From: Planctomycetia bacterium | GTDB taxonomy: Bacteria; Planctomycetota; Planctomycetia; Pirellulales; PALSA-1355 | Direction: 5' to 3' | Assembly (NCBI GenBank): GCA_041499515.1 | Contig: JBGQKM010000001.1 | Span: 1-60,825 of the forward strand | Length of the DNA stretch: 60,825 nt | Part shown: piece by piece, positions 1 to 60,825 of the stretch | How positions within the stretch are numbered: position 1 is the first letter of the stretch | Layout: each line of letters starts with the position of its first letter | The notes under the pieces: generated by a model | Database searches by the model: none | What the model was told of the DNA's origin: nothing | The model's input: only the letters and a program-made list of their open reading frames with translations | Program-made: the position numbers and the translations under genes

Positions 1-551
1 GCCGCTGGGTCTGCCTCGTCGCAATCGGTCTCCAGTGGAAGTGTGTCCTCGAGTGGACAACATCTACTCACTGTATTGCCTGGCCGCCACGGCACGAGGG
101 GCGTTCCATCAAGACGATCGGCCGCTGGAGCCGATTCTTTTCAACTGCGGATTCAGAGTCATCCTCCCCGCTGACGATTGCAACTGATGTGATGCCGTGT
201 TGGGCGCCGGTCGAATCGTATCACACCGAAGTGGGGGCGCCTCGTCGATCCGTTGGTGGCTGAAGAAGCCGCCCGCGGATGGGAGTCCGGCCATCAATAC
301 GTGGTTTTTTCGGTCCGCCTCGTCCTGGTCCGGGCCAACGTCGTGTTGCTTCTTGCCGATTTGCCCGTACCGGAACTGCGTTCGCGTTCGGAAGCAAGGC
401 TACGGTTTTCGTGTCTTTCGCCTGACAACTCCAATCACCAATGAGGTGTCATGGGCCCGCAGACGAGGCAGACTTGACCTCTGCACTCAACTCTGCACAA
501 TGACTAGTCGGCTCACCGTAAGCCGAAACTGTCACTGGTGATGTGACGTTG

Positions 552-625
<74 letters not shown>

Positions 626-760
626 TTGGCTTCATGGATGCCTGGCAAATGCACGAAACCCGCGTTCCAGGCCCAAAAGCCCTTTTGCCGGCCCTTCCAT
701 TAGGCGTCCCCATGCCCTAGTCTAGCTAGGGCATGATGAATCTTGACGGGGGTGCCGCTA

Positions 761-1792
761 ATGAAGTCTTCAACCTCGCGGACTCTTTCTCTCGCAGCGC
801 TTGGATGTGCGTTGGCTTTGACTCAGGCCGTCCAGGCTTCCCCGATCCTTTTTACCATCGACACGACCGGCACCGCGACGGGCTTGACTGCCATCGCACC
901 CACCACCGCCAACCGGGGCAATTACAACGCAGGAAGTTATTTGGCTCTGAGCGGCAGCATCAGCGCCACCTCCGGCTCAACGACGGCCAGCGGGAACTTC
1001 GCCACTCAGTCTGGAGCTGGAGCCAGCGGCAGTTTTTCGACCGGCAATCCGGGCAGCTTGCTCGCTTTCTACAGCGGCAGCCTTTTGGCTGACATCAATA
1101 CGGTTGGCAACACGATCGATTTTCCGGGTGGCAGTTCGGTCGGCGCGGGAATATACGATGCCAAGTATCCGGAAGTGGCCAACGCTGGCGTTCCCTTGTC
1201 GCCGGCCATTGGCGGCGGCGCGGCCGGAGTTCCCGGCAGCGATTTGGCCAACTATGGCATATTTGATACGCTGAAAGTATTGGGGATCATTACGGTAACC
1301 ACCGGTACCGCGGCCATGCGTGGCACGGTATTTGACGTCGTGCAGAATACTGGGATCACGAATGAATCGCTTTCCGGCGTGGTTGGCAGCCAAACGTTCG
1401 TGACCAACAATAACCTTGCCCTCGGCCTACTCGCTGGGAGCGTCGACTACAATGTGAACGCGAACTCCAGCTTCGGCGTTCCAGCCATTTTCGGCAATGC
1501 GTCGCTGGTGAGTAGCACGACCACCCCGACGACCGATGGCGTTGGCAAACTCACGACCACGTTGCTGGGCGGCGGCCTCGAGCGGTTGACGTTAACCGTT
1601 CCGATCCAGACAACGGTCGTCGACGTTATTACTGGCTCGACACCCGCGACGCTAACTTTTACTTTTTCCGGGCAAATCGCCGCCAATGCCATTGTGTCGG
1701 TGCCCGAGCCGTCAAGCCTGGCGTTGCTTGGAATGGGCTTAGCCGCCGTGCTGTCCATTGGCCGGCGCGCCCTGCGCCGCCAGGCTGTCTGA
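761..1792 (+). CDS. PEP-CTERM sorting-domain secreted protein (Gly/Ser/Thr-rich)
   Basis: N-terminal signal peptide MKSSTSRTLSLAALGCALALTQAVQA. The C-terminus VPEPSSLALLGMGLAAVLSIGRRALRR is a PEP motif plus TM helix plus basic tail. The ORF opens at TTG 743; ATG 761 is preferred. Confidence 0.8.
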   Translation: MKSSTSRTLSLAALGCALALTQAVQASPILFTIDTTGTATGLTAIAPTTANRGNYNAGSYLALSGSISATSGSTTASGNFATQSGAGASGSFSTGNPGSLLAFYSGSLLADINTVGNTIDFPGGSSVGAGIYDAKYPEVANAGVPLSPAIGGGAAGVPGSDLANYGIFDTLKVLGIITVTTGTAAMRGTVFDVVQNTGITNESLSGVVGSQTFVTNNNLALGLLAGSVDYNVNANSSFGVPAIFGNASLVSSTTTPTTDGVGKLTTTLLGGGLERLTLTVPIQTTVVDVITGSTPATLTFTFSGQIAANAIVSVPEPSSLALLGMGLAAVLSIGRRALRRQAV

Positions 1793-1827
1793 CACCGTCG
1801 CGGTTTCGGGGGCAAGTCGATCCCGCT

Positions 1828-3456
1828 TTAGAAAGTCGCCGACCAGCGGATGCCAACCACGTCGACCTCCGGGAAAGGGGCTGCCAACCACCAGCGTTCG
1901 TAGTTGATCATCAGCAGGCTTCCGTCGGGCAGCGCAAAATTCACGCCCCCGGTGAGCCGCCGCACGTGCGCGGCATCGCTGAAGACCGTTTTATGATCCT
2001 GACCATCATAGCGCGCCAGCAAGCTGATCCGCGGCTTGTCATACACGCATAGTTCGCCCTGCACATAGTAGCCCGAAGTTCGGTCGTTGCCGATCGGCTG
2101 CAGTGGCGAGAAGGATCCGATGAACGTGTCCACGTCTCGCCGGGCATACTCGGCTTGCACGCGCACGATATCTTCGTAATGGGCGACGATGTCGCACCCG
2201 ACAATTTGATAATTCAGCCCCGGGGTCATGCCCGCGACCGGAGAATTGAATTGTCCGCCCGTGATCGAGCCGCCCGCGCGAATGAATTGGTTTCCCAAGG
2301 TGACTCGGCCGCCGGCGGAGGGTTGAGAATTGTTGTCGACGTAGTCTCGGCTCTGCAAGAAGTCGATCCCGAAGCTGCCGCCTTGCAATCCGTTGACGAG
2401 GTAGGCGTCGAGCGTGAGGTCCAAATCATGATCCACCGGCAGGGACGCATGAAGATTTGCGCCTTCATCGGCATAGGGCATCGGCAAGACCGCCACGCCG
2501 GTATTCGCCACGCGCTGGCCCATGTTGAAAATCAAAGGCGGCGTCACGGTGCGAAACGCGCCGGGGCTGACTTGGGCCGAAAAGGCGCCGAACGGCACAA
2601 TGAACCGCCCGGCGTCGATCGTCGCTTTCACATCCGGATCGATGCATTGGAACCATTTGACTAGATCGAGCCGCATCGCCGCTTCCACGACCTCGACCCG
2701 GCTGACGATCTCGTTGTGGCAACTGATGCACGCCGTCACTCGAGCGCTGAGCGCGCTCTGCGGTTGCCAGGCGGCGCCCACCCACAGTTCAGGAAAGAAT
2801 CCGGGATTCTGCGGACCGTCGGTCGTGCCCCCGCGCCACAGCGGCGAAAAGACACCAAACGCCGAGAGCGTCGATTCTTCGGCTTGCTTCTCCGATCCGG
2901 CCGGCGCTTCGGCACTGGCAGCCCCGGCCCCGGCGGCGCCCGCGGGGTTGGTCTGGGCGGTCAGGTAGGCGGCAATTGCCTCCCAGTCGCTCGACGGAAT
3001 GTCCGCGCCAGACTTGGAGGCCATCCGTCGAATCGTCGTTCTCCAGCCACCCAGGCTCTTACGCTTGGATAGCGCCCGTTGGGTGTCGTGACAGGTCGTG
3101 CAATCGCGATTGAAAGCCTCTTGTCCGCCGGCTTCCGTGGCCGAGCTTTCGGCCTGCCCTTGTTCAGGCGCCGCAAGCATGCGTTCCTGCGTCGCCGGCG
3201 TGAATGTCGAGAACCCCTCGGGTTCCCTGGGCTGCAAGCGATCCGTGAAAGCTCGCAGGAGAAAATGGGGTGCGACTTCCCGCGATGCAGTTGGCTTGTC
3301 GCCGCGCGCCGCAGGCAGGGCGTCGCTCGATTCGACCGGCTCTGATTCGGAGGCGTCGGTTGTATCCGCGGAAACGTCCGCGGCGAGAGGCCGCGGCAGA
3401 GGCGCCATCGCCGCGCAAATCAGCCAGACGGCAACACACAGCATCCTTGCGCGCAT
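1828..3456 (-). CDS. Secreted protein with two CxxCH haem-binding motifs fused to a putative outer-membrane beta-barrel
   Basis: Signal peptide MRARMLCVAVWLICAAMA. Haem motifs CTTCH (in a cytochrome-c-like segment FNRDCTTCHD...WEAIAAYL) and CISCH. The C-terminal half has alternating beta-strand-like sequence ending in ...GIRWSATF (terminal Phe, OMP beta-signal-like). Confidence 0.6.
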   Translation of the reverse strand: MRARMLCVAVWLICAAMAPLPRPLAADVSADTTDASESEPVESSDALPAARGDKPTASREVAPHFLLRAFTDRLQPREPEGFSTFTPATQERMLAAPEQGQAESSATEAGGQEAFNRDCTTCHDTQRALSKRKSLGGWRTTIRRMASKSGADIPSSDWEAIAAYLTAQTNPAGAAGAGAASAEAPAGSEKQAEESTLSAFGVFSPLWRGGTTDGPQNPGFFPELWVGAAWQPQSALSARVTACISCHNEIVSRVEVVEAAMRLDLVKWFQCIDPDVKATIDAGRFIVPFGAFSAQVSPGAFRTVTPPLIFNMGQRVANTGVAVLPMPYADEGANLHASLPVDHDLDLTLDAYLVNGLQGGSFGIDFLQSRDYVDNNSQPSAGGRVTLGNQFIRAGGSITGGQFNSPVAGMTPGLNYQIVGCDIVAHYEDIVRVQAEYARRDVDTFIGSFSPLQPIGNDRTSGYYVQGELCVYDKPRISLLARYDGQDHKTVFSDAAHVRRLTGGVNFALPDGSLLMINYERWWLAAPFPEVDVVGIRWSATF

Positions 3457-3957
3457 ATTTCAAGGCCTGACGTGAAGTCGCACGAACAACGGGACGCGCG
3501 TAGAACTCGCGAGCCCAAAAAGGGCGGGTACTGTACTTGCCGAGCCTGCGGTCAGCAAGATGGGCGTTACTCATTGCTACGCCCAAACACGCGCGACAAG
3601 CCGCCGGCGGTGCTAGCACGCGAACGCCGTCAAATGCAGCGATGGCTGGCCGTTCGCGGCGCAGTTTCTGTGGGACGGAACCAGGCCGGTTGCTAGCAGG
3701 GTGTGTCGGCGCTTCGTCAGCTTAGGAAGCCGACAGAAAAGGGGCGATCGTGGCCGCCGGTGGGTTGGGAACGGCTCGAGACATAGCCCATTGTGGGCCG
3801 GTCGGTTGACAATGTCGGCTCGTGTATATACACTGAATTGAGGTGGCAATCTGCACTCGAGCGACCGCTAATTCGCGACCACAAATCGGCCCAATCTTTC
3901 TGCTCGCCCCGAGCGGAGGGAGACGGGCTTTTTTCGTTAACCCAGGGTCTTCGATTC

Positions 3958-4977
3958 ATGTGGAATTCGGCACGCCAGGCTTCATCGCAACGCAGGGGTC
4001 CCCACGGTTCTCGCGTTGTGCCAGCAGCTTACCTATATGCGACCCGGCGACCGTCGCGTTTTCAATTGCGGCGATCGCTCGTTGTTTTCTTGAGCCTGGC
4101 AGTTGTTGCGCTTGCTTTGGCGCTCTCGCCCAGCGCCGGCGCGGCCGAAACGGCAGCCGGCGTGTTGGTCTATCAACAGGTCAACGCCAGCACGTTTCGC
4201 TACGACATCCACTTGCAAGACACGGGCACGACCAACGTCGGCACTCTGTGGTATGCATGGGTGCCTGGCGAGGATTTTTTGGCGGCCAGCCCCACCAACA
4301 TCGTGTCGCCTACAGGTTGGGTCGCCGCGGTGACTCACGGAGGAAGCAGCGACGGCTTTGCCATCCAGTGGGTCAACACGAATGGTCCATTGACCGCGGG
4401 CAACACCTTGAGCGGTTTTGGCTTCGACAGCCTGAGCACGCCAGCTCAACTGTCGGGCAACTCGCAGTTCTTTCCCGCGACGCCCGTGGGCACGACGTTT
4501 ATCTACGCCGGCGCGCCGCTTGGGGACGCGGGAAGCCAGTTCCAAATCCTTCCTACCAGCACGCCGTGGCGCAATCCGTTCTTTCCCCTGGATGTCAATA
4601 ACAACGGCAATGTCAGTCCGCTGGACGCGCTCGTGGTCATCGATGCACTGTTACAACAGGGAAGCCACACGCTGGCCACGCCAACCGTCGACGACGCGCC
4701 TCCGTTCATCGATGTCACCGGAGACAACAAGCTGCAGCCGCTCGACGCGCTGAACGTGATCAACCAGTTGCTGGCCCACGGAACGACGAACGACCATCTC
4801 GGCGCCGCGCCCGCGATCAACGCCACGGCGCTCGCTATGCCCCTGAACGTTCCGGAGCCCGGCAGCCTCGCGCTGGCCGCATTGGCGTGTGCCGGCTTTG
4901 TTGCGTGGGCCGCCGGTCCTCGTCTGCGCCGTTGGGCGCGTGTAATGGCCGAGGCACGCCAAATCGTCGTGTCGTGA
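3958..4977 (+). CDS. PEP-CTERM protein with two dockerin-like (EF-hand-type) repeats
   Basis: Hydrophobic leader LVVFLSLAVVALALALSPSAGA. Two repeats, DVNNNGNVSPLDALVVIDALL and DVTGDNKLQPLDALNVINQLL. C-terminal VPEPGSLALAALACAGFVAWAAGPRLRRW. The ORF is open from 3793 and the start is uncertain. Confidence 0.75.
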   Translation: MWNSARQASSQRRGPHGSRVVPAAYLYATRRPSRFQLRRSLVVFLSLAVVALALALSPSAGAAETAAGVLVYQQVNASTFRYDIHLQDTGTTNVGTLWYAWVPGEDFLAASPTNIVSPTGWVAAVTHGGSSDGFAIQWVNTNGPLTAGNTLSGFGFDSLSTPAQLSGNSQFFPATPVGTTFIYAGAPLGDAGSQFQILPTSTPWRNPFFPLDVNNNGNVSPLDALVVIDALLQQGSHTLATPTVDDAPPFIDVTGDNKLQPLDALNVINQLLAHGTTNDHLGAAPAINATALAMPLNVPEPGSLALAALACAGFVAWAAGPRLRRWARVMAEARQIVVS

Positions 4978-5054
4978 GCACGGCCTCGGCGTCGCTTGCG
5001 GCCTGGCCGTCATGCCGGCCGAATTCCGACGCGAGATTGCGCCGTTGGCCGATT

Positions 5055-6437
5055 TCAGGCCAACAACTCGCGGATGGGCCGGCCATCGGCCAGGATCCGC
5101 AGCGGCCGCCCGCTGCGGTCGTGAAACTCCTGCTGCGTGTCGATGCCCAGAAAGTCATAGACCGTGGCCAGCACGTCGCCGGGCGAATAGGGATGGGTCG
5201 TCGGCCACATCGCGCTACGGTCGGTCGCGCCGATGACCTGCCCGACCTTCATGCCTCCGCCGGCAAACAGCACCGAAAAAGCTCCCGGCCAGTGATCGCG
5301 ACCGGCCAATGGATTGATCTTGGGAGTGCGGCCAAACTCGCCCGAGACCAGCAGCAACACCCGGCGATCCAGCCCGCGCCGGTACAGGTCGGTTACCAAG
5401 GCCGCCAGAGCACGATCGACCGGCGGCAACGAACGGTTCTTGAGCATCGAAAAATTATCGGAGTGCGTATCCCATTCTCCTCCGGACAGCACGGTCACGA
5501 AGGTCACGCCGGCTTCCACCAATCGACGGGCCAACAAGCACCCCTGCCCGGCCGACGTGCGACCATAGAGTTCGCGCGTGGCCGTCGCCTCGCGGCCCAA
5601 ATCAAACGCCTCTTGGGCGCGCGTGCTAGTCACCATCTCGACCGCCTCGCGCGAAAACTTGTCGAGTCCGGCAAATTCGCCGTAGCGATCGCTGTCGCGC
5701 CGCAATCGATCGAGTTGTCGCAACAGTCCCTGGCGATCTTCCAGGCGCACGGCATCCACGCCGCCGGGAAAGTTCAAATTCCGCACCGCGTAATTAGCTG
5801 AATTCGGATCGCTCTCGATCGTGAACGGATTGTAGGCGGCGCCCAGATAGGCCGCGGCGCCCAGCAACTGCCGACGCGGAATGCTGACGTAAGCCGGCAT
5901 GCCGGCCACGTTCGCGCCGCGCGTCTTCGCGACGATCGCCCCGCAATACGGATTCAGGTTTGTCGTCGTCGAGGGGGGCGGCCGATAACCGGTCATCATC
6001 CAGTGCGAAGCCGGCAAATGGCTGGCTTCGCCGTGCGAAACCGATCGAACGATCGTCAGGTGCTCAAGCGCGCCGGCCAGGTGCGGCAGATGCTCGCAGA
6101 TCTGCACGCCCGGCACGCTGGTCGAAATCGGACTGAACTCGCCGCGAATTTCCGCCGGCGCCGCGGGCTTGAGGTCGTAGAGATCGATCTGGCTGGGACC
6201 GCCACCCATGAAGACATGAATCACGGCGGTCTCTCGCCGCGGCCTGGCGGCGGTGGCGGCCTGGGCGCGGCAGCGGAGATAGTCGGCCAGGGTGAAGTTG
6301 CCCAACGCGAGGGATCCGACCTTCAGCAGGGTGCGGCGCGACATGCCACGCCCGGCACCGGTGTCAGAGTCTCGATCCGAGAGCATGGTCTTCTCCTCGA
6401 CGACTCGATCGACATCCCCGTCCCAAGTAGATCGCAT
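5055..6437 (-). CDS. DUF1501 domain protein (sulfatase/alkaline-phosphatase-like fold, Tat-type signal)
   Basis: Twin-arginine leader MSRRTLLKVGSLALG. Motifs VFMGGGPSQIDLYDLKP, GRDHWP and a C-terminal ...DxxGRP pattern are typical of planctomycetal DUF1501. Alternative starts at internal Met18 and Met32. Confidence 0.85.
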   Translation of the reverse strand: MRSTWDGDVDRVVEEKTMLSDRDSDTGAGRGMSRRTLLKVGSLALGNFTLADYLRCRAQAATAARPRRETAVIHVFMGGGPSQIDLYDLKPAAPAEIRGEFSPISTSVPGVQICEHLPHLAGALEHLTIVRSVSHGEASHLPASHWMMTGYRPPPSTTTNLNPYCGAIVAKTRGANVAGMPAYVSIPRRQLLGAAAYLGAAYNPFTIESDPNSANYAVRNLNFPGGVDAVRLEDRQGLLRQLDRLRRDSDRYGEFAGLDKFSREAVEMVTSTRAQEAFDLGREATATRELYGRTSAGQGCLLARRLVEAGVTFVTVLSGGEWDTHSDNFSMLKNRSLPPVDRALAALVTDLYRRGLDRRVLLLVSGEFGRTPKINPLAGRDHWPGAFSVLFAGGGMKVGQVIGATDRSAMWPTTHPYSPGDVLATVYDFLGIDTQQEFHDRSGRPLRILADGRPIRELLA

Positions 6438-6505
6438 CCCCGGCGACTCATCTCCACCCGGAATGCCCGTTATCCTACCAGCGCCGACTTTCCCTTGGGA
6501 GTAGG

Positions 6506-7891
<1,386 letters not shown>

Positions 7892-8202
7892 GATTGGAGT
7901 ACACCTACGGTTTGCGCTGACGGGGGCTTTTCGTGATTCGCGAAACGTACGCTCGGAGAAGCTCCGGCCGATTCGAGAAAAGACATTTGCAGGACTCCCA
8001 TCAGTTTATGGACTCATGGCCGGAATGACGATACCGATTGCAATCGAGACTCGTGCCTTTCGGGAAAATAGGGCCCAATATCGAGAACCGCGACACGTGT
8101 CTCGAAGCACGTCCCGAGGGCCCGCAATCGATCGCGTCGCGGCCGGTTGTTATACTGGCCCGCTTGCGATCATCCTCACTGGACACTTTGGCAGCCGAGG
8201 CC

Positions 8203-9141
8203 ATGACGACTTCCCTGGACATCCATCCCGCTTCGCCAGAAGAATTGCTTGCCGCGCACGGCAACGTATTCGATATCTGGAGCAAGGGGCTCGGCCTCGA
8301 AGACCACCTGCGCTATCGGCTGAATTCGCCGTCGCACCGCCGGGCCGCCTGGATCGTGGGCTGTCTCGACGGCCGCGTCGTCACCTCCCTGGGCTGTTAT
8401 CCGCTGCGTTTTCGGATTCAGGGCCACGAGCTGCCTGGCATCGCCCTGGGGTCGGTCTACACGCTGGGTGAGTTTCGCGGCCGTGGCTTCGCCCCTCAAT
8501 TGATCGAGTGGGTCGAAGACGATCAGCGAGGGCGCCAAGCGGCGCTGAGCGTTCTTTATTCCGATATCGATCCGGACTACTACGCCCGGCTGGGCTACAT
8601 GCTCTGTCCGGCGTGGGAAGGATGGTGTTCTCCGCTCGAAAGTCCAGCGGCGTCATCCGATGGCAGTCGGCTGGTGGCGGTTTCGCCCCAGGATCACTTG
8701 CCGGCACTGATGCAGCTCTATGACGACTACCACGGCCGCCTGCCGCTGTCGATCGCGCGGGATGCGGAGTATTGGAATATGATCTTAAAAAAATTCGCCG
8801 ACGATACGTTCCATGCTCTGGTAGATGGCGGCGATCGTTGGCAGGGCTATGTGCGGCTGGGCCGGAAGGGCGACGTTCTGCGAATTACCGACTTTGCGTT
8901 GGCCGATCCTTCCGAAGCGCTGGCGGAGTCCTTGTACGCGGCGATTCTCGAGCTGGGGCGGACGTCCGCAGCGCGGCGGATCGGCGGTTGGTTGCCGGAT
9001 AGCGCCGCAGCGCGACGGTTTTTCGAGCTGACGCCGCGGCGGACCGAAGTAACGATGATCAAGCCGCTGGCCTGGCAAGGTCCCCTCGACAACGACCTGA
9101 TCCGCTCAACGAGCCGATTCTGCGAAATCGACCACGTCTGA
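8203..9141 (+). CDS. GNAT family N-acetyltransferase (Eis-like architecture)
   Basis: The GNAT core motif YTLGEFRGRGFAPQLIEW (Q/RxxGxG/A-type acetyl-CoA loop) is followed by an extra C-terminal domain. The ORF is open from 8038; ATG 8203 (MTTSLDIHPAS) is preferred. Confidence 0.6.
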   Translation: MTTSLDIHPASPEELLAAHGNVFDIWSKGLGLEDHLRYRLNSPSHRRAAWIVGCLDGRVVTSLGCYPLRFRIQGHELPGIALGSVYTLGEFRGRGFAPQLIEWVEDDQRGRQAALSVLYSDIDPDYYARLGYMLCPAWEGWCSPLESPAASSDGSRLVAVSPQDHLPALMQLYDDYHGRLPLSIARDAEYWNMILKKFADDTFHALVDGGDRWQGYVRLGRKGDVLRITDFALADPSEALAESLYAAILELGRTSAARRIGGWLPDSAAARRFFELTPRRTEVTMIKPLAWQGPLDNDLIRSTSRFCEIDHV

Positions 9142-9200
9142 CTCGGCGCCTCATCGCCCACCGCAGACCGCCGACAACGGGCCGCCGACGATGAAAAACA

Positions 9201-11543
9201 TCACTTCTTGCCCAGCAGACGCCTGGCCTCGTCCAACAGGAACTTGGCGTCCGAAAACGGCTCGTAGCTGACGTCGCGCCAGCGTAACAGCCCCTCGGCA
9301 TCGATCAAAAACATGCCGTGCAGGGGCATGTTCTCGAAATCGTCGTACGCCCGATACGTTTTGAAGACGCCCTGGTCCGCATCGGCCGCCAACGCAAACG
9401 GAATCGCCTCTGGGGCCGACAACTTCGCCAGCGAGGCCTTGAGCGAGTCGAGCGATTCGCTGCTGATGGCCACGATCGAAATCCCCGCGGCGGCGTATTC
9501 ACTGGTCATCGGCGCGAACTTATGAAGCTGTTCGACGCAGTGCAGACAGCCCGACCCCAAATAAAAAATCACGACGACCGGCTTGCCCCGGTATTGATCG
9601 AGCGAAACGGTGTTTCCCTCGGCGCCGGGCAAGGTCCAGCTCTCCGCGGGCGTGGGTTGCCAGCGAAACGGACCGAGGCTCTCCAGATCGGGACGCTGGC
9701 CCACGTCGGGCGCCGGCTCGCGCGGACCACGCCAGTCGGCCGGCAAATTCAGTTCCGCGGCGATCGGCTTGAGACGCTCGAAGACCGGCATGTCCAGATC
9801 CGCATTCGCCGCCAATGGACGCAACCTGGCGAACTCGGCCTGCGCTTCCGGCTTCTTGCCCGAGCGGTGCAGGACCTCCACTAGCACGGCCTGGGGATGG
9901 ACCTCGCCGGGGCCCTGCTCGACCGCCTGGCGTGCAAACGATTCGGCTTGCACGGAATCGCCGCACAGCGAAAAGAGGCGAGCCAGATAGTCCTTGTGAA
10001 ATCCGGAGGCGTCCTTGATTTTCTCGAACTCGGCGCGGGCCAGGACCAGGTTGTTGACCGCCACGGCCGCATGGCCTCGCAATTCGGCCAAGGTCGTCTC
10101 GATGTTTTGCAAGCCAGTGCCGTGCGAAACGAGCGCGTCGGCCATCGACTTGGCGATGTCCGATTCCGATTTCTTCTCTTTGCGAGCCTTGCTCTCGGCC
10201 TCGTCGGCGGCCGCATAACGGGCGGTCCGTTTTTCCTTGAGCATTTCCTCCAAGGCCGCAATCTGCTTGCGCCCCTCCTCGATGTTGCCCATCCCGAACC
10301 AGGCCAGACCCAACATCCGCGACCGCTTGACTTGCTCGCCGGCGTTGTTGCCGACGGGTTCCAGATATTGGGTCGTGCTGTAGGTCACGATGTCTTTCCA
10401 GCATTCGTATTGCACCAGCACGTCAGAGAGCCGTGCGTGCCCGTAGGCGGCGCTTGAGCCAAAGCGATCGGCGGTATTGAATTTCGGATGGCGGGGCAGC
10501 TCGATCATGTTGCGGGCCAAATCGACCGCGTCGTGGACCCGTCCTACCAGCGCCAGATCGCGAATCAGCCATTCGTTGTTGTGAGCATAATTGTGAATCT
10601 GGTCCGGCAACACGCCGTCGCGCATCGTGCGCGCGTGGTCCACGCGGGCCGAAGCTTCCTGCTGCCAGGCGGCGTCGGAGTAGCGGTGCAGTTTCGAATA
10701 GGTGTGGCCCGGCATGTGCCACATGTGGGCGATGCTCGGCGAGGTTTGTCCATTGAGCGACGCCGATACCAGCGCTCGCGCCGGTTTTTCATCGTCCCAC
10801 AGATGGATGCGGTAGTGGTGGGCGGGGTGCATCGGCTGGGCTTGAAACACCTGATCCAGAATGGCGTCGACCGCCTGGTGACTGGAGATCGGGATTTGCT
10901 TCTTGCCCTCGGTCATCCAACTGCCGTTCTTCCAGATCTGCAAGGCCAGAAACGCTTTGGCCTCGATGTCGTTCGGATCGTCCTGAACCAGCGATTCCAA
11001 ATCGCGAACGTATTTGCGTCGCAAGTCGGTGCTGTCGGCTCCGGCATAAGAAGCCGAGAGCGCGTCGATCCAAGCGGCTTCGCGCGGGCTGCAGCCGGCC
11101 TTTTTTTGCACGGCTCGCTCGATCAGTTTCTTGGCCCGCCGCTCGTTGTTGGTGTTGGCCATCGCCATTCCCCAATAGGCCATCGCACAATCGGGATCCA
11201 AACTGGCAACCTGGCGAAACGACCGCTCGGCCTCGAAATACCAAAAGCCGTGCAATTGACCAACGCCCTGATCGAAAAACTGCTGGGCCAGGGGATCCTT
11301 GGTCGTGACCGGAAAATGCACGTTGCCGGTGCCGCCCATCAAATACGCTTTCTGCCGCGGCCCCTCGTCAAACGCTTCGCCGTGCATCGAGTGGCCCGGC
11401 TGCAGGGCGGCCGGCGCACTAGCCGCCGGGGGACTCGCCGCCGCGCCGGCGACCGGTTTGGCGTCCCCTTCGGCGGCCGCGAGCGTTGCGAACGTACCGA
11501 TCCACGCACCGACCAACAGGAAGCCAGGCATGAGAAAGCGCAT
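9201..11543 (-). CDS. TPR-repeat protein with C-terminal thioredoxin-fold (AhpC/TSA-like) domain
   Basis: Signal peptide MRFLMPGFLLVGAWIGTFATLAAA, then long helical TPR-like repeats. The C-terminal redoxin segment GKPVVVIFYLGSGCLHCVEQL carries a CxxC motif. Confidence 0.75.
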   Translation of the reverse strand: MRFLMPGFLLVGAWIGTFATLAAAEGDAKPVAGAAASPPAASAPAALQPGHSMHGEAFDEGPRQKAYLMGGTGNVHFPVTTKDPLAQQFFDQGVGQLHGFWYFEAERSFRQVASLDPDCAMAYWGMAMANTNNERRAKKLIERAVQKKAGCSPREAAWIDALSASYAGADSTDLRRKYVRDLESLVQDDPNDIEAKAFLALQIWKNGSWMTEGKKQIPISSHQAVDAILDQVFQAQPMHPAHHYRIHLWDDEKPARALVSASLNGQTSPSIAHMWHMPGHTYSKLHRYSDAAWQQEASARVDHARTMRDGVLPDQIHNYAHNNEWLIRDLALVGRVHDAVDLARNMIELPRHPKFNTADRFGSSAAYGHARLSDVLVQYECWKDIVTYSTTQYLEPVGNNAGEQVKRSRMLGLAWFGMGNIEEGRKQIAALEEMLKEKRTARYAAADEAESKARKEKKSESDIAKSMADALVSHGTGLQNIETTLAELRGHAAVAVNNLVLARAEFEKIKDASGFHKDYLARLFSLCGDSVQAESFARQAVEQGPGEVHPQAVLVEVLHRSGKKPEAQAEFARLRPLAANADLDMPVFERLKPIAAELNLPADWRGPREPAPDVGQRPDLESLGPFRWQPTPAESWTLPGAEGNTVSLDQYRGKPVVVIFYLGSGCLHCVEQLHKFAPMTSEYAAAGISIVAISSESLDSLKASLAKLSAPEAIPFALAADADQGVFKTYRAYDDFENMPLHGMFLIDAEGLLRWRDVSYEPFSDAKFLLDEARRLLGKK

Positions 11544-11739
11544 GGGGGCCTCGACCGGGAATGAGTTGTGAAGCATGGTTCAACCTTACCGGCCGCGCGG
11601 TGCGATTGCAACTCTCCCGCCCGGCGGACTCAACAAACCCGGACTCTCCGCGATATAATCCAGCGGGCGTGCCACGCCAAGGGGCGTCGCTTGCCGAGCG
11701 GTCGCGGCGCAGCCATCGATTCATTTTAAAGGGCCATCC

Positions 11740-12522
11740 ATGAGCGTTCTGGACCGGTTTCTGCTCACAGGTAAACGGCTTTTGATCACCGGCGGCAGCC
11801 GCGGGCTGGGCCGGGAAATGGCCCTGGCGATCGCCGAGGCCGGGGCCGACGTGATTCTCGTGGCCCGCGACCCGCAGAGCCTGCAGGCCACGGCCGACGA
11901 GATTCGCAAACTCGGCCGGCAGGCCTTTACGATCGAAGCCAACGTCGGCCAGCCGGAGACTTGCCAGGAGGCGTGCGAGCAGGCCTTACGCGACTATGCA
12001 CCGATCGACATCCTGATCAATAACGTCGGCGGGCGGCGGTTCAACATTCCGCTGGCGCAATTGCCGTTGGATAAGTGGCGGGAAATCATTGACTTGAACC
12101 TGACCAGCACTTTTCTGTGCACCAAGATCATCGGCGGCGCGATGCTGGCCCAAGGCCGTGGCGGACGGATCATCAACATCGCGTCGATCTCGGGCCTGAT
12201 CGCCAACCGCGGCATCGGCGGGCGGACGTATGAAACTTCCAAGGCGGCCGTGATTCACTTTACCCGCTCGACGGCCGCGGACTGGGCCCCCCACCAGGTG
12301 ACGGTCAATGCCATCTGCCCTGGCTTCTTCATGACCGAGCCCAACGTGCGCTGGTCGCAAGAACACCCCAAGCTGCTGGAAATGTACCGCGAGCAAATTC
12401 CCCAGGGCGATTTCGGCAAAGCCGAAGACCTGGGACCTCTGGCCGTGTATTTGGCCAGCGATGCCGCCCGATATGTTACCGGCGCAACGGTCGTGATCGA
12501 CGGCGGCTACACGCTGTGGTGA
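11740..12522 (+). CDS. SDR family oxidoreductase
   Basis: Rossmann motif ITGGSRGLGREMA, NNVG, and the catalytic YxxxK (YETSKAAV). Length 260 aa. Confidence 0.9.
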   Translation: MSVLDRFLLTGKRLLITGGSRGLGREMALAIAEAGADVILVARDPQSLQATADEIRKLGRQAFTIEANVGQPETCQEACEQALRDYAPIDILINNVGGRRFNIPLAQLPLDKWREIIDLNLTSTFLCTKIIGGAMLAQGRGGRIINIASISGLIANRGIGGRTYETSKAAVIHFTRSTAADWAPHQVTVNAICPGFFMTEPNVRWSQEHPKLLEMYREQIPQGDFGKAEDLGPLAVYLASDAARYVTGATVVIDGGYTLW

Positions 12523-12660
12523 CCGGAAGATTGCGTCAAGCGCTCGATCGGTTGCTGGATTTCTGGCGGCCGGCGCTACTACAATAGACCCCGACGCGGC
12601 CGGCGCACGGGCGGCGTGCGTTTTTCTGGCGATCCCCTTGGCACACCCTGGAGTTCTGCT

Positions 12661-13584
12661 ATGACGGTTTGGAGCGCTTTTCGTGTTTTATTTGCGTTGG
12701 TTTTGGCGTTGTGCTCGCTGGCCCTGTGTTGTGCCCGCTCTGCCCTGGCCGAAGGCGCGGATGGCAAGCTGCGGATTATTTGTTTCGGCGCGCATCCGGA
12801 CGACGCCGAGTACAAGGCCGGCGGCGTGGCGGCCAAATGGGCCGCCCTGGGTCATCACGTCAAATTCGTTTCGGTCACCAACGGCGACATCGGCCATTGG
12901 CAAATCGCCGGCGGCCCGCTGGCGCAACGCCGCACGGCCGAGGTCAATCAAGCCGCCAAGGACCTGGGAATCGAATCCGAGGTGCTCGACATTCATGACG
13001 GCGAATTGCTGCCAACGCTGGAAAATCGCCGCACGATCACGCGACTGATTCGCAACTGGAAGGCCGACGTCGTGATGTCGCATCGGCCGAACGACTATCA
13101 CCCCGACCACCGCTACACGGGGGTGCTTGTGCAAGACGCCGCGTTCATGGTCACGGTGCCGTTTTTTTGCCCCGACACGCCGCCGCTGACAAACAACCCG
13201 GTGTTCTTCTACTACTCCGACGGATTCCAAAAACCCAATCCGTTCACGCCCGACGTGATCGTGTCGATTGACGATGCCTTCGCGAAGAAAATGAATGCCG
13301 TGCACTCGCTGCCCTCCCAGGTCTACGAAGGAGGCGCGTCGGGGTCGGAGGCCTTCGTGGCCGAGATCCCCAAGGACGACGCGGGACGCCGGGCCTGGGC
13401 CGTCAAGCACCACGGCGGGCGCTACGCCGCCGTCGCCGACAAGTATCGCGACGCGCTGCTGAAGTGGTATGGCCCGGATCGCGGCAAGGCGGTCAAATAT
13501 GCTGAAGCGTTCGAGATCTGCGAATACGGCCGCCGGCCCGCGGCGGATGAACTGAAAAAACTGTTTCCGTTCTTTTCGCCGTAG
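12661..13584 (+). CDS. PIG-L (LmbE) family deacetylase, secreted
   Basis: Hallmark FGAHPDDAEYKAGG and HPDH motifs. Signal peptide MTVWSAFRVLFALVLALCSLALCCARSALA. The ORF is open from 12616. Confidence 0.85.
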   Translation: MTVWSAFRVLFALVLALCSLALCCARSALAEGADGKLRIICFGAHPDDAEYKAGGVAAKWAALGHHVKFVSVTNGDIGHWQIAGGPLAQRRTAEVNQAAKDLGIESEVLDIHDGELLPTLENRRTITRLIRNWKADVVMSHRPNDYHPDHRYTGVLVQDAAFMVTVPFFCPDTPPLTNNPVFFYYSDGFQKPNPFTPDVIVSIDDAFAKKMNAVHSLPSQVYEGGASGSEAFVAEIPKDDAGRRAWAVKHHGGRYAAVADKYRDALLKWYGPDRGKAVKYAEAFEICEYGRRPAADELKKLFPFFSP

Positions 13585-13610
13585 GAGCGGTTTCGGAACT
13601 GCTCAGAGAA

Positions 13611-13662
13611 GGGGGCAGTCCCATTTTGCTGCGAGCAAGAGCGCAAAATTGGGACAGTCCCC
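13611..13662. repeat. REP-like imperfect hairpin, copy 1 (between convergent genes; possible bidirectional terminator)
   Basis: GGGGGCAGTCCCATTTTGC - 13-nt loop - GCAAAATTGGGACAGTCCCC. The same element recurs at 20179-20229 and 60008-60056. Confidence 0.8.
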
Positions 13663-13681
13663 GCCGTTTCACGACGTCGCG

Positions 13682-14326
13682 TTATCGGGTCGCGCCTTTG
13701 GCCGGCTGCGGCGCTCGGGACGTGGCGGGCCCGGCCGCTTGCGCGCGGTGATTCATCGAATCGAGAATGGCCGGCGTGATCTCGGCTCCGCGCTGATAGA
13801 CAATCGGCTTCTGGATTTCTTGCAGAACGACGCGCGGGTCGGTCATTTCCTCCGGCGTCGGGTCGTAACGCAGCATGAGCTGAACGCCGTTGGCCTGCGC
13901 GTAGCGCGCCATTTCGTCCCGCAACTCGCGAGTCAACGAGTACATGACTTTGGTTTCGCCATCGCGGGTGTCGTTGGTGACTTTCTTGCCGTGCAATTCG
14001 AAATCGGCGCGCATCTTGAGCAACTTCTGTTCGAGTTCCTTGCGCTCTGGGGTGCCCGGGGGCAGTTTGCGCACCTCTTCGGTCAGTTGTTGACCTCGCT
14101 CGCCTTCCTTCTTCAGCTCTTCGCCCTTGGCCAGGTATTCCTTTTTCAGCGCGTCCATGGCTTTGTTGACGCGGACCGAGTTTTGGGTGATCGAAGTCAT
14201 GTTCACCAGCGCGACGCCGTTGGGCGGCGGGGCGGTGATGCCGTTGCGCTGAGCGGAAATTTGCGATATGGCCAGCAGCCCAACGCAGCCAACCACGGCG
14301 ACGGCGGCAATCAGGGGGATTCTCAT
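13682..14326 (-). CDS. OmpH/Skp family periplasmic chaperone
   Basis: Signal peptide MRIPLIAAVAVVGCVGLLAISQISA, then a Lys/Glu-rich coiled region (NKAMDALKKEYLAKGEELKKEGERGQQL...) typical of Skp. The ORF is open to 14446; ATG 14326 is preferred. Confidence 0.75.
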   Translation of the reverse strand: MRIPLIAAVAVVGCVGLLAISQISAQRNGITAPPPNGVALVNMTSITQNSVRVNKAMDALKKEYLAKGEELKKEGERGQQLTEEVRKLPPGTPERKELEQKLLKMRADFELHGKKVTNDTRDGETKVMYSLTRELRDEMARYAQANGVQLMLRYDPTPEEMTDPRVVLQEIQKPIVYQRGAEITPAILDSMNHRAQAAGPATSRAPQPAKGATR

Positions 14327-14473
14327 GTTCTCGGCACTCCTTGCTCGGCCACTCTGAGGGAAGACCGCAAATCGCGCGTGCCTCCTGCACTCGGCAAAAT
14401 TTGCGGGCGGTATTCTGCCAGCATTTGGAATCTGGGTAAAGACCAAATCCCCCCTTAAGCCCTCATTTGCTGC

Positions 14474-14496
14474 TTCTTTTTGACGAGCAAAAAGAA
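14474..14496. promoter_or_regulatory. Perfect 9-bp AT-rich inverted repeat in a divergent promoter region
   Basis: TTCTTTTTG-acgag-CAAAAAGAA, nested between two copies of CCTTAAGCC (about 14453-14461 and 14505-14513). It lies between the skp-like gene (-) and the S53 peptidase gene (+). Confidence 0.4.
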
Positions 14497-14637
14497 TTAA
14501 AAAACCTTAAGCCGTGTTTTTGACGCGCCAAGAACTTATTGTTGCATTCGAGATTCTCGGATATTCTGGATCACGAGGGGCATCGTTCCGTCATGCGTTG
14601 GGTCACTCAGGACCCAGCGTTCAGGACAGAGGCAGCC

Positions 14638-16629
14638 ATGAGACCATCTTCTTGCATGCGCCGACATGCGTTGTTTTCTGGCACCTGGGGTGCCACATTT
14701 CGCGCAAAGACGCTCAGCGTCGAACCGCTGGAAACGCGAACCCTGCTCTCGGCCAGTTCGATTTTGGACTCGATTTTCGCGAATCCCGTGGTCTCCAACG
14801 CGGCCCAGGTCACGAATTCAATTCCCACCGGCTACACGCCCAGCCAGATTCGCAGCGCGTATGGCTTCGACAAGATCTCGTTTGGCAACGGCGCCGTGCA
14901 CGGGGACGGAAGCGGACAAACCATCGCGATCGTCGATGCCTACAACGACCCCAACATCGCCAGCGATCTGCAGGTCTTCGACCAGAAGTTCGGGATCTCC
15001 GACCCGCCGAGTTTTACCAAAGTCAATCAAACCGGCGGCGCCTCGATGCCGCAGACCAGTTCCGGTTGGTCGGAAGAAATCGCGCTGGACGTGGAATGGG
15101 CGCACGCCATCGCTCCCAAGGCAAACATCTTGCTGGTCGAGGCCAGTTCCAATTCGCTCAACAATCTATTGCAAGCCGTCGACACGGCCCGCTCGTGGTC
15201 CGGTGTTTCGGTGGTCTCGATGAGTTGGGGCAGCGGAGAGTTTTCCGGCGAGACCGCTTCGGACCAACACTTCACCACGCCCAGCGGCCACGCCGGGGTC
15301 ACGTTCCTGGCCTCGGCCGGCGACAACGGCGCGCAAGCCGAGTGGCCGGCCATCTCGCCCAACGTCGGCTCTGTCGGCGGCACGTCGTTGAGCGTGTCGG
15401 GCGGCAACTACGGCGGCGAATCGGCCTGGAGCGGCAGTGGCGGCGGATCGAGCAGTTTTGAATCCGAGCCGACCTATCAATCGGCGGTGCAAAGCACCGG
15501 CAGGCGCACCGGCCCCGACGTGGCCTACAACGCCAACCCCAACACCGGTTTTGCCGTCTACGACAGTGTTGCGACCGGTGGACAGAGCGGATGGTTCGAG
15601 ATTGGCGGGACCAGCGCCGGCGCGCCGCAATGGGCGGCCCTGTTTGCCATCGCCGACCAAGGGCGCGCGCTAGCCGGCCAAGGATCGATCGCCAATGGCC
15701 AAAGCCAACTCTACAAACTCTCCAGCTCCGATTTCCACGACATTACCAGCGGCAGCAACGGCAATTCGGCCCGGGCCGGTTACGACCTCGTCACCGGGCG
15801 CGGCGCTCCAGTGGCCAATCTGGTCGTGGCGGACCTGGTCTCCGGCGCGACCGCCACAACCAATCCCAATCCGCCGACCTCGACTCCGACACAGCCCGCG
15901 CCGCCAACGCAGCATCACTATCACATTTACTACGAGATCATCTATATCGGTGGTCGGTACTGGCTCGTGGAGATTATTTCTTACAGCGCCGTGAACGCTT
16001 CGCAACCGGATGACATCTCTCAAGGCTTGGCGCAGGTGAACACGGCCTTGGCGGATGCCGGCACGACTTCCAACGTGCAAGCGGCGAACACGGCGCCCGC
16101 GGCCAGCGATTTCACCGGCTCACCATCGAGCCCGCTGACGCCTTCGCTGACGACAACGACTTTGGCCATGGCGCCTCAGGCCGGCGGCGCCGCGGGCAGC
16201 CTGGTCACCACGAACGACGCGGCAGGAACCCAGGATTCGCCCAGCATCCCGGGAATGAACCCGAGCAGCCCGACCAACGATGCGCCGGTCGAGAAGGACG
16301 GTGAAGCCCCCACGCTCTATCTGCCGGCGACCGAAGCCGTGATACCTACAGCCGGAATCCAACGCACATCAATATCACGGCCGGTCGGCCTTGCGGCCGT
16401 TTCGGGCCTTGCGCTGGACGCGTGTCTGGCGGACAGCGATTGGGTCGCGGGGCTTGGAGAAGTTTTGGTTGACATCCCCGATATCGTGTTTGCAAGAACC
16501 GACTATGACCTGCTGGGGCTGGCCCTCGGCCTGGCGATTGCCGCCAATGTTGGCCGCAGACCCATGGACGTCCAACCCCGCTCGGCGGTCAAACCGCGCC
16601 GCCAATTGTGCCGCCTCGATCGCAACTGA
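14638..16629 (+). CDS. S53 (sedolisin/kumamolisin-like) serine peptidase with long low-complexity C-terminal region
   Basis: IAIVDAYNDPNIASDLQVFDQKFG, SEEIALDVEWAHAIAP and the active-site-like GGTSAGAPQWAALFA. The N-terminal LSVEPLETRTLLSAS motif is common in planctomycetal secreted proteins. The ORF is open from 14539. Confidence 0.8.
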   Translation: MRPSSCMRRHALFSGTWGATFRAKTLSVEPLETRTLLSASSILDSIFANPVVSNAAQVTNSIPTGYTPSQIRSAYGFDKISFGNGAVHGDGSGQTIAIVDAYNDPNIASDLQVFDQKFGISDPPSFTKVNQTGGASMPQTSSGWSEEIALDVEWAHAIAPKANILLVEASSNSLNNLLQAVDTARSWSGVSVVSMSWGSGEFSGETASDQHFTTPSGHAGVTFLASAGDNGAQAEWPAISPNVGSVGGTSLSVSGGNYGGESAWSGSGGGSSSFESEPTYQSAVQSTGRRTGPDVAYNANPNTGFAVYDSVATGGQSGWFEIGGTSAGAPQWAALFAIADQGRALAGQGSIANGQSQLYKLSSSDFHDITSGSNGNSARAGYDLVTGRGAPVANLVVADLVSGATATTNPNPPTSTPTQPAPPTQHHYHIYYEIIYIGGRYWLVEIISYSAVNASQPDDISQGLAQVNTALADAGTTSNVQAANTAPAASDFTGSPSSPLTPSLTTTTLAMAPQAGGAAGSLVTTNDAAGTQDSPSIPGMNPSSPTNDAPVEKDGEAPTLYLPATEAVIPTAGIQRTSISRPVGLAAVSGLALDACLADSDWVAGLGEVLVDIPDIVFARTDYDLLGLALGLAIAANVGRRPMDVQPRSAVKPRRQLCRLDRN

Positions 16630-16886
16630 ACGCCGGCCTCGGGCGTCATTGCTGCTGCCGCTCGCTGTCCGGCTCTCTTCACGTGCCCAATCCATCGGGG
16701 AGGGTTCGGGTAGATCGAGTGTCATGCGCGGCGGTATACTATCTGGTGAGCCGTGGCTTCATTTTGGGACGGCGGGACTCTAAGGATTCCGGCGGCGGCC
16801 CTCGACAACCGTCGTAAATAAAGCCGCCGCGGATATCCCATCTGCGGCAGAACCGTCACTAGCCACCCATCGTTTACCGCACACGC

Positions 16887-18470
16887 ATGTCCAGCCAGAC
16901 TGCCGCCGCCAACACGTACGACGAAGTGCCCTTTCCGCGGCAGCCGTTGCCGCAGGCGCATCCCGACCGGCTGGCCACCGTGGCGCGGTTATTCGGCATG
17001 CGCACGCAGCCGATCGATCGCTGCCGCGTGCTGGAACTGGGCTGCGCCACGGGCAGCAACCTGGTCCCCATGGCCGAGCGGCACCCGCAAAGCACGTTCG
17101 TGGGGATCGACTATTCGGAGCGTCAAATTGCCGAGGGACGCCGCGCGATCGAGGCCCTGGGCTTGAAGAATATCGAGCTGCGTCACGTGAATATCATGGA
17201 CGTTGACGACACGCTGGGCCTATTCGATTACATCATCGCGCACGGCGTGCTTTCGTGGGTTGCCCCCGACGTGCAGGAAATGGTTCTGTCGATTTGCAAG
17301 TCGCGATTGAATCCCCAGGGCGTGGCGTATCTGAGTTACAACATTTATCCGGGCTGGCATCTGCGAAACGTGATTCGAGAATTGGTCTTCGGCGGTGGCG
17401 CGACCGAGCAGAGCGCGGCGCATCGCATTGCGCGATCGCGTCGGATACTCGAGTTTTTCTCCGCCACCCTGAACGATGATCCGGCGCCCTATAGTCGGTT
17501 GTTCAAAAATGAGATCGATGCGGTGCTGCGGCAGCCCGATGGTTATCTGTACCACGAGTATCTCGAAGACGAGAACCACCCGCTTTACTTTCACGAGTTC
17601 GTGGCCCGCGCGGAGGCCCATCAATTGCAGTACTTGGGCGATGCCACGCCGGCAAGGATGTTCACGAGCAATTTTCCCCCGCCGGTCGAGCAAAACCTGC
17701 TGTTGATGTCCAACGACGTAGTCTCGATCGAGCAGCACATCGATTTGCTGAAGAATCGTGCGTTTCGCCAATCGCTTTTTTGCCATCAAGAAATATCGCT
17801 GTCGCGGAGAATCACGCCGGCCAACCTGGTTGGGCTGCGTTTCGCCGGCAAACTTCGGCCCGAGCGCGAAGTTCCCGACTTCCAATCCACGGCGTTCGAA
17901 AAGTTCGTGGCGCCCAGCGGAGCGACGATTTCCAGCCCCTCGCCGCTGGTGAAGGCCGCGCTGTTTCACGTGAACTCGAAGTGGCCAGGCTCGGTCTCGT
18001 TCGACGAGTTGATTGCGGTCGCCGCGGTGCGGCTGGGTTCCAAGGAACATCCCGGTCCGATTTCGCCGGAGGATCTGACAAACCTCGGACATAATCTCGT
18101 GCAATGCCTGGCCAGCGGCCTGATCGAAGCGTACAGCGAGGCGGATGGCTTCGTTACGACCATCAGTCGCTGTCCGCGAGCCGGTCGTGTGGCACGGATG
18201 CAGGCTTACGAGGGCCCCAACGTGACGAATCGGCGCCACGAGCCGGTGGTGCTCGACGAGGTTTCGAAGAATTTGCTGCACTACCTCGACGGCGAACACG
18301 ATCGTGAGTCGCTGATGAAGATCCTGATCGAAGCCGTGAATCGGGGAGAATTGTCGATTTTGAAGAACGGAATCCCCGCCAGCCGTGGCGAGGCGGTGGC
18401 TGACATGCTCGAGATCGCCTTGGAGCAAAGCATCGTCCACCTTGCATTGCAGGCCTTATTGGTCGCCTGA
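16887..18470 (+). CDS. Class I SAM-dependent methyltransferase with C-terminal 'methyltransferase regulatory' region (PKMT-like architecture)
   Basis: SAM motif I VLELGCATGSNL, then FVGIDYSERQI and DYIIAHGVLSWV, followed by a ~300-aa C-terminal extension. Paralogous to the next gene. Confidence 0.8.
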   Translation: MSSQTAAANTYDEVPFPRQPLPQAHPDRLATVARLFGMRTQPIDRCRVLELGCATGSNLVPMAERHPQSTFVGIDYSERQIAEGRRAIEALGLKNIELRHVNIMDVDDTLGLFDYIIAHGVLSWVAPDVQEMVLSICKSRLNPQGVAYLSYNIYPGWHLRNVIRELVFGGGATEQSAAHRIARSRRILEFFSATLNDDPAPYSRLFKNEIDAVLRQPDGYLYHEYLEDENHPLYFHEFVARAEAHQLQYLGDATPARMFTSNFPPPVEQNLLLMSNDVVSIEQHIDLLKNRAFRQSLFCHQEISLSRRITPANLVGLRFAGKLRPEREVPDFQSTAFEKFVAPSGATISSPSPLVKAALFHVNSKWPGSVSFDELIAVAAVRLGSKEHPGPISPEDLTNLGHNLVQCLASGLIEAYSEADGFVTTISRCPRAGRVARMQAYEGPNVTNRRHEPVVLDEVSKNLLHYLDGEHDRESLMKILIEAVNRGELSILKNGIPASRGEAVADMLEIALEQSIVHLALQALLVA

Positions 18471-18523
18471 CAAACATTAATCTCTGCCGGATGGCAAGCG
18501 CACCTTTTAGCAGTTTCCTATTC

Positions 18524-20116
18524 ATGTCCAACGACTCGACGTCGCTCAACTCGGCCCGTCACTACGACGAAGTGCCCTACCCGGGCCTGCCCGTGGCCCG
18601 CTCGCAGCCTGAGTGGCTGGCCACGGTCGGCAAGCTGCGCGGCATGCAACCCGCGGATGCGGCGGTCGCGCGCGTTTTAGAGTTGGGTTGCGCCAGTGGC
18701 CAGAATCTGATTCCGCTGGCCGAGCGCGCGCCCCAGGCCACATTTCTGGGCATCGACTACTCCGCGCGCCAAATCGCGCTGGCCCAAGAGGCAGCCGCCG
18801 ACATGGGCCTGACCAACATCACCTTTCGGCAGCAAAACATCTTGGACCTGGAGGCCGAACTCGGGACCTTCGATTATATCGTCGCGCACGGCGTCTACTC
18901 CTGGGTCGATGCGGACGTGCGCGACAAATTGATGGCCGTCTGCCGCCATCACCTGGCTCCGCAGGGCATCGCCTACGTCAGCTATAACACCTATCCGGGC
19001 TGGCAGGTGCATGACATGTTTCGTGCCATGATGAAGTACGAAGGGCGCAATGCGCGCGGTCTCGGCGAGAAGCTGTCCAGTGCCCGAAAGCTGTTGGAAT
19101 TTCTGCAGGCGTCGTTGACCACCGACGCTCCTTACGATGCCCTGGTGCAGTCGGAACTATCCTTGCTTTTGAAACAGGGCGACGACTATCTGCGTCACGA
19201 TCATCTGGAAGAGGTCAATCATCCGGTCTACTTTCGGCACTTCATGGCCCACGCTCGAACGCACGAGTTACAGCTCCTGGGAGAGGGCACGCTGGGCATC
19301 CGCTCGACCGATTATCTCGATCCGGAAGCCGAGCAAAACCTCAACCAGATTACCGACGACCCGATCGAAAAGGAGCAGTACCGCGACATCGTGCGGAACC
19401 GGACCATCCGCCAAACCCTGCTGTGCCATCAAGCCGTCGCGCTGGAGCGCGGACCGACCACCGAGCGGCTCAAAGGGATGTACATCGAGTCGCACCTGAA
19501 ATCCGACAACCCCGAAGTCGACGCGACTTCTCCGATCGCAGAGCGTTTTTCGACCCCGGGCGGACTGAGGGTTTCGACGGCGGTTCCGTTGATCAAGGCG
19601 GCACTGGTCCATTTGGGCGAGATCTGGCCCAATTATATTCCGTTCGAGGAGCTCGTGGCCGTGGCGCGCGCTCGGATCGAGGCGACCACTGATCCGCCAA
19701 CGCCCGTTCCGCCGAGCGAAATCGAACGTCTCGAAGATAATCTCTTGCAGTGCTGCGCCGGCGGCATCATCGAAGTGCATAGCCAGCCTCCCTCCTTTAC
19801 GCCGAGCCCCACGACGACTCCGACGGCCTGTCCGGCGGCGCGCTGGCAAGCCGCCCGCGGCGAGGTCGTGACGACTCGCCGGCATCAAGCACTGCGGCTG
19901 GAGCCATTCGATCAACATCTGCTGCTGTTGGTCGACGGCTCGAGGGACGCGGCGCAGTTGCTCGACGATCTGACGACCGCGGTGACCGAGGGCCGGCTGG
20001 CCGTTTGGGATGGGCAACAACACGTGACCGGCGCGGCCCGCGCCCGCGAGATTCTCAGCGACGCGCTGCCGTGTGCGCTAACGCGATTGGCGCAAAACGC
20101 CCTTCTGGTGGCCTGA
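18524..20116 (+). CDS. Class I SAM-dependent methyltransferase, tandem paralog of the preceding gene
   Basis: VLELGCASGQNL, FLGIDYSARQI, DYIVAHGVYSWV. Collinear with 16887-18470 over its full length (roughly half the residues identical by eye). The ORF is open from 18491. Confidence 0.8.
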   Translation: MSNDSTSLNSARHYDEVPYPGLPVARSQPEWLATVGKLRGMQPADAAVARVLELGCASGQNLIPLAERAPQATFLGIDYSARQIALAQEAAADMGLTNITFRQQNILDLEAELGTFDYIVAHGVYSWVDADVRDKLMAVCRHHLAPQGIAYVSYNTYPGWQVHDMFRAMMKYEGRNARGLGEKLSSARKLLEFLQASLTTDAPYDALVQSELSLLLKQGDDYLRHDHLEEVNHPVYFRHFMAHARTHELQLLGEGTLGIRSTDYLDPEAEQNLNQITDDPIEKEQYRDIVRNRTIRQTLLCHQAVALERGPTTERLKGMYIESHLKSDNPEVDATSPIAERFSTPGGLRVSTAVPLIKAALVHLGEIWPNYIPFEELVAVARARIEATTDPPTPVPPSEIERLEDNLLQCCAGGIIEVHSQPPSFTPSPTTTPTACPAARWQAARGEVVTTRRHQALRLEPFDQHLLLLVDGSRDAAQLLDDLTTAVTEGRLAVWDGQQHVTGAARAREILSDALPCALTRLAQNALLVA

Positions 20117-20178
20117 GTGCGCAGCGCCGGTTATCCGCCGCCAGTGCATTGGCCTTTGAGCCAGCGGACAAAACCGCC

Positions 20179-20229
20179 GGGGACTGTCCCGATTTTGCGG
20201 AGTCCTCGGAGCAAAATGGGACTGTCCCC
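20179..20229. repeat. REP-like hairpin, copy 2 (between convergent genes)
   Basis: GGGGACTGTCCCGATTTTGC - 12-nt loop - GCAAAATGGGACTGTCCCC. Confidence 0.8.
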
Positions 20230-20259
20230 CTCTCTCGGAAAGTTTTTGTCCGCAGGCTT

Positions 20260-21957
20260 TTAGCCGCGCATTGCAGCGAGCAGCAGCCCTGGCAATTTCC
20301 AGACCGAGGGTTTGCAGTACAAATCGAGCACTTTCCAGGCGATCGGCTCCGGCCGTCGATGTGTTGGAAACCAGAACGGCTTGGGCGAAATCGTGAGGGG
20401 GCCTTCCAGCACGGTTTTTTGCACGCTCTGGAGCATGAAGGTGTTGTGCACCGAACCGACGCCGCTCTGAGCATCCTGCAGAGTGCCGGTGGGATAGCCG
20501 CCCCAGGGCGGACTCATCATGGCATAAACCAGTGCCGGCCAATGATTCACGCCCACGGCGCCGTAGCGCAGCTCGGACAGGCCCGCCTGAAAACAAGATT
20601 CATTCCGGGGATCACGGCGAAAGCCGGGATGCACGGTCACAGCCGCGCTGAGCGTGCCCCAGAGCTTCTCATTGGCAAACTCGACGGCCCGGCGAAAAAA
20701 CTCGTTTTCGTCATTGGCCGCCAGCCCGATTTCGGCGCACACGCAAACGAACGATTCCTCGCAAAACAATTGCGGCATCTTTTGCGGATCGGCCTCGCGC
20801 AGCAACGTCCAAGGCAGCGTGTCGTCGGGCGCCGACGCGGCGGGCCTGCCCGAAAACCGGGCATAGCGGTCGCGGGCACCCGGATAATAAGCTCGCCGTC
20901 GCGGCACCTGGGTCAGCACGTTGTCCAGCAGGTCGAGAAACTTTTGTCGCTGCGGCCAATGCCTCCAAGTGATGATCACCTTCGTGGCCACGCAATTGAA
21001 TGAAGCATTGTTGGTGATCGAGGCCGCGACGTTTTCCGCCTGAAAACGCAATTGCTTGTCTGAATAAAGTCCCGGCACCACGATCCAGGGACTCACGTTG
21101 CCCAGTTCGCTCGTGATCGGTTTTTTCAACACGGGGTCGCGCTCGTGCTTGCGGCGCTCGCGCTCGGACCCCGGCGGTCCCCACACGATCGCGTCGTGGG
21201 AATGAATCGAGCCGGTAATGTGGACCTGGTCGACCTGCGGATGTTCGACCGCGGCGGCGCCGACGTCCGCCCCGCCATAGATGATCCGCACGAAGCCGGC
21301 TTCGATCAGTCGCGCGAAAAGCCGCTGCAGAATGGGACCCAAGTATTCGTTCACCGGGTTCATCTTCAGCAGCACGACCTGCCCTTCTTGGAAGATTTTG
21401 GAAATCGTATCGGTGGCCGGAATGCTCGACACGTTGCCGGCCCCCAGCACGAGCACCGTTTGGGCCGGGCCAGGGTTCTTCAGACGATGCCCCAACCGCT
21501 GCAGATCGTCGCGGCTGACTTCCGGCGCCAGCCAACTGTGGGCCTTGAAGCCCGCAAAAACCAGCGGATCGAACAAACCGCGCACCGGCACGACTTGCAC
21601 GCGCAGCGCGCCGTCGGGTCCCTGCTTGGGCTTTGCCGGAAGCGGGATGCGTCCGGTCGTCTGCAGAGCGTTGTAGTTCTGAATCAGCAGCCGCAAATGT
21701 CGCGCCGTCGACACCGGCCCGGCCGCGACTTCTTCGCCGCGCAGCGGACTTCCGGCGGGAATGCCCTTGGCCTCGCACGCCGCTTCCACCCACTCGGGCG
21801 CCAATGGTGCAACGCGCTGCAGACAATCCTCCAACAGCGTGACGCGCTGCGCCAAAGAAAGCGTGCTCAGTTTTGCTTTGGCCGAAACCAACTCGGCCAC
21901 GGCGCGATTGACCTGTTCGGCCGAAGCGGGGGATTGCTTGAGGGTCAGGGTGGACAT
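20260..21957 (-). CDS. Aldehyde dehydrogenase family protein
   Basis: ALDH-like length and layout. Motifs include VLGAGNVSSIP, ELGNVSPWIVVPG (ELGG-type) and the catalytic-Cys region FNCVATKVI. ATG 21957 is preferred, overlapping the upstream gene by 13 nt. Confidence 0.8.
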   Translation of the reverse strand: MSTLTLKQSPASAEQVNRAVAELVSAKAKLSTLSLAQRVTLLEDCLQRVAPLAPEWVEAACEAKGIPAGSPLRGEEVAAGPVSTARHLRLLIQNYNALQTTGRIPLPAKPKQGPDGALRVQVVPVRGLFDPLVFAGFKAHSWLAPEVSRDDLQRLGHRLKNPGPAQTVLVLGAGNVSSIPATDTISKIFQEGQVVLLKMNPVNEYLGPILQRLFARLIEAGFVRIIYGGADVGAAAVEHPQVDQVHITGSIHSHDAIVWGPPGSERERRKHERDPVLKKPITSELGNVSPWIVVPGLYSDKQLRFQAENVAASITNNASFNCVATKVIITWRHWPQRQKFLDLLDNVLTQVPRRRAYYPGARDRYARFSGRPAASAPDDTLPWTLLREADPQKMPQLFCEESFVCVCAEIGLAANDENEFFRRAVEFANEKLWGTLSAAVTVHPGFRRDPRNESCFQAGLSELRYGAVGVNHWPALVYAMMSPPWGGYPTGTLQDAQSGVGSVHNTFMLQSVQKTVLEGPLTISPKPFWFPTHRRPEPIAWKVLDLYCKPSVWKLPGLLLAAMRG

Positions 21958-23582
21958 GCGACACCTTCTGGTTGACGGATGTTTGTCGATTGTTTTTCCG
22001 GCACGTGGCTCATGATCCATTCGCTCAGGGCGCAGATGGTCAGGCTGGGATTGACGCTCAAATTGACCGGCACGACCGAACCATCCGCGATGTAAAAATT
22101 CTCATACCCAAACACGCGGCCGAGGCGATCGATCACGCCTTGCGTGGCGTCGGCCGCCATGGGACATCCTCCCAGAATATGCGCTGTCGACGTGAGGTTG
22201 AACACCACTTCAGCCAGGCCGCTCGAGGCGTCGCCCTCCATCTTGACCGCCAGCCGCTTTGCCACTTCGTTGGCAATCGGAAAATACTTGGGCACTTTTT
22301 CCGTCGACTGCCAGACGGAATCCACGCGCCGCGAAAATGGCCAGTACCAACGCCGCCGCAGACTGAGACTCATGTAGTTGGGCAGAGATTGCATGACCAG
22401 CAAGATGCCCGTGCGGCGGGCCCAACCCATGGGATTGCACATCCGCAAAAAAACCAGCGGGTGGCGGGCGATCTGGCCGATCAGCCGCAAGGGTCTCGGC
22501 CAAGGCGGGCCGCCTCCGACCAGCACGGTGCACAGCGACGACATGAAATCCTGCCCACGGCCGTAGCGCACCATTTCGACGTGCGTTTCCGGGTTCGGTC
22601 GGAAACCCGACGCGATGGCGATCCCGCGTGAATAGTCGACATCCGGCTTGCGGCTGGTAGCCGCCACGAGCGCTTCGCTGTTGGTGCGCACGTAGGAGCC
22701 CAAGCGCTCGGAGAGCCGCGGCAGCGACCCCCGCTGTTTGCACTTCAACAACAAAGGCACCGTCCCCAACACGCCGCCGGAAAGCACCAGGCCCCGGCTG
22801 CGCAGTTTGTGGCGCCGTTTGAAGATCCAATCGGTGATGATTCTGGTTTCGATTTCGTAGCCTCCGCTGGGCATTTCGCGAATGTCGAGCACTTCGCTTT
22901 CGGCGATCACTTGCGTGCCCAGCCGTTCGGCCAGGTAAAGATAGTTTTTGTCCAGCGTGTTCTTGGCCTCGTGCCGGCAGCCGACCATGCAACCGCCGCA
23001 CTGCGTGCAGCCGGACCGCTCGGGCCCGCGGCCGCCGAAATAGGGGTCGGGCACGGTCTTGCCCGGCTCGCCAAAAAAAACGCCGACTTCGGTCGGATGA
23101 TAGGTGTCGCCGCGGTGCATGTCCTGGGCAATTTCGCGGAGCATGTGGTCGGTTTCGGTAGGGCACGGCGCGGTGGTGACGCCCAGCATCCGCCGGGCCG
23201 TCGCATAGTGGGGCGCCAGATTGGCCTTCCAATTTCCCAGCGTGCTCCAGCGTGGATCGGCAAACACCTCGTCCGGCGGCGCCAACAGCGTGTTGGCATA
23301 GACCAGGCTTCCACCCCCCACGCCGCAGCCGTGCAAGACCATGACATCGCGCAGCAGGGTGATGGCCTGGATGCCGAAACACCGCAGCATCGGCGCCCAG
23401 AGGTATTTGCGCACGTTCCAATTGGTCTTGGGAAAATCCTGGGCACGCCAGCGTTTGCCGCGTTCGATCACGCCGACCGAATATCCTTTTTCAGCCAATC
23501 GCAGCGCCGAAACGCTGCCGCCGAACCCCGATCCGACGACGAGGTAATCGAAATCGAATTGATCCGCGCCGGCGTGCCCCAT
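21945..23582 (-). CDS. GMC family FAD-dependent oxidoreductase
   Basis: N-terminal FAD dinucleotide motif DYLVVGSGFGGSVSALRLAEKGYSVGVIERG. C-terminal GMC signature region ...HILGGCPM...YIADGSVVPVNLSVNPSLTI. Confidence 0.85.
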   Translation of the reverse strand: MGHAGADQFDFDYLVVGSGFGGSVSALRLAEKGYSVGVIERGKRWRAQDFPKTNWNVRKYLWAPMLRCFGIQAITLLRDVMVLHGCGVGGGSLVYANTLLAPPDEVFADPRWSTLGNWKANLAPHYATARRMLGVTTAPCPTETDHMLREIAQDMHRGDTYHPTEVGVFFGEPGKTVPDPYFGGRGPERSGCTQCGGCMVGCRHEAKNTLDKNYLYLAERLGTQVIAESEVLDIREMPSGGYEIETRIITDWIFKRRHKLRSRGLVLSGGVLGTVPLLLKCKQRGSLPRLSERLGSYVRTNSEALVAATSRKPDVDYSRGIAIASGFRPNPETHVEMVRYGRGQDFMSSLCTVLVGGGPPWPRPLRLIGQIARHPLVFLRMCNPMGWARRTGILLVMQSLPNYMSLSLRRRWYWPFSRRVDSVWQSTEKVPKYFPIANEVAKRLAVKMEGDASSGLAEVVFNLTSTAHILGGCPMAADATQGVIDRLGRVFGYENFYIADGSVVPVNLSVNPSLTICALSEWIMSHVPEKQSTNIRQPEGVACPP

Positions 23583-23852
23583 GAGGCCTATTGGCTCTTA
23601 AAACGCAAGCCAATGCAAGTCCGCGGCGGCTCGTTTTTGGTGGCTGACGCTGGGGCCTGGTCCCATTGGATTTTCGTGCTCCGAGGGCTTACGCCAGCGG
23701 ACTTTCTGCGCAAGTCTCGCCCGCCGTTGAATGTCGCCAGCCAGATGATGTCCCTTTGACACGCCCCGGCCGGAACGGCTAGAGTTGCGCCAGCGGCAGT
23801 CATGCGACCCGGAGGTAAGCTTAGAGAGCGTTGGGCACGGCAATGCCTGTTC

Positions 23853-23939
23853 GGATGGGTGGCCGAGTGGTCTAAGGCGGCAGTCTTGAAAACTGCTGTA
23901 CGGGTAACCGTACCGGGGGTTCGAATCCCTCCCCATCCG
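23853..23939 (+). tRNA. tRNA-Ser (anticodon UGA)
   Basis: Acceptor GGATGGG/CCCATCC, D-arm GCCG-AGTGGTCTAA-GGCG, anticodon arm GCAGT-CTTGAAA-ACTGC (anticodon TGA), long variable arm (TGTACGGGTAACCGTACC), T-arm GGGGG-TTCGAAT-CCCTC, discriminator G. Confidence 0.9.
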
Positions 23940-24341
23940 CTTGCTGTATTTCGATTTGCGTTGGTTTCTGAGGCGCGATGCATCACGCAATATGCCACTC
24001 GCGATCCTTCATTTCTCGCGCCGATTGCACCTATCGTCGGCAATCGCGTGTCGGCGTCTTCAGGCCTGCAAGAGCGGCTACACCGCCTGTCGTTGGCCAC
24101 CAGGATTCGTGGGACAGTAGTGGTCCGTTCTGAAGGGGATCGTCGAAGTCCGGCCCATTTTTTGGGCGACGTGGCGACAAAAACCCGAACGATCGCTATG
24201 CCCGTTACAGGCGGACCATGACCCTCGGGGCGGGGCCGGGCCAGGGCCGATGCGCGCTGCAAACACGACGTAGTCTTGTTACGTCGTTGTCCAGTGTAGA
24301 CCCTGCCCCCCGAAGCAGCCCGTATTGGAACGCTTCAGAAA

Positions 24342-25787
24342 ATGCGATCAAACACCGGCCGACTTTTCGTTCTGATTCTGATCGCACAGACCGGCTGCGT
24401 CGTGGTCGGCCTGGGTTTTCATTATCTGTACGTCGCGTCGGCACTGTTACAGGCTGCGGAAAACGACACTCGGACGGAGCTTGCGCGGCAGCTTTCGATT
24501 GTGGCCGCGGGACTCGGTCAGCACGACTTGTCGTCGTTGCAACAAGATCGACCGTCGTGGACCAGCGCGGTCGCTCGTTGGCGAACCACCGCGGCCTCCA
24601 CGGACCACCTGTATCTGTTGGACCCACAGGGGCGCATTGTCGAGTCCGCGGCTTACGATGGAACGTCCTCGGGCGCTATGAGTCCCGGCGAGCCTCTGAC
24701 GTTGGCGCGTCGCAGCGCCGACTGGGGACGATTCGATCAGCCGATCCACGGCGTGCTGAAGAACTCCGGCCGCGACGATCAAGTCGCGTTGGCCGACAGC
24801 CTGGGGTCGCAGGGCGGCTACTTGCTGTTGACGCGCGTGCCCGACGCTGAGCTACTCCATCCGGCCGCGGTGCAGATGGCTCTGTGGGAAGCCGGAGCCA
24901 TTACGTTGCTGTGGACGATCGCTTTGCAAGCGGCCACGCTGTTCATGATTGTCAGTCACTACAAACAAGACAAATCGCGCGAAGGGATGAACCCTGAAGT
25001 CGAGGCGCTCAAACAGGCGCAGGCATTGGTGCGCACGCAGGACGCGGTGATTTTTGGCCTGGCTAAATTGGCGGAATCGCGCGACGCGGATACCGGCAGC
25101 CATCTCGAACGGATCGCCCACTATTCGGCGGCGCTGGCGGCCGGGCTGCGGCAGCGGCCGGAATTCCACGAGCAGATCACGCCAGCCTTCGTGCAGTTGA
25201 TCGGCATTAGCTCGGCGTTGCACGACATCGGCAAGGTTGGCTTGGAAGATTCGATTTTGCGCAAGCCGGGCAAGCTAACCGCCTCGGAACGTGCCCAGAT
25301 GCAATGTCATGCCAAGATCGGCGAAGACTGTTTGAAGGAAATCGAACGCCGCTTGGGCTCTTCGAATTTCTTGCAAATGGCGCGAGAAATCTCCTCGGCG
25401 CATCACGAGAAGTGGGACGGCCAAGGTTATCCGCTGGGCCTGGCGGGAGAACAGATTCCGCTGTCCGCCCGAATCGTGGCCCTGGCCGACGTGTACGACG
25501 CACTTTCGCGCAAGCGTGTGTACAAAGAGGCCCTGCCCCACGAGCAGTGCGTGGCGATGATCGCCAACGAGGCTGGCACGCACTTTGATCCGCGGATCGT
25601 CGATGTCTTCCTGCAGATGCAAGACCGCTTCCGCCAGATCTCGCAACAATTTCACGCGAATACCACGGCGTCGACCACAGAGGCCACGAATCGGGCCGCG
25701 CCGGCCACTGCACGGACAACCATCGAGCAATTCTTGAAGGATAACGATTTTGTCGCGGCTGCCATCAAGGATTTCGACGGGCACTAG
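24342..25787 (+). CDS. HD-GYP domain phosphodiesterase (c-di-GMP) with N-terminal membrane-anchored sensor region
   Basis: Intact motifs HLERIAHYS, ALHDIGKVGL, HHEKWDGQGYP and LADVYDALS. An N-terminal TM helix and a second TM flank a ~150-aa extracytoplasmic segment. Confidence 0.85.
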   Translation: MRSNTGRLFVLILIAQTGCVVVGLGFHYLYVASALLQAAENDTRTELARQLSIVAAGLGQHDLSSLQQDRPSWTSAVARWRTTAASTDHLYLLDPQGRIVESAAYDGTSSGAMSPGEPLTLARRSADWGRFDQPIHGVLKNSGRDDQVALADSLGSQGGYLLLTRVPDAELLHPAAVQMALWEAGAITLLWTIALQAATLFMIVSHYKQDKSREGMNPEVEALKQAQALVRTQDAVIFGLAKLAESRDADTGSHLERIAHYSAALAAGLRQRPEFHEQITPAFVQLIGISSALHDIGKVGLEDSILRKPGKLTASERAQMQCHAKIGEDCLKEIERRLGSSNFLQMAREISSAHHEKWDGQGYPLGLAGEQIPLSARIVALADVYDALSRKRVYKEALPHEQCVAMIANEAGTHFDPRIVDVFLQMQDRFRQISQQFHANTTASTTEATNRAAPATARTTIEQFLKDNDFVAAAIKDFDGH

Positions 25788-25837
25788 GCCGCGTCTCAAC
25801 AAACTGACCAGTAAACCTACGATTCAAGGAGCTAAAC

Positions 25838-26767
25838 ATGTTGCGAGCGGGAAAACGCGATCGCCTGATTCTGGAGCTGATGCTCATCGCGGTCGCCGTC
25901 GCGTTGGCATGTCTCGTCTATAAGACCGACGGCTATAAGATCGTCACGCTCAATCTGTTCTACTTGCCGGTGGTTCTCAGCGGATTCTTTCTTGGCCGCT
26001 ACTCCACCGGAGTTCTGGCCGTGTTTTGCGTGATGACCACGTCGATCATCTGCGTACTGCAGATCAACGAATTCTCCTCGTTTTATTCTCCGTTGGCGAC
26101 GGGTTTGACGATCGCAGTTTGGGGAGCCGTCTTGTGTCTCACCGCGATTCTGGTTGGCACGCTCAGCGACGAACGAACGGCACAAGCGCAAGAACTGCAC
26201 GAAGCGTATGTCGGCGTGGTCGAGGTGCTCGCGCAATACTTGCAGGGTGGCAATCCCCAACTCAACCTAGCCACGAACCGCGTCGTCAAGCTCAGTCAGC
26301 GGATCGCCTTGGAGATGAGGCTCTCGTCGAAGTGCATCGACGATATCCGGGTGGCCGCTTTAATGCAGGGCTTCAGCAGAATCGAAATCACCACCAAAGT
26401 CATCAACAAAGCCGTCCACACGCTGGAAAACAAGGGCAATGCCGGAGACTTCAGCTTTCAGGGCACCGACCTTCTCCACTCCCTCGGAGTCGTGCTGCGC
26501 GGCGCCATGCCAATTCTTATCAACCAGGAACCGAGCCTGCTGGCAGCGCTGAAAGAACGGGCACCCGCCGATGTGCCGATCGGTGCGCGAATCCTGCGAG
26601 TTGCCCGGGCCTTCGATGTGCTGACCATGGGCCGCCCCGGCGAGCATGTTTCGCCGTCGGAAGCGATCCAGGAGCTCCGGTCTGATAAAACCGCCGAATA
26701 CGACGTCGACGTCCTGGAAGTCCTCGATCGCGTGGCCGTCGAAAAGCAACAGCTCGTGCACGCGTAA
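25838..26767 (+). CDS. Integral-membrane protein with degenerate HD-GYP-like C-terminal domain
   Basis: About four N-terminal TM helices. The C-terminal part is collinear with HD-GYP domains (NRVVKLSQRIALEMRL..., IGARILRVARAFDVLTMGRP, SEAIQELR) but lacks the HD dyad (LMQGFSRIEI in place of LHDIGK) and the HHExxDGxGYP motif. Confidence 0.6.
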   Translation: MLRAGKRDRLILELMLIAVAVALACLVYKTDGYKIVTLNLFYLPVVLSGFFLGRYSTGVLAVFCVMTTSIICVLQINEFSSFYSPLATGLTIAVWGAVLCLTAILVGTLSDERTAQAQELHEAYVGVVEVLAQYLQGGNPQLNLATNRVVKLSQRIALEMRLSSKCIDDIRVAALMQGFSRIEITTKVINKAVHTLENKGNAGDFSFQGTDLLHSLGVVLRGAMPILINQEPSLLAALKERAPADVPIGARILRVARAFDVLTMGRPGEHVSPSEAIQELRSDKTAEYDVDVLEVLDRVAVEKQQLVHA

Positions 26768-26895
26768 GCTGGACTTTCGATTCGCGTGGGACGCGCGGCG
26801 GCGCGATGTCTCAATACGGTTGCGCACCCGAAAACATCGATGGGGACGGCGACGGCCTCCCCATCTTTTATTCTGCGCCTTCAGAACGCGCCGGT

Positions 26896-28449
26896 TCAGG
26901 GAAAAACTCTCAAACCCACGGCCGTATTGATGGCCAGCATGCTGCGGCGATGGCGAACCAGCAAGTCGCGATATTGGCGACCCAGATCCTCCAGGTCGCG
27001 CTGCGCGCTTAGATAGCCTCCGGCGTCGAGCGTGCCTTGGCGAAAGCTTTCCAGACTCTCTCCCCGCGCTTTTTCGGCGTCGGGGAGCAAATCTTTCTCG
27101 ATCTGCTCGAGGCCCTGCTGGGTCGCCACGTACTCGTCGTAGGCCCCTTCCACGTCGGCCACGATGCGTTGCTCGAGGGCCCGCAACTCTAGCTGCGATT
27201 GCTCGACGTTCACGGTTGCCCGCTGAATGTTGCCTTGGTTGCGGTCGAACAGCGGCACGGTCACGGTGGCTCCCACGGCCCACGATCGCGAGCTCGGCTG
27301 GTTAAAGGGCGTGTTATCCTGAAAGGTGAACGGCTGGTAGAGCACGTAAACATCGGGCAGCCGGTTGGCCCTCGAAAGCCCGACATCCGCGACCGCGCGT
27401 TGCAGTCCCAATCGGTAGGCCGCCAGATCGGGCCGATTGGCCAACGCCGACGAAACCAGTTCCGCCAGCGGCGGCGAACCCGCGGTGTGATCTCCGATCG
27501 TTCCGCGCAGTTCCAGGCGCGCGAATTCGCCGTGCGGCAGATTCAACATCATCGACAGCGAACGCTGGCCGCTCTTCCAGGCGGCCTCGGCCTCGATCAG
27601 CGCCAACGCCACCGTCTGTCGCTGGATCTGGATCTGGCGCCTGAGCGCTTCGGCGTCGCGGGCATCCCGCTTTTGTCCGGCCGATTGCTTGCGGATTTCG
27701 TCGATCTTCGCCAGCCCGCTCTTCGTGGTGCGCAGCGCAAGACGCGCGGCGAGCGCATCGACGTACGCGCTGCCCAGTCGATCGATCTCCTGGCGAACCG
27801 CGTCTTGATACAGGGCTTCGGTGACGCGCTGCGCCATGCAGGCAACCTCGACGCGCGCCTGACGCTTGCCGCTCAGGTCGACCGGATACGCCACGTTAAG
27901 ATCGTATTGCGTGGGACCCCCGGGGTTCGTGACCGAGTTGTAGGGCCGGTAAGGAATCAGTTGACTGTCGAAGTAAACCACCGGATTGGCGTGCATCCCG
28001 GCCGTGAGCACGTCGGCCCGTGCTTGCGGAATGTCCAGCGCCTTGGCGCGCAGCGATACGCTCGCGCGAACCAGCCGGTCGATCCCCTGCTCCAGGGTCA
28101 GGCCGGCGGCCGGACCCTCGTCTTCGAGCTCAAACAGCAGGGACCAGGCATTCGGAACATACACCGGTCGCGCCGGGACTTGGGGTCGAAGCGGCGCCGG
28201 CAGGCCGGGAGTGGCCTGGGGCACCTGCTGACGCTTGTTGATCGGCACGCGCGGCCGCATCGAACCCGGCCGGCTGCCAATGATCGACCCGCCGGGTTGG
28301 TTTTCGTAGGGCGTATGCGCCCCCGGCGGCGGCTGTTCGGTCGGTGAGCCGCCGGGAGGCGAGTTGGAGGATGAATCTTGGGCGCCAAGGGTTGCCGCCC
28401 AGCTCGCCTGGACCGCGATAAGGATCAGTGCATGGCAAAGCGGGCGCAT
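26896..28449 (-). CDS. TolC family outer-membrane efflux protein
   Basis: Signal peptide MRPLCHALILIAVQASWA, a low-complexity Pro/Gly linker, then the two-repeat coiled-coil/beta pattern typical of TolC/OprM/CzcC-type proteins (LTLEQGIDRLV..., ...NRLPDVYVLYQPFTFQ...). Confidence 0.8.
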   Translation of the reverse strand: MRPLCHALILIAVQASWAATLGAQDSSSNSPPGGSPTEQPPPGAHTPYENQPGGSIIGSRPGSMRPRVPINKRQQVPQATPGLPAPLRPQVPARPVYVPNAWSLLFELEDEGPAAGLTLEQGIDRLVRASVSLRAKALDIPQARADVLTAGMHANPVVYFDSQLIPYRPYNSVTNPGGPTQYDLNVAYPVDLSGKRQARVEVACMAQRVTEALYQDAVRQEIDRLGSAYVDALAARLALRTTKSGLAKIDEIRKQSAGQKRDARDAEALRRQIQIQRQTVALALIEAEAAWKSGQRSLSMMLNLPHGEFARLELRGTIGDHTAGSPPLAELVSSALANRPDLAAYRLGLQRAVADVGLSRANRLPDVYVLYQPFTFQDNTPFNQPSSRSWAVGATVTVPLFDRNQGNIQRATVNVEQSQLELRALEQRIVADVEGAYDEYVATQQGLEQIEKDLLPDAEKARGESLESFRQGTLDAGGYLSAQRDLEDLGRQYRDLLVRHRRSMLAINTAVGLRVFP

Positions 28450-28774
28450 TTCGCCGGGTCCATCGGCTCAAGGTTGTTCCGTATAAGCGTTTGAATCGGC
28501 AAATCTTGCAGTCGTCAATGATGGATTTAGCGACAGCACTTCGCCGAATAGCCACGCTATCATCGCCAGCGGTCGCGGGCCATTGGGCGGAAAATGGGGA
28601 CAGGCACCGAGACGCGCCGTTTCGGGCTGCGCGCTGGTGTCCCATGCGTCTCGGAGCCAGCCCCCATCTCCCTGGATTCGGCCGCTTGACGCGGCTAACC
28701 GTCGTTGCTATGTTACACATAGTATGTGAGACATGAACGCGGGCTTGTCGCGGGTTTATTACTGAGGTGCTGCC

Positions 28775-29128
28775 GTGCGAATCGAACGCGAATTGATGCG
28801 AGGAGCCGGGCCGGTCGCGGTGCTCAAGCTGCTGGAAAGCGGTTCCAAATATGGATACGAACTGGTCGACGCGTTGGCCCACGCTTCCGACGGCGTGCTG
28901 GACATGGGCCAATCGACCCTCTACCCGCTGCTTTACAATCTCGAAGCCCAGGGGCTGGTTCAGGCCGAATGGCGCGACGGAAGTTCCGCCCGCCGGCGAA
29001 AATATTATGCTCTGACGGCCAAGGGCAAAAAACGGCTGGCGCACGACGTCGAGCAATGGCGAGCCGTCGAACGGGCGATGCGGGGGCTCGGCGTGTTGAA
29101 ACCGGCATTGGGCGGCGCGACGGGCTAA
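28775..29128 (+). CDS. PadR family transcriptional regulator
   Basis: VAVLKLLESGSKYGYELVDAL...STLYPLLYNLEAQGLVQAEWR...RRKYYALTAKGKKRL is the canonical PadR winged helix. GTG start. Confidence 0.9.
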   Translation: MRIERELMRGAGPVAVLKLLESGSKYGYELVDALAHASDGVLDMGQSTLYPLLYNLEAQGLVQAEWRDGSSARRRKYYALTAKGKKRLAHDVEQWRAVERAMRGLGVLKPALGGATG

Positions 29129-29150
29129 TCGTTTTGCAGGAGAGGCGGCC

Positions 29151-31040
29151 ATGACGCACGATTCTCGCGATTTCACGCCCGCGGCATCCAACTGGCTGGT
29201 GCGCGCCTATTACACGCCGGTCAGCGACGCGCTGCGGGGACAGCTTTCGGCCCGGCTGGATGTGCGCCCCGAGATCGCCGCGGCAGGGCTTCCCGCGCCG
29301 CTCTCTGGCTTGATCTACACGGTGGTCCGCCGCACCCGCTTGTGGCGCAGTGAAAAACTCGACGTGGCCCGCGAGTTGATCGCCCACTTTTCCGACGGAC
29401 TCTCGGCGGGCCATTCGGCGGACGAGCTGACCCAAGATTTTGGTTCGCTCCAGCAGGCCGCCAGGCTGATCCGCAAAGCCAAGCTGCGCAATCGTTCAAT
29501 GTGGTGGCAGTGCCTTCGCATCGTCACGCGGCTTTTGCTCGTGGTCCTCACGTTGAGCCTCGTGAGTTACAGCATCCTGGCCGCGCGATTCTATCTGGGC
29601 CGGCCGCAGCTCGCGCACAACTACTGGCACGAAATCAACGCCGCGCGGCAAGTGCCCGAGGCCCAGCGCGCCTGGCCCCTGTATCGCGAGGCCGTGATTA
29701 AGTTGGGCCAGACGGGTATCGAGCCAGACTGGTTGGACGGCGGCCCAGTGGGCAAGAACTGGAATCGAGCGATCGCGACTCTCGAACAACAGCGCGAATC
29801 GATCGAACTGTGCCGCCAGGCCGCGAAAAAGCCGCGCCTCGGTTATTTCTGGGGCGACCCGGCGGATCGCGCGGCGGCCCAGGCCGCCCAGGCTGATTGG
29901 TTCATCAACTCCACGAGCGCGTCGGTGGCCGACGACAACGAGTCATTGATTTCGGCGTTATTGTTCGGGACACAGGCGATGCGCGGTCTCGCTCGGCTGT
30001 TGTTGGCCGATGCCCGGCGAGCGGCCATCGCCGGCGACGGCGCGACGGTCGTGGCCGACCTGGACGCGATGATCTCCATGTCGCAGCAGATCTACGAGCC
30101 CAAGAGCAGCCTTGTCGAACAGTTGGTCAGTTTTGCAATTTTCGGTTTTACGCTGGAGACGGCCGGGCGGATCCTGACCGACTCGCCGGCGGTTTTGACC
30201 GACGAACAGTTACGCGAGCTGGCCCATCGCATCGCGGCCTATCACGACGGAGCCGTGCACGTTGACTTTGGCGCGGAGCAAATGACGTTCGACGATCTCT
30301 TGCAACGCGCCTATACCGACGACGGCCAGGGCAATGGTCGCATGACGCCGGCCGGGCTGGTGGACCTGGCCCAATATGGCGCGGATGACATGGCTCTTTT
30401 TCGAGCTCCCAAGAACAATTTGGCTGGAACATTCGCGGCGCATCTCTTCGACCCCGGCCTGTCTGCTTTGGTCGGCAGCCGGCAGGAGAACCGCGAACTT
30501 TATCAATCGTTGATCGACGAAGGTATCCGCCTCCACCAGGGGCCTCCCTGGCTGTGGGACCGGCAGGCGATCGTCGCATACCTTAACCGGATTTCGACGA
30601 TCGCCCAACATCCGACGCAACGAATGCGCTACATGTTGGTGCTTTTGATGTCCCCTGCAGTCGATGCCGTGTTCAATGCCGCCGAGCGCACCGCTCAAAC
30701 CCGGGATGCCGCCGAGGTCGCCATTGCGCTGGTGCTGTGGCATCGCCGGCATGGCGATTGGCCGACGAGTCTTGCCCAACTGACGCCCGACCTGCTGCCG
30801 ACGGTGCCGCCCGATCGGGTCGACGGCCAGCCGCTGCGCTACGTCGTGCGCGATGGAAAACCCGTGGTCTATAGCCTGGGCGACGACCGCTTCGACGACG
30901 GTGGCCGGCCGGCGGAACGCTTTGACCAATCTTACCCATCCTACGGCCGACACGATCCGCAGCGCGATGCCTCAGCCGACCACTATGGCGACTGGATTCT
31001 CTGGCCGCCGCTGAAAGAAAAAGAAGAAGCAGACGATTAG
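29151..31040 (+). CDS. Membrane protein of unknown function, co-transcribed with PadR
   Basis: Starts 22 nt after padR. One clear TM helix (IVTRLLLVVLTLSLVSYSILAA) follows a ~115-aa cytoplasmic N-terminal region, then a large extracytoplasmic helical domain. Coding-like composition throughout. Confidence 0.6.
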   Translation: MTHDSRDFTPAASNWLVRAYYTPVSDALRGQLSARLDVRPEIAAAGLPAPLSGLIYTVVRRTRLWRSEKLDVARELIAHFSDGLSAGHSADELTQDFGSLQQAARLIRKAKLRNRSMWWQCLRIVTRLLLVVLTLSLVSYSILAARFYLGRPQLAHNYWHEINAARQVPEAQRAWPLYREAVIKLGQTGIEPDWLDGGPVGKNWNRAIATLEQQRESIELCRQAAKKPRLGYFWGDPADRAAAQAAQADWFINSTSASVADDNESLISALLFGTQAMRGLARLLLADARRAAIAGDGATVVADLDAMISMSQQIYEPKSSLVEQLVSFAIFGFTLETAGRILTDSPAVLTDEQLRELAHRIAAYHDGAVHVDFGAEQMTFDDLLQRAYTDDGQGNGRMTPAGLVDLAQYGADDMALFRAPKNNLAGTFAAHLFDPGLSALVGSRQENRELYQSLIDEGIRLHQGPPWLWDRQAIVAYLNRISTIAQHPTQRMRYMLVLLMSPAVDAVFNAAERTAQTRDAAEVAIALVLWHRRHGDWPTSLAQLTPDLLPTVPPDRVDGQPLRYVVRDGKPVVYSLGDDRFDDGGRPAERFDQSYPSYGRHDPQRDASADHYGDWILWPPLKEKEEADD

Positions 31041-31960
31041 CGCCGGGCATAATACAGCGCGGCGTCGTCGATGATCCACGGCGTCGACCAGTTTCCGTTG
31101 TCGCCGCTGACCACGTTGAAAAAGAACGTGTTCAAGTGCTCGCAACGCAGGCTATAAGGCGTTTGCGACGCGATGTGGTCCTTGGCCGTCAGGTTCTCCA
31201 CGCCGGCATGGGCGTAGTAGTGCACCTGCCCATCGGGCGAAAACGACATGCCCAGCGTCCACCAGCCCAGCTCGGTGATGCGCGGCCCGGGAAAATCCTG
31301 GCCCTGCGGCCCGGCGCGCAGCGAGAACGAGGCCGAATCCGGGTCTTTGCCGTGCCCTTTGTGGAACTGGACGAACATGCCGGGCCAGTAGGGCTCAAGC
31401 TTGGTGCCCCCGCCGCCAAAGAATTTTCTGGGTTCTTCCTTGTGCGCCTGGCACGAGGCGCGGAAGGCGAACGAAGGACCGGTCCGCGGTTCCCACTCCT
31501 CGAACGGAGGAAAGTAGACGCGGACCACCACGCTGGGCGACCAGGAAACCGGAATCATGCCCACCCGCGAGCTGACGTCCACGATCAAATCGTCCTGTTG
31601 CATCGTGTTGCTGAAGTGTCCGGGCACGCCGGTGTTTCTCGACCTGATCAGTAGCGCGCCTGCGCTGGCCGGAAGGCCGCCCTCGGGGGTCGGCACGCGC
31701 TTGATCACGTCGGGTTGCCCGCGCATGACCCCTTCGTACCAGCGTCCATTGACCGCCGCGCCGGCCGGCAGCCGCTGCTGTTTGTCGTTCTCGTCGCTGC
31801 TCTTGGGCAGGTTGAACGTGTAGGCCCACTTGGGGTCTTCGAAATCGTCGCCCACTTTGAGCACGCGTTGGCCCGTGCCGGGCACGATCGCCTGGGCCCG
31901 CAAGGTGGCCGGCGCGCACGCCAGGACGCCCAACAACAAACCCAGGTACGCGGTTTTCAT
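31037..31960 (-). CDS. Secreted hypothetical protein (beta-rich)
   Basis: Signal peptide MKTAYLGLLLGVLACAPATLRAQA at internal ATG 31960 (the ORF is open to 32251). No motif I can name. Confidence 0.6.
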   Translation of the reverse strand: MKTAYLGLLLGVLACAPATLRAQAIVPGTGQRVLKVGDDFEDPKWAYTFNLPKSSDENDKQQRLPAGAAVNGRWYEGVMRGQPDVIKRVPTPEGGLPASAGALLIRSRNTGVPGHFSNTMQQDDLIVDVSSRVGMIPVSWSPSVVVRVYFPPFEEWEPRTGPSFAFRASCQAHKEEPRKFFGGGGTKLEPYWPGMFVQFHKGHGKDPDSASFSLRAGPQGQDFPGPRITELGWWTLGMSFSPDGQVHYYAHAGVENLTAKDHIASQTPYSLRCEHLNTFFFNVVSGDNGNWSTPWIIDDAALYYARR

Positions 31961-32273
31961 GCTTGCACCCTTGTGCCGCCACGGTACGCCGGCGTCGAGG
32001 CATCTCCCGGCGGCCGACAAAATCGCTTCGTTCTTTACTATCGGAACGGTCCACATTGTTCGTGAAGAGATTCGCGAGCACCGGCTGTCGGCTGCTGCGC
32101 GGCGAAACTTAAAGGATTTACCACGGCGCGCAAAACCCCTGGCGGTTTGCGCAACGTTCGGCCGCATGCTTGTTTCGATGGGGGTTTCTGCGAAACTGAT
32201 AGTAGAACCGGTTTCGGTCCGCTTCTCCGAGCCGAAAACTTCCCGTTCCATCCCGTATCGCGTGGCGTTGAAT

Positions 32274-34754
32274 ATGGCGACCGGTGCAAACTCTCTTCAA
32301 ATGGCGATGGAACTTCACCAGGCGGGCCAATTGGCGCAAGCCGAGCAGCTCTATCGCCAGATCCTGCGCGGGAATCCTCGACATCCTGATGCCCTGCACC
32401 TGCTGGGACTCATCGCTCACCAGGCCGGTGAGCATGAGATGGCCATCGCGTACATGAGCCAGGCCATCGCCATTGATGGCGCGCAACCCTTTTATCACAG
32501 TAATCTTGGCGAGGCCTTCAGAGCTTTGGGCCGGACTGCCGAGGCCCGGGTTTTCTACGAGAGGGCGTTGCAGTTGGACCCGATGTTTGCGGCGGCGCAC
32601 TACAACCTGGGTCTGCTTTTGGAGGCTGGCAGTCCGGCCGAGTCGCAGCGTCACTTCGAACGATCGATTGGCCTGCGGAGAGATTTTGTCCCGGCTTATA
32701 TCAAGTTGGGCAACGTTCTCCGCGCGCAAGCCAAACCGGCCGAGGCGGTCGAGGCCTATCGAGCGGCTCTGCGGCGCCGGCCGGACGATGCCGATGCGCT
32801 CAACAACTTGGGCGTCGCGTTGGTGGATCTGAGGCGTTTCCCAGAGGCATTCACGCAACTGGAACAGGCATTGCGCTTGGTCCCCGACTCGGCCGACGTG
32901 CACGCCAATCTTGGCAACGCGTATTGCGGCGTTAAAGATTGGGACCAGGCGGTTCGCTGCTATCAAGAAGCGCTGCGCCTGCGCCCCAATTCAATCGAGG
33001 CTCGCCATGCTTTGGGGAACGTTTTGACGATCCAGGGTGACCTCGTGGGCGCCGCGGCGGCCTACCTGGACGTGCTGCGGCTCAAGCCCGATCACGTCGA
33101 GACGTTGATCCAGTACAGCCGTGTTCTGCAAGCTCAAGGACAAATCAACGCAGCCCTCGAGCACTACGAGCGAGCCTTGCGTGCAACCCCCGAATCGGCC
33201 CTGGCCCATTACCATCGGGCAAACGTACTGATCCTCAAGCGGATGCTACACGAGGCCATTGCCGGATTTCAAGAGGCTCTCCGGTTGCGCCCCGATTTTC
33301 CCGAGGCGTATGCCAACCTGGCCATCCTTCTGAACGAAACGAGTCGCCCCGACGAGGCGCTTGAAACGTGTCGCCGCGCGATGGAATGCGGCGCGGAATG
33401 CGATAAGCTGCCCGGCATCATGGCAAACTCGCTGCTTCTGGTGGGTCGCGGCGAAGAGGCGATCGAGTATTACCGCAAATCGATCGCGTTGCTGTCGGAC
33501 CAGTCCGACGAACGTAGCAATCTGCTGTACGCGCTGAATTTCATACCCGACTACGATCCGTCCGTATTGCTGGAAGAACACCTCCAGTGGGCTCGCGAGT
33601 ATGCCGAGCCGCTCACCGCCCAGGCGCCTCCGCACGACAATGATCGCAAAACGCGCCGGCGGCTGCGGATCGGCTATGTGTCGCCCGACTTCCGCAACAA
33701 CGCCGTGAACTATTTTGTCGAACCGCTGCTGGCGTCGCACGATCACAAACGGTTCGAGGTCTTCTGCTATTCAACCACGCTTGTCCCGGACGAAACCACC
33801 GCCCGGCTTCAAGCGACGGCAGACCAGTGGCGCGACGTACGCCATCAAACCGACGAACAAATAGCCGCGCTTGTGCGCGAAGACAAAATCGACATCCTGG
33901 TCGATCTGTCGGGGCATATGGGAAGGCGCCGCCTGCTGGTCTTCGCCCGCCAGCCGGCTCCGATTCAAGTCACTTACCTCGGCTACCAGAACACGACCGG
34001 CATGACGGCCATGGATTATCGGATCACCGACGCATGGGCCGATCCACCGGGCCTGACCGACCGGTTCTACACGGAAAAACTGGTCCGCTTGCCGCGGGCC
34101 TTCTTTTGCTATCAGCCGTTCGACGCGCCGCCGATCGCGCCCTTGCCGGCGCTCGAGTCGGGCTCCGTGACATTTGGCTCGTTCAACAATTTTGCCAAGG
34201 TCACGCCGCGGGTCATCGACGCCTGGCTGGAAATCCTCAAGCGCGTGCCACGATCTCGACTGCTGATTCTGGCTTTCCGTGGCGGCTCCTTGGAGCGGCG
34301 TCTTGGCGAGCTGGCCCAACAGCGGGGCATTTCGCCCGAGCGAGTGGAATTGCACGACAAGCGCCCGCGGCAAGAATATTTGCGGCTCATTCAGCAAGCC
34401 GACATCGCGCTGGATCCATTCCCCTTCAATGGACACACGACGATTTGCGACTCGATTTGGATGGGCGTGCCCGTGGTGATGCTGCAAGGCCAGACCTACG
34501 CATCGCGTTTCGGGGGCAGCGTGCTGGCCAACCTGGGCCTGGAAAAATGGATCGCCGACTCGGTCGACGAATATGTCGATTTGGCCGTCAAATCGGCCGG
34601 CGACTTACCGCGATTATCCAAATTGCGAAATCAACTGCGGCCCCGTATGGCCGATTCCGCTCTGCTCGACTTCCCCGGTTTCGCCCGCAACTTGGAAAAA
34701 GCCTACCGACAAATGTGGCTCGATGGGTGCCGCCAGGCGAAGGCCAAGAAGTGA
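32274..34754 (+). CDS. TPR-repeat O-GlcNAc-transferase-like glycosyltransferase (GT41 / SPINDLY family)
   Basis: About 11 canonical TPRs (AEQLYRQILRGNPRHPDALHLLGLIAHQAG...). The C-terminal GT41-like catalytic half has RIGYVSPDFRNNAV, DILVDLSGH, TYLGYQNTTGM and PFNGHTTICDSIWMGVPVV. ATG 32274 is preferred (ORF open from 31830). Confidence 0.85.
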   Translation: MATGANSLQMAMELHQAGQLAQAEQLYRQILRGNPRHPDALHLLGLIAHQAGEHEMAIAYMSQAIAIDGAQPFYHSNLGEAFRALGRTAEARVFYERALQLDPMFAAAHYNLGLLLEAGSPAESQRHFERSIGLRRDFVPAYIKLGNVLRAQAKPAEAVEAYRAALRRRPDDADALNNLGVALVDLRRFPEAFTQLEQALRLVPDSADVHANLGNAYCGVKDWDQAVRCYQEALRLRPNSIEARHALGNVLTIQGDLVGAAAAYLDVLRLKPDHVETLIQYSRVLQAQGQINAALEHYERALRATPESALAHYHRANVLILKRMLHEAIAGFQEALRLRPDFPEAYANLAILLNETSRPDEALETCRRAMECGAECDKLPGIMANSLLLVGRGEEAIEYYRKSIALLSDQSDERSNLLYALNFIPDYDPSVLLEEHLQWAREYAEPLTAQAPPHDNDRKTRRRLRIGYVSPDFRNNAVNYFVEPLLASHDHKRFEVFCYSTTLVPDETTARLQATADQWRDVRHQTDEQIAALVREDKIDILVDLSGHMGRRRLLVFARQPAPIQVTYLGYQNTTGMTAMDYRITDAWADPPGLTDRFYTEKLVRLPRAFFCYQPFDAPPIAPLPALESGSVTFGSFNNFAKVTPRVIDAWLEILKRVPRSRLLILAFRGGSLERRLGELAQQRGISPERVELHDKRPRQEYLRLIQQADIALDPFPFNGHTTICDSIWMGVPVVMLQGQTYASRFGGSVLANLGLEKWIADSVDEYVDLAVKSAGDLPRLSKLRNQLRPRMADSALLDFPGFARNLEKAYRQMWLDGCRQAKAKK

Positions 34755-34803
34755 ATGGCGCCGCCAAGTAAATCCAGCCCAATGAACACGCGCCGTGCCG
34801 CCC

Positions 34804-35682
34804 CTACCGGTTTCCGCGCAACAGCGAGGAACTGAACGCGCGGTCGGGTAGATCCACGTTGAGCTTCAGATTGGTGTACGTGTACTCGGCCATCAGCGGC
34901 GGCGGCTGATTCGACTGCTTGGGCCAGTCGCTGAAATCAACGCGCACCGGAACACGCAGCTCGTCGTCGATAAACACGTTGGCCAAGTGAAACTCCAGCC
35001 CGTCTTGCTTTTTCGGATGCACGATGCGGATCGCGGTGCAGGGGCGCTGGTTCACCCTGGCCCCCGCGATGCGCTGGACCCGCGTGTTCTGGCCCGTCGG
35101 GTCGGCCTTTGCATGGCGTTGCAAGATGTCGATCATCTGTCCGAGCACCTGGTTGAATCCGCTTTGCGTGATTGGCACCAGGCTTTCTTTCCGCGCGCGT
35201 TCCCCCAGCGGATCGACCTCGACAACGACATAGTCGAAGTGCCGGCCTCCATTGCGCACCAGCATCTTGCCTTCGTTCTGTCCGGCCACGTACAGCACTC
35301 TGCGGCCCGCCACGTTCCTGGGAGCCAGAAACTGCAAAAAGATGCTCATCGGCCGCTCGATCACGTCTCCGCTGCGAACCTCCTCACGCACGCGCATGTC
35401 GATGTGGCAGTAGTCTTGCAAAATGCCGTCGATACGCTCGCGCTTGACCAACCGGCAGGTGAAGTCACGAACCGCCTGGCGCAAATAGATTTGCTCGTCG
35501 CGCGCAAACCGCAACACGGAGGTCAACGGATGGTCTTGCGGGACCGACGCCGGCAAGGCGGCGGTCGGCGTGTAAAGTGCCGGGCGCTCCGGCGGCTGGG
35601 CAGATGCCTGGCGGACAAGCGCGATCGAGAACGCGGCGGCGATCAAGATGCTGGCAAACCCGCGGCGCCGAAATAGTAACAT
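34804..35682 (-). CDS. Secreted hypothetical protein (possibly the planctomycetal DUF1571 type; unverified)
   Basis: Signal peptide MLLFRRRGFASILIAAAFSIALVRQASA. Coding-like composition, about 290 aa. The family name is a guess from size and taxon only. Confidence 0.55.
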   Translation of the reverse strand: MLLFRRRGFASILIAAAFSIALVRQASAQPPERPALYTPTAALPASVPQDHPLTSVLRFARDEQIYLRQAVRDFTCRLVKRERIDGILQDYCHIDMRVREEVRSGDVIERPMSIFLQFLAPRNVAGRRVLYVAGQNEGKMLVRNGGRHFDYVVVEVDPLGERARKESLVPITQSGFNQVLGQMIDILQRHAKADPTGQNTRVQRIAGARVNQRPCTAIRIVHPKKQDGLEFHLANVFIDDELRVPVRVDFSDWPKQSNQPPPLMAEYTYTNLKLNVDLPDRAFSSSLLRGNR

Positions 35683-35975
35683 CCGTCAAACCCTTGATTC
35701 GAAGGATTGCCAGCACCCCGAGATTCTCCTGGGCAATCGCTAAATTATCGCCCAGGGATGTACACGCGCCAAACGATTCGTCCGAGCGACGCCGCGTTCC
35801 ATGACAAAAAAACCCGGCCGTGGCCGTCCAGCCGTTGCGAACGGCAAAGTCAGGGGTATACAAGAGATGGCAATAGGCGTCAACGCGAGCACGAAACATG
35901 CAGGTGCCCGCCGCCGCGGCGAGACCGGCGTCGCCTTTTCGCGCCAATACACGCGAACTTCCGCGAACTCGCCGG

Positions 35976-36557
35976 CTACTCAATTCTTGAGCCAGGCGTG
36001 ACCAACTCGTTGAAGCGATCGACCGGCTCGCCGGCCGTCCAGGCCAGGCCGCGCAACAACAAGACGCGAAACAGCGGGTCGTCAAACGTCCAACTGTAGT
36101 GACCCAAGATCGAACAAAACACGCGGCCCCGGCCGGGTTCGAACGTCCACAGCAGCGGTCGCGGCTGGCCTTCTTCGACCTGCGTGGCCAGCACGTTGAC
36201 GCGCGCCGGGTCGCCGATCAGGTTCCAGTAGCTTTCGTCGACAAATCGGGCCGCGGTGAACCCGGCCGTGATCGGATGTTCGGCGTCGGCGCGAAACTGC
36301 AGATCGAGCGCGCCATGCCGGTAACGCGCCTGGCGGTCGTCCCAGGCCAGCCCGATGCGGCGCGCCAACTCCTCCGGGGCGCGCTGGCCGTTGACCGCAA
36401 AGTGCAAGTACACCAGCCCGCCGCCACGCTCCAAAAATGCGTCGAGCTCTTTGGCGCGCGCGGGGTTCCAGCCGGGATTGGCCGAGAAAAACGCCACGAC
36501 GTCGGCCGTCTTCCACTGTTCGGGCGTGGGCCAGGGATTGGCCGTCGCCACGCGCAC
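35976..36557 (-). CDS. ThuA-domain protein, apparently 5'-truncated (possible pseudogene remnant)
   Basis: ThuA-like motifs GGGLVYLHFAV, FVDESYWNL and GRGRVFCSILGH...LLLRGLAWTAG. The frame is closed by an in-frame TAG at 36573-36575, only 6 codons upstream of the GTG at 36557. The usual N-terminal beta-alpha segment of ThuA domains therefore seems to be missing. Confidence 0.55.
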   Translation of the reverse strand: MRVATANPWPTPEQWKTADVVAFFSANPGWNPARAKELDAFLERGGGLVYLHFAVNGQRAPEELARRIGLAWDDRQARYRHGALDLQFRADAEHPITAGFTAARFVDESYWNLIGDPARVNVLATQVEEGQPRPLLWTFEPGRGRVFCSILGHYSWTFDDPLFRVLLLRGLAWTAGEPVDRFNELVTPGSRIE

Positions 36558-37335
36558 GCGCGGCGCCAGTCCCTAGCGAGATGTCAGCAGTAGCGCCTGG
36601 TTGGCCGGTCAGCCGTTTTGCTCGACTGCCGACGTCGAGAACGGCCACAGCGAGATTGAGTTCGAGTCTGCGGCGGTGCCCCCCCCCAACGTGTGAAGCA
36701 CTCTCGACGCTATCGGTCTCAGCAGCCAACTCCATCTTCAACCTCAAGATGTGGGCATTGTAAGTGGCTTTGCGTTTACGGTCGGTGTGGGGTGGAGTCG
36801 TCGGCAATGCCTCATCATAGGTCGATGCAAATTCCGACGCCAAAGCGACCGACCGAATCGACTCGTATACTTGAATCACTTCATGCGCCATTTTCACGTC
36901 CAGCGGGGACTTTCGGGATCGAAACAGGCTCGATAGACCTGCTTCAATCGTCGTGCGGTTGGCTCCGCGAGCGAGCTGTTCCATCAAATGGAAGTCGCCG
37001 GGTTTGTTATTGTGCGCGAGAATTGGCGCTTTGGCGTATTTTAATGGCATTTCTGCCGGCGTCCACCTTGCCTCGCAGTGGCCGTGCCAGACTTTCACTG
37101 TGATTGGCGGCGTGAGATATACCAGCCGAGAACCGTTTTGCCCACCTTGAAGGAACGCCAACCTTGCACCCTCAAGTTCCTTGGCGTCGTTTGGACTCAA
37201 GAGGTTATTAGAGTGGCAGCCAGTACATCCAAAACTACCGAACTCGTAAAATGGATCATCCCGCCGTTCGTCCGGGCGTTCGCTCGCGCTGTATGGCCGG
37301 CGTAGGTGAACGATGATGCCCTTGGGTGCTGCCAT
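36082..37335 (-). CDS. Uncharacterised Cys/His-motif protein 'B'; only the first ~216 codons (37335 to ~36688) look genuine
   Basis: ATG lies 1 nt after the stop of the upstream gene. N-terminal GIIVHLRRP...DDPFYEFGSFGCTGCH, then EGARLAFLQGGQNGSRLVYL and WHGHCE. Lower-GC codon usage runs down to the G9 tract at 36679-36687. After the tract the translation becomes Arg/Gly/Ala-rich and runs out of frame through the ThuA fragment. Confidence 0.55.
   Translation of the reverse strand: MAAPKGIIVHLRRPYSASERPDERRDDPFYEFGSFGCTGCHSNNLLSPNDAKELEGARLAFLQGGQNGSRLVYLTPPITVKVWHGHCEARWTPAEMPLKYAKAPILAHNNKPGDFHLMEQLARGANRTTIEAGLSSLFRSRKSPLDVKMAHEVIQVYESIRSVALASEFASTYDEALPTTPPHTDRKRKATYNAHILRLKMELAAETDSVESASHVGGGHRRRLELNLAVAVLDVGSRAKRLTGQPGATADISLGTGAARARGDGQSLAHARTVEDGRRRGVFLGQSRLEPRARQRARRIFGAWRRAGVLALCGQRPARPGGVGAPHRAGLGRPPGALPAWRARSAVSRRRRTSDHGRVHRGPICRRKLLEPDRRPGARQRAGHAGRRRPAATAAVDVRTRPGPRVLFDLGSLQLDV
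36679..36687. repeat. Homopolymeric C9 (G9 on the coding strand) tract at the island / ThuA-fragment junction
   Basis: Read directly: ...cggcggtgCCCCCCCCCaacgtg... It encodes Gly217-219 of ORF B. Confidence 0.9.
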
Positions 37336-37336
37336 G

Positions 37337-38074
37337 TTAGTTGTTCCTCGGAATGAGTTGGACGCCTTGTTTGTGCAACCACCGCAAAAACTGGGCTGGC
37401 CTATTGATCGTCGGAGGCACCGCGCTGCGCTGAATAAAGCCGTCTTTCACCGACAAGCCGCCCCAATCGTCTAGGATGTCCTGTCGAACGCGATATGCGC
37501 GGCCGCGCCACTCCCCAATGGGGATACATCGGTCGAACCGACCCGATAAATCAGGCTTGGCTCGCACAACAATGTCGGTCTCACCTCGCCTCGACTTGCG
37601 GACGTGCGCGTTCTCATGCCACCGTTCGCGTGGAACATCGGCCACGCCTACCACGTCCTGTACAACGTACATGCCCAGTAGGGCATAGATTAGTTTGTGT
37701 TCGCAACAGTGAACCGGGTGCAAACCGCCGTAAAACACCAACAGGTCACCTTCACTCATGTTCGCCATCCCGGCCCCACGACGATCCCCATCATCGCCGT
37801 AGGTCAGAAAGTCGAAGTCTGGGTCCAAGTGCATGGGATACTGAAGCAAATCCTGCGGGAATCGCAGGTCGTCGCGCAGGTCGCAATCGTGTAGGCCACA
37901 AAAGCTTTGCAGGGCTGGGAGTATCTCGCCGTAACGGCGTTCAAGACCCTCGTGGAATGGGGTACCGAGATTCTCGGGTATCGGCACGTATACGAACCGC
38001 CGCTCAGCATCGACGGGGGCATTCCAGCCGCCATATGCTTGATCGACGCCGATTCTGACGAGTAATGCCTTCAT
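37337..38074 (-). CDS. Uncharacterised protein 'A' (first gene of the A-B pair)
   Basis: MKALLVRIGVDQAYGGWNAPVD...FVYVPIPE, DPDFDFLTYGDD, EGDLLVFYGGLHPVHCCEHKLIYALLGMYVV. Lower-GC codon usage. The ORF is open to 38170, but that start lies inside the 22-bp repeat, so ATG 38074 is preferred. Confidence 0.65.
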   Translation of the reverse strand: MKALLVRIGVDQAYGGWNAPVDAERRFVYVPIPENLGTPFHEGLERRYGEILPALQSFCGLHDCDLRDDLRFPQDLLQYPMHLDPDFDFLTYGDDGDRRGAGMANMSEGDLLVFYGGLHPVHCCEHKLIYALLGMYVVQDVVGVADVPRERWHENAHVRKSRRGETDIVVRAKPDLSGRFDRCIPIGEWRGRAYRVRQDILDDWGGLSVKDGFIQRSAVPPTINRPAQFLRWLHKQGVQLIPRNN

Positions 38075-38154
38075 GTTTTCGCGCTTTTGTGTTGGCTCTA
38101 TTGTCGCTGATACGAAACTGCGGTTAATCGTTATCGCGTAATCGGTTCGACCCA

Positions 38155-38176
38155 ACACGCATTGACGCATTGCATC
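38155..38176. repeat. 22-bp perfect direct repeat, copy 1 (ACACGCATTGACGCATTGCATC)
   Basis: An identical 22-mer recurs at 39168-39189. The two copies bracket the EcsC-family gene. Confidence 0.9.
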
Positions 38177-38187
38177 TCGGCGTCAAT
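38161..38187. promoter_or_regulatory. Inverted repeat ATTGACGC-N11-GCGTCAAT in the A / EcsC divergent intergenic region (candidate operator; contains a TTGACG -35-like hexamer)
   Basis: 8-bp arms at 38161-38168 and 38180-38187. The left arm lies inside direct-repeat copy 1. TTGACG at 38162-38167, with an AT-rich ATGATATTT about 17-19 nt downstream. Confidence 0.4.
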
Positions 38188-38237
38188 GATATTTGTCTCA
38201 GGCCGCGTCCGAATTGTCTGTCCCGTAAGCACTCGAT

Positions 38238-39101
38238 ATGCACGAGCCGCAAAAACCGCTGTCAGCCGAAGACTTGCGCTTTATAGATGAGGCTGCGCTC
38301 TACCTGGAAGAACCACGATTCCTTATGAAGGTCGCCAATCTCGTCGGCAAGCCCGCCGAGTGGGCTCTTACCGTGCTGCCAAAAAAGGCGCACGCTTTGG
38401 TGAGCGACGCGACTCAATCGGCGCTGAATGGTGCCTTGTACGTAGGCGTGCGCAGCTTGACGAGCCACAGGATACTGGCCGCTGGCCCGCGCGTTCACGT
38501 TACGCTGACCGCGATTGCCGGGGCCGTCGGCGGGCTGTTCGGCTTGTTCGGCGCGGCAGTGGAAATACCCCTCACGACCACGCTGATGATGCGCTCGATC
38601 GCCCAAATCGCCAAGGGAAACGGGTCCGACTTGGCCGATCCGGAAACGCTGATGCAATGCCTTTCAGTTTTCAGCTTCGGCGCGCCCAACCTTGAAGCTA
38701 TGGAATCGGCATTTCTTTCCGCGCGTTTTGCCTTGGCAGAAGAGGTGAAGCGCGCGGCGGCCTTTGTTGCCGGTCGCACCGCCGAGGGGATCGCTACGGC
38801 TGTGAAGAATGGTGCCGCCCCGGCGTTAGTGAACCTTCTCAATAAAATCGCCGCTCGATTTCAGATTCAGGTTACTGAGAAGCTGGCTGCCGAAGCGATA
38901 CCCATTGCCGGTGCCCTTGGGGGTGCGCTCATCAACGCCGCATTCACCGATCACTTTAATCGCGTGGCCGAATTTCATTTCGGTATCGTGCGGCTCGAAC
39001 GCCAGTCCGGTCAAGACGTTGTTCAGGCTGCATATCTCAAAGCCGTCGAGCGAGCGAAGCAGCGCCGACGCCCCAACGATCCGAACGCCGGCAGCACGTG
39101 A
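38238..39101 (+). CDS. EcsC family protein (orphan; no ecsA/ecsB-like ABC genes nearby)
   Basis: N-terminal LSAEDLRFIDEAALYLEEPRFLMKVANLVGKPAEWALTVLP, central Gly-rich hydrophobic segments (GAVGGLFGLFGAAVEIPLTTTLMMRSIAQIAKGNG) and a C-terminal IPIAGALGGALINAAFTDHF. The pattern is as I remember it for EcsC-family proteins. Not searched. Confidence 0.6.
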   Translation: MHEPQKPLSAEDLRFIDEAALYLEEPRFLMKVANLVGKPAEWALTVLPKKAHALVSDATQSALNGALYVGVRSLTSHRILAAGPRVHVTLTAIAGAVGGLFGLFGAAVEIPLTTTLMMRSIAQIAKGNGSDLADPETLMQCLSVFSFGAPNLEAMESAFLSARFALAEEVKRAAAFVAGRTAEGIATAVKNGAAPALVNLLNKIAARFQIQVTEKLAAEAIPIAGALGGALINAAFTDHFNRVAEFHFGIVRLERQSGQDVVQAAYLKAVERAKQRRRPNDPNAGST

Positions 39102-39167
39102 GCGCACGATCCGAAAGGAGGAGCAAGAGTTGGCTGCGCTTTTGTGATGGCCCATTAGAGAAGACCG

Positions 39168-39189
39168 ACACGCATTGACGCATTGCATC
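39168..39189. repeat. 22-bp perfect direct repeat, copy 2
   Basis: ACACGCATTGACGCATTGCATC, 67 nt downstream of the EcsC stop codon. The flank GACC(G)ACACGC also partly matches the copy-1 flank GACCCAACACGC. Confidence 0.9.
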
Positions 39190-39494
39190 ATGCGATCACA
39201 GCAACAGCGCATCGGGCGGTTTGATCCCCGCGTCCCCGTCCGGCCGCTGACTAGGACTAGCCGAAAATGGGCTGCGCGCGCCAAGCTAAAACGCTGTGAT
39301 TATCACCACTTTTTAACCCCACCCGCCCGCTGCCTGTCAATCACAATCGGCAAAATCAGCATCATTTCTTGGTGCTCAAGGGCCTGTCCTAGCGTATCCC
39401 GCTAGCTCTCAAAGCCGATTCCATGCGTATATGTATGGCCGAACCGCGGCCGCTGTCAACGATCCTGTCACTGCTCACCTGCCCGGAGCCAGGA

Positions 39495-39677
39495 TCATGC
39501 CACGCAAACGATCAACTCCCGAGCGCCGATGGTTGCTCGGCCAGCTCCGCAAACAAAGTTCGGATAAGCGGCATGCGCGGCGGCCCAGGCCGAAACCGCG
39601 CAGGTGATAGCCACCAACGTAAGCACGCTTTGAAGAATGCGCGACGCGCGGGGATGCGTGGGATGGCATGTCTGCAT
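39495..39677 (-). CDS. Candidate small secreted peptide (60 aa); weak call
   Basis: MQTCHPTHPRASRILQSVLTLVAITCAVSAWAAAHA|AYPNFVCGAGRATIGARELIVCVA has a plausible n-h-c signal peptide with an AxA site. It is the tail of a long shadow ORF in an otherwise non-coding ~900-bp gap. No RBS or homology evidence. Confidence 0.2.
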   Translation of the reverse strand: MQTCHPTHPRASRILQSVLTLVAITCAVSAWAAAHAAYPNFVCGAGRATIGARELIVCVA

Positions 39678-39741
39678 GATGCAGGGAGTCCGTCGTTCGA
39701 TTCGCCCCGGCGCTGACGGCCGTTTCGCTTGCGTAAATCTT

Positions 39742-39885
39742 CTCATACCCGACTCGCAAATTCCAGTTCCGTGCGATGAGGAAAGTACAAATCCGCACAG
39801 CTTCCCGTACACCGTTTCGCACAGCAACAACCTGCTGTCGGGCCTGAAAACGGCGCAAAACACGAGGGTACCATTTTCTCGATTT
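39742..39885 (+). repeat. ~144-nt intergenic repeat, copy 1 (5' of DUF1501 gene)
   Basis: Aligns without net gaps to 41561-41704, with about 21 mismatches (~85% identity) by hand count. Contains three CCGCACA-type sub-repeats spaced 12-14 nt apart and the hairpin ACAGC-N8-GCTGT. Confidence 0.85.
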
Positions 39886-40094
39886 GGGCAGTGGGTTTGC
39901 ATTCGCGTCGACGATCTTTCACAATAGGAAAACCAGCGGGATCGACGGCGAACTTCGGTTCGCGCGGCGAACGAACCAGGGCGACCACCGGGGACCCGGC
40001 AAAACGTGGACAGCGAGCTTGCACGATGGCGCCTATTTCGCGCGGATTGAAATAAGCAGCCCGCAACGGCTCGCTCCGGCGCGAGGGAGAACTT

Positions 40095-41483
40095 TTGGTG
40101 CTTACGATTTTCGGAAACCGACAACGACCCTTCTGCGATGGGATTTCGCGCCGCAGCTTTTTGCGGATCGGTTCGCTCGGGCTGGGCGGGCTGTCCATGG
40201 CCCGGTTGCTGCGCGCCGAGGCGCAGGCGGGGCGCGGGGTGACGAACCGTTCGGTCATCATTGTTTATCTGCCGGGCGGGCCCACGCAGCACGAAACGTT
40301 CGATCCCAAGCCGGGCGCCCCGCTCGAAGTTCGTGGGTCGTTCAGGCCGGCCAGCACCAGCATCCCCGGCGTTCAGTTTTGCGAAACACTCCCCAAGCTG
40401 TCTCGGATTGCGGACAAGTATTCGATCGTGCGGACGCTGACGGGGATGAAGAACCGCCACGAATCGTTCCAGTGTTATACGGGGCGTCCGGGGGGCAAAA
40501 GCGAAGACAACGAACCGGCCGGCGGCTGGCCGGGGTTTGGGTCGATGGTCTCCAGCGTGCTTCCGCCGGCTGCCGACGGCATGATTCCCTATGTCGATGC
40601 CTCGCCAAAAATGCCGTATGGCCCCTACAACAACCGCGGCCTGCACGACGGAAGCGCCAAGGAGTCGTGGCCCGGGTTTACCGGCCCTCGGCACATCCCG
40701 TTCGCGCTGGAAGGGGAAGTGAAAGCCGATTTGGTGCTCAATGGCATCGATCGTTCGATGCTTGCCGATCGACGCGCGCTGCTCTCGGCGCTTGGGCGTT
40801 ATCAGGATCGATTCAACGTGGATGGCCTGGACAAGTTCCAGCAACAAGCATTCGAGTTGCTTACGTCGAGTCGCCTGGCCACGGCGTTGGATCTGGAAAA
40901 GGAGGATCCCAAAGTTCGAGCGCGCTATGGCGAAAGCCAGGAGACCCACCCGAGTTATGGCGGGGCTCCGCAGAATCCCCAGAATCTCTTGTTGGCTCGT
41001 CGAATCGTCGAGGCCGGTGTGCGTTGCGTCAGCGTCGCCTTTGGCGCTTGGGATTGGCACGGCACCCAACGCGACGGGAGCCTTGAGTATCACTCGAAAA
41101 AATATCTGCCGGTTTTCGACCATGCCCTGTCGGTGTTCCTGAGCGATCTGGCCGAGCGGGGGCTACTCGAAACCGTTTCGGTCGTCGTATGGGGAGAGTT
41201 TGGACGTACGCCTCGAATCAACACGCAGGCCGGCCGCGACCACTGGCCGGGCACGCAATCCGTTTTGCTGGCGGGGGGCGGAATTCAGGGGGGGCGAATC
41301 ATCGGCAAGACCGACAGCCTGGGAGGCGTGCCCGTCGAGCGCCCGGTGCATGTCCAGGAAGTTTTTGCCTCGCTCTACCGCAACCTGGGAATCGACGTGA
41401 ACACCGTCACCGTCCGCGATCTGAACGGCCGTCCGAATTTTCTGGTCGACGAGAATCGCCAGCCGATCGACGAGTTGTATTAG
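40095..41483 (+). CDS. DUF1501 domain protein (second copy; Tat-type signal)
   Basis: SRRSFLRIGSLGLGG, VYLPGGPTQHETFDPKP, GRDHWPG. GAGGGAGA Shine-Dalgarno-like sequence at ~40083-40090. Start is TTG 40095 or GTG 40098. Confidence 0.85.
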   Translation: MVLTIFGNRQRPFCDGISRRSFLRIGSLGLGGLSMARLLRAEAQAGRGVTNRSVIIVYLPGGPTQHETFDPKPGAPLEVRGSFRPASTSIPGVQFCETLPKLSRIADKYSIVRTLTGMKNRHESFQCYTGRPGGKSEDNEPAGGWPGFGSMVSSVLPPAADGMIPYVDASPKMPYGPYNNRGLHDGSAKESWPGFTGPRHIPFALEGEVKADLVLNGIDRSMLADRRALLSALGRYQDRFNVDGLDKFQQQAFELLTSSRLATALDLEKEDPKVRARYGESQETHPSYGGAPQNPQNLLLARRIVEAGVRCVSVAFGAWDWHGTQRDGSLEYHSKKYLPVFDHALSVFLSDLAERGLLETVSVVVWGEFGRTPRINTQAGRDHWPGTQSVLLAGGGIQGGRIIGKTDSLGGVPVERPVHVQEVFASLYRNLGIDVNTVTVRDLNGRPNFLVDENRQPIDELY

Positions 41484-41560
41484 CCCAAGACGCCTGAAAT
41501 CGGTCGTTCGATTCGCTGGAACGGGTGATGGCCGTTGGGGCCGCGACAATCTTTTCGTTT

Positions 41561-41704
41561 CTCATGCCCGGCTCGCAAATTCCAGTTCCGGACGATGGCG
41601 GAAAGACAAATCCGCACAGCTTCCCGCACATCCTTCCGCACAGCGACAACCTGCTGTCGGGCCTGAAAACGGCCCATAACCCAAGGGCACGATTTCCTCG
41701 ATTT
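41561..41704 (+). repeat. ~144-nt intergenic repeat, copy 2 (5' of radical SAM gene)
   Basis: See copy 1. Same orientation. Begins 78 nt after the DUF1501 stop and ends ~100 nt before ATG 41804. Confidence 0.85.
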
Positions 41705-41803
41705 TTCGGTGTGCGGTGCCCGAATTGAGGATAACAGGTATCCAGGTTTGCGCGATCGGATTGGTTTGCCGCGCGGTTGTCCATTCGTGAGAGAGCAACG
41801 CAC

Positions 41804-42763
41804 ATGAGCAACGTACCCGTGACCTACGGCATCACGCAGCGGATCGATGCGATTACCCGAATTCCACCGGAACGCCGCCAGGCGGCCCCGCCGATTCCGC
41901 GCAGCGTGAAGATCGAGATGACCGCGCGCTGCGACTTCAATTGTTTCTTCTGCGCCACCGCCAAGCGGCTGCGTCGCAAGGCCGATATCGAACCCGAGTT
42001 CTTCCGCCGGATCGTGCGCGAAATACGCGACGCGGGCGTGGAAGAATTGGGCGTTTTCTATCTGGGCGAATCGTTCCTCTGCTCGTGGCTGCCCGACGCG
42101 ATCCGCTTTGCCAAACAGGAATGCGGGTTTCCTTACGTCTTTCTGACGACCAACGGCCGGCTCGCGACGCCGGACCGCGTGGCCGCCTGCATGGCTGCGG
42201 GCCTCGATAGCCTCAAGTTCAGTTTCAACAACGCCGACGCCGAGCAATTCACGGCCGTGACTCAAGTACCGGGCAAGGAATTTTTCACCGTGGTCGAGAA
42301 CCTCAAGTCGGCCCGGCGGGTGCGCGACGAAGGCGGATACAAGTGCGGCTTGTATGCGTCGAGCATTCGCTACGACGGCGAACAATTGACGCGCATGGAA
42401 GCCGCCGTCGAAGAGATTCGGCCGTATGTCGACGAACACTATTGGCTGCCCCTGTATGGTCAGGCGGGCCTGACCGCCGGCGCCAATGGCACGGTCCCGG
42501 TCGCGGGAAACCCTGGGCGGCTGGAAGCCATGCGCGATCCGATCCCTTGCTGGTCGATCTTCACCGAAGGCCACATTACTTACGACGGCCGCTTGTCGGC
42601 CTGTTGCTTCGACCACGATGGACGCTTTACGATGGGCGACCTGACGACCACCCGTTTCGCCGAAGCCTGGAACAGCGCGCCGTTTCAAGAGCTGCGCCAA
42701 GCCCATCTGCGCGGCAGCGTCTGCGGCACCGTCTGCGAAGGCTGCATCGCCTACCACGGCTGA
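41804..42763 (+). CDS. Radical SAM / SPASM-domain protein
   Basis: CDFNCFFC is the CxxxCxxC 4Fe-4S/SAM motif. The C-terminal Cys-rich SPASM-like region is PCWS...SACCFDHDG...GSVCGTVCEGC. The ORF is open from 41777. Confidence 0.85.
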   Translation: MSNVPVTYGITQRIDAITRIPPERRQAAPPIPRSVKIEMTARCDFNCFFCATAKRLRRKADIEPEFFRRIVREIRDAGVEELGVFYLGESFLCSWLPDAIRFAKQECGFPYVFLTTNGRLATPDRVAACMAAGLDSLKFSFNNADAEQFTAVTQVPGKEFFTVVENLKSARRVRDEGGYKCGLYASSIRYDGEQLTRMEAAVEEIRPYVDEHYWLPLYGQAGLTAGANGTVPVAGNPGRLEAMRDPIPCWSIFTEGHITYDGRLSACCFDHDGRFTMGDLTTTRFAEAWNSAPFQELRQAHLRGSVCGTVCEGCIAYHG

Positions 42764-43007
42764 TCGCGAAAAAAGGGGTCGGGAGTCTTTTCCGGCCGGC
42801 GCGCTATCGCGCCCCGGGACGATCCGAAAACCGCATCTCCGTTTCCGGCGGAAGTTCCAGGCCAATGAGGTTTTTTGCCGGCGAAGAATTTAGCTCCCCG
42901 CGCGACGTCCAAACCGACCGGGCATCTGGTACAATTCTGGGCTTGGATCGTCCCAAAGGGCCTGCAACGCGCGCCGTCGCTCTGGCCGAGTGGCGGTATT
43001 TCCAGCC

Positions 43008-43871
43008 ATGAAAGTCTTCAACTGTGTAGCCATCGTGGGCGTCGGACTGATCGGAGGATCGGTCGGCCTGGCTCTGCGCCAGCGCAATCTGGCCAAGAAG
43101 GTGATCGGCGCCGGCTCGCGGCCGGCCACCTTGGACACCGCCCTGCAATTGGGCGCGATCAGCGCGATCGCCGGCGATCTGAAAGGCGCCGTGGCCGAAG
43201 CCGACCTGGTCGTGGTTTGCGCGCCGGTCGGACATATCATCGACCAGGTTCGCCAGATCGCCTCGCTCTGCCGGCCGGGCACGCTGATCACCGACGCCGG
43301 CAGCACCAAGGCGGAAATCGTCAATCAGCTCGAACAGGCCGCGGCCAGCGATCGGGCGTGGAATCGCGAGGTCCGCTTTGTCGGCAGCCATCCGCTGGCC
43401 GGCAACGAGAAAAAAGGGCCGCAGCACGCCCGCGTCGATTTGTTTGCCGGTCGAACGGTCGTGCTCACGCCCACGGCCAGCACGCGCAGCGAAGATTGCC
43501 AGACGCTGGCGGATTTTTGGACCGGCCTGGGGGCTCGGGTGGTGCAAATGCCGGCCGACGAGCACGATCGGGCCTTGGCGGCGACCAGCCACCTGCCGCA
43601 CCTGCTCTCAGCAGCCATTGCGGCCTCGACGCCCGAGCAGTACGTTACGCTTACGGCCGGCGGTTGGCAGGATACGACGCGTATCGCGGCCGGCGACCCC
43701 CTGTTGTGGCGGCAGATCATGCTGGCCAATCGAGCCCACTTGCTGGCCTCGCTGGACCGCTTCACCCGACAGCTGGCCGATTGGCGTAAAGTGCTGGACA
43801 CAGGCGATGCCGTGGAATTGGAGCGACTTCTGAGAGAGGCCAAGCGTATCCGAGATGCTGTGGGAAGTTGA
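43008..43871 (+). CDS. tyrA: Prephenate/arogenate dehydrogenase
   Basis: N-terminal Rossmann [17 protein letters not shown], catalytic region [14 protein letters not shown], and a C-terminal dimerisation helix region. Confidence 0.85.
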
Positions 43872-46806
43872 CATTTATCCGGTGGCCGGCGAGCCCGACC
43901 GGGCCGGCTCGGCCGTGGCGGCCGCTGCGGCCGACTTGGGCCTGGCCGACCGACTGCGCGTGGCCGCCGCGCACGGCTATCTGATCCAGGGCGCGATCGG
44001 CGAAGCGCAAGTGGGCCGCATCGCACGCGAGCTGCTGGTCGACAGCATCGTCGAGCGGTCCCAGATCGCGCCGGCCAACGATCGCCGACTGATCGACGCG
44101 GCGGCGGCCGGCATCGGCAACGGCACCAGCGCCGCCTGGCAAGTCGTGTACGTGTTGCCCAAGCCGGGCGTCATGGATCCGGTGGCGCAAAGCGCGCTGG
44201 CGGCGATTGCCGATCTGGATTTGAAAGCCGACGCGGTTCGCACGCTGCGCAAGTTCTGGCTGGCCGATCTGTCGGGCGAGACGCTGGCGGCGCTTTGCAA
44301 CAAAGTCCTGGCGAACGACGCCATCGAACAGGTGGTCGTGGGGCCGTTGCCGTTTGAACGGCTGGAACTTGGCTCGCCATATCGGTTCCAACAGGTCACC
44401 GTTTCGCTGCGCGATTTGGATGATCAGGCGCTGATTCGCCTGAGCCGCGAGGGACAGCTCTATCTTTCGCTGGTCGAGATGCAGACCATTCAAGCCCATT
44501 TTCGCCAGCTCCGGCGCGATCCGACCGACGTCGAACTGGAAACCGTCGCGCAAACTTGGAGCGAGCATTGCAGCCACAAGACGCTGGCCGGGCGGATTGC
44601 CTATCGCGGTCCTGACGGATCGCGCAACTTCGAAAACATGCTCAAAGAGACCATCTTCGCGGCGACGCGGGAAATCCGCCGGTCGCTCGGCGCGAACGAT
44701 TGGTGCGTGAGCGTGTTTGCCGATAACGCGGGCGTGATCCGCTTCGACGAAACGAATAACGTCGTGTTCAAAGTCGAAACCCACAATCACCCGTCGGCCC
44801 TGGAACCCTATGGCGGCGCGAACACCGGCATCGGCGGCGTGATTCGCGATCCGCTCGGCACCGGCCTGGGCGCCAAGCCGATTTGCAATACCGACGTGTT
44901 TTGTTTCGCTCCGCCCGACACGCCGCCCGCGGCGGTTCCACGGGGAGCCTTGCACCCGCGGCGGGTGATGCAGGGCGTGGTGGCCGGGGTTCGCGACTAC
45001 GGCAACCGGATGGGCATTCCGACGGTCAACGGCGCAATCTATTTCGATCCGCGGTATCTCGGCAATCCGCTGGTGTTCTGCGGCAATGTCGGCGTGATCC
45101 CGCACGACAAGTCCTTCAAGGAGCCCAAAGCCGGCGACTATATCGTGGCCCTCGGCGGCCGCACCGGCCGCGACGGCATTCACGGCGCGACGTTCAGCTC
45201 CGCCGAGCTCACGCACCACAGCGAAAGCCTCTCGGGCGGAGCGGTGCAGATCGGCAACGCGATTACCGAGAAGATGCTGCTGGACGTCATCCTGCAAGCT
45301 CGCGACCGCGGGCTGTATCACGCCATCACCGATTGCGGCGCCGGCGGATTCTCAAGCGCGGTGGGCGAGATGGGCGAAAAGATCGGAGCCGAAGTTTGGC
45401 TCGATCGGGCGCCGGTGAAGTACGAAGGGCTGACGTACACCGAGATCTGGATTTCCGAAGCTCAGGAACGGATGATTCTGTCGGTCGGGCCGGATCAATG
45501 GGACGCGTTTTCGGCGCTGGCGCGATCGGAAGGGGTCGAAGCCACGATCATCGGCAAGTTTGTCGCGACGGGCCGCTTGCAACTCAAATATGGCGAGCAC
45601 GCCGTGGCCGACCTGGACATGCGGTTTCTGCACGATGGCCGGCCGCCGGTGGTGCGCGAAGCGGTTTACACGCCGCCGGCCGAGCGGGAGCTGCATGGTG
45701 GCTCGGCCCGCGATGCGAACTTCACCGACACGTTGACCAGGATTCTCGGCTCGCTGAACGTGGCCAGCAAACATTGGGTGATTCGTCAATACGATCACGA
45801 AGTACAAGGCGGCAGCGTGATCAAGCCGCTGGTGGGCCTGAACAATGACGGGCCGAGCGACGCGGCCGTGCTGCGGCCGCTGCTTGCGTCGCGTCGCGGC
45901 ATCGCCGTGGCTTGCGGGATGAACCCCCGCTACGGCGATTTCGACACGTATCACATGGCCACCAGCGCCATCGACGAGGCGATTCGCAATTGCGTGGCCG
46001 TGGGGGCCGATCCGGCGCGGATCGCGATTCTCGATAACTTCTGCTGGGGCAATACCGATCGGCCGCAGACCCTGGGCTCGCTGGTGCGCGCCGCGCTGGC
46101 TTGCCACGATCTGGCCGTGGCGCTGGGCACGCCGTTCATCAGCGGCAAGGACAGCCTCAACAACGAATTTCGATTCGTGGACGAGGCCGGACACCCGCAG
46201 TCCATCGGCATTCCGCCGTCGCTATTGATTAGCGCGTTGGGCCAGGTGGACGACGTCTCGCGATGCGTCACGATGGATTTGAAGCTCTCCGGCAACAAAA
46301 TCTACCTGGTCGGCCAGACGAAAAACGAAATGGGCGGTTCTCATTTCGCGCTGGTGCACTCGCTAGCCGGCGGCCACGTACCCCAGGTCGATGCAGAAAT
46401 CGCCGCGAAGACTTTTGCCGCGGTGCATCGCGCGATCGCGTCGGGTTTGGTGCGGGCCTGCCACGATCTGAGCGAGGGGGGCCTGGCGGCGGCGATGGCC
46501 GAGATGGCATTTGCCGGCGGCCTCGGGGCGACGATCGACGTCGCCCGCGCGCCGCACGCGCTGGGCGCCGATCCGGCGATCGATGCCATCTTGTTGTTTT
46601 CCGAGTCCAACACGCGTTTTCTGTGCGAAGTGTCGGCGGCGTCGGCGGATGCTTTCGAGCGACAGTTGGCCGGCGTGCCGCATGCGTTCCTCGGCAGCGT
46701 GACGGATCGCGCGGTTTTGGAGATCGTTGCCGGGCAACGTTCGCTCGTGAGTATCGACATCGCGGTGGCGAAGGCCGCGTGGCAGGCTCCGCTCAATTGG
46801 CCATAA
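43855..46806 (+). CDS. purL: Phosphoribosylformylglycinamidine synthase subunit PurL with two N-terminal PurS-like modules
   Basis: PurL core motifs: [30 protein letters not shown]. About 230 extra N-terminal residues include a canonical PurS-like segment [24 protein letters not shown]. Overlaps the tyrA stop by 17 nt. Confidence 0.9.
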
Positions 46807-46837
46807 CGAGAAAGGCGACCAAACGGGTCGATCGAGC

Positions 46838-47635
46838 ATGGCTCAACCGCGCATCCTGATTCTGCGAGCTCCCGGCGCGAACTGTGACGCCGAAGCAGCT
46901 TACGCGTTCCAAGTGGCCGGCGGCCGGTCCGAGTTGTTGCACGTCAACCGGCTGTTGGAAGCGCCCGGGCAATTGGCCGATTACCAGATTCTTTGCGTGC
47001 CGGGCGGCTTCAGTTATGGCGACGATATCGCGGCCGGGCGGATCCTGGCCAATCAGATCCGCCATCACCTGGCCGATTGCCTGCAGGAATTCAAGGCGAC
47101 CGGCAAGCTGATCCTGGGCATCTGCAACGGCTTTCAAATCTTGCTCAAGTCGGGCGTGCTGTTGCCGTTGGCCGCCGATTTTTCGGCGCCCGCCACGCTG
47201 ACGTGGAACGCGTCGGGCAAGTTCGAGGACCGCTGGGCGCCGTTAGCGACGGTGGGGTCGAAATCGGTCTTCTTTGCCGGGATCGATACGATGTACCTGC
47301 CGGTTGCCCATGCCGAGGGAAAATTCGTGCCGCGCGGCCCGCAGGTGCTCGCCGAGCTGGAAGCCAACGGACAACTGGTGCTTCGTTACGGTGCCCGCCC
47401 GCCGGCCGGCGCCGTCCCCAACATGACGGCCAGCGTCCCCTATCCCGACAATCCCAACGGATCGCTGGGTGACGTTGCCGGGGTGTGCGACACGACGGGG
47501 CGCATTTGCGGATTGATGCCCCATCCCGAGCGACACATCGACCCCACGCAACATCCGCGCTGGACCCGCGGGCCGTTGCCGGCGGCGGGAGACGGGCTGC
47601 GCGTGTTTCAAAACGCGGTCGGCTACTTTCGCTGA
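46838..47635 (+). CDS. purQ: Phosphoribosylformylglycinamidine synthase glutaminase subunit PurQ
   Basis: Class I amidotransferase: PGGFSYGDD, nucleophile elbow GICNGFQIL, C-terminal MPHPER. Confidence 0.9.
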   Translation: MAQPRILILRAPGANCDAEAAYAFQVAGGRSELLHVNRLLEAPGQLADYQILCVPGGFSYGDDIAAGRILANQIRHHLADCLQEFKATGKLILGICNGFQILLKSGVLLPLAADFSAPATLTWNASGKFEDRWAPLATVGSKSVFFAGIDTMYLPVAHAEGKFVPRGPQVLAELEANGQLVLRYGARPPAGAVPNMTASVPYPDNPNGSLGDVAGVCDTTGRICGLMPHPERHIDPTQHPRWTRGPLPAAGDGLRVFQNAVGYFR

Positions 47636-47648
47636 TGACTCGGGGTGC

Positions 47649-47876
47649 CTATTGGCAGCAGGGAGCCGAGGTCATCATGGCGGGGGCGGACATCATGGTC
47701 GCGCCGGACATTCCACAGGGGTCGCAGCATTCAACCCCGGTCTGCCGGTTTTGGTGCCGTCCCCAGCCAAACAGGTAATAACCAGGACGCCACGTATCGC
47801 CGCATCCCATGTTGTTGGCACAACCGGCGCTGGCAGTGAGCAGTCCTAGGACCGATAGAATCAGTAATTTGCGCAT
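47649..47876 (-). CDS. Small Cys-rich lipoprotein (75 aa)
   Basis: Lipobox-type leader MRKLLILSVLGLLTASAGC. The mature part has 6 further Cys (CGDTW..., ECCDPCG, PCCQ). Confidence 0.45.
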   Translation of the reverse strand: MRKLLILSVLGLLTASAGCANNMGCGDTWRPGYYLFGWGRHQNRQTGVECCDPCGMSGATMMSAPAMMTSAPCCQ

Positions 47877-48052
47877 CGTACTCTCTCCGGGCGGGAAACG
47901 AGATTCGCGCTAGCGCGCGAAAGGTAGGCTGTGCAACCATACCTCACGCCCGGCGATGTGCAAACGCGACGTGTTGTTTTTTGGCAACAACCGTCGACAT
48001 GCAGAAAGTTACGTCGACCGCGCGGGCAAGCAAGCGCTTGTCGCCGCGTGAG

Positions 48053-48403
48053 TTAGCACTTCGAGCTAACCCGCAATCGAGTACCGTACTCGAGACTCAT
48101 GCAGATTTCCGCGGGGGAGACATTTTCCGGAAAATAGGTCCCGCCGACATTGGCCTTGTGCAGCGAGCAGCCTTCGAGATCGACGTGGCGCAGGTCGACG
48201 CCGCGCAAATCGGCATCTTTGAGATAAGCGCCCGCAATGATCACGTTGGTCAATTCGACGCCGCGGAAATCGGTGCCCCGAAAGTCGGCATTCGAGAAGT
48301 CGACGGGCCGGCCGTGGCCCATGACGAGTCGTGAAAACGCCTCTGAATTTCCGGCTCGCAGGGCCTGAAAGATTTCATTATCGGGAAATCGAGGTTTAGC
48401 CAT
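48053..48403 (-). CDS. Pentapeptide-repeat protein
   Basis: FSNADFRGTDFRGVELTNVIIAGAYLKDADLRGVDLRHVDLEGCSLHKANV has A(D/N)LxG-type periodicity. The ORF is open (TTG) to 48460; the internal ATG (MAKPRF) is preferred. Confidence 0.75.
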   Translation of the reverse strand: MAKPRFPDNEIFQALRAGNSEAFSRLVMGHGRPVDFSNADFRGTDFRGVELTNVIIAGAYLKDADLRGVDLRHVDLEGCSLHKANVGGTYFPENVSPAEICMSLEYGTRLRVSSKC

Positions 48404-48573
48404 GACCGTGCTCTTCACAATGTCAACCTTGTCTAGTCGGGAAAAAGGCAGGGTTTCCAACGAAACCCACCGCCCACGCTAAACTAATGTAGGTTACAAT
48501 CCCGCAATGCAAGGCGCCCGTCCGGCTGGCGGGCATCAAAAAGCAAGTTGACGACTGTCAATTGTCCCGCCGC

Positions 48574-49182
48574 TCAAAAGATGCCCGCGCCAAAGCCGTC
48601 GCGCTTGGCCCCCTGCTGGGGCGAGGCCTGGCGGACAGGGTGATGGCTGGGAGGGGTATGCGGGCTGCGCGGCTGCGTTTCGGGGGGTTGTACTTGCGTC
48701 TTGTCGCGCGTGGCGATCGTTTCTTTGGGATGCGCCCCTGCCAGTGGCGTCACGGCGTCTTCCTGGTCGTAATCATCGTAGCTGGATTTGTAGCCCGGCA
48801 GTTTCGATCGGCCCAGCTCGAGTTGGAAATCGCGGATCACGCGCTCCTGGATCATCTCGCGACAGCTTGAGTTGATCGGGTGGGCGATGTCCGCATAGAG
48901 CTTGGCGCGTCCATCTTCGTCTTTGACCAGTCGGTCGTCCGACAGGCGGCCGCCGCATTGATTGCAATGCGCAGCGCGCAGGTGATTCTTGCAGCCACAC
49001 TGGGGGCAGTGGGCAGTGAGCTTGCGGCTGGGCATGGCCACGAACGGACCATTGGCGCCGTCGATGATCTTCAGATCACGTATCACGAAGCTGTTGTCGA
49101 ACGTGATGGAGCAGAAGGCTTGGAGCCGCTCGCTGGATTCCTCCATGAGCTTGATGCGCACCTCGGTGATTTCCACGGCCAT
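48574..49182 (-). CDS. spoVG: SpoVG family protein with C-terminal zinc-ribbon and low-complexity tail
   Basis: MAVEITEVRIKLMEESSERLQAFCSITFDNSFVIRDLKIIDGANGPFVAMPSRK is canonical SpoVG. It is followed by CPQCGC...HCNQCG (CxxC...CxxC). Confidence 0.85.
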   Translation of the reverse strand: MAVEITEVRIKLMEESSERLQAFCSITFDNSFVIRDLKIIDGANGPFVAMPSRKLTAHCPQCGCKNHLRAAHCNQCGGRLSDDRLVKDEDGRAKLYADIAHPINSSCREMIQERVIRDFQLELGRSKLPGYKSSYDDYDQEDAVTPLAGAHPKETIATRDKTQVQPPETQPRSPHTPPSHHPVRQASPQQGAKRDGFGAGIF

Positions 49183-49201
49183 CCTCCTTGGGAAACTGGC
49201 G

Positions 49202-50107
49202 TTAATTGCTGGTGCTCAGGGCATAGACACGGCCTATGCCGCGGGCGCGCAAACGTCGCGCGACACGGCGTGCGTGCCGCGCATGACGACAAATTCCAAA
49301 GTAGCCCGTCCCACTGCCGGTCATTTGTGCCGCCAGGCAATCCTGGTTGGCGAGTTCCCGCTGCAAGCGTCCGATCCAGGGAGACAAGGCCTGGGCCGGC
49401 GGCTCGAGACGATTATGGATCAAGCGGTTTAGTTGCCGCAGATCGCCGCTGCGTAAAGCGTGGACCAGCGGCGCCACCGAGCGTGGCCGCGCGGCCACCT
49501 GGCAGTTGGCATACACTTCGGCGGTCGAGAGCCCCTGGGGCGGCCGCACTAAAACGAAATGGAGCGTGCCCAGGCCGGCAACCGGCTCAAGCTGTTCGCC
49601 GCGCCCGCGGCCCACCGCAGCCGGCGGCCCCAAAAAGAAGGGCACGTCGCTCCCAAGCTCCCCGGCAAGCTCCGCCAACGCCGTTGTCGACCAATTCAGT
49701 TTCCAGACGACGTTCGCGGCCAATAGCGCCGCCGCGGCGTCGCTCGACCCGCCGCCAAGCCCGGCAGCCGACGGAATGCGCTTGATCAACTCGACTTCGG
49801 CGCCCAGCGAGACGCCCGCGCGACGGCGAAGCAACTCGACCGCTCTGGTGGCCAGATTATCGCGCTCGGCCGGCAACTCGCCCAGGGCATTCGGGGGGTC
49901 GCCAGCCGCAGCCGCCCAACGGCAGTTGACGCGTACCCGGCCGTCAGGAGTACTCAATGCCGCCAGCGAATCGTACAAGCTGACAGAAACCATGAGGGTT
50001 TCAATCTCATGGTAGCCGTCGCCGCGCTTGGCCAGAACTTCGAAAAAGAGATTCAATTTGGCCGGCGCCCGAACGAAAACGCCCGAGGCTAGCCGGTGAA
50101 CGTTCAT
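49202..50107 (-). CDS. ispE: 4-(cytidine 5'-diphospho)-2-C-methyl-D-erythritol kinase
   Basis: APAKLNLFFEVLAKRGDGYHEIETL and the GHMP kinase motif IPSAAGLGGGSSDAAAAL. The ORF is open to 50179; ATG 50107 is preferred. Confidence 0.85.
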   Translation of the reverse strand: MNVHRLASGVFVRAPAKLNLFFEVLAKRGDGYHEIETLMVSVSLYDSLAALSTPDGRVRVNCRWAAAAGDPPNALGELPAERDNLATRAVELLRRRAGVSLGAEVELIKRIPSAAGLGGGSSDAAAALLAANVVWKLNWSTTALAELAGELGSDVPFFLGPPAAVGRGRGEQLEPVAGLGTLHFVLVRPPQGLSTAEVYANCQVAARPRSVAPLVHALRSGDLRQLNRLIHNRLEPPAQALSPWIGRLQRELANQDCLAAQMTGSGTGYFGICRHARHARRVARRLRARGIGRVYALSTSN

Positions 50108-50394
50108 GCTAAGCCTTCCCTGCTTGCGTGACGCCGCCGTTGCTGTGATTCGAGAAAGGAATGCGCAAAGATCGCTCAAACTGATCCCTGAACGAGCCGA
50201 ACTGCGCCTTTTCGACCGCTTGAGATTGTAACGCGCGCGCGTAAACCGTCAATCGAAGTGTTAGATTTCCGTTTTATTTTTTGACATACAACAGCGCAAC
50301 TGGGTGACATGGAGCAGCGCGGAAAAAGGCGCAATCTAAGAAAACATGGAAGACCACGTACACTAGCGTCCTGGTCGATCCTCTAGCCGGCGTA

Positions 50395-51708
50395 TTAGTT
50401 CTCGCCGGACACCAGGCTGGCGCAGACGAGCTCTTCGTCGTTGCGGGCGAAAACATGTCGCTGGGCATACGCCGGATGCGACCAGCAGACGCCGCCTCGT
50501 TGGGACAACTGCACGCGGGTCGGCTTGAGGAGCTTCGCCCGGCTGATCTCTTCGTAACCTTGGGGCGAAAGCCTGGCAATGATCAGCTCACCGCGTTCAT
50601 TGAACATCCACATCCGCTGGCCGTTACGGACCATGTGGATCGTGCTCCAGCGCGATTTTGGCGTCGGTACGAGGCTCTCCCAGATGCGATCGCCCGTGAG
50701 GGCGTCCAGGCAACGGAATTCGCCGTAACTGTCCACGCCATACACGTAATCGCCTTCCAAGTAGGGAGTGCTGATGATCGAGTGCAGGCTGTCGGTGTGC
50801 TGCTCGTCGCGGCCGCTGCGCTGCCAGATTGGCTCCACCGCCAGTGCATCGGTCTTCAGTTGGAGCATCAGCGAGCCGTCATAGAAGCTAGTGAAGAACA
50901 ACCGGTTTTTTTCCAGCACCGGGGTGGCGATGTTGATCACCATTTTGGCCGGCTTGAAGGGATGCTGCCAGTACACCTCTCCGGTTACGGCGTTCATGCC
51001 CACGATGCTCTCTCCGGTCCAGCAAACCAAAACGCGGTGGCGGGCTTGCTCGATCATGATCGGCGCCGAATACGAGGCGTTGTCGTCCAGCGCGCGCCAC
51101 CTTTCTTCACCCGTTTTCTTGTCGAAAGCCACCAGGCAGGCCTTTTCTCCGCCGACTTGCACGATCAACAGATCGTTTTCGACCAGGGGCGAAGCCGCGA
51201 TGCCCCAGATCGGCATGCGAATCTGGTACTCGCTGTTGAGATCTTTCTGCCAGGCGACCTTGCCGCTCTCGGCCTCGAAACAAAACAGATGGCCCATCGA
51301 ACCCAGCGAATAGGCCCGGCCGTCGTCGACCGTCACGCTGGCGCGTGGGCCGGCCGTATAGCCGACTTTTTCGTAAGCGCAGTCATAGCTGAACGTCCAT
51401 TGCGGCTGGCCGGTCTGGGCATCGAAGCAGTGAACCCGCTCGGCTTGCTTGGGCTCGACGACCCGATCGGTCACGAAGACGCGTCCGCCGGCCACGGTCG
51501 GGCCGCTGTAGCCGCTACCGATCGGTTGGCGCCATTGGATCTTGAGCTCCTCGCCGGCGAATTTTTCCAAGACCCCTGTTTCGCGCCACACTCCGTCGCG
51601 ATTCGGCCCGCGCCATTGGGGCCAATCGTCGGCCGAGGCGCGCCCGCAGACCGCCACCGTGCACAAAGCGAAACCCAACACCAGCCTGCCGGTAGAAACG
51701 TAACTCAT
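50395..51708 (-). CDS. PQQ-like (BamB/YVTN-type) beta-propeller repeat protein, secreted
   Basis: Signal peptide, then DDWPQWRGPNRDGVW and repeated ...G(K/E)xxW... blades (GQPQWTF, GKVAWQK, GEERWRA, GEVYWQH, GDRIWES). Confidence 0.8.
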   Translation of the reverse strand: MSYVSTGRLVLGFALCTVAVCGRASADDWPQWRGPNRDGVWRETGVLEKFAGEELKIQWRQPIGSGYSGPTVAGGRVFVTDRVVEPKQAERVHCFDAQTGQPQWTFSYDCAYEKVGYTAGPRASVTVDDGRAYSLGSMGHLFCFEAESGKVAWQKDLNSEYQIRMPIWGIAASPLVENDLLIVQVGGEKACLVAFDKKTGEERWRALDDNASYSAPIMIEQARHRVLVCWTGESIVGMNAVTGEVYWQHPFKPAKMVINIATPVLEKNRLFFTSFYDGSLMLQLKTDALAVEPIWQRSGRDEQHTDSLHSIISTPYLEGDYVYGVDSYGEFRCLDALTGDRIWESLVPTPKSRWSTIHMVRNGQRMWMFNERGELIIARLSPQGYEEISRAKLLKPTRVQLSQRGGVCWSHPAYAQRHVFARNDEELVCASLVSGEN

Positions 51709-51832
51709 GGTCGAAGAACCTCCGGATATCTGAATGCGACCGCGACGACCGATCGTCGAACTGCCAAAGTATAGGCGATCCTGCCACCGCGCTAAAGCAG
51801 GGCCGATAAGTTACGCCAGTCCAGCGGCCTGC

Positions 51833-52690
51833 TTAGCTGCGCGTGAGCCGATGAAAACGCTCTTTGAGATCGCGGGTGATGGGGCCCGGCGCGCCGGCGC
51901 CGATCACGCGGCTGTCGACTTTCACCACGGCAATGACTTCCACGGCGGTGCCGGTCAGAAAGCACTCCTCGGCGATATAGACGTCGTGCCGCGTCAGCGA
52001 AACCTCGCGGACTTCACGACCCGATTGACGTGCCAGCTCGATGACCGCCTCGCGCGTGATCCCCTCGAGCACGCCCGCGTCGGTCGGCGGCGTGAGCAGC
52101 ACGCCGCCGCGCACCAGGAAGATGTTGTCGGCCGTGCATTCGGAGACTTCGCCCTTGTGGTTAAGCATCAAGGCTTCCATGCAACCGGCCTGCAGGCACT
52201 CGATCTTGGCCAGGATGTTATTGAGATAGTTCAGCGACTTGATGCGCGGGTTCAGCGCCGCGGGGTGATTGCGCAGCGTGCTGGCCGTGATGATCTCCAG
52301 CCCCTGGCGATAGAGGTCCTCGGGATAAACGGTAATGTGATCGGTGATGATGATGACCTGAGGATCGGCCGTGCGATTCGGGTCCAGCCCCAGGCTGCCG
52401 GCCCCGCGCGTCACGACCAGGCGAATATAGCCGTCCTTCAAGCCGTTGACCTGCAGCGTCTCGTTAATCGCGCGGGCCACCTCTTCGCGCGACAGCGGGA
52501 TTTCCAGCAGGATGGCCTTGGCCGAGTTCCACAACCGCGTCAGGTGCTGCTCGAGCCGAAACACAACGCCGCCGTAACTGCGCAAGCCCTCGAACACTCC
52601 GTCGCCGTAGAGCAAGCCGTGATCGTAGACGCTGATCTTGGCATCCTCTTTGGCGTACAGCTTTCCGTTGATCCAAATCTTAAAAGCCAT
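51833..52690 (-). CDS. ilvE: Branched-chain amino acid aminotransferase (fold type IV)
   Basis: ISVYDHGLLYGDGVFEGLR, ...GYIRLVVTRG..., ...EALMLNHKGEVSECTADNIF..., LEGITR. ATG 52690 (MAFKIWING) is preferred. Confidence 0.85.
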   Translation of the reverse strand: MAFKIWINGKLYAKEDAKISVYDHGLLYGDGVFEGLRSYGGVVFRLEQHLTRLWNSAKAILLEIPLSREEVARAINETLQVNGLKDGYIRLVVTRGAGSLGLDPNRTADPQVIIITDHITVYPEDLYRQGLEIITASTLRNHPAALNPRIKSLNYLNNILAKIECLQAGCMEALMLNHKGEVSECTADNIFLVRGGVLLTPPTDAGVLEGITREAVIELARQSGREVREVSLTRHDVYIAEECFLTGTAVEVIAVVKVDSRVIGAGAPGPITRDLKERFHRLTRS

Positions 52691-52879
52691 ACTGTCTTGA
52701 CGATTGCTTTCCGACGCGTCGGCGCGTGACGAGGGCGAGTGTATGGACAAAGCGACCTCCAGGGAACCGTTCCGCTTGACCGCCACCGCCCAGGGAGCAA
52801 CGGCGACGGAGAGTTTCGAGTCGCGGCCCGGTTGGAGTCCCGCAGCCTGCTCTTGGGTAGTTTTTCGTCCGTTGGCGGA

Positions 52880-53689
52880 CTACACGACTTCCACCTGGCC
52901 CTGAGCCAGCCGGACCGTGCGGTCGGCTTGCGCGGCAATGGCCCGGTCGTGCGTCACCATGACTATAGTGAGATTCTGCTGCTCATTCAAGGTTCGCAGA
53001 ATACGCAGGATTTCCTCGCCGGTGCCGCTGTCCAAGTTGCCGGTGGGCTCGTCGGCCAAGAGCACCTCCGGGCCGGAGACCAGCGCTCGGGCGATGGCGG
53101 CACGCTGCATTTCGCCGCCGGAAAGTTCGCGCGGCTTGTGTTTGAGCCGATGCGAAAGCCCGACGATATCCAGCAGGTACCTGGCTCGGTCGAGGTGGGC
53201 TCGCCGCTGGCGCAAGTAGCTCCACGCGCCGGCGGCGATCAGCAGCGGCGCGAGCACGTTTTCCAAAGCGGTCAGCTCTGGCAGGAGATGGTAGAACTGA
53301 AAAATCATGCCGAAATCTCTGTTGCGCAACAGGTCGCGCCTGCGATTGGGCAAATTGTCGATCCGCTGGCCTTTGAAACAGATCTGGCCCTGATCGGGGG
53401 CATCCAGCGTGCCCAGCAGATGCAAAAGCGTGCTCTTGCCCGATCCGCTCTGGCCGATGACCGACAGGAATTCGCCGCGGCGGACTTGCAGATCGACGCC
53501 GCGCAACACCGGAATCTCGACGTGCGCTTTGTAATAACGCTTCCACAAGCCAACGGCAGCCAGTTGCACGGCCTCGGTACATGACGCCGCGGCCGGCGCG
53601 GTTTCGCCGGGCAGGGTCGCCAGGTGCAGTCCGGGGGCCGTCGGGCGAGATTGCGGCTCGGTGGCTTTCCGCAGAGGGACGTTATTCAT
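52880..53689 (-). CDS. ABC transporter ATP-binding protein (LolD/MacB-type)
   Basis: Walker A GQSGSGKSTLL, signature LSGGEMQRAAIARAL, Walker B LLADEPTGNLD. The start overlaps the upstream permease stop by 8 nt. Confidence 0.85.
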   Translation of the reverse strand: MNNVPLRKATEPQSRPTAPGLHLATLPGETAPAAASCTEAVQLAAVGLWKRYYKAHVEIPVLRGVDLQVRRGEFLSVIGQSGSGKSTLLHLLGTLDAPDQGQICFKGQRIDNLPNRRRDLLRNRDFGMIFQFYHLLPELTALENVLAPLLIAAGAWSYLRQRRAHLDRARYLLDIVGLSHRLKHKPRELSGGEMQRAAIARALVSGPEVLLADEPTGNLDSGTGEEILRILRTLNEQQNLTIVMVTHDRAIAAQADRTVRLAQGQVEVV

Positions 53690-55313
53690 AGCGCAGAGCC
53701 TCCACCGGATGTAAACGTGCGGCGCGGCGGGCCGGCAGAATGCTGGCCACCACGGCAATCAACATGGCCCCGGCCACGATCCAAGTGACCGTGAACGGTT
53801 GGACGATCGTGGGAATCTGCTGAAAGTAATAGATCGCCGGATCGAAAACCTCTTGGCCGGTGAGCCAGGCCAGGCCATCGGCGATTCGGTTGATATAGGC
53901 CACGAACAGCAGGCCGATGACCATTCCCACGCCGGAGCCGACAATCCCCAGCGACAGACCATACGCCAGGAAAATGCCCAGGATGCCGCCGCTCGGCGCG
54001 CCCAACGATTTCAGAATGCCGATGTCCTTGGTCTTCTCGACCACGATCATGTAGAAGATGGCCAGAATGCCGAATCCGGCCACGGCGATGATCATGAACA
54101 AGAGCACGTTGAGAATCGCCGTCTCCATGTGCACCGCGGCCAGCAGCGGGCCCTGCTTGTCGCGCCAGGTTTGCACGCCGTAGAACTGGGGCGAAAAGGC
54201 TTTTTGCAGCAGGTCGCGCACCGTCTTGCCGTCGGCGTCGTTGTGCAGCTTGATCTGGATCGAGGTCACGTTGCCAATGCCGGTTGAATAATCGATCATA
54301 CCCCGCATTTCCTGAAGTTTGCGGATCGGCACGAACACGAAATTGGCGTCGTATTCGCTCATCTTGCTCTCGTAGAAATCGACGACCGTAAAAAAGTCGC
54401 TGGCGGGCTTGGGGGGCGTGCCGGCCGTGGGGACGATGATCTTCACGTCGTCCCCGGGGAGCACGAAAAACCGATCGCTGCCGTCGTGCATGCGATAGCT
54501 GGCCAGCGCGATCCCCATCACGATCCCGGTGTGCGTCTGGCGAGCCGGATCGAATTCGCTCTCCGTTCGCGCCGCGGCTGCAAACGGGTTCGCCGGTTTA
54601 CCGTCGGGATCCGCGGGCTCATCCGCAGCTTTATCGGCGACTGCGGGCTCCGCGCGGCGATATACAAAGCCTTCGTATACGACGTCGTCCGGAGGCGTTT
54701 CGGCTTTCGTGGCATCGGCCGGCGGCGCGGCCTCATCAGCGACAGGCGGTGGCGCGCCGGCCTTCATGTCTTTCTGAAACTGGGCGAAAATGCGTCGATA
54801 CTTCCAGCCGGCCACGTCCATCCGCTCGCGCGGCAGCGCATGCGCCGTGGCCTGGTGATCGATCGTGTCGTACCCGCCTTCGCGCAAATCGAAGCTGAGT
54901 TGTCGCCGGTTTTCGGGATGCTGCAAGTAGCGGCCAAAATCGCTGACCTCGGCGTGGGTCGTTTCGTCGACGCCGATAAAGCTGACCTGCCGCGTGTGCG
55001 AGACGCCCTGGACCTCAAAGTTCAACAAGGCCGGCATCATCACCGTGGGCGTCATGCCGGCGATGTACTTTCCGGCCACCTGGCGGATGCGGTCCATGTG
55101 CGCTTGCGGATCGCGAAAACCCTCCATGCTATGACTTTCGACGACCACGTCGGAGAGGATGCCGTGGATCCGGTCTTGCATTTCATGGGTGAAGCCTTCC
55201 ATCACGCTGTTGACCACGATCATCGTGGCCACGCCCAGCGTCACGCTCACCACCGATGCCAGCGCGATATAGCGGGTTCGCAGATATCGCCAGCAGAGCA
55301 AGTATTTGTACAT
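53682..55313 (-). CDS. ABC transporter permease, LolC/E (FtsX-like) family with enlarged periplasmic domain
   Basis: MYKYLLCWRYLRTRYIALASVVSV..., C-terminal FtsX-type TM bundle (KDIGILKSLGA...). About 300 aa of periplasmic insert. Confidence 0.85.
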   Translation of the reverse strand: MYKYLLCWRYLRTRYIALASVVSVTLGVATMIVVNSVMEGFTHEMQDRIHGILSDVVVESHSMEGFRDPQAHMDRIRQVAGKYIAGMTPTVMMPALLNFEVQGVSHTRQVSFIGVDETTHAEVSDFGRYLQHPENRRQLSFDLREGGYDTIDHQATAHALPRERMDVAGWKYRRIFAQFQKDMKAGAPPPVADEAAPPADATKAETPPDDVVYEGFVYRRAEPAVADKAADEPADPDGKPANPFAAAARTESEFDPARQTHTGIVMGIALASYRMHDGSDRFFVLPGDDVKIIVPTAGTPPKPASDFFTVVDFYESKMSEYDANFVFVPIRKLQEMRGMIDYSTGIGNVTSIQIKLHNDADGKTVRDLLQKAFSPQFYGVQTWRDKQGPLLAAVHMETAILNVLLFMIIAVAGFGILAIFYMIVVEKTKDIGILKSLGAPSGGILGIFLAYGLSLGIVGSGVGMVIGLLFVAYINRIADGLAWLTGQEVFDPAIYYFQQIPTIVQPFTVTWIVAGAMLIAVVASILPARRAARLHPVEALRYE

Positions 55314-55363
55314 GGCCAATCCTTTGGCTGTCGTGGACACGCCCGGCGGCGGCCGCCGCGGCG

Positions 55364-56920
55364 TCAGCGGCGTGGTTCTTCGGAGCGCAAAAGCGGAAAC
55401 AAAATCACTTCGCGGATCGTCTGGCTATTGGTCAACAGCATCACCAGCCGGTCGATGCCGAGCCCCAGACCGCCGGCCGGCGGCATGCCGTGCCGCAGGG
55501 CGCGGACGAAATCGTGATCCATCTTGGCCATCGAGTCTTCTTCGCGCTGACCGGCCAACTGCGTGCGGAACAACTGCTCTTGCAAATCCGGGTCGTTCAA
55601 TTCCGTATAGGCGTTTGCGATTTCCATGCCTTGCACGAACAGTTCGAAACGCTCGGCCACGGCCGGATCATCCGTTTTGCGCTTCGTGAGCGGGCAGATG
55701 CTGGCCGGATAGTCGAGCACGAACACCGGACCGGTCAGTTGGTCCTCGACGCGCGCCTCGAAAACCTCGTTCTTGATCACGTCTGGATGCTTGCCGGCGG
55801 TCTCCAGGCCCATTTCCGCCGCCAACTTCGCGATCGCCTTCGCATCGTCCGCCGCGATCCTCGTATGCTCTGCAAACAATGCGTCGTACGTGTGCCGCGC
55901 GAAGGGCGGCGTAAAGTCGATCGTCCGTTCACCCCAAGCAAGCTGATGCCCCTGACCGGTGGCCGCGATCGCCGCCAGGATGACGCGCTCCGTAAGGTCG
56001 ATCATCGTGCGATAGTCGCCATAGGCCTGGTAGGCCTCGAGCATCGTGAATTCGGGATTGTGGCGCGGGCTGATCCCCTCGTTGCGGTACACGCGCCCCA
56101 GCTCGAACACGCGCTCCATGCCGCCGACCAGCAGGCGCTTCAAGTGCAATTCCAACGCGATCCGCAGGGTCAACGGCATGTCCAGCGCGTTATGGTGCGT
56201 CTTGAACGGGCGGGCCGCGGCGCCGCCGGCGATCGTATGCAGCGTCGGACCCTCGACTTCGACAAACCCTCCGGCGGCCAGGGTGCTGCGGATCGAGGTT
56301 ACGATCTTGGCGCGATGCAAGAAGCGGGGCAAGACGCCTTCGGTGTACGCCAAATCCAGGTACCGCATCCGCTGCCGCAGTTCCGGATCGGTCAGCCCGT
56401 GGTGCTTTTCCGGCGGCGGTTCGAGAGACTTGGTGAGAAAGTGGAGCTTCTCGGCAAAGATCGTCAACTCGCCCGTCTTGGTCCGCTTGAGCTGGCCATC
56501 CACGCCGACCAGGTCGCCCAAGTCAAAGCATTCGGCCAACGCCCAGTTGTCTTCGCCCACCTGGCCGCGGCCGATAAACAATTGGATTTGACCGGTCCAG
56601 TCGCGGATATCGACGAAAATCAGCTTCCCTTTTTTGCGCTGCAATACGATCCGCCCCGCCGCCCGGACGTGGGGGCCATGCTGGGTCGGCTCGCGCTGTT
56701 CCGAGCCGGGCGGGATCGGCTCGACCGTGATTTCCGCCTCGCGGACCCGGATGTCGCCGATGGGCATCTGGTCGTCGAACCGGCCACCCCAAGGATCGAA
56801 GCCGAGCTCCTGGATTTTGCGAAGTTTCTCGCGTCGCGATGCCTCGTGCATGCCGGGGGATTCGCTGGGGGAGCTCATGGCAAGCGGCGTGTCGCTGGAG
56901 GATCGGCCGGAGAAACTCAT
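55364..56920 (-). CDS. lysS: Lysine--tRNA ligase (class II)
   Basis: OB-fold anticodon-binding region (VRAAGRIVLQRKKGKLIFVDIRD), class II motifs (...FVEVEGPTL..., RVFELGRVYRNEG, GGLGLGIDRLVMLL). Confidence 0.9.
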   Translation of the reverse strand: MSFSGRSSSDTPLAMSSPSESPGMHEASRREKLRKIQELGFDPWGGRFDDQMPIGDIRVREAEITVEPIPPGSEQREPTQHGPHVRAAGRIVLQRKKGKLIFVDIRDWTGQIQLFIGRGQVGEDNWALAECFDLGDLVGVDGQLKRTKTGELTIFAEKLHFLTKSLEPPPEKHHGLTDPELRQRMRYLDLAYTEGVLPRFLHRAKIVTSIRSTLAAGGFVEVEGPTLHTIAGGAAARPFKTHHNALDMPLTLRIALELHLKRLLVGGMERVFELGRVYRNEGISPRHNPEFTMLEAYQAYGDYRTMIDLTERVILAAIAATGQGHQLAWGERTIDFTPPFARHTYDALFAEHTRIAADDAKAIAKLAAEMGLETAGKHPDVIKNEVFEARVEDQLTGPVFVLDYPASICPLTKRKTDDPAVAERFELFVQGMEIANAYTELNDPDLQEQLFRTQLAGQREEDSMAKMDHDFVRALRHGMPPAGGLGLGIDRLVMLLTNSQTIREVILFPLLRSEEPRR

Positions 56921-57085
56921 AGTCGTCTTGCAATTCAGAGAAAGAATCGCAACATTCTAGTGCAACTAGGGTTGTGGTCAATGTCAGCTCCTTTTCGCAC
57001 CGCTCGGTCGTCGGACGACGCCCCGAGCTGTGCAAGTCAGCAGCCGGCAAGCTTTTGCGCAGCAATTATAGGAACCGTACGCCTC

Positions 57086-57469
57086 ATGACCAGGGACATC
57101 CGTCGCGACGAACGCCCAGGGCTCTACTGTGTCGAATTGCGAACCAATAACTGGGACGCGCTGGTGCAGTGGTATCGCGAGGCGCTGGGACTGCGCGTTC
57201 TGGTGCGCGTGATGGACGAGGGCTACGCGCTATTGGAAGCCGGGGATACGCGGCTGGCTTTGTTGTCGCGACCATCGGCCGGCGAGGTGTCGAAACGCAT
57301 CAGCCTGGCCTTCGAGGTCAACGACGTGCCGCAAATCTGCGCCCGGCTGGAGGCCGTGGGCTCGACGGTGTCGCACCCCAAACGCGATCAAGAGGGCCTG
57401 CGCGAGGCGAACACAACCGATCCCGACGGCAACCGCATCCGATTGTTTTGTTGGCCCAAGCGCCACTAA
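57086..57469 (+). CDS. VOC (glyoxalase/bleomycin-resistance) family protein
   Basis: 127 aa: LYCVELRTNNWDALVQWYREALGL...LAFEVNDV...DPDGNRIRLF. This is the last 127 codons of a 737-aa ORF whose remainder is antisense to lysS. Confidence 0.75.
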   Translation: MTRDIRRDERPGLYCVELRTNNWDALVQWYREALGLRVLVRVMDEGYALLEAGDTRLALLSRPSAGEVSKRISLAFEVNDVPQICARLEAVGSTVSHPKRDQEGLREANTTDPDGNRIRLFCWPKRH

Positions 57470-57822
57470 ACCACCCGGCAAGACGGAAATTGGTTGACCG
57501 CCCCGCTGGCGTTTGGCCAACGCCAACCAACGGTCCACTGCCGCGCCGAGCCTCAAAGTCCCCGAAACCGTCGCACGACCGGCAAAATCGACAGAAAGCG
57601 ACTCCCCCGTCGAGCTACGATTTGCATGGGGGAAGCCGCTGGCACTATAACGCTATAGTGTGGCCCGACGCGCAATGCTGACGCGCAGCTTTGCGGCCGG
57701 CGGTAAGGCCATGCACCGGTGGCGGGAGCGACCGCGGGAATGCGTCACGCTTTGCCTGACGATGTTCCCGTTCCGAGTCCAAGCGGAGGATGGGCGCGCA
57801 CAGCACGAGGCCCTGGCGGTCG

Positions 57823-59982
57823 ATGGATTTCAATCACACGCAACAGCAATCGAGCGACGAGCAGTCGCGGGCTCAGGCGCTGAGCCTCAAGCCTTCGCGT
57901 CCGCCCACGCAAGTGCCGGGCTACGAGCCGCGCCGATTCCTGGGGGCCGGCGCGTACGGCGAAGTCTGGGTCGCGGTCGACCGCAACACGGGCCGGCAAG
58001 TCGCCATCAAGTTCTACGCGCATCAAGGGGGCCTCGACTGGTCGATTCTGTCGCGCGAGGTCGAAAAACTCGCATTCCTTTCCGCCGACCGATACGTCGT
58101 GCAACTGCTCGACGTCGGCTGGGACGCCGAACCGCCTTACTACGTGATGGAGTACGTCGAGCAGGGCTCTTTGGAAGACCTGCTGAAACGCGAAGGCAAA
58201 TTGGGCGCCCGCGAAGCGGTGGCCTTGTTTCGCGACGTGGCCGTGGGTCTGTTGCACGCGCACGGCAAGGGGGTTCTGCACTGCGATCTCAAACCGGCCA
58301 ACGTGCTGTTGGATCAGGACAGCCGGCCGCGGCTGGCCGATTTCGGTCAATCGCGGCTGTCGCACGAACAGACGCCGGCGCTGGGCACGCTGTTTTACAT
58401 GGCCCCGGAGCAAGCCGATTTGCAGGCGGTGCCGGACGTGCGCTGGGACGTGTATGCATTGGGCGCCCTGCTGTATTGCATGCTCACCGGCTCGCCGCCG
58501 TACCGCAGCGAAGCGGCGGTCACCGAATTCGAGACGGCCGCCGACCTGGACGAGCGACTGGCCCGCTATCGGCAGTTGATCGCAACCTCGCCTCTGCCGG
58601 TGGGTCATCGGCAGGTCCCGGGGGTCGATCGTGAACTGGCCGAAATTGTCGATGGTTGTCTGGCTCCGAATCGCGAACAACGCTACGCCAACGTGCAAGA
58701 AGTGCTCGACGCGCTCAATGCTCGCGAGCACCGTCGGGCCCGCCGTCCGCTGGTGCTGTTGGGTTTCGTCGGCCCGGCCTTGTTGTTGGCCATCGTCTCA
58801 TATTTCGCGTGGAGCTCGTTCGAGACCGTGATGGGCGAATCGGACGAGACGCTGCAGAAGCGGGTGTTGGAGAGGAATTCGTTCGCCGCCAAGTACGTGG
58901 CCATAGCCGTCACCAATGAACTGGAAATGTTCTATCGCGCCGTGGAAGAAATGGCCGGCAGTTCGCGGCTCGAGAACCTGCTGGAGACCGCGCTGAAAGA
59001 TCCTGAAATGGCCGAACTGCGGCGGCAGCTCAGCGATCCGCAGTTGAGCGATTCGATGCGCGAACAACTGCGGGCGCGGTTGGTCGCCCATCCGGCCCGA
59101 CGCGTCTTGCAGCAACGCATGCAAGATCTGCTGCAAGATCCCGACGAACCGGACGTCGCCAGTTGGTTTGTCACCGATCCGGCCGGGCTGCAGTTGGCCC
59201 GCGCGCCGGAACATGCCACGGTGGGTGACAACTTCAGTTGGCGCACTTACTTCCACGGCGGATCCGAAGACTATCCCGAGGATTGGCGGGCCAAACCGGG
59301 CGAGCATATCAAGAAGACCAATCTCTCGGCCGTGTTTTACAGCCAGGTGAATAACCGCTGGACCGTGATCATCTCCACGCCGGTGATCAAGGAAGATACC
59401 GACGAACCGCAAGTCCCCGAGAGCGCGCCCGACGACGGAAAATTCCTGGGCGTGATCGGGCTCTCGGTCGACGTGCACCGTTTCGTCAAGTTGCAAGGAA
59501 AAAAACTATTCGCGGTGCTGGTCGATTGGCGAGCGGGCCCCAGCAAGGGTTTGATCTTGCAGCACCCGCTGTTCGATAAACTGCTGGAAGATCATCAGCA
59601 GGTGCCCAGCCGCTTCCAGACCTATCGGCTCAAGGAAGACGAACTCCCCGATTCGCCGGCCACGGAAGAAAACTACGTCGACCCCTTCGGCAAAGACGCG
59701 CAGGGCAAGGAATACGACAAACATTGGCTGGCCAAGACGCAAAGTGTCGGAATTCGCGAGGGCAACACCGGCTGGATCGTCATCGTGCAAGAATCGTACG
59801 ACGCCGCGATCGGCCGCACGCTGCAACGGCTCAAGGACAGCCTGTACTCCAGCGGACTCCTGGCCGGCGCTTTGATCGCGATCCTTTCGACCGCATTGTG
59901 GGCCTTCGTGATCCGCTCGTTTGCCGAACCGACGCGCAGCGTGGCCAGGCCGGCGATGCCCAGCGAGGAGCCGAAGACGTGA
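57823..59982 (+). CDS. Receptor-type Ser/Thr protein kinase (kinase - TM - ~350-aa extracytoplasmic sensor - TM)
   Basis: Hanks motifs GAGAYGEVW, AIK, HCDLKPANVLL, DFG and APE. TM helices LVLLGFVGPALLLAIVSYFAW and LLAGALIAILSTALWAFVI flank a Cache-like-sized domain. Confidence 0.85.
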   Translation: MDFNHTQQQSSDEQSRAQALSLKPSRPPTQVPGYEPRRFLGAGAYGEVWVAVDRNTGRQVAIKFYAHQGGLDWSILSREVEKLAFLSADRYVVQLLDVGWDAEPPYYVMEYVEQGSLEDLLKREGKLGAREAVALFRDVAVGLLHAHGKGVLHCDLKPANVLLDQDSRPRLADFGQSRLSHEQTPALGTLFYMAPEQADLQAVPDVRWDVYALGALLYCMLTGSPPYRSEAAVTEFETAADLDERLARYRQLIATSPLPVGHRQVPGVDRELAEIVDGCLAPNREQRYANVQEVLDALNAREHRRARRPLVLLGFVGPALLLAIVSYFAWSSFETVMGESDETLQKRVLERNSFAAKYVAIAVTNELEMFYRAVEEMAGSSRLENLLETALKDPEMAELRRQLSDPQLSDSMREQLRARLVAHPARRVLQQRMQDLLQDPDEPDVASWFVTDPAGLQLARAPEHATVGDNFSWRTYFHGGSEDYPEDWRAKPGEHIKKTNLSAVFYSQVNNRWTVIISTPVIKEDTDEPQVPESAPDDGKFLGVIGLSVDVHRFVKLQGKKLFAVLVDWRAGPSKGLILQHPLFDKLLEDHQQVPSRFQTYRLKEDELPDSPATEENYVDPFGKDAQGKEYDKHWLAKTQSVGIREGNTGWIVIVQESYDAAIGRTLQRLKDSLYSSGLLAGALIAILSTALWAFVIRSFAEPTRSVARPAMPSEEPKT

Positions 59983-60007
59983 GCCCGGAACCGGTTTCAA
60001 AACCTCC

Positions 60008-60056
60008 GGGACTGTCCCAATTTTGCGTAGCCTTCGCGGCAAAATCGGACGGTCCC
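60008..60056. repeat. REP-like hairpin, copy 3 (between kinase stop and FHA gene start)
   Basis: GGGACTGTCCCAATTTTGCG - 8-nt loop - GCGGCAAAATCGGACGGTCCCC. Confidence 0.75.
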
Positions 60057-60079
60057 CTTCTCCCCGCCAGGAGCCTCTC

Positions 60080-60825
60080 GTGGCCGACCTGATTGCCCAG
60101 GGAGCCGATCCGCAGCATCGCTGGCGGCGCACCTTGCTGGCCGACCGGCCGGTGACGCTGGGCCGCGCGCCCGGTGGCTGGCCCACTTCGTGGGACGACC
60201 GCGTGTCGCGCCAGCACGCCGAGATTTCTTGGGACGGCCACCGTCTGCACGTGCGCCAACTGCCCGGCGCGCGCAATCCGATCTTTGTCAAAGGCCGCCC
60301 GGCCCAGCAGTTCGAGATCGAGCCGGGCGAACATTTCGTGATCGGCGAAACCACCTTCACGCTGACCGACGAACGCGTCAACGTCTCGCTCGACGTGCCG
60401 CTACCGGTGCAGCAGCAGACCTTCAGTTCGCAGTACTTGCAAAAAATCCAGTTTCGCCATACCGGGGCCCACATCGACGTGCTCGGCCGCCTGCCGGAAG
60501 TGATCTCGGGGGCCGGCAGCGACTCGGAACTTTCGGTGCGACTGGTCAACTTATTGCTCACCGGCCTGCCGCGCGCCGGCGCCGCGGCCCTGGTTTGCGT
60601 CAAGCACCCCACCGACGATCGGCCCTCGATCGAAGTGCTGCACTGGGATCGTCGGCTGGTGATGGGCGGCGATTTTCAGCCCAGCGAACGACTGATCCTG
60701 GATGCGATTCGCCGCCGCGAAAGCGTGCTGCACGTGTGGAACGCGGCCGACACGGCCACCTCGTCGGCGTTTACGGTGAGCCAGGGGGTCGATTGGGCCT
60801 TTTGCACGCCGGTGGGCGGAAAGGC
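60080..60825 (+). CDS. FHA-domain protein, 5' part only (runs off the window end; likely followed by a GAF/phosphatase-type region)
   Basis: Not in the ORF track because no stop is reached. I translated 248 codons by hand from GTG 60080 (AGGAG at 60069-60073) without a stop. FHA signature: LGRAPGGWPTSWDDRVSRQHAEISWDGHRLHVRQL...NPIFVKG...FVIGETTFTL. Confidence 0.7.
   Translation, partial: MADLIAQGADPQHRWRRTLLADRPVTLGRAPGGWPTSWDDRVSRQHAEISWDGHRLHVRQLPGARNPIFVKGRPAQQFEIEPGEHFVIGETTFTLTDERVNVSLDVPLPVQQQTFSSQYLQKIQFRHTGAHIDVLGRLPEVISGAGSDSELSVRLVNLLLTGLPRAGAAALVCVKHPTDDRPSIEVLHWDRRLVMGGDFQPSERLILDAIRRRESVLHVWNAADTATSSAFTVSQGVDWAFCTPVGGK

Follow-up and report, generated by a model that had tools for sequence, protein, structure and literature searches.

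Two adjacent genes on the minus strand of a planctomycete contig, called A and B here, raise the question of whether they work as one unit and what such a unit would act on. In the window (the whole stretch of 60,825 nucleotides analyzed), the original prediction had singled them out as a two-component module of an undescribed system, targeting nucleic acids or nucleotides and acquired horizontally.

Two coupled genes and their protein families

Genes A and B lie one nucleotide apart, as had been read from the sequence: A ends with a TAA at 37339–37337, the ATG of B occupies 37335–37333, and between the two lies one C, at 37336 (table 1). Direct reading also places an SD-like GAGGAA at 37349–37344, 8 nt upstream of this ATG, and stop-N-ATG or overlapping junctions were found again in dozens of related loci. 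A and B are a translationally coupled two-gene module. An EcsC-family gene diverges from A (38238–39101, plus strand); the promoter scan returned a single, weak sigma-70-like match in the region between them, on the plus strand, promoter and terminator scans around the pair gave no informative signal, and an Rfam scan of the whole window detected only two tRNAs, both far from A and B. The ThuA-like ORF next to B (35976–36557) has a coding-type GC3 of 0.83 and is 5′-truncated; an N-terminal ThuA piece, a possible insertion scar, was looked for on the far side of the cassette and not found. The immediate neighbors in the window (GT41-TPR, DUF1571, ThuA fragment, EcsC, DUF1501, and rSAM-SPASM) include no defense genes. 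The low G+C content noted for both genes is borne out by GC3 values of 0.646 (A) and 0.597 (B), against 0.73–0.83 for the ThuA, DUF1571, DUF1501, and rSAM genes, and the EcsC gene is low too (0.667); scanned in 740-bp windows, the whole 60.8 kb has its lowest GC where the pair lies.

Table 1. Features of the A–B locus, in window coordinates
Feature	Coordinates	Strand	Basis
Gene A, Nmad3-family, 245 aa	37337..38074	-	ORF map and sequence, Pfam PF18754, AlphaFold2
Coupling junction: SD-like GAGGAA in the end of A, TAA, C, ATG of B	37333..37349	-	Sequence; 1-nt spacer or 4-nt overlap in related loci
Folded core of gene B, residues 1–216, unannotated family	36688..37335	-	Alignments, AlphaFold2
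Poly-G tract (coding-strand G9) where the core and tail of B meet	36679..36687	-	Comparison with L001 and L086
Coding sequence of the Arg/Ser-rich two-Cys tail of B (APPQTRTQSRCGRSRRRQSSKTADRPTRRYC*), out of frame in the window	36584..36678	-	Frame translations
Read-through extension of the B ORF, to 417 aa	36082..36583	-	No homolog has such an extension; overlaps the ThuA-like ORF
Divergent intergenic region between A and the EcsC gene, 163 bp, presumed A–B promoter region	38075..38237	.	ORF map

Neither protein matched a housekeeping family in profile searches, as anticipated. The resemblance of A to Nmad3, proposed at first from its N-terminal pattern, was confirmed by a match to PF18754 with 86.9 bits and an E-value of 2.2e-24 (gathering threshold, 27 bits). 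Canonical Nmad3 proteins score about 230 bits; A is matched only by profile positions 1–193 of 247, to which its residues 2–187 align, its C-terminal ~55 residues being left unmatched. PF18754 was present in 120 of the 120 A homologs listed, and in the alignment examined these are proteins of 245 aa starting with MKALLVRIGVD, with identities of 72–87% within Planctomycetia and 44–66% between phyla. Invariant columns number 39 across 28 cross-phylum sequences and 46 across 61 sequences; the roughly 40 positions that are invariant across phyla are for the most part charged or polar, and the polar set comprises R7, D11, W17-N18, H82-x-D84-x-D86, Y92, D110, N155-x-H157-x-R159, S177-G-R179, and R190. 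A by-eye comparison with the canonical P0276 and L090 proteins (225–227 bits) found R7, G9, D11, G15-G16, P20, "PIP", H82-x-D84-P, G109-D110, F114, and H157 in common. Judged by these alignments, A belongs to a divergent, very highly conserved Nmad3 subfamily. HPVHCCEH, put forward as a Cys/His motif of A, was rejected as a functional motif because this stretch is variable.

Gene B, in contrast to A, found no match in Pfam, NCBIfam, PADLOC, or PHROGs. One count of its homologs gave 315 clusters and another, at 50% identity, about 355, and the family consists of a core of about 200 residues followed by a tail. A T-x-C-H motif (T38-x-C40-H41) is present in 196 of the 199 full-core members, and R12, R25, D27, Q63, and W91 are also conserved in the core. 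The metal site that had been proposed for B, made of a CxxC and an HxHC element (C37, C40, H41, H84, H86, and C87), survives only in its C40 and H41 residues, which belong to this near-universal motif. We rejected the site as such: C37 is a cysteine in 72% of members, its place being taken in about 25% by Leu, Ile, or Val, H84 and H86 are variable, and C87 falls under the 90% conservation cut-off. The tail of B (APPQTRTQSRCGRSRRRQSSKTADRPTRRYC*) is disordered and Arg/Ser-rich and carries two cysteines; across the family, tails are 18% Arg and 7.3% Cys. A tail cysteine occurs in 92% of the 199 full-core proteins, within the last five residues in 72%, and at least two are found in 65% of members; P0001 and P0002 possess the tail, and a few homologs, such as P0003 and P0120, naturally lack it.

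B had also been likened to Nmad2, and to A itself through a shared architecture. Neither kinship was recovered. When B and 53 members of its family were compared with Pfam, there was no Nmad2 match, nor anything at E ≤ 10; hhalign gave probabilities of 0.4–2.2% for B against Nmad2 alignments, and reciprocal HMM searches with --max between B, Nmad2, and a third unannotated family, C, reached a best E-value of about 0.3. HMM and profile–profile tests detected no homology between B and either Nmad2 or C, and homology of A to B was rejected on an hhalign probability of 0.2%, yet for A and B PUA-like proteins are the best, if weak, structural matches of both. For Nmad3 against Nmad2, the hhalign probability was 10% with clean alignments, from which the A portion of the L074 fusion had been kept out. 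The Nmad2 hunch was nonetheless close as regards position: B fills the slot that Pfam Nmad2, or family C, has beside Nmad3 elsewhere. Likewise, the description of the pair as an undescribed system does not hold for Nmad3 and Nmad2, which are Pfam families already, but it does for B and the B-type pairing with Nmad3, which, as far as profile searches tell, are absent from every library searched.

A poly-G tract in gene B and the state of this copy

The G9 tract at the boundary between the core and the tail of B exceeds every other homopolymer of the window in length. Because it shifts the frame, the B ORF as sequenced runs for 417 aa, down to 36082, into the ThuA-like ORF; with G7 it encodes 249 aa and stops at 36586–36584. 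The end at 36613 assigned to B at first fits neither version, and the extension beyond the tail is probably no native coding sequence, to judge from the homologs. The tail is in frame with G7 or G10. Contig L001, which is 99.4% identical, has G7, and this difference is the sole indel in 6.8 kb, whereas the independent contig L086, with three mismatches to the window, has G9 too; the three sequences are more than 99% identical and yet differ in tract length. No comparable tract was found in 45 other B genes, and poly-G as a family-wide phase-variation device was rejected, such tracts occurring there at background frequency.

With the tail of B frameshifted, the copy of the module in this genome may be impaired or turned off. 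A stronger reading, that it is decaying or off here after a +2 slip in the poly-G tract deprived B of its tail, strikes us as somewhat unlikely, the alternative being a homopolymer assembly error. The G9/G7 difference as the only indel in 6.8 kb, its repetition in L086, and the conservation of the tail across the family argue for decay, as do split A or B ORFs in seven other loci (L012, L013, L024, L030, L041, L062, and L068) and the truncated ThuA ORF nearby. On the other hand, all of A and the folded core of B are intact and nearly unchanged between strains, which differ by one synonymous change in A and one substitution in B, a few homologs are naturally tailless, and homopolymer length calls are error-prone. 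For genome annotation, the gene model of B would be 249 aa plus a frameshift instead of 417 aa.

Partners, genomic setting, and spread

Adjacency of A and B was looked for in unrelated genomes, and a census of 82 related loci, which span more than 10 phyla, found it. B is adjacent to A in 38 loci and fused to it in 9; the partner is Nmad2 in 14 (one being an Nmad2–A fusion), C in 7, and both C and Nmad2 in one (L068), some partner being recorded in 68 of the 82. Independent A–B fusions were also found among metagenome proteins (P0251, P0276, and P0338), the order being A then B. B stands beside canonical Nmad3 proteins (227–233 bits) in L090 and L091 and beside a divergent one in L095. The pairwise distances between A proteins correlate with those between B proteins (r = 0.65), and the type of partner is specific to clades of the A tree. 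In the window, the neighbor of A is B, not Nmad2. A and B are inherited together, sometimes as one polypeptide, and therefore almost certainly act as a single A:B complex; the prediction of a two-component module is thereby upheld. A conserved third gene was rejected after clustering of the neighboring ORFs of the 82 loci: no nonpartner family occurs in more than nine, and the commonest is a generic Ser/Thr kinase.

The arrangement recalls that of Nmad3–Nmad2 pairs (PF18754 and PF18753), in which a partner some 200 aa long likewise comes after Nmad3 or is coupled to it, with occasional fusion in both cases. By analogy, Nmad2 and B are also alike in having an N-terminal strand, a conserved cysteine downstream of a Gly-rich loop, and, in many cases, a C-terminal tail with cysteines; such tails end most Nmad2 partners of Nmad3 and nine of nine C proteins. 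The difference is that the partner here, B, fails every Nmad2 sequence test and lies outside Pfam. The Nmad families reportedly trace to work by Iyer, Zhang, Burroughs, and Aravind that appeared in NAR in 2013. PMC11846954 cites Iyer et al. (NAR 2013) as the origin of the Nmad names.

The only experimentally validated system that we found with any Nmad2 or Nmad3 relative is the Escherichia coli defense system DS-4 "NTTI" (DefensePredictor, PMC13092281), whose five genes encode TS-like, adenylate-kinase-like, 5-hmdU-kinase-like, TIR, and Nmad2 (WP_047174762.1) proteins. Unlike the A–B pair, DS-4 has neither Nmad3 nor B, its Nmad2 lacks a Cys tail, and none of its accessory genes accompanies A–B in the 82 loci. 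The literature searched contained nothing biochemical or genetic about Nmad3 or B and no mention of Nmad3 or PF18754, the relatives met being Nmad2 (DefensePredictor) and Nmad5 (in an anti-Tmn context).

Defense-island and prophage settings, to be looked for according to the original prediction, were seen around a minority of loci and not around the pair in the window. About 10 loci have type I restriction–modification (R-M) genes within 6–8 kb; IS3 transposases occur in 6, PIN toxins in 4, and ParB-methylase with primase-polymerase genes in 3; phage or ParB-methylase contexts number at least five, a phage capsid gene adjoins the pair in one locus, and tailed-phage contigs are among the locations of the module. 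One B-only locus lies among ScoMcrA_N, Mrr, and integrase genes, and on Cupriavidus necator pHG1 a C–Nmad3 pair is found between ParDE and a restriction endonuclease. Overall, by raw count, R-M, toxin–antitoxin (TA), integrase, transposase, or phage genes are near a minority of loci, and several other planctomycete loci have ordinary neighbors, as in the window. No synteny with translation or RNA genes is conserved in the 82 loci. PADLOC-DB 2.0 gave no match for A, B, the Nmad2 partners, C, the fusion P0276, or the pHG1 Nmad3, and A and B match no TA-family model. Neither A nor B was found in INPHARED phage records, the A subfamily being almost absent from the phage collections searched; B was not found among PLSDB plasmids, where only distant Nmad3 homologs were met, on Cupriavidus plasmids.

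The A patterns are matched in 174 of 185,579 GTDB species (~0.1%), sometimes in multiple copies per genome (e.g., L037/L038 and L064/L074). This patchy spread over more than 10 phyla, the unrelated neighborhoods, and the low GC3 here therefore suggest an accessory, horizontally moving unit. Horizontal acquisition of A–B, as originally proposed, is plausible on such compositional and distributional grounds, to which the IS, R-M, and phage contexts add.

Predicted folds and possible activity

AlphaFold2 models both proteins with confidence (A: pLDDT 94.5, pTM 0.92; B: pLDDT 91.2, residues 1–210 confident). The best Foldseek match of A is the McrB N-terminal domain with m5C DNA (6p0g; E = 0.014, probability 0.82, TMt 0.43), followed by the EVE protein THYN1 (5j3e) and then by the ASCH proteins TRIP4, EOLA1, and 3iuw (EVE/ASCH E = 0.04–1). 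For B, the best E-value is 0.29, ranks 1, 2, 4, and 5 of the top five being EVE or YTH proteins, with more lower down, and an ASCH match was obtained in the viral library BFVD (E = 0.04). All these matches are weak, with TM-scores of 0.2–0.48 and no Foldseek E-value below 0.01; a PDB sequence search with A, B, and Nmad2 profiles returned nothing meaningful, and no cofactor, nucleotide-binding, or nuclease motif is recognizable in A or B. From the models, we infer that both are PUA-like beta-barrels of the ASCH/EVE/YTH type. Such barrels accommodate in a pocket a base or nucleoside that is flipped out and often modified. The family name, the weak PUA-like matches, and the genomic context suggest that A–B may target nucleic acids or nucleotides and may have a defense or modification role, and the dense invariant polar set of A would be more in keeping with an enzyme than with a passive reader.

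The best explanation, to which we give about an even chance, is that A and B form a complex of PUA-like barrels that modifies or processes a base by thiol chemistry of B and has a role in conflict. The complex would bind DNA, or less likely RNA, with the help of the basic tail of B, and the target base would be placed in its PUA-like pocket. There it would be modified or processed through thiol chemistry, itself speculative, for which B would contribute its invariant Cys40–His41 pair and its disordered basic tail, at whose end lie two cysteines; these could form a dithiol with a resolving or regenerating function, or could bind a metal. The setting would be conflict between phages, mobile elements, and hosts. 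That this extends to Nmad3 at large is improbable as it stands: Nmad3 with its interchangeable B, Nmad2, or C partners would then be a widespread class of two-subunit, two-PUA-barrel enzymes with a Cys–His nucleophile and a "swinging" two-Cys tail in the partner, carrying out undescribed modification, demodification, or excision of DNA nucleobases in the restriction and anti-restriction conflict of phages, mobile elements, or hosts.

The observations that bear on a base-modifying complex point both ways. Recurrent pairing, fusions, conservation, PUA-like matches, R-M and mobile contexts, and low GC3 speak for it. Against it, no defense genes lie beside A–B in the window and PADLOC has no match, the fold matches are weak and B has no homology to Nmad2, C, or A, the conserved tail of B is not translatable in the window, and the very high conservation of A is unusual for a defense protein.

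Among other explanations, A and B may be noncatalytic readers of modified bases, standalone PUA-like sensors that steer other machinery in trans, for example type I R-M or Mrr/McrA-type enzymes, a reading that we consider unlikely. Their best structural matches are indeed reader domains (McrB-N/YTH, EVE, and ASCH), neither carries an effector or cofactor domain, and the loci adjoining type I R-M genes, together with the B-only locus among ScoMcrA_N, Mrr, and integrase genes, recall the association of standalone EVE and ASCH proteins with type I R-M (Bell et al. 2020, PMC7641849), a recurrent proximity that A–B shares. Most loci, however, the window included, have no R-M genes nearby. A and B are unlike Pfam EVE, YTH, or ASCH in sequence, are about 100 residues larger than PUA-like reader domains, and have no nuclease or ATPase attached; the invariant positions of A and the invariant Cys–His of B, many more polar residues than in PUA-like readers, exceed what is usual for aromatic-cage readers, and obligate pairing and fusions suggest a composite active unit.

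A less probable alternative still is a cellular enzyme that modifies or demodifies RNA, or salvages modified nucleosides, like the ac4C ASCH amidohydrolases, with no part in conflict. PUA and ASCH domains are typically linked to RNA modification, and YqfB, an ASCH-domain N4-acylcytosine amidohydrolase whose PUA-like barrel is itself catalytic on a modified pyrimidine, represents a type that acts on free modified nucleosides (PMC6972931); ASCH proteins are among the structural matches of A, strong conservation of A would suggest an invariant substrate, and neighbors are ordinary at many planctomycete loci. YqfB differs from A–B as an unpaired single chain of 103 aa with no sequence similarity detected to either protein. 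The small share of GTDB species with A patterns, the lack of any conserved linkage to translation or RNA genes, the multiple copies in some genomes, the transposase, R-M, and phage capsid neighbors at some loci, the low GC3 in the window, and the swapping of the partner among three families all count against such a housekeeping role. Finally, a TA or abortive-infection module in which one protein neutralizes the other is suggested by the small, coupled, mobile, and patchy cassette, its "mix and match" partner exchange, and nearby PIN and ParDE loci in some genomes, but it is very improbable given that 245 and 249 aa are large for TA components, that A-then-B fusion is repeated (nine loci and the three metagenome proteins), that A is conserved far beyond typical toxins or antitoxins, and that no PADLOC or TA model matches.

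Ever since comparative genomics defined them, Nmad3 and Nmad2 have been names in databases with no biochemistry attached. The present analysis makes Nmad3 testable as an obligate two-protein unit, whose natural fusions can be expressed as one chain, and adds B and C as two unannotated families that stand in for Nmad2. Candidate residues are C40, H41, and the tail cysteines in B and H82, D84, D86, H157, and R159 in A, and cultured carriers include Cupriavidus necator H16 (pHG1, C–Nmad3) and Anaeromyxobacter sp. PSR-1 (Nmad3–Nmad2). Should A and B only be a pair of readers, the repertoire of PUA-like sensors would be larger; should the complex modify or process a DNA base, it would represent a new type of enzyme in the epigenetic warfare between phages and their hosts, and possibly a new tool.

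Identity and conservation of the A-B pair

As first read from the sequence, the minus-strand genes A and B are spaced by a single nucleotide (see table). A GAGGAA sequence lies within the 3' end of A, 8 nt before the ATG of B. These two features support a genuine tight pair, which is probably coupled in translation. By profile search, A matches Pfam Nmad3 (PF18754; 86.9 bits, E = 2.2e-24), the family it had been thought to resemble. Because it covers only positions 1-193 of the 247 in the profile, A belongs to a divergent subfamily; canonical Nmad3 members reach about 225-233 bits. B had no match in Pfam, NCBIfam, PADLOC or PHROGs, and none of 53 B-family members matched the relevant Pfam models at E <= 10. 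Despite this silence of the databases, B is, judging from its sequence relatives, a real family: a word-indexed search gave 315 clusters, and an exhaustive profile search, run over 1.84 billion representatives, gave 355 at 50% identity. The original prediction also likened B to Nmad2 (PF18753) and saw a common architecture in A and B; no relatedness was detectable between B and Nmad2 (hhalign probability 0.4-2.2%, with negative cross HMM searches) or between A and B (0.2%), which leaves both ideas without sequence support.

A is conserved to an unusual degree, with identities of 72-87% within Planctomycetia and 44-66% between phyla. Invariant residues include R7, D11, W17, N18, H82, D84, D86, Y92, D110, N155, H157, R159, S177, G178, R190 and W204, with R179 nearly invariant, while HPVHCCEH, initially singled out as a motif, falls in a variable segment. 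In B, R12, R25, D27, G36, T38, C40, F61, Q63 and W91 are invariant and H41 nearly so. The metal motifs suggested for B (CxxCH plus HxHC) are mostly not conserved: T-x-C-H is present in 196 of 199 full-length members, but roughly one quarter of members have Leu, Ile or Val in place of the first cysteine, and HxHC is not conserved. The core of B is followed by about 27 further residues (18% Arg, 11% Ser, 7.3% Cys); this tail contains Cys in 92% of members and at least two in 65%, with Cys among the last five residues in 72%.

Coordinates of the features discussed
Feature	Sequence	Position	Strand	Remarks
ORF A	window	38074..37337	minus	245 aa; TAA stop 37339-37337
ORF B, start	window	37335-37333	minus	ATG; single C (37336) after A stop
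ORF B, end	window	36082	minus	417 aa; overlaps ThuA-like ORF
B stop expected with G7	window	36586-36584	minus
G tract	window	36679-36687		G9; longest homopolymer of the window
ThuA-like ORF	window	35976-36557	minus	193 aa; covers only PF06283 positions 45-209; starts directly after in-frame stop
EcsC-family gene	window	38238-39101	plus	divergent from A; GC3 0.667
Non-coding element, copy 1	window	39740-39885		upstream of DUF1501 gene
DUF1501 gene	window	40095	plus
Non-coding element, copy 2	window	41559-41704		upstream of radical-SAM/SPASM gene
Radical-SAM/SPASM gene	window	41777	plus
Family C gene	L085 (pHG1)	7471-8022		no gene there in PLSDB table
Nmad3 and B	L090 (viral contig)	4836-6222
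Nmad3 and B	L091 (viral contig)	7262-8591

A conserved module with alternative partners

With each GTDB species represented by one genome, 174 species, about 0.1% of those scanned, encoded a relative of A. We analysed 80 of these loci, which come from Planctomycetota (Planctomycetia, Phycisphaerae), Acidobacteriota, Myxococcota, several proteobacterial classes, Thermodesulfobacteriota, Nitrospirota, Chloroflexota, Verrucomicrobiota, WOR-3 and Poribacteria; the census of partners counts 82 non-redundant loci. The adjacency of A and B recurs in other genomes: B lies directly downstream of A in 38 loci and is fused to it in a single ORF in nine, and fusions also occur in the metagenomic proteins P0251, P0276 and P0338. 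Canonical Nmad3 is likewise paired with B (L090, L091, L095). Elsewhere the neighbour is Nmad2 (14 loci, confirmed at 57-188 bits, one being an Nmad2-A fusion), a third family, C (seven loci), or C and Nmad2 together (one locus); no partner was recognised in 14 loci, several of which are contig ends or IS-disrupted. Partner type mostly follows clade on the A tree, and pairwise identities of A and of B are correlated (r = 0.65). It follows from these sequence comparisons that Nmad3 is an obligate partner protein and that B is one of its three alternative mates. Together with its unannotated partner it forms a conserved, co-inherited and sometimes fused two-protein module, an accessory unit that moves horizontally, in line with the original prediction.

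Family C proteins (about 165 aa) start with MRTLIYKRTHxGDPDxxGxFGxxDCMGxVRxW, end in KGCSR or KGCSS and have no Pfam, PADLOC or PHROG match. They occur at L047, L052, L056, L057, L059, L061 (convergent with A), L068 and L080, and on the Cupriavidus necator H16 megaplasmid pHG1, upstream of a 31% identical Nmad3. By eye their N-terminal motif is like that of Nmad2; the hhalign match is weak (probability 9%). All nine C proteins and most Nmad2 partners of Nmad3 have Cys-bearing C-terminal tails like that of B, which points to a shared function of these tails. The metagenomic protein P0294 (596 aa) joins a B domain to an N-terminal region of ~390 aa lacking a Pfam match; the domain retains neither motif cysteine (GSFGMTRSH) nor the Cys tail, and may be a derivative that was inactivated or repurposed. 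In seven loci (L012, L013, L024, L030, L041, L062, L068), several of them long-read assemblies, A or B is broken into two or three ORF pieces, which may reflect sequencing errors or pseudogenes.

Composition, reading frame and surroundings

The pair is lower in G+C (0.546-0.572) than the window (0.62), and it falls within the lowest-GC 740-bp stretches of the 60.8 kb. As first noticed, it is poorer than its neighbours: GC3 of A (0.646) and of B (0.597) lies below that of the ThuA-like, DUF1571, DUF1501 and radical-SAM genes (0.73-0.83), a low value that is shared by the EcsC-family gene. The EcsC-family gene may have arrived with the cassette, given its similar GC3, and adjoins A-B in no other locus but the sister contig L001. 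The ThuA-like ORF, directly downstream of the cassette, appears 5'-truncated; the sequence beyond the other end of A-B yielded no N-terminal remnant.

Homologs of B are 200-250 aa long, shorter than the ORF in the window. L001 (GCA_041481665.1), a 6.8-kb contig 99.4% identical to the window, has a single indel relative to it, G7 in place of G9. Its B protein (P0001) has 249 aa and ends in ...APPQTRTQSRCGRSRRRQSSKTADRPTRRYC; the 88% identical P0002 has the same tail, and other homologs have tails of like kind. Tract length thus moves the two-Cys tail of B into or out of frame between near-identical sequences, a difference that could reflect slipped-strand variation or homopolymer error. Since an independent 2.7-kb Logan contig (L086; 3 mismatches, 0 gaps against the window) also has G9, the frameshift may be a true allele rather than an assembly error, and since the conserved tail is then out of frame, the copy in the window may be impaired. 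Other B genes lack a comparable tract, which is therefore lineage-specific.

As to a defence-island or prophage setting, no defence genes lie within 5 kb in the window, where the neighbours are GT41-TPR, DUF1571, truncated ThuA, EcsC, DUF1501 and rSAM-SPASM genes; several further planctomycete loci are equally ordinary. In other genomes, type I R-M genes adjoin the module in about 10 loci, IS3 transposases in six, PIN toxins in four, and ParB-methylase with primase-polymerase in three. One module lies in an island rich in ORFans that includes a phage DUF5131/GP88 gene, that of pHG1 between ParDE and a restriction endonuclease, and one B-only locus amid ScoMcrA_N, Mrr and integrase genes. Of two IMG/VR viral contigs with canonical Nmad3 (227-233 bits) and B (L090, L091), one has the pair adjoining a prohead-protease/capsid fusion gene and the other near HNH, DUF6362 and ParB-DNA-methylase genes; phage collections contain almost no member of the subfamily found in the window, and the module has no PADLOC match. 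A ~150-nt non-coding element occurs twice in the window, in the same orientation (about 85% identical; no Rfam match), and could be a shared leader/regulatory element or a small repeat.

Predicted folds and possible function

AlphaFold2 models of A (pLDDT 94.5, pTM 0.92) and B (91.2 and 0.82; about 60 in the tail) are confident, and Foldseek found no close solved relative of either. The best match of A is the McrB N-terminal domain bound to m5C DNA (E = 0.014, probability 0.82), followed by THYN1 EVE, ASCH proteins and Lon-N; those of B, all weak, are EVE, YTH and MspJI in the PDB and ASCH in BFVD. On these matches both models look like elaborated PUA-like barrels, a lead rather than a demonstrated membership.

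Each protein would then use a PUA-like pocket, and the dense invariant polar set of A and the Cys-His pair of B argue that a flipped base or nucleoside would be the substrate of catalysis; the basic tail and Cys pair of B may bind nucleic acid and give a resolving dithiol or metal ligands. The module would probably act in conflict between mobile elements, phages and hosts. We give about even chances to A-B being a heteromeric enzyme targeting nucleic-acid or nucleotide bases, and far lower ones to any specific thiol chemistry. As the main alternative, the pair could be non-catalytic readers of modified bases that cooperate with R-M systems; standalone EVE and ASCH proteins are known beside type I R-M (PMC7641849). 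Housekeeping RNA modification or salvage, or a toxin-antitoxin function, is less likely.

Nmad3 and Nmad2 were already known as families, and their adjacency in 14 loci is a result of the present scan. The databases and literature searched did not contain family B or family C, pairings of either with Nmad3, the fusions, a Cys tail common to the partners or a PUA-like fold for these proteins. The only experimental foothold found there is an Nmad2 protein encoded by one of the five genes of DS-4 'NTTI', a validated defence system of E. coli (PMC13092281); unlike the A-B module, this system lacks Nmad3. With the A-B module, the question of what Nmad proteins do is now directly testable.
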